Source: Diadema antillarum (taxonomy: Eukaryota). From it: 64,000 bases of DNA. The notes under the pieces are model-generated. The model was not told the origin of the DNA. It worked only from the letters and a program-made list of their open reading frames with translations, and did no database searches. The stretch is taken from positions 930,001 to 994,000 of the forward strand of contig NW_027271500.1 in assembly GCF_040938485.1 (NCBI RefSeq), given 5' to 3'. The translations under genes and the position numbers were made by a program. Below are positions 1 to 64,000 of this stretch, piece after piece; position 1 is the first letter of the stretch; each line of letters begins with the position of its first letter.

Positions 1-10339: not shown

Positions 10340-13300
10340 ATGCCGTCAGTAAAGCAGACAAACTACTTTGTATATCCGAATGTAATTGGTATGATTGCAG
10401 TTACATTAGGTCTCCTTCTAACTGCGGTAAGCTAAGCGACGGTTGGGCAGATATGTTTGTAAATTTTTTGTTGAATTAATTTAAACTTAATTCAGCTCAG
10501 ATCCTCAGATTACCATTCCCACCAGTTAGGGCCTAAATTTACTATTATAAGTTACTAGTCTAGACCCTTGCCTGAGTGTACTTATGTTGTATAATTTTGT
10601 AGTTGTACCTGTATGCACCTGTCTTGTCGAGCACCTAGACCATCGAACAAGCTAGGCATATTTATTGGTCTATCACCTGACCAGATGCCATTTTTTAAAA
10701 ATAACCAGCGATATCAGTCCGGGAAACCCGCTCATGAGGACCGCCCCCGCGTACGAGGATGGTCCCTCCTCATGAGGACCTCCCCCCTCCTCATGAGGCC
10801 CCCCGGGGAACGCCTCATGAGGCCCCCCCTTCACTTCTTATTCATCTCACATCTGACGTATAAATTGTCGCAACTTTGCACGGTGATTTTTTGTTACACA
10901 CACATGTCCACTATCCATGATGAAAAGAAGAAAAAATCCTGTCTGTTTTTTTTTTTTTAAATCGAGTTTTAATCACCCGATGCAGAGCGCCCATCAAAAC
11001 ACGGGCGCCAACGCGTTCGCACAATGCAAGACTGCCGCACCTAGCGGCCTGATCCGACTAAATATTTTCGATGCTTTTTTCTGCGGCTCTCACCTCTCCG
11101 CGCACGAATCAGCCTCGTGAAGCTGAAGTCTGACATCTTTTTACACAAATTCGTAACGAGAAAAATTAAATCAGTACTAACCTGATCTTGTCCATATATT
11201 CCAAATTACTATTCCACACTGATAGAGTAGGTGGGTAGATGACATACTCCAGTTTGTTAGCAAAATAATCACTTTGTAGGTATGACGAGTTCACTTTCTT
11301 CGTCAATTCCGCCCACGATTCCGCCGTTTGGGCGCTTTTTCTGGAATCATCCCGCGACGCGACGTACGTCGCATACATCACGCATCCAGCACATACTAAG
11401 TACCAGACTGGTATGTGCTGGATGCGTGATGTGATGCGACGTACGTCGCGTCGCGGGATGATTCCAGAGAAAGCGCCCAAACGGTAAGCGGGCGGCGGAA
11501 TCGTGGGCGGAATTGACGAAGAAAGTGAACTCGTCATACCTACAAAGTGATTATTTTGCTAACAAACTGGAGTATGTCATCTACCCACCTACTCTATCAG
11601 TGTGGAATAGTAATTTGGAATATATGGACAAGATCAGGTTAGTACTGATTTAATTTTTCTCGTTACGAATTTGTGTAAAAAGATGTCAGACTTCAGCTTC
11701 ACGAGGCTGATTCGTGCGCGGAGAGGTGAGAGCCGCAGAAAAAAGCATCGAAAATATTTAGTCGGATCAGGCCGCTAGGTGCGGCAGTCTTGCATTGTGC
11801 GAACGCGTTGGCGCCCGTGTTTTGATGGGCGCTCTGCATCGGGTGATTAAAACTCGATTAAAAAAAAAAAAAACAGACAGGATTTTTTCTTCTTTTCATC
11901 ATGGATAGTGGACATGTGTGTGTAACAAAAAATCACCGTGCAAAGTTGCGACAATTTATACGTCAGATGTGAGATGAATAAGAAGTGAAGGGGGGGCCTC
12001 ATGAGGCGTTCCCCGGGGGGCCTCATGAGGAGGGGGGAGGTCCTCATGAGGAGGGACCATCCTCGTACGCGGGGGCGGTCCTCATGAGCGGGTTTCCCGG
12101 ACTGATATAGAATAATCTGATCACAAATACTCATACTAATACTACTACTACTACTTCTACTACTACTAAGTACGAGTGTTTTTATGTCCATGTTTTCTTC
12201 TCTAGCCAGAAAATATGTTTTTGTCTTTGTATGAAAGTCATCTTGTGCTTAGATTTACAGCACTGTAGGAATTTTGAGTTGAACATTGAAGCATCCTTAC
12301 GACAAAAGAGTGAAGTGATGTAAATGATTCAAAGCAGGGTGCATGCGTACAGACAAGATCAGTGTAGAAACATGAAAAATGGCCATGTTGATCAGTTTCA
12401 CTTTTAAACCCCCTATATTATTTCTGCAGCTGTGTACCTTCAAACGAGATATTGTGCCATATGACTACCTGGGTCCTATCAGTGAGTTGGCGTACTTCCT
12501 AGCCTACAAGCAACCGGTTGTGATGCGAGCAATGTGAGCAAAATCTCTTCCTGTGCTGTGGACTTCATATTATTTTTACAGAGCCTCAAGGATGCCCAGT
12601 GCTTTTTTACATACATTTATGAATTGATCATACTGTGTACACAGTTTCAGAATCTATAGTGATTGGGGTGATGCATAAGACTGTTTTCAAAATTCATACA
12701 AAATCACAATGAACAAAAATGATGAATACAGCAGCTTCACATAAGAATGTATGATTTGGTGCTCAAAGGAAGCAGATCAGAAGAAGAAAGCAGTCAGATT
12801 GTATAGAGGTGAAGTTGTTGAGCAAGTGGTAGTGTAAGGGAATTACATTGCTGCATAATTGGGATATCTGAGCCTGCTATGTCCTCATCCTTGTTCAGTG
12901 TACATGTACAAGTGTATTATGTTTTGTGTTTTTCAGAGTATTGGTTTTTCTGGTCATGTCATCCTTATCTTAAAGTGAAAGCAGTATGTTTCCATAAGTG
13001 ACAAATTTTCAACAAGTATGATAATGAATTTTCTCTGAAGGCACAATGTAAGTGATAATTTATGAATATTCTTTGTTTTGTAATGCTCCTAAATACATAA
13101 AGGTATCATGTACAAATGTACTTTGATCATGTGGGACATGATTCAACTATCAACATTTCTTACAATTCAACCACTCATTTTGAATTTTGTGTGGTTTGTA
13201 TTTGATAGTTTTATGCTTTTTAGTGCTCAAATCATTCTTTCTCCTTTTCTCTATAGATGCTATACAGCAATATTTATGCATGTCCTGGAAGGTTGCTATG

Positions 13301-14484
13301 CCTACTACTTGGCAGGGTGAGAAGCAATGTAATTATGATTTTATTGTGATGTGTACAGTGTGTATGTTTATTCACATACTTCCAAAGGGTGTGTACAGTT
13401 CTGGTCGAGGTGAAGATTTAGCTTTTAATGTTTTGTGAGATATTCAGAAACCACTCCATGAGATGTCAAAGAGCATGCAGTTCTAAGGGGAATAAAACGT
13501 TTATTAGATGAAAATCGGTTTTGAAATGGCTGAGATATCCAAAAACAAGGTGAAACAAAGAGATACTAATAAAGTTGGGGCATGTCGCCTTTTATTATGA
13601 GCACTTTTTTGGATATCTCAGCCACTTGAAAACCAATTTTCATCAAATAAACGTTGAATCCTTTTTAGAATTACATGCTCTTCCATATTTCATAAGAGGC
13701 TTTTCGTTATCTCACTTAGGAATGTTCAAAACATGAATCCCTACCTCAACCAGTACTGTACAGTCCCTTTAAGATGGCCCAGAAGTATGACTGAACAAGG
13801 TTGTATTTAATGAAATACTGTATATGCCGTATATTCATGGAGACGAATCCCCACATGGAGAAGGATATCACGGCCAAATTATTACACATTATGTACAGTG
13901 TGTTTGCATTTCTGTTTGTGTGTGTGTGTGTGTGTGCATGAGTGAGCTTTATCTCCACATGTGACGTATTCATGTATTCTTGAGAATTACCAGTAATGTG
14001 TTGCATAAAAGAAATTACAAAGGTTTAATTCATTTTCTGATCCTTTCCCCAAACTTCATGCTCCTACTGCTGTAATGGAGGGATTCATAAGTAGGATGGT
14101 TACACTACTGGTATAAAAGTTCTCATATTACATTCAGCGCATTTTTTTTAGACACTTTCAGTATATGTGAAATATGAAAACTATCTTCACTTGTCATACA
14201 TCTGAAGTTTTGCCATCAGAATTGTTTCAAGTACTAGTAGTACATGTATCTCTATTTTATAGGTGACATAAAAACTTAACATCTTGTAGCCTCAGGGTTC
14301 TGCAGTCTATAGAATAACCTTATTCATGATGGCAGGTTATTTGTGTCGTTTTATTTTCCACAGGATGAAAGGAATCTCAGGATCAGCTCGGACTAAGTGG
14401 TTCATCTTCACTCTACTCTTCGGCATCGTGTCAATGTATCGCCTGTTGCAGTACAATCCCACCCGAGCTCAGAAGAGGGATTGA
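10340..14484 (+). CDS. TMEM254: Transmembrane protein 254 (123 aa)
   Basis: Exons 10340-10426, 12430-12533, 13257-13316 and 14364-14484 total 372 nt with GT-AG introns. Motifs PYDYLGPI, HVLEGCYA and KGISGSARTKWFIFTLLFGIVS match the family as recalled. AATAAA at 14843-14848. Confidence 0.9.
10715..12104. mobile_element. 1,390-bp foldback/palindromic DNA element with 4-bp TSD
   Basis: Arms 10715-11396 and 11411-12104 are reverse complements; 14-nt spacer; ATAT flanks both ends (10711-10714 and 12105-12108); termini CAGTCCGGGAAA; subterminal CCTCATGAGG repeats. Confidence 0.92.
13386..13768. mobile_element. Kolobok-like MITE, inverted relative to the 8551 and 24110 copies, in TMEM254 intron 3
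   Basis: Reverse complement of 24110-24492; ends CCCT|TTAA at 13765-13772. Confidence 0.75.
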
Positions 14485-15092
14485 CTCTCAGCCAGAGAAC
14501 CGGTGGTAGATCATCCCAACGGGAAGAAGGGGGTTGAAAGTTGCCACAAATTGAACAGATCATCAGAGCACAAAGTATTCCACCGAGTTGCCGTCTACAC
14601 AGAAAGAGAGTTTATCGTGATCATGTTTTAATTGAAGTGTGTTGAATATTCGTTTATCTGTATATTGTGCCTTTCCTTCTTTGATATTATATCTGAGTGT
14701 CTATTCGAGTTTGATTTGTTTTGCTCTGAAGCAGGATCTGGTCCCAAAGAGTGCAAGAGATGTGCAAAAGTTCTGTAATGTTCTTTCTGTACTGATGTTT
14801 GAGACATTGTGATAGTTTAGAGCTTCATTGTTCTAAAGGCTAAATAAAAGACTCTGAAATCAACCGTGAGACATAAGAGTACAAAATCAGGCCCAAGGCA
14901 AGGACATAAGGGGCCCCATAGTCAGTGGACTCTAGGAGATATCCCCCCCCCCCCCTCCCCCTTTGGGAATAGAAATTTTGCAAATTACTAACATAGGTGT
15001 GGTTTAGTGATAATACACAGAATTGACAAGAAAATCTGTTTCTTCAACCATACTGAATTTTACTTCCAAAGTATTAAACAGTGAGAGCAGAG

Positions 15093-16631
15093 ATGGCTAC
15101 CAGACGGATCACGTCAAGGTCTTATAAGGAGAAATATGACATCATAAAATTCATGGAGGCAAACCCCAATGCAAAGAGGAAGGATGTTGCAGCCAAATTT
15201 GATCTGAAACAAAGTTCCCTGGCAGATATTATCAAGAAGAGGGACAAAATAATCAAGACCTTTGAAAATACTGATGAGGCATGGAAAGGGACCCGAAAGA
15301 GGGTGAAAAGTGGGGTGTATGATGACGTGGCTGAAGTCCTCATAATGTGGGTCCGCCAGCAGGAGTTGTTCACAGGTGCGTCCCCACAAGGCGAAGCACT
15401 GCTGGCCCAGGCCAAGGTCTTCGCACAGGAGTTTGGACACAAGACTTGGCCTAGCCCTGCGTGGGTTAAACGCTTCATGAAAAGATATGATATCTCAACC
15501 CCAAGCAGTGCAAGCACAGAAGACGAAAACAAGGATGATGATGTAATTGCTTGGAATGAAGAAGTCCTCAAGGACTTATTCAAACGTTACAAACCACCTG
15601 ATATCTACTGTTGTGAGGAGACATGTCTCTATTGGAAACTGCTACCAGGGAAGTACTGTAATCGCAAGAGGAGTCCCGATGGAAACAGGAAAGCCAGAAA
15701 GCACATCACTATTCTGATGTGTGCAAACATGGCTGGCACTGACAAGGTGCCACTGTATGTCATCGGGCAGACGCTTAGCCCCTCTTCATTCAGGAATGTA
15801 CAATCTCTTCCCGTCGATTACAAGGCATACCAGAGAGGTGTCATGACTAAGACCTTCTTCCGAGAGTGGCTGTACAAAATAGACAGTGCTATGGGTATCC
15901 AGGACCGCAAAATTGCCATGGTGTTGGCCTCTTGTCCAGTGCATATGGAAGAAGAACTCCAGAACATTGAATTGGTCCTACTGCCAGACTGCCTGACGGC
16001 TGATTTTCTGCCAATGAACAAGGGAATAATTCACTTGCTGAAGCTGAATTACAGGCTCATTCTTTCTTCCAGACTCCTTGTGGCTGCAGAGAGCAAGACA
16101 CATTTCCATTGGGACCTCCTTGATGCAGTCCTTGCCCTTAGGTCTTCTTGGGCCAAAATCAGCACCCAGGCAATCATTGAGGCCTTCGGAAATGCCGGAT
16201 TTGCAGCCACAGCCCCTGCTGCACGAGATGCAGAAGCTCCCCCTGTGGACCCCAAATTTGATAAGAAGGAAGCACAGTTCAGGGACTTCAGAATTTTGTG
16301 GGACAAGTTGTCCAACTTGCATCCCTGTCTTCCACCCTTGGAGGAGTACGTCGTAGTGGACAATGATGGTGAGTGTCGCCAAAGGCAGAGCCACTGGAAC
16401 ACTCAGCCCTCTGTGAATGGAGATTCAGATGATGGCGAGCTTGAATGGAACACGACTCGGGATTCTCCAACCATTGAAGAAGCCTTCAAGGCGGTCAACG
16501 TCATTCGTCTCTTCAACGCTAAAACTCGCGGCCAGCCTCCAGACCTGCGCAAAGAGCTCGACAGCTACGAATCCTTTCTGGTGGGTGAGCTCGCAAAACG
16601 TTACCATCAACCGTTGCAAACAGACACCTGA
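15093..16631 (+). CDS. Tigger/pogo transposase-derived protein (TIGD/CENP-B-like), single exon, 512 aa, catalytically dead
   Basis: Intact ORF from a strong-context ATG (GAGATGG) at 15093. Psq-type HTH (SYKEKYDII...SSLADIIKKRDKI), CENP-B HTH (WVRQQ...LLAQAKVFA...WVKRFMKRY), DDE_1 fold with E/A/N at the three Asp positions, and a C-terminal SPTIEEAFKAVNVIRLF helix. No flanking TIRs seen. Confidence 0.88.
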   Translation: MATRRITSRSYKEKYDIIKFMEANPNAKRKDVAAKFDLKQSSLADIIKKRDKIIKTFENTDEAWKGTRKRVKSGVYDDVAEVLIMWVRQQELFTGASPQGEALLAQAKVFAQEFGHKTWPSPAWVKRFMKRYDISTPSSASTEDENKDDDVIAWNEEVLKDLFKRYKPPDIYCCEETCLYWKLLPGKYCNRKRSPDGNRKARKHITILMCANMAGTDKVPLYVIGQTLSPSSFRNVQSLPVDYKAYQRGVMTKTFFREWLYKIDSAMGIQDRKIAMVLASCPVHMEEELQNIELVLLPDCLTADFLPMNKGIIHLLKLNYRLILSSRLLVAAESKTHFHWDLLDAVLALRSSWAKISTQAIIEAFGNAGFAATAPAARDAEAPPVDPKFDKKEAQFRDFRILWDKLSNLHPCLPPLEEYVVVDNDGECRQRQSHWNTQPSVNGDSDDGELEWNTTRDSPTIEEAFKAVNVIRLFNAKTRGQPPDLRKELDSYESFLVGELAKRYHQPLQTDT

Positions 16632-18635
16632 GCAACCATACTTGTGAGAACAGTACCGTGTTTTCTGAGAGAAGATTTTAGGCTGTTGTGTGGCAATACT
16701 GTAGTCACTTGAAGAGAGATACATCAGGCTTCACAGTTGCTTTAGATTTTTTTCTCCGGTTATTTACGATTCAAGCCCAAGTGTTCTTCCAGCTAAGTAC
16801 AGTAAAACCGCAATTTTTTTTTTTTTTTTTAATGCATGAAAGTATTGCAAATTTTGCACGGAGCCCAGATTCGCAGAGGTTAAATGCACATAAAAGGATT
16901 TTTCTACACAATGCATTGAGTGCTATCAAGGAGGTTTTATACATGGAGTTCCAACTGGCTGTAATTATTCAAACAGTTGTCAAATTTCTATTGATGTACA
17001 AAAGAATTCCACAGGTGCACTTGTGCCTTTGATGATCGATGTTCCAAGCCGCCGTCTTGCTGAGCAATCTGAAGATTCATTTTGAACATTATCATAATGT
17101 TGGCCATATTTTGCTTATTCATTTATTAAATGAAATGAAATTTCACTCAATAATAAAGCATGTAAAACAAAAGTCAATTCCATTCAGAAATTTGCGTAAA
17201 AGTGTAAATCAGAGCTGTATTATGTGAAAATGTTTAAAACTGTACCATCCTGGAAAGCTGGTTTTATCACTTTTCGACTTAATTTCCCCAAATGAAACTA
17301 ACATGGAATAATCTTCAAGTATAATTCTTTATTGATAGATATATCAGATTAGTGCCCGCGTATGCCCAGTCGAGTAATTTTCATCTTCATTTCAGCATTT
17401 TTTCCTCAATTTCTGTTCGCGCATCCTCGTGTCTGTACCACCTAGCTTTCATAAGAAGGGATAGCGAAAAGTAATTACCATCACAAAGACATATCTTCCT
17501 TTGAAAGTGGCTGGTGATTATGCAATGAGACACGAGTCAATTGTCTTCGTATCGGCGCGGCAGATCCCATTTGGCACATGCTTCAAATATTTTTGAGCGG
17601 CGGCTTCGAACATAGATCAAAGGGAACAACTCTGTTGTTACTCCATCTCTTCAACCTCCTTGGTGCTATTGACAACTCATGAAAATTTTGTGCTGGGGAT
17701 GAGGCCATAAGCTGTGATTCATCTAAGTTTCATGTCACAAATGGTTCTGGTTTTACAGTAAGTTCGTACTGCTTCAAAAACAGGACTTGCTTGTGTTGAC
17801 ACAACAGAATTGCTATTGTTACAACACTGTAGTCAAGACCTTGTTTTCTTGTGGGGTTGAATTTGATATTTTTCCATGCCGCAGGGGGAAAGAACTGTAC
17901 ACCTACATGTAAATCAAGCATTACCTGTGATAAAAATGAGTTTGAAAGGAAAATCAAAATGCCTTTTTTTTTCATATTCATTATGGGGTATCATAGAATA
18001 TCATCTTGCAATGATCAGAATTTAGTCCCACCTATGCTGTTCTGTGAGTCCTTTCTCTATCTGCTTCAATCATAGTTGCAATGGAAATTGTGAACGTTAA
18101 TGAGGAAAAGATATAGATTCTTCACATTTTGAGAGGAAAAGATTATGTATGCCCTTCTGTAATGCTTACCAAGGGCACTCATTCATTCTCCCATGATAAA
18201 TCACTGGCACAAATTATACCAAAGTTTGGTAATTTTGTACATGTATTACAAATCTGAATTCCCAGTTGACTTGAAATTACCTCAGTGGTAAAGAGTCATA
18301 TCTCCTCTATCAAATGATGCCCTCTTTGATGGGGAAAAAAGACAGATTAATTGCAAATTAAAAAGCAATTAAAAAATTTGCAACTCATTTTTTATTTCCT
18401 GGGATTGATTTAGAATAAATGGCAACCTTCGACATATTTGCAATTATTTGAGTCCTAACACTCAATAATTATATCATTTGCAATTAATTTTTGCTTTAAA
18501 GTCGGGATTAAAACCAGTCGCAAAGTTGCAATTGATTCGGAGAGTTATGATTGATAACAATGCTTTGTAATACGTGGCCCGGAAAGTGGGTGTTTGGTGT
18601 CATTAAAAGGCTTGTGTAGTGACAGGTAACATGTA

Positions 18636-18845
18636 CTGTAAAAGTGGATATTTTCACGCAAGTAGTTTTTCGCACTCTGCCGAGTAAGATCTAATTTGCA
18701 TGTTTTTATTTCAGCAGAATCGAGACATTACATAGTGGCAAATACAACAAGCGAAAATATTGGCGTGCTTTTATTTTTGCGCTCGTTATCTGGTCATGCG
18801 AAATGCGCTCAAATTTCCACACCACAAAAATTTCCACTTATACAG
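18636..18845. mobile_element. Tc2-like MITE (TA|CTGTA...TACAG|TA), subfamily CTGTAAAAGTGGATATT
   Basis: TA TSD on both sides; related pieces near 378, 41647-41812, 45746-45925 and 56100-56320. Confidence 0.65.
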
Positions 18846-20250
18846 TAATATTCTGGCAGTTTCGTGTAGCCTGTGTGTTAAGTCCGTAATCCACTGCATG
18901 AAATTGATGCACTCATCTCTTGTGAATGTAAAGATGTGAACATCTCTGATTGTCAGCAATGTTATCTGAAAGCTATTTAAACATTCCAAAGTAAATATCA
19001 GCTTCTTGAAATGAAGAATTTGATTGCAAAATGGGTTATAACACCGTTTAAAAAATTTTAAAGTACATTGTAATTTCATCGTCAGATCAAGCAAAATAAA
19101 ACCTTGTTACGCAAACAAGGATCATTTTTGAAGGTATGATTAAGAATATCCGATACAATTTTTCTTTCTTTGTTTTTAGCAATTTTAATAGCAAATATCT
19201 CAAATTAACAAGAATGGAGTTATTTCATTTTTGCAGTCAAACTCTTCAAATTGCCAACTTTATATTTTTGGTTCACATCAGAGAGCCAGGTAACTTCATC
19301 ATTATTAATGAATATGTACATGGAAGAAGGCGCTTAAATATGACTTAAGTCAGTTTCGGACAGTAGGCATACTATTATCCTATGTGATCATACAATTTAC
19401 AATATACAATGTAATGCACAATAAATTGTCAGTTTTATGAACATTTTTTGTTTTGTTAAACCTACTTGGACACATGCTGTAAGATATCTTCTTATGGCTG
19501 TAAAGAAAAAAAAAGAGAAGTCGTGAAAAGAAACTTGAATTACGATCAGCCTTGCTTAAGTCGACCTCGCAAAAGTCGAATAATCGCTCAAGTCGAATGT
19601 CTTTTTAAGTCATCTATTTATATTCTGATTTTAATCCCTCATTTAAGTCGAATTTTCTCTAAGTCGAAGCTATTTCTTCAGTCCAAATAGATTAGCTCAG
19701 GCATGGAGGCAAGGTTGACTGAACAAAGTCATTATGGTTTTTACATATTGATTTTAACATTATTAAGTTGTTAAAGATGGATTGGACAATAGAGAATGAG
19801 GGAGAAGCAAGAAGGATGATCAATGTGTTTCTGTTTTTTGATTTGTATGTCTCTTTAATAGAATTTGCAATGTGCACATGTCTTTACATTGTGACTGCAC
19901 AGTGCCAAACAAATCAAGTGTTTTAGTTGAATACGTTGTTCATGTTTATGTGTTCACAGTAAGTGGGACTTCTATATTTTAAGATGCATCATGTAAGAGG
20001 GCGTTGAATCAATGATGGTATAATATATTTTTCTGTGTTGCTCGGAAATGAACAAGATGATTTCACAGAATTCAGAGAAAACAATATTCAAGACTTGCCT
20101 CAATGACATAACAATATTTTGATTGAAATATACAATGTATAAGATTTTAAAAAATCATTTAATGTGAATGAAATCAGACAAGTACTCAGTACATATCTAC
20201 CAAAGTTGTGAAAGACATAAGATGATACAGTGCACACCCATTACAGTATA

Positions 20251-20495
20251 CTGTATACGCCATATATTTCGCGAGTCTAAATTTTCGCGAATCGGGACTT
20301 CCCGACAATTTCGCGAGTGGTTAGATTCGCGATCATGGAGTTCTCTACTGAATGGAGAAATGTATACGCATGCCATACGTCACAGTCATGTCGGCATTAG
20401 AGTCAATATTTTCGTGTGTCTTTAATTTCGCGAATAGCAGCTGACTCGCGAGATTCGCGAAAATAAAAACCTCGTGAAATATTCAGCGTATACAG
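20251..20495. mobile_element. Tc2-like MITE (CTGTATACGCC TIR, TA TSD), TCGCGA-rich
   Basis: TA|CTGTATACGCC...GCGTATACAG|TA; homologous copies at 34576-34811, 44254-44470, 44871-45111 and 46350-46580. Confidence 0.8.
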
Positions 20496-20758
20496 TAACA
20501 ATATCCTCAGGGCTGGCAGTTTCCGTTATGCAGGTACACTATGCAGTATCAAAATTTCATTACAACCGAACAGTAAAGTACATGTACATCAAGATACACA
20601 TAATTATGATAGATGATAACTTTGAGACCTGAATTATTACTTCATTGTTATGAGTTTTGATTTTTGGTGTTTTGTTTTGTTTTTTTAACCATGTTTGTTA
20701 TAATGGAAGGTACATGTACACTGTAATACATTTGTATTTACAGTTTAAATGCCTTCAG

Positions 20759-21652
20759 AGGGGTCGTATAGATTTGGTTGAGACCCAACTTCAGGTTTCT
20801 AACATTTTTTTGGTGAGAATTCTGATTTACAAAAAACCTTCATGAAACATAAAAGAGCACGTACATTGTAATTCCAAGAGGGATTCAACATTTATGTGAT
20901 GAAAATTAGTTTTGAAATGGCTGAGATATCCAAAACAGAGCAATCCTTAATAGAAAGATGGGACCCACCTTTTATAAGGATCTCTTTGTTACCTCTGCCA
21001 AGGGAGGAGGTTATGTTTTCGTTACCGTTGGTTTGTATGTTCGTTTGTTCGTTCGTTCGTGTGTCTGTGCGCAAAATAACTCAAAAAGTATTGAATGGTT
21101 TGGGATGAAACTTGCAGGAAAGGTTGAGAATGACACAAGTACCAAACGATTAACTTTTGGTAATGATCCAAGAATTTTTAGGGAATTTATGAAGGATTTT
21201 TGATATTTTGGCAGGTAGAGTCAATAAACTTGGGAGTTCAGGCTGGGCGTATTTGAGGTTTGCATGCGCGTATTTGAGGTTTGCATGCGCGTAGCATACT
21301 AAAGTGCGTGCCCTAGTTTCTGCTAGGGTGAGGCACGCCGCGCATCTGAGGGTTTATGACGTAACAAAGGCTTCTATATTGGGGATCTCGGGCAATTTTT
21401 CAGTGGGTGGAAATCACTGATCTCCATATGGAAGAGCAAGATCATCGATGGAAAGTAACTGCTTGGCGGAGGTCTGCGCTCTCGGAGTGCTTTTCTAGTT
21501 TTACTTTGTTTTTGGATGTCTCAGCCATTCCAAAACCGATTTTCATCATATAAACTCGAATTCCTCTTAAAATGCTATGCTCTGTATTACTAAGTGGTTT
21601 CTTGATCATCTCACACAAAGTTAAAAACCAATACATGTACTATATCATCACT
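20759..21652. mobile_element. Kolobok-like MITE split by a Helentron-type insertion
   Basis: The two halves match the contiguous copy at 23075-23456; ends CACT|TTAA. Confidence 0.65.
20989..21499 (+). mobile_element. Helentron-associated non-autonomous element (HINE-like)
   Basis: Subterminal IR acctctgccaag (20991-21002) / cttggcggaggt (21462-21473), (GTTC)n microsatellite near the 5' end, 3' stem-loop gcgctc-tcg-gagtgc, ends ...CTAGT, inserted in a T-run with no TSD. Confidence 0.7.
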
Positions 21653-21766
21653 TTAACAGTACAATACAGTAGTGTGATGAGAGAAAGTTTACTTAATTGA
21701 ATCGATGTGTGTGTGTGTGTGTGTGTGTAATAAATTGATTCAGATGTTTGAACGTAAAACTACATA

Positions 21767-54200: not shown

Positions 54201-55671
54201 GTGCGCTCTCAGGATTTCACAACGCCATGCACATTGCACAGTCGTAAATACCCTCAAGTGCATTGCATCTCTATTAACCCCACTCTCATCAGTGCAGTTT
54301 TTGTGTTTTGTGCACACTAGGTTAGCTATGGAAAAAACAAAACAAGACAAAAACAGAAACAAATTATATATCTGCCACACAAGTATTCATAAACATGACA
54401 CTCCAGTCTATGCAAGCGTACATGGCCTTTGCACTTTGCACTTACATAACTGTGGCCTTGAAAGGCTTTAGAGCAAAATACAGCAAGGTCAAAGGTCAAG
54501 CAGAATTCCTACAATAGAGGGTGTTCTCTTCTCACCTAGATACTCATCTTCCAGGCCATGAACAAACGCCCCGCACGCTCCGGAGGTGATCAGACTGACG
54601 GTCTCCGGATTGACGTCCTCCTGGGGGGCATCGTCTGCCCACTTCTTCCCCGTCGACCACTCGCCGGAGACGTACTGCTCCTTCTGCCTCTCATGGGAGG
54701 ATTTCTTTTTCTACATGAGAAAGTGAAGACACAGTATTTGCAGCTTTCACAGGAATATTTTGTTTCCACAAAGACACAGTTTAAAATGACAACTCTCAGA
54801 GTAAAGACAAAATGTTCACTTCACATTAAAACAAAAAGGATCATTTTGCAGACTTTCAGTTGGTCTTCTTTTTTTTTTTGTCTAAGGAAGACAGAAAATC
54901 AAACCAAAAACAAACTGATGTTTTTGTCTTTCTTCTTCATTCTTTCAATGTATATGCATTTAGCCATAGCTTGCTTGACTATTCTTTTGGCATTGTTTGA
55001 ATTTCTGACCCAGGAGTGATCATAATATGATGCTTTTACAGCGCATATCACTGCCACTGTTTGTGTCACTATGCACTTAAATATTGCTCAGTGTGACATA
55101 CCCAGGACAATAGGCATGATTACACTAGCCCACGCTGAAAATGTCTACTGGATAAATTGGATGCATTATTACTGTGTAGTACTCAAAGCTGCATTTCAAA
55201 ATGACTTTAAAAATGCATGGAAATCTACACAAGACCTTTCAGAGCTGCCATTTATCTAGTTCTAACCTGAATAAAAATGATCAACTGGGTCTCATTGGGC
55301 TTGTACTGATAATCACTTGCAAGAAAGAGAACGAAGGCATGACTGATGACCGAAACCTGTCCTTTTAAAAGAAAAGATAAAAGCCCTAATTATTTTCATT
55401 CAGCTGTGGCTGCAATTGATGGTCCTAAAACAAATAATTGAACCAAAGCAAACAAAGCAAAGTCTCATCAAAACTTTTGCCAAATGTGGTTCTAGAGGTG
55501 GACATTACCCTCAAGCCCGACATCAGCTTCTTGTCCAGGGTCTGCTCCAGGAACTTGGTGCTGACTGAGTGAAGTGACCCGAGCAGCCCTGCAGCCTCAG
55601 CTCTCACCTTCAAGGACAGATCTGTGACCTGGAGAGTAACAGCAAAATGAATAGGTGGGACTATAATATCT

Positions 55672-55720
<49 letters not shown>

Positions 55721-58700
55721 GTGTGTGTTTTTATACAAAATTCTTTTTTTTTTCATTCGTAACACTGACAATGTGGAATTTATGTTGTCATAATGAAATT
55801 TGTATTATTTTGGAATTAACTAATTTGTATATTATTATTCACATGAAAAAGAAAGAAAAATAAAAGATTGACAAAAACAAAAACAAAAACAAAACAAAAA
55901 GTGTGTGCTAATTTTGTGGAAGATCGGTTGACATGCAAAATTTCAAAAGTGGAAACAGCTCTAAATATATTGCATATACAAGATCTTACAGACAACAGAA
56001 TTTCTCAGAATGTTTTATGCCTTACACATGGTTTCTGTTTAAGATGGTCACATTTTCTGTTTTCATTGAGTGTGTGCCAAAGACAAAGTCTTATTGAATG
56101 GGAATACTCTAAAACCATAAATTTTTGCGTGCATTAAACTTTCGCAAAATTCGTGAGGAGCCAAGATTTGTGAAAGTAAAGCGCACGAGAACGGTTTTAT
56201 CTACACAACTGCACTGAATGCTAGTGGCAACTTGCTAAAGTTTCACATCGTGAGAAAGGCCGTCAGCCCCAAATTGCGAAAGTTTCATGCCGCGAATCTT
56301 TCGGGTTTTACAATATAACTCCCTTACCATCTCGCAAATCTTGGCAAAGCCATCGTCGACAAGCCGCAGCGTCTCCTCGTTGGATCCTGGCGCTGACACC
56401 GACTCGTCTGGGTAGACCTGCCCTAGGACCCAGACCAGCTTCAGGGCCACGAGACGGACACCCTCATGGTCATCGGCCAGGGATCTGACCGCCTGCTGAT
56501 AGAGGTCAAGCTCTAGCCTTTGGCCACGCTGATGCAATGACAACTGCAGATAAAAAATTTTAAAAATGCCCATTGCAGATATTGCATTCTCATAGAGCAA
56601 TTACTTCTTCCTTACAACACAGATTTTACAATTGTTGGTTCGAGATGTACTCTTTGACTGACTGCAGATCTTGTACCCTCCCAAAAAGAATCTAGAAATT
56701 ATCACATCTACAGTGACCTGCTGTGCAAATGTAGTGACTTCTATGCATCTGTATAATTTAAGTTCCAAATTTGTGGAAACACAGTTTTGATTTGTGAGTG
56801 ACTAAAAGGGCTATGATCATGTTATCACAATCTTTTTAGTTCCTGTTCTACATCCAACCCACAAATACTGGCTTTGGGAATGGGGTGTTTCAGACATGAT
56901 CCTGATCTTGACTATGTATGGACAGTCTCACTGCCATGTTCACATTGCAGATCACATCAGTAAGGCAAAAACAAACATTTTATGTCTATACTGGTCCCTT
57001 TAAATATATAAATCACCCAGATTATTGTCACTCATCCCCTTGTATTCTAGTGTCTAAGTTAGTGATTTGATGTAAATCTACAAACACACGGCGTGTAATC
57101 CTAATGTCATACAGATTCCAGTAAGCATACGGTATCACCTTTTTTCGATCATTTTGATGTCACTGTTTATTTCTTAGGAATTTACCAACAATCAAGTCAT
57201 CAATTCTGCAAACACCTAAGAATGACATACTACATTACGTGACACCAAAAAGGGCAATACTAACAGTATTGATAGGTACATCTGATGAATTTGATTACAT
57301 AAATCTATGTACCAGTATTTCAGTGCTAGTGGGGGTACTGTGGCATAGTGGATATGACTCTCGACTTCCAATCAAAGGACCCAAGCTCAATTCCTGCCCA
57401 GTGCTTTTGTCCTTGGACAACATGTTTTTACCCACCATGTCCCTCTCAACCAAAGTGTATATATGGGTTGGTTCCTGGCAATGCTAGGGTAATACTAATG
57501 GCAGGGCCCTTTGGTAGAACAGTGGCAACACTGAAGAGGGTACCCTACATAAATAAGACCTTATTATCATCATCATCATCAGTCTTTGCTTTTGGTAATT
57601 AATGGGATTAAATCCTTGGGAAGAATAAGAGGTATTCCTACAAAAGTTTTCCATGGCAGTCCTTGGCTACATACATACCATCGCCTGAAGGGCAGCCTCT
57701 CTGACCCTCGCGTCTCGGTCACTTGTGAACTCTCCCAGCATCCTTTGCAGCTGCCCCTTCCGCCGCTCCTTGCTGCTCTTTCCTGAGGAGCCGGCCGACT
57801 TGCCGTCAAACATCCCAAGCTGACCGATCAGACTGAGGCTCGCGCAGCGAACAGCATGATTCTGGTCCGACAAGTGCTGACCACAGTGAGGGAAGGTGTG
57901 TCATTTTGTAAATGTATACAAAGAAGCCATGATACATGATATTTTGTTCAAACTACATAAAGTAATTTGCCCTGCATTAGAATGCAAGAGTTGCCACATG
58001 GTTCAACATATGTGGTGAATACATATCACTTTCAATTTGCCCAAAGTTAAATCTAATATCATACAGGATTGCGCAAAAAATAATAATAATAAACACAACT
58101 TTTCCCAAAAGTTTTGCTTTTTCACAAACAGATGATGACATGCGGTGCATTCCTCTGCCAAGGACAAATGCAGGGGATCACAAGCATTGAATGCAGGCAC
58201 AATGCACACTATGGAAGCTGCAATTCTTTTGGTATTTATCAATCAAATTCTGACTAGTCAGTCATAATCTTTTCTAAATTCTACACACGAGAAATGAAAA
58301 TATGTATCACCAAATGGAATATATTGACTACCAGTGGCACTGCTGAATGTCATTTGCAGCAAAGAATCATTGACATAATGAAAAGAACTTGTGTTATAGC
58401 CCTGTAAATGTGTACCCTGATTCTGATTTTTGCATGGACTTGTTAATCATTTGTAGGACATTAGATTCTTTCATATCATTAAAAGTACAGACATCAATTC
58501 CATGTAAACATTCAGGACTTGCCACATCTTTGTCCTTTTGTATGCAAAATTTTACAAACAAGCTTTACAAACATATGTGATCAAAATGGATAAATGTTGG
58601 TATCAATAAGATTGCATGGGAGAGGTAGATGACCATGATATACCCCATGGTTATGACAAATGTACTTGCAAATTCATTTACCAGCATCTGTTTTTCTAGA

Positions 58701-61130
58701 AAGGATTCATACAGTTTAACTTTTGTTTTACTGCTCCTATTTCAACAATTAAATCTAAATCCTCTTTCTGGCAGATCTTGCGTAGAATGAATCAGAAAGA
58801 AGACAAGAATTGAGAACAGTCTGAGTTAGGTTTTCCCTTACCTTCTGTGCAAGCTGCACCAATTGGCGATGTAACTCCGAGGTCAAGGGTAATGCTCGTC
58901 CAATCACAGTCAAGGTGGTGAATATTTGACCTTTCACCTTGTGGGATGCTAAAGGCAACACATATCAACAAAGAAAGAATAATATACATCACAATTCATT
59001 TCTGAAACTAGAATGAAAATAAAACTAAATGCTTTGTTTTGGAAGCAAGGTTTTTTCTGAATCATATATTTTGCATACATCTTCTTCTTTTTTCTTTTCT
59101 TTTTTTTTTTGGGGGGGGGGGGGACTTAGGTGTTTATTTGTGTGTTTTTCTGCTGTTACGAACATTTTACCATGCACAGAGCTGCATTTCATATATAACA
59201 TGATACAATGAATGGAGCAGTCATGCCTCATATCACACTCAAGAATATATGAGTTGATGGGCAAGATGACATGTGTTATCTATGACATACCAAATCCAGG
59301 ATTGCTAGCACAAGAGTAAGAAATTCACTATGAACATGTTTCATTGTAGGTATCTTGATTTAACACTTCATCATCATCATCATCCTCACAATAATCATTA
59401 TCATCCTCATCAGCATTGTCATTGTTATCATAAGCATCCCCATCAATGTCATTCTTATCATATCATAATAATCATGAAAGTAACAATCAATACAAACTAA
59501 CACAACTTAACATGATCATTTTTCATCACCATTGTGATGGCCATCATCAATAGCATCATCATCATCACCAGCAAGCTTGAATCTGTATCCATGGAAACAA
59601 GTTTCCTGCAGTCTTACACTGTAAGTTACACAAACTTCAAGAGAAAGCGTGCAAACCTTCCGAGGAGAGAAGCGTCATCAGGTCATTGGCTATGCGCAGG
59701 GCGTTGACCCCCGGTAGCCTGGCGATGTGACCCAGGAGGGCGACGACCTTTGACCTGACATGGGTTCCTTCCTCTTTGTTGTAGTGCTCAAATAGCGTGT
59801 TAATGACACTCTCTGCATGTTAGGAAAGAGATCAGTATTATCAGTCATGAAAATTGTTACAGAAATGCTAGCATCGAACTTCATATTAAGAGATGAGCGT
59901 CTGCTCTCCACTAATTTTAACCTTTACTTCGCTTTGCCACCGATAACCGCACATGCTCAAGTGCTATTTTCCCCCACTGGCACAGATATCTGGGAATCAA
60001 CTGTCAATGAATAGAGATTACCTAATCCTCCTAATCCCTTTTGTGTCACCACGGCCTTCCTGTAGAACTCAGAAACATTGTAACTTCTCAGTGCACAGGC
60101 TCGCTAAATTCACTACTACGTCAAGTTTGGATGCAGTAACGGATGCTAATGAAAAAGCCTGGCAAGCTACATGTAAGCTGAATGTATGGGGATATAAAGG
60201 TTTAATCACCTCTCCAAATTGATTTTGATTCAACTGTATCTGTCCACCTAGCAACACAGTTTCTCCTACCTGCTTCTTCAGCAGAGACTGGTAACTGATT
60301 CTCAAATTCCAAAAGCTGATTGAGAGCCTCCCGGGAGCTGCCCGCCCTCTGCAGATCGAGGAGTACTGGACCAGTCTGGGGACGGGTTACCAGTCTCACT
60401 TTGATGGGTGGTGGTTTGGGTTCCTCCTATAAATATGAATAATTAGATTTTATGCATTCATGGAATTACATATCTATAATTAGGCAAACACAAGCAAGTT
60501 TCCATCTGTATTACATAGACATATCTCTAAAACTACTAACGGTTAGTCTACAAAGTAGATGATCCTACTCCTCCAAGGTTCTACCTAGTAAATTAGTAGT
60601 AAATTAAATAAATTTATGTGATTTGTAAATCACAAGACAAGTACTACTGGATGGCTACACATTGCCAATTTAAAATTAGGGTCTAACAATTTTGTTAGAG
60701 GGTTAGTACCATACCAATTAAATCTAACCTTTACCATATCAAAATTCAATGTTTGAAAATTTGTGCCAATTTCAATAGAACAGTAATCTAATTTTACAAT
60801 ATATTCATATTCGTCATGAAACAAGGGTAAATTGGCAGTGTCTGGGGTGTAACACTTTATCTAGAATTACTCACAGCCAACATGAAGAATTTACTGAATT
60901 GAAATTTAATCTCGATTCATAACTCACACGTTTTATCTACACGTCACAGTCATATTCATCTCATTGCGTACAAAAAGTAACTAACACCAATCGTAGTATA
61001 TGGGACCGTTCAAAAGTATTGTAATAGCGCTGATGAATTTGTTATGGCTGCTCCTTGTAAAGTTCTGCTAATTTACCTGTATAATTTGGCTGAACTCTTC
61101 GTACGCACGTTTCTTGAGATGAGCCGCCAT
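42241..61130 (-). CDS. INTS4: Integrator complex subunit 4 (964 aa, HEAT repeats)
   Basis: 19 exons: 61077-61130, 60270-60426, 59657-59812, 58842-58948, 57679-57876, 56328-56543, 55509-55628, 54536-54710, 53138-53343, 51972-52114, 50785-50900, 49751-49884, 48450-48613, 47611-47704, 47294-47377, 46049-46251, 44528-44825, 43050-43170, 42241-42389 total 2895 nt with all phases consistent. Starts [13 protein letters not shown], contains [13 protein letters not shown] and [13 protein letters not shown], ends [14 protein letters not shown]. Confidence 0.97.
42570..42782. mobile_element. About 52-bp inverted repeat enclosing a tRNA-like sequence
   Basis: Arms 42570-42621 and 42731-42782. The loop holds an A-box-like CAGTCTAGTGG, anticodon arm cctg-t-CTGGAGA-t-cagg and T-arm gtagg-TTTGAAT-cctgc. 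Confidence 0.65.
43782..44139. mobile_element. Kolobok-like palindromic MITE (about 160-bp arms)
   Basis: TTAA|AGGGGATGGCTAG...CTAGCCATCCCCT|TTAA with a perfect TSD at 43778-43781 and 44140-44143. Confidence 0.85.
49314..49626. other. Assembly gap (313 N) in INTS4 intron 12
   Basis: Run of N next to a CAT-rich microsatellite. The flanking exons join in phase, so no coding exon needs to lie in the gap. Confidence 0.98.
50261..50438. mobile_element. pogo/Tigger-like MITE
   Basis: TA|C(T)GTCAAACCTGTC...GACAGGTTTGACTG|TA. Confidence 0.75.
52910..53095. mobile_element. Small element with GGACAACTACC/GGTAATTGTCC IR and a degenerate TTAGGG core
   Basis: IR at 52929-52939 and 53077-53087; core ggattaggattagggttaggattagggttag. 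Confidence 0.55.
55676..55727. repeat. (GT)n microsatellite
   Basis: Nearly pure GT dinucleotide run; shorter ones at about 13915, 21706 and 45644. Confidence 0.95.
57331..57581 (+). mobile_element. Degenerate tRNA-derived SINE
   Basis: A-box TGGCATAGTGG (57341-57351), decayed B-box, GTCCTTGGACAA core and a (CAT)n tail. Confidence 0.6.
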
Positions 61131-64000
61131 ATTGACTTAAAGAGAATAAAACAGACTTTGTGATGGCACACAAAGTATGAAATATTGGTTTACAACGCAG
61201 CCCACCAGTCGGTCTCAATTCATTGAATTCGCAAGTAGGTATACAGGTGCTCAGAAAAATAAACCTAGCCTGTGGACCAGGCGTTTAGCGCATGAGGCCT
61301 TTCGACCCCATCATGTAAGGGGGAGGGGGAAGAGGTCAAGCGACCATAGCGACACTCTCATCACGAGTCAGGGGTCAGGTGACCATGAACAAAGCAATGA
61401 GGGGAGGGGATAAGGGGTTATGATCATGAACTAATTGATTCAATTACCCAAGAGAGTTTTCTCATCTTCAGTGTTTTACCTTTTGTTTGTATACCCTGTA
61501 CTATGTTGGGCCTGTTGCCTTTTGTTTGATGGAAATAAAGAAATTGAATTGAATTGAATTGAAAAAAATGTGTGACAGGATCACCGTGACGGGCACAGTA
61601 CGACTCAGAGTGATCATATTCATTTTCGTACTGCACGTATTAGAAGCTTTTCTCAGATTTCAAAGCTGGTAATTTGCTCCATGCAACAGCTCGTAAATTA
61701 TGATTCAAAGATTTAGTAACCTTTGCATAAGTTGTATAATTGTAAATGATTGGTAAACTTTATACATTTATGAATTGAACCTTTTATTTGCGCCTGCAGG
61801 ACCAAAATGCTTATGAATATTAAAAGTTAACAGTTCAAGATTCATAGAATTTAAGGAATTTTATACCTTTTCCTCTCATGAAGCAGTTGCCAAATATTGC
61901 CTATACATAATTCGGCTTTTATCTCAAAACAACATGTCATAGTTTTGATGACAGATCGACGCAACGCTCTTTCTTGGAGTACCCCCCCCCCCCCAAAAAA
62001 AAGAAATAGATAAAATTTCTCCCTGTCTCTGTTACACTTTTTAAAATTCTGTCTTGCGCATCACGGACTCCCTATAATTACAGCTGTCTGCGGGAATTTT
62101 GGCCAGACAATGAAACAGCAAGTTAGATTCATCCGCTCGAATTCGGATTGTTGCTTTTCGTTCAGTGTCATCTTAAAGGCATTGCTGCCTCTAACATTTG
62201 CAAAGCATTACATAGACATGAAAGAAAAAAAACAGCCTCCGCCTTAGATTTTGAGGTTGACGTGCAGTGACTTCTAGTAGTTTTGACAAACAAAATGACT
62301 ACAAATTATACATGGGGGGTGTGTAGGGACGGTCTTTATCTGTTAGTTTTTTGATTAAAGATTTCGCAAAGTCATTTTTTCTCTTTGATTGGTTATACAT
62401 CATCATTTGATGACGATAATTAAAGATCAGCATTATATAAAATGATTTAACTATTATGATGCGTACTTTCATTATTTCAGATACAAAATAAAGGCCCTAA
62501 TAGGCCAATAGTGAAACCCTTCTCATTTTTCCAAGTTGCAACAATGATATTTCAATCATTAAGTCGACTGAAATGAAAGTGTAATAATCTTGACAAGCAC
62601 TTGTCAGTTTTGGGGGTTTTTTTATCTTAGAGTATAACGGCAAGTGTAGTTTTACCAAGCAAAATTAATTTAATTCTCCATTTTGAGTTCGACAGATATT
62701 CTTCTTTTTAATGCAACCGCCCTCTACTGGTGAAAATGTGATAAAAGTAAAGTTTTGCTGCATCAAGCATTTAGCTGGCATCTCGGACTTAGAATATTCT
62801 GTGCATAGATAACACAAAGTTTCAATTTTGGTTCGAATCACATATGTTTCATTTCCATGTAATTTCTTTATCTACCTTCCAGCACTATATTGGCAGAGAG
62901 TGAATTTAAAATTACTATGATTCATTTCGGGAAAGTTATTACCAGACTCTCTCGAGTTCAATGCAATGAATGTCATTCTACTGTAAGAATATATATCCAA
63001 GTTCCGGGACACCCACCCATTTCCTTCTTCATTCCAGCTGGCACACACGTACACACATTTATTTTGTTGCCTTGCACCAAAAGGGTCGATATTTTTAAGT
63101 TTTTACTTCTTTTTCTGCCAACGTCGATTCCAATCGTCGAGCAGACGACCGTCATGCCATCAGCTGTCGGTCAACTTGATTTAATATCCTTTCCCACACG
63201 CCTTCCATTTCCTTCGTCACCATACTCAGTCACTCGTCTGTTCCCGAGAGAAAAAAAAAGAGGCGCGAATGTGACTTCGACGTCTTTCACATATGAAATA
63301 TAATTAGTGGATCTAAGTATGAACGTTATTCAATTTTCACCGCATATAGCACTCAAGACATTGTCAATTTAGGAAGATTTGTAAAACATTTTTGGAACGG
63401 TTCTTTTCATTTGGAAACTGTTGATATTGTACATGTTGTAAAAATATTTATGAGTTGCGTGCATGCTATTCCTACTAACCGTGATCAGATCGCGAGGTTA
63501 AGTTGTGTTGCGCTTGCGCACAGTGAGGAAACGTCCGGTAAATATGGCCATACGATGAGCTCCAACTTATCTTACCAGTGTGAAAGGGGGTTCTGGTGTG
63601 CTTACAAGACATGCGTTGCAACGCGATTATGTTAGAATACTTCCAGATATGATTTATATATAGAGACCCAATAGATAAAGTAATCTTACAAGGATGACTT
63701 TTTTAAGGGTCACCACAGCCAATGGGATCCTGGACATTTCATCCGCATGGAATCAAGAGAAAACTTTATTTGGCAGACACCCAAGATGAAGAGATCTTAA
63801 TGTGTACATATTCTGTATATTTTACTGGCGTAAACTGCTCTGAACAAAGGGAAAGAAATTTAGCTGATGTCTTAAAATTGACCAGGCAATTATCGATTAT
63901 GAAAATTGATGGTGTGATTTGATGTCAAATTCATTGAAGATAACATAGCAAACTCTGAAAATATAGCATTATCAGTGGTCAAAGTTTATGATAAACATGA

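What the first reader, a model, noticed from the sequence alone, without database searches (positions are those of the whole stretch)
10711..12108. 1,390-bp near-perfect palindromic element inside TMEM254 intron 1
Seen: 682- and 694-bp arms with a 14-nt spacer. By eye the arms differ only by two substitutions, a 1-nt indel and an 11-nt indel (TAAGCGGGCGG, 11485-11495). ATAT TSD, CAGT termini, three CCTCATGAGG palindromes per arm, a nested GCGACGTACGTCGC palindrome near the centre, CpG-rich, no convincing ORF. It fills about 70% of the intron. Known: long short-spacer palindromes extrude cruciforms and are unstable; transcribed inverted repeats form dsRNA for ADAR or Dicer; 4-bp AT-rich TSDs occur in Sola elements. 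Inference: a young foldback derivative made by template switching from one transposon end, or kept homogeneous by arm-to-arm conversion. Every TMEM254 pre-mRNA would carry a roughly 680-bp hairpin. I cannot assign the family; it may be undescribed.
Basis: partly seen in the sequence, partly recalled or inferred. Interest (0 to 1): 0.78.

Follow-up and report, generated by a model that had tools for sequence, protein, structure and literature searches.

The report
Young foldback transposon in TMEM254 intron
The 1.39-kb palindrome is one recently inserted copy, present on only one of the animal's two chromosome copies, of a roughly 100-copy gene-less "foldback" jumping gene in a sea-urchin genome; it is a tidy example of a known kind of element, and the enzyme that moves it is still unidentified.

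Summary
Window 10715-12104 is a 1,390-bp palindrome with arms of 682 and 694 nt, a 14-nt centre, CAGT...ACTG ends and an ATAT duplication. It takes up 69.6% of intron 1 of a TMEM254 gene.

It was not made at this locus.
- About 105 copies in the assembly share the same centre, and about 540 elements share the 25-nt terminus.
- All 41 insertions examined have a 4-bp target duplication with consensus A-T-A-T.
- The 11-nt arm asymmetry sits in exactly one arm in 27 of 29 copies, so it was inherited from a source copy.

The other haplotype contig has the empty site with a single ATAT. Two further insertions are also absent from their allelic contigs. Copies differ by about 0.4%, so the family moved very recently.

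Relatives built from the same transposon end turn back at different points, so foldback formation recurred. At two arm-mismatch sites the derived base was copied to the mirror position, which points to patchy arm-to-arm correction.

No transposase partner was found. The target preference fits Sola2, which is an inference. A 10.25-kb pair of sister-family termini is the best lead.

The scan noted a foldback family with matching features (CAG...CTG ends, 4-bp TSD) elsewhere in this genome (s1-215103). Reads could not be consulted.

The parts
10711..10714 (.). Left copy of the 4-bp target-site duplication (ATAT)
   Evidence: The same 4 nt occur at 12105-12108. The allelic contig has a single ATAT.
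10715..11396 (+). Arm A (682 nt), starting CAGTCCGGGAAACCC...
   Evidence: It matches at least 40 genomic copies at 97-100%.
10715..10739 (+). 25-nt terminus shared by about 540 elements
   Evidence: 555 forward and 532 reverse matches at up to 1 mismatch, and 0 in the reversed-pattern control.
10731..10821 (+). Four subterminal copies of the palindromic 8-mer CTCATGAG (10731, 10769, 10790, 10814); inferred transposase-binding sites
   Evidence: TRF sees a weak 19-nt periodicity. The sister family has CTTATAAG at the same places.
11359..11372 (.). Nested 14-nt palindrome GCGACGTACGTCGC in arm A (mirrored in arm B)
11397..11410 (+). Asymmetric 14-nt centre TAAGTACCAGACTG, the turn-back point of the foldback
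   Evidence: A 36-mer spanning it occurs 46+59 times in the genome.
11411..12104 (-). Arm B (694 nt), the reverse complement of arm A
11485..11495 (+). 11-nt insert present in arm B only; a family-wide asymmetry
   Evidence: Present in exactly one arm in 27 of 29 copies, in either genomic orientation.
11709..11709 (+). Arm-B site where this copy carries G (pairs with arm A) while the family consensus carries a mismatching A
11808..11808 (+). Arm-B site where this copy carries the derived T that mirrors the derived A of arm A (11011)
11998..12088 (-). Mirror set of the four CTCATGAG motifs (11998, 12022, 12043, 12081)
12105..12108 (.). Right copy of the target-site duplication (ATAT)
10340..10426 (+). 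TMEM254 exon 1 coding part (ATG at 10340, donor G|GTAAGC)
   Evidence: Phase 0, in frame with exon 2.
10427..12429 (+). TMEM254 intron 1 (2,003 nt here; about 609 nt on the other haplotype)
12430..12532 (+). TMEM254 exon 2
   Evidence: PF14934 profile 3-41. Later exon pieces at 13093-13317 and 14290-14481 match profile 40-62 and 63-91.

Best explanation
This is a heterozygous, very recent insertion of a non-autonomous foldback-type cut-and-paste DNA transposon.

Shown:
- The element is one of about 105 near-identical 1.39-kb copies.
- It inserts with a 4-bp staggered cut at A-T-A-T-like sites.
- It carries no gene.
- Its palindromic form was inherited from a source copy, not made in the TMEM254 intron.

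Shown at family level:
- The arm is the left-end sequence of a non-palindromic parent lineage.
- Relatives made of the same end turn back at different points, so foldback formation happened several times.

Inferred:
- Each foldback arose by strand switching or snap-back synthesis during repair or replication of one transposon end.
- A transposase supplied in trans binds the four CTCATGAG motifs in the terminal 110 nt of each arm.
- That transposase is most likely of the Sola2 type (about 50%).
- Mismatches between arms are patch-corrected, with either arm acting as donor, probably when the arms pair with each other.
- Any TMEM254 pre-mRNA from this allele would carry a hairpin of about 680 bp. 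The consequences are untested.
For: Family and copy number:
- At least 40 scored genomic copies have arm A at 97-100% and arm B at 94-98% identity to arm A.
- 1,087 termini match the 25-mer.
- 105 copies share the centre.

Insertion chemistry:
- A 4-bp TSD is present in 41/41 insertions. The logo is A 36, T 25, A 21, T 35 of 41, and ATAT occurs 14 times.
- The empty site on contig C984 has a single ATAT. Its flanks are 98.6% and 94.7% identical to the window.
- Two more insertions are absent from their allelic contigs.

Age and inheritance:
- Copies differ from the consensus by 1-7 substitutions, with a median pairwise divergence of 0.43%.
- The 11-nt insert is in exactly one arm in 27/29 copies.

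Recurrent foldback formation:
- The non-palindromic 445-bp relative is left end 1-346 plus a 66-nt inverted terminus.
- The 549/574-bp palindromes turn back near position 289.
- Older arms continue past ...CACATAC into other sequence. Some form palindromes with spacers of about 48 or 326 nt.

Arm correction:
- Outgroups are G/C and C/G at sites 297/1094 and 396/995.
- Young copies are G/C 3, A/C 12, A/T 11 at the first site and C/G 8, C/A 18, T/A 1 at the second.
- There are six two-site combinations, and no other shared substitutions apart from length and edge variation in two homopolymer runs.

Other:
- Sola2 elements are reported with AWWT, ATAT, AAAT and ATTT 4-bp TSDs (PMC3627910).
- The RNA minimum free energy is -1401.6 kcal/mol as one hairpin.
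Against: - No autonomous partner was found. Solo termini within reach are truncated copies, and no ORF in 52 loci looks like a transposase.
- The Sola2 termini shown for amoebozoa start GA(A/G), not CAGT.
- The copy sample is biased towards the copies most like the query.
- The 'allelic' contigs are inferred to be haplotigs from 95-99% identity, not proven.
- The mirror-site changes could be an assembly-polishing artefact if short reads were used to polish.
- No read-level check was possible.
Confidence: 0.85

Rival explanations
1. The palindrome was made in place at this locus, by template switching or repair from a single inserted transposon end, or kept perfect by conversion in situ.
For: The outer 616 nt of the arms are 100% complementary here, better than the family consensus.
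Against: About 105 copies at other loci have the same centre and the same 11-nt asymmetry. The two sites that make this copy more perfect are shared with five other copies (L002, L008, L018, L024, L030), so they come from a source lineage. The empty allele shows that a whole 1,390-bp unit went in with one ATAT duplication.
Confidence: 0.02
2. It is an assembly or long-read foldback artefact, and the second arm does not exist in the animal.
For: Foldback artefacts in long reads are described (PMC12870357, listed). No reads could be laid on the locus.
Against: An artefact would not carry a precise 4-bp duplication. It would not recur as the same 1,390-bp unit at about 105 places with different flanks, and it would not leave an exact empty site in the allele.
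Confidence: 0.01
3. The family is moved by a non-Sola transposase: AcademX (3-4-bp TSD), a CMC/Chapaev-type enzyme, or an undescribed superfamily.
For: AcademX makes 3-4-bp TSDs (PMC10045372). Earlier notes describe palindromic Academ-like derivatives in this genome (s1-215072, s1-230018). CAGT termini do not match the Sola2 ends seen.
Against: TSDs are 4 bp in 41/41 insertions, never 3. No XPG remnant was found, and a PF00867 search finds only 7 host-like hits. The ATAT/ATTT-type target is what is reported for Sola2.
Confidence: 0.4
4. The element is a host-selected functional hairpin, for example a source of small RNAs or a regulator of TMEM254 splicing.
For: A perfect 680-bp hairpin would form in the pre-mRNA. 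The element is CpG-rich and unlike its surroundings.
Against: It is absent from the other allele. It is one of many dispersed copies with random flanks. There is no Rfam family above threshold. The high CpG is explained by youth.
Confidence: 0.03

Closest known systems
Foldback elements (Drosophila FB; sea-urchin TU elements)
   Same: Non-coding mobile elements that are almost entirely two long inverted arms, are multi-copy and are flanked by target duplications.
   Different: From my own knowledge, FB and TU arms are built of tandem sub-repeats and make 9- or 8-bp duplications. Here the arms are unique sequence apart from four 8-mer motifs, and the duplication is 4 bp.
Sola2 DNA transposons
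   Same: 4-bp AT-rich target duplications of the AWWT, ATAT or ATTT type (PMC3627910). Other agents report young autonomous Sola elements in this genome (unverified).
   Different: No Sola transposase has been linked to these termini. The amoebozoan Sola2 ends begin GA(A/G), not CAGT.
AcademX-derived palindromic non-autonomous elements noted in this genome (s1-215072, s1-230018)
   Same: Same genome, same foldback-of-one-end architecture with a short loop, and a 3-4-bp TSD class.
   Different: Those carry XPG-nuclease remnants, and none is detectable here. Whether the termini are shared is unknown.
MITEs
   Same: Deletion or rearrangement derivatives mobilised in trans, with high copy number and near-identical copies. 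The 445-574-bp relatives qualify.
   Different: At 1,390 bp, and fully palindromic, this member is outside the usual definition of under 800 bp.
Arm-to-arm gene conversion in large genomic palindromes (e.g. human Y; own knowledge)
   Same: A derived base on one arm is copied to the mirror site of the other arm, with either arm acting as donor.
   Different: Here it is seen across the copies of a 1.4-kb mobile element, in short patches that leave an 11-nt bulge and a T.G pair untouched.
Ginger2, piggyBac and Kolobok (other 4-bp-TSD groups)
   Same: 4-bp duplication.
   Different: Ginger ends are TGTNR, with CCGG or RTATAY targets. piggyBac and Kolobok need TTAA, which is seen in 1/41 insertions here.

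Membership tests
Foldback-type non-autonomous DNA transposon (structural class) | Element consists almost wholly of two long inverted arms | tested here: met
   682 + 694 nt arms around a 14-nt centre.
Foldback-type non-autonomous DNA transposon (structural class) | Mobile: many copies at unrelated sites with target duplications, and empty sites exist | tested here: met
Foldback-type non-autonomous DNA transposon (structural class) | No transposase gene of its own | tested here: met
   The longest ORFs are 115-123 aa with no family match.
Drosophila FB / sea-urchin TU families | Arms made of tandem sub-repeats; 9- or 8-bp TSD | tested here: not met
   TRF finds only a weak 19-nt periodicity in the terminal ~60 nt. 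The TSD is 4 bp.
Sola2 | 4-bp TSD | tested here: met
   41/41 insertions.
Sola2 | AT-rich AWWT-type target | tested here: met
   A 88%, W 68%, W 73%, T 85%; ATAT in 34%, compared with PMC3627910.
Sola2 | Autonomous partner with the same termini encoding a Sola2 DDD transposase | not testable with these tools
The lead is the terminus pair at C29:1009612-1019861.
Sola2 | Termini like described Sola2 elements | tested here: not met
   The Dictyostelid Sola2 ends start GA(A/G), while these start CAGT. The comparison is across very distant hosts, so it carries little weight.
AcademX | 3- or 4-bp TSD; XPG-nuclease/transposase remnants in derivatives | tested here: inconclusive
   The TSD length is compatible. 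No XPG signal appears in the element or near listed termini.
Ginger1 / Ginger2 | TGTNR termini; CCGG or RTATAY targets | tested here: not met
   Termini are CAGTCC. No flanking R/Y preference is seen.
piggyBac / Kolobok | TTAA target | tested here: not met
   TTAA in 1/41 insertions.
Tc1/mariner | TA duplication | tested here: not met
   TSDs such as AGGT, GTGT, AGCT and ACCC cannot be read as TA.
MITE | Under about 800 bp | tested here: not met
   1,390 bp. The shorter relatives of 445-574 bp do qualify.
TMEM254 (host gene) | Collinear match to Pfam PF14934 | tested here: met
   Three same-strand exon pieces match profile 3-41, 40-62 and 63-91 with 13.4, 14.6 and 18.9 bits. Each is below the 23-bit cut-off alone. 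The exons were searched one by one and were not joined.

The most novel reading that the evidence does not exclude
The CAGT(C/T)CGGGAAACCC elements belong to an undescribed, currently active lineage or superfamily of 4-bp-TSD transposons whose chemistry (for example hairpin or single-strand intermediates at transposon ends) routinely turns one-ended fragments into full palindromes and corrects their arms. This would explain why at least four independent palindromic families, about 1,400 elements in all, share these ends in one genome.
Probability: 0.15. Interest if true: 0.6.

Novelty: new member of a known kind. Interest (0 to 1): 0.35.

Why it matters
Three things follow for this sea urchin:
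1. A DNA transposon system has been active so recently that all three insertions that could be tested are absent from the other haplotype, so a working transposase should be recoverable.
2. The animal carries a natural allele pair of TMEM254, one with and one without a 680-bp perfect hairpin in intron 1. This allows a direct test of what such a hairpin does to splicing, editing and small-RNA production.
3. The family gives a compact case of repeated foldback formation from one transposon end, and of arm-to-arm correction in a mobile element.

None of this is unexpected to a transposon specialist.

Tried and rejected
- Solo termini: I fetched 20 loci around long or solo termini. All solo termini were truncated copies, and no ORF of 140 aa or more looked like a transposase.
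- L049: it looked like a possible long parent. Beyond the arm it is single-copy sequence with other nested repeats and no long ORF, so it was rejected as autonomous.
- Internal segments of the 2-2.6-kb relatives are other repeats, not coding remnants.
- A PF00867 (XPG_I) search for Academ gave only 7 host-like hits.
- An exact look-up of the element's 122-aa ORF in public assemblies found nothing on record.
- The key Sola, Yuan & Wessler and AcademH papers are not held.
- Searching our findings by sequence gave a blank, which means nothing.
- A TA (Tc1/mariner) reading of the ATAT site was rejected because most TSDs contain no TA.
- CpG hypermutability cannot explain the mirror-site changes, because neither site is in a CpG.

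Full report
**Observation**

The stretch is as described. The repeat finder reports inverted arms 10711-11326 / 11493-12108 (616 nt, 100%) and 11324-11374 / 11434-11484 (51 nt, 98%).

Aligning the element to its own reverse complement leaves few differences:
- one substitution at the edge of a T13/A14 run;
- one T.G pair;
- a 1-nt indel;
- an 11-nt insert in arm B (11485-11495);
- a 14-nt asymmetric centre.

The element proper is 10715-12104, with ends CAGT...ACTG, flanked by ATAT on both sides. The terminal 110 nt of each arm holds four copies of the palindromic 8-mer CTCATGAG. The rest of each arm is unique sequence (TRF).

The element is GC- and CpG-richer than the window: 48% against 39%, and CpG o/e 1.15 against 0.59. 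It has no ORF with a family match and no Rfam family above threshold. As RNA it folds into one hairpin of about 680 bp with a minimum free energy of -1401.6 kcal/mol.

**Host gene**

An ATG at 10340 opens a 29-codon exon that ends at a G|GTAAGC donor (10426/10427). An acceptor at 12429/12430 opens an exon in the same phase.

That exon and two later same-strand pieces match consecutive parts of Pfam TMEM254:
- profile 3-41, 13.4 bits;
- profile 40-62, 14.6 bits;
- profile 63-91, 18.9 bits.

Each piece is below the 23-bit cut-off alone, but they are collinear. Intron 1 is 2,003 nt, and the element plus one ATAT is 69.6% of it.

**It is a family member, not a local product**

- One arm as a query finds at least 40 scored places (1,130 candidates). 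Arm A matches at 97-100%, and a second, inverted match of about 694 nt lies 14 nt away in nearly every case.
- The 25-nt terminus occurs 555 + 532 times at up to 1 mismatch, against 0 for the reversed control.
- A 36-mer across the centre occurs 46 + 59 times.

So there are about 105 copies of this 1.39-kb palindrome among about 540 elements with these ends, in a 1.75-Gb assembly that holds both haplotypes.

In 29 copies read in full, the flanks all differ and each has a 4-bp duplication. The 11-nt insert sits in exactly one arm in 27 of 29, in either genomic orientation. The source copy was therefore already this asymmetric palindrome.

**Insertion chemistry and age**

Over 41 insertions of this and related size classes, the duplication is always 4 bp. 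The logo is A 36/41, T 25/41, A 21/41, T 35/41, and ATAT itself occurs 14 times. There is no clear preference outside the four bases.

The left flank of the window copy finds a second contig, C984, at 99%. There the flanks (98.6% and 94.7% identical) abut as ...GCGATAT|AGAATAAT..., with one ATAT and no footprint.

The same test was run on three other copies:
- One allele aligns exactly up to the junction, query 1-701 of 761.
- One stops 5 nt past the junction.
- One was inconclusive, because that element sits inside another repeat.

Copies differ from their consensus by 1-7 substitutions, with three older ones at about 1.4%. The median pairwise divergence is 0.43%. That is several-fold below the divergence between the two alleles of the flanking DNA at this locus. 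The sample favours the copies most like the query. With that caveat, the family moved very recently and is probably still mobile.

**Where the palindrome came from**

Other elements with the same ends show the arm in other contexts:
- A 445-bp form is left end 1-346 plus a 66-nt inverted terminus, and is not palindromic.
- The 549- and 574-bp forms are palindromes that turn back near position 289.
- An older subfamily (77-85% identical) carries the whole arm and then continues past ...CACATAC into unrelated sequence.
- 55 such arm ends exist. Some lie in inverted pairs 68 or 347 nt apart (start to start), which gives spacers of about 48 or 326 nt.
- A sister family of 746 bp is a 98.7% palindrome of unrelated inner sequence. 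Its end is CAGTTCGGGAAACCCACTCACAAGG, and it has four CTTATAAG motifs where this family has CTCATGAG. It has 856 + 867 termini in the genome.

Foldback formation from one end has therefore happened at least four times among elements with these ends. Strand switching or snap-back synthesis is the inferred mechanism, not a shown one.

**Arm-to-arm correction**

The family consensus has arm mismatches at element positions 297/1094 and 396/995. The window copy's only two differences from the consensus are at 11808 and 11709. These are exactly the arm-B partners of those two sites, and both changes make the arms pair.

Older relatives have G/C and C/G at these sites, on both arms. Among the 26 young copies:
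- site 297/1094 is G/C in 3, A/C in 12 and A/T in 11;
- site 396/995 is C/G in 8, C/A in 18 and T/A in 1;
- six two-site combinations occur;
- apart from length and edge variation in two homopolymer runs, these are the only substitutions shared by two or more copies.

A derived base has thus been copied to its mirror position on the other arm at two separate sites, once from arm A to B and once from B to A. Any genealogy of these copies needs homoplasy. Neither site is a CpG.

Only 3-4 of about 4,170 possible substitutions would restore a mismatch, so two or more such events by chance are very unlikely. This is a rough estimate, not a formal test.

The T.G pair and the 11-nt bulge are never corrected, so the patches are short. 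The window copy belongs to a sub-lineage shared with five other copies, so the correction did not happen at this locus. One caveat remains: if the assembly was polished with short reads, mis-assignment between arms could mimic this pattern. I could not check reads.

**Who moves it**

I found no autonomous partner.

From papers read here:
- Sola2 elements have AT-rich 4-bp duplications (AWWT; ATAT, AAAT, ATTT) (PMC3627910).
- Ginger has TGTNR ends with CCGG or RTATAY targets (PMC2836005).
- Kolobok and piggyBac need TTAA (PMC9587614).
- AcademX makes 3-4-bp duplications (PMC10045372).

The target logo fits Sola2 best. The CAGT ends do not match the Dictyostelid Sola2 ends, but that comparison is across very distant hosts.

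Other agents' notes, which I have not verified, name the genome as Diadema antillarum. They report young autonomous Sola1 (about 18 kb) and Sola2 (about 11 kb) elements, palindromic Academ-like derivatives, and a foldback family with CAG...CTG termini and 4-bp TSDs that matches this family's features.

In the last own-genome search, one pair of perfect sister-family termini lies 10,250 bp apart in inverted orientation (C29:1009612-1019861). By then I could neither fetch nor search the genome further. This is the lead to follow. I put Sola2 at about one half.

**Limits**

I went on with other tools, as its message said.
- No spanning reads, expression, editing or small-RNA data were seen. All statements about dsRNA, cruciforms or splicing are inference.
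- Repbase and Dfam could not be consulted, so I cannot say whether the family is already catalogued.

**Verdict**

This is a real, well-delimited, heterozygous insertion of a young non-autonomous foldback transposon. The kind is known and the family is probably uncatalogued. The points of added interest are the recurrent foldback formation, the mirror-site correction and the natural allele pair in TMEM254.

Noticed in passing
window 6545-6691: A solo ~147-nt right terminus of the same family (...CCCGGACTG|ACCT, with three CCTCATGAGG motifs) abuts the 3' end of a non-LTR retrotransposon fragment. That fragment carries an RT motif ...ADDVALIA... and a C-terminal Cys/His knuckle at 5000-6500.
   Followed up: partly
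L022:770-2945 (G000:C1117): The arrangement is ATAT-[1,412-bp copy]-ATAT-[756-bp sister-family palindrome]-ATAT. A second element went into the duplicated target of the first. Termini of the two families also lie within 300-570 bp of each other on C9, C12 and C23, which suggests site re-use or local hopping.
   Followed up: partly
G000:C29:1009612-1019861: A pair of perfect sister-family 25-nt termini in inverted orientation lies 10,250 bp apart. It is a candidate autonomous element, similar in size to the ~11-kb Sola2 element noted by another agent. It could not be fetched.
   Followed up: no
L043:7802-8547 and genome-wide: The sister family is a 746-bp, 98.7% palindrome with the end CAGTTCGGGAAACCCACTCACAAGG and four CTTATAAG motifs. 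It has 1,723 termini (about 860 elements) and 4-bp TSDs (AACT, ATAT, ATTT). The motif differs from this family's CTCATGAG while the terminal 15 nt stay nearly the same.
   Followed up: partly
G000:C171:633601-633689, C482:14823-14911, C865:472586-472674, C276:2294099-2294466, C533:645548-645915: Older-type arm ends occur in inverted pairs 68 or 347 nt apart (start to start). These are further independent palindromes of the same transposon end, with larger spacers. They are known from coordinates only.
   Followed up: no
window 15081-16631: A 516-aa open frame has pogo-type domains: DDE_1 at 6.5e-29, HTH_Tnp_Tc5 and CENP-B_N. This is the neighbouring 'domesticated pogo' of other notes and is unrelated to the palindrome (a TA-type family).
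   Followed up: partly
L049:940-5000 (G000:C38:964689-968749): A 4-kb stretch next to an old-type terminus found no second full-length match in an assembly that otherwise shows both haplotypes. It may be hemizygous or collapsed.
   Followed up: no
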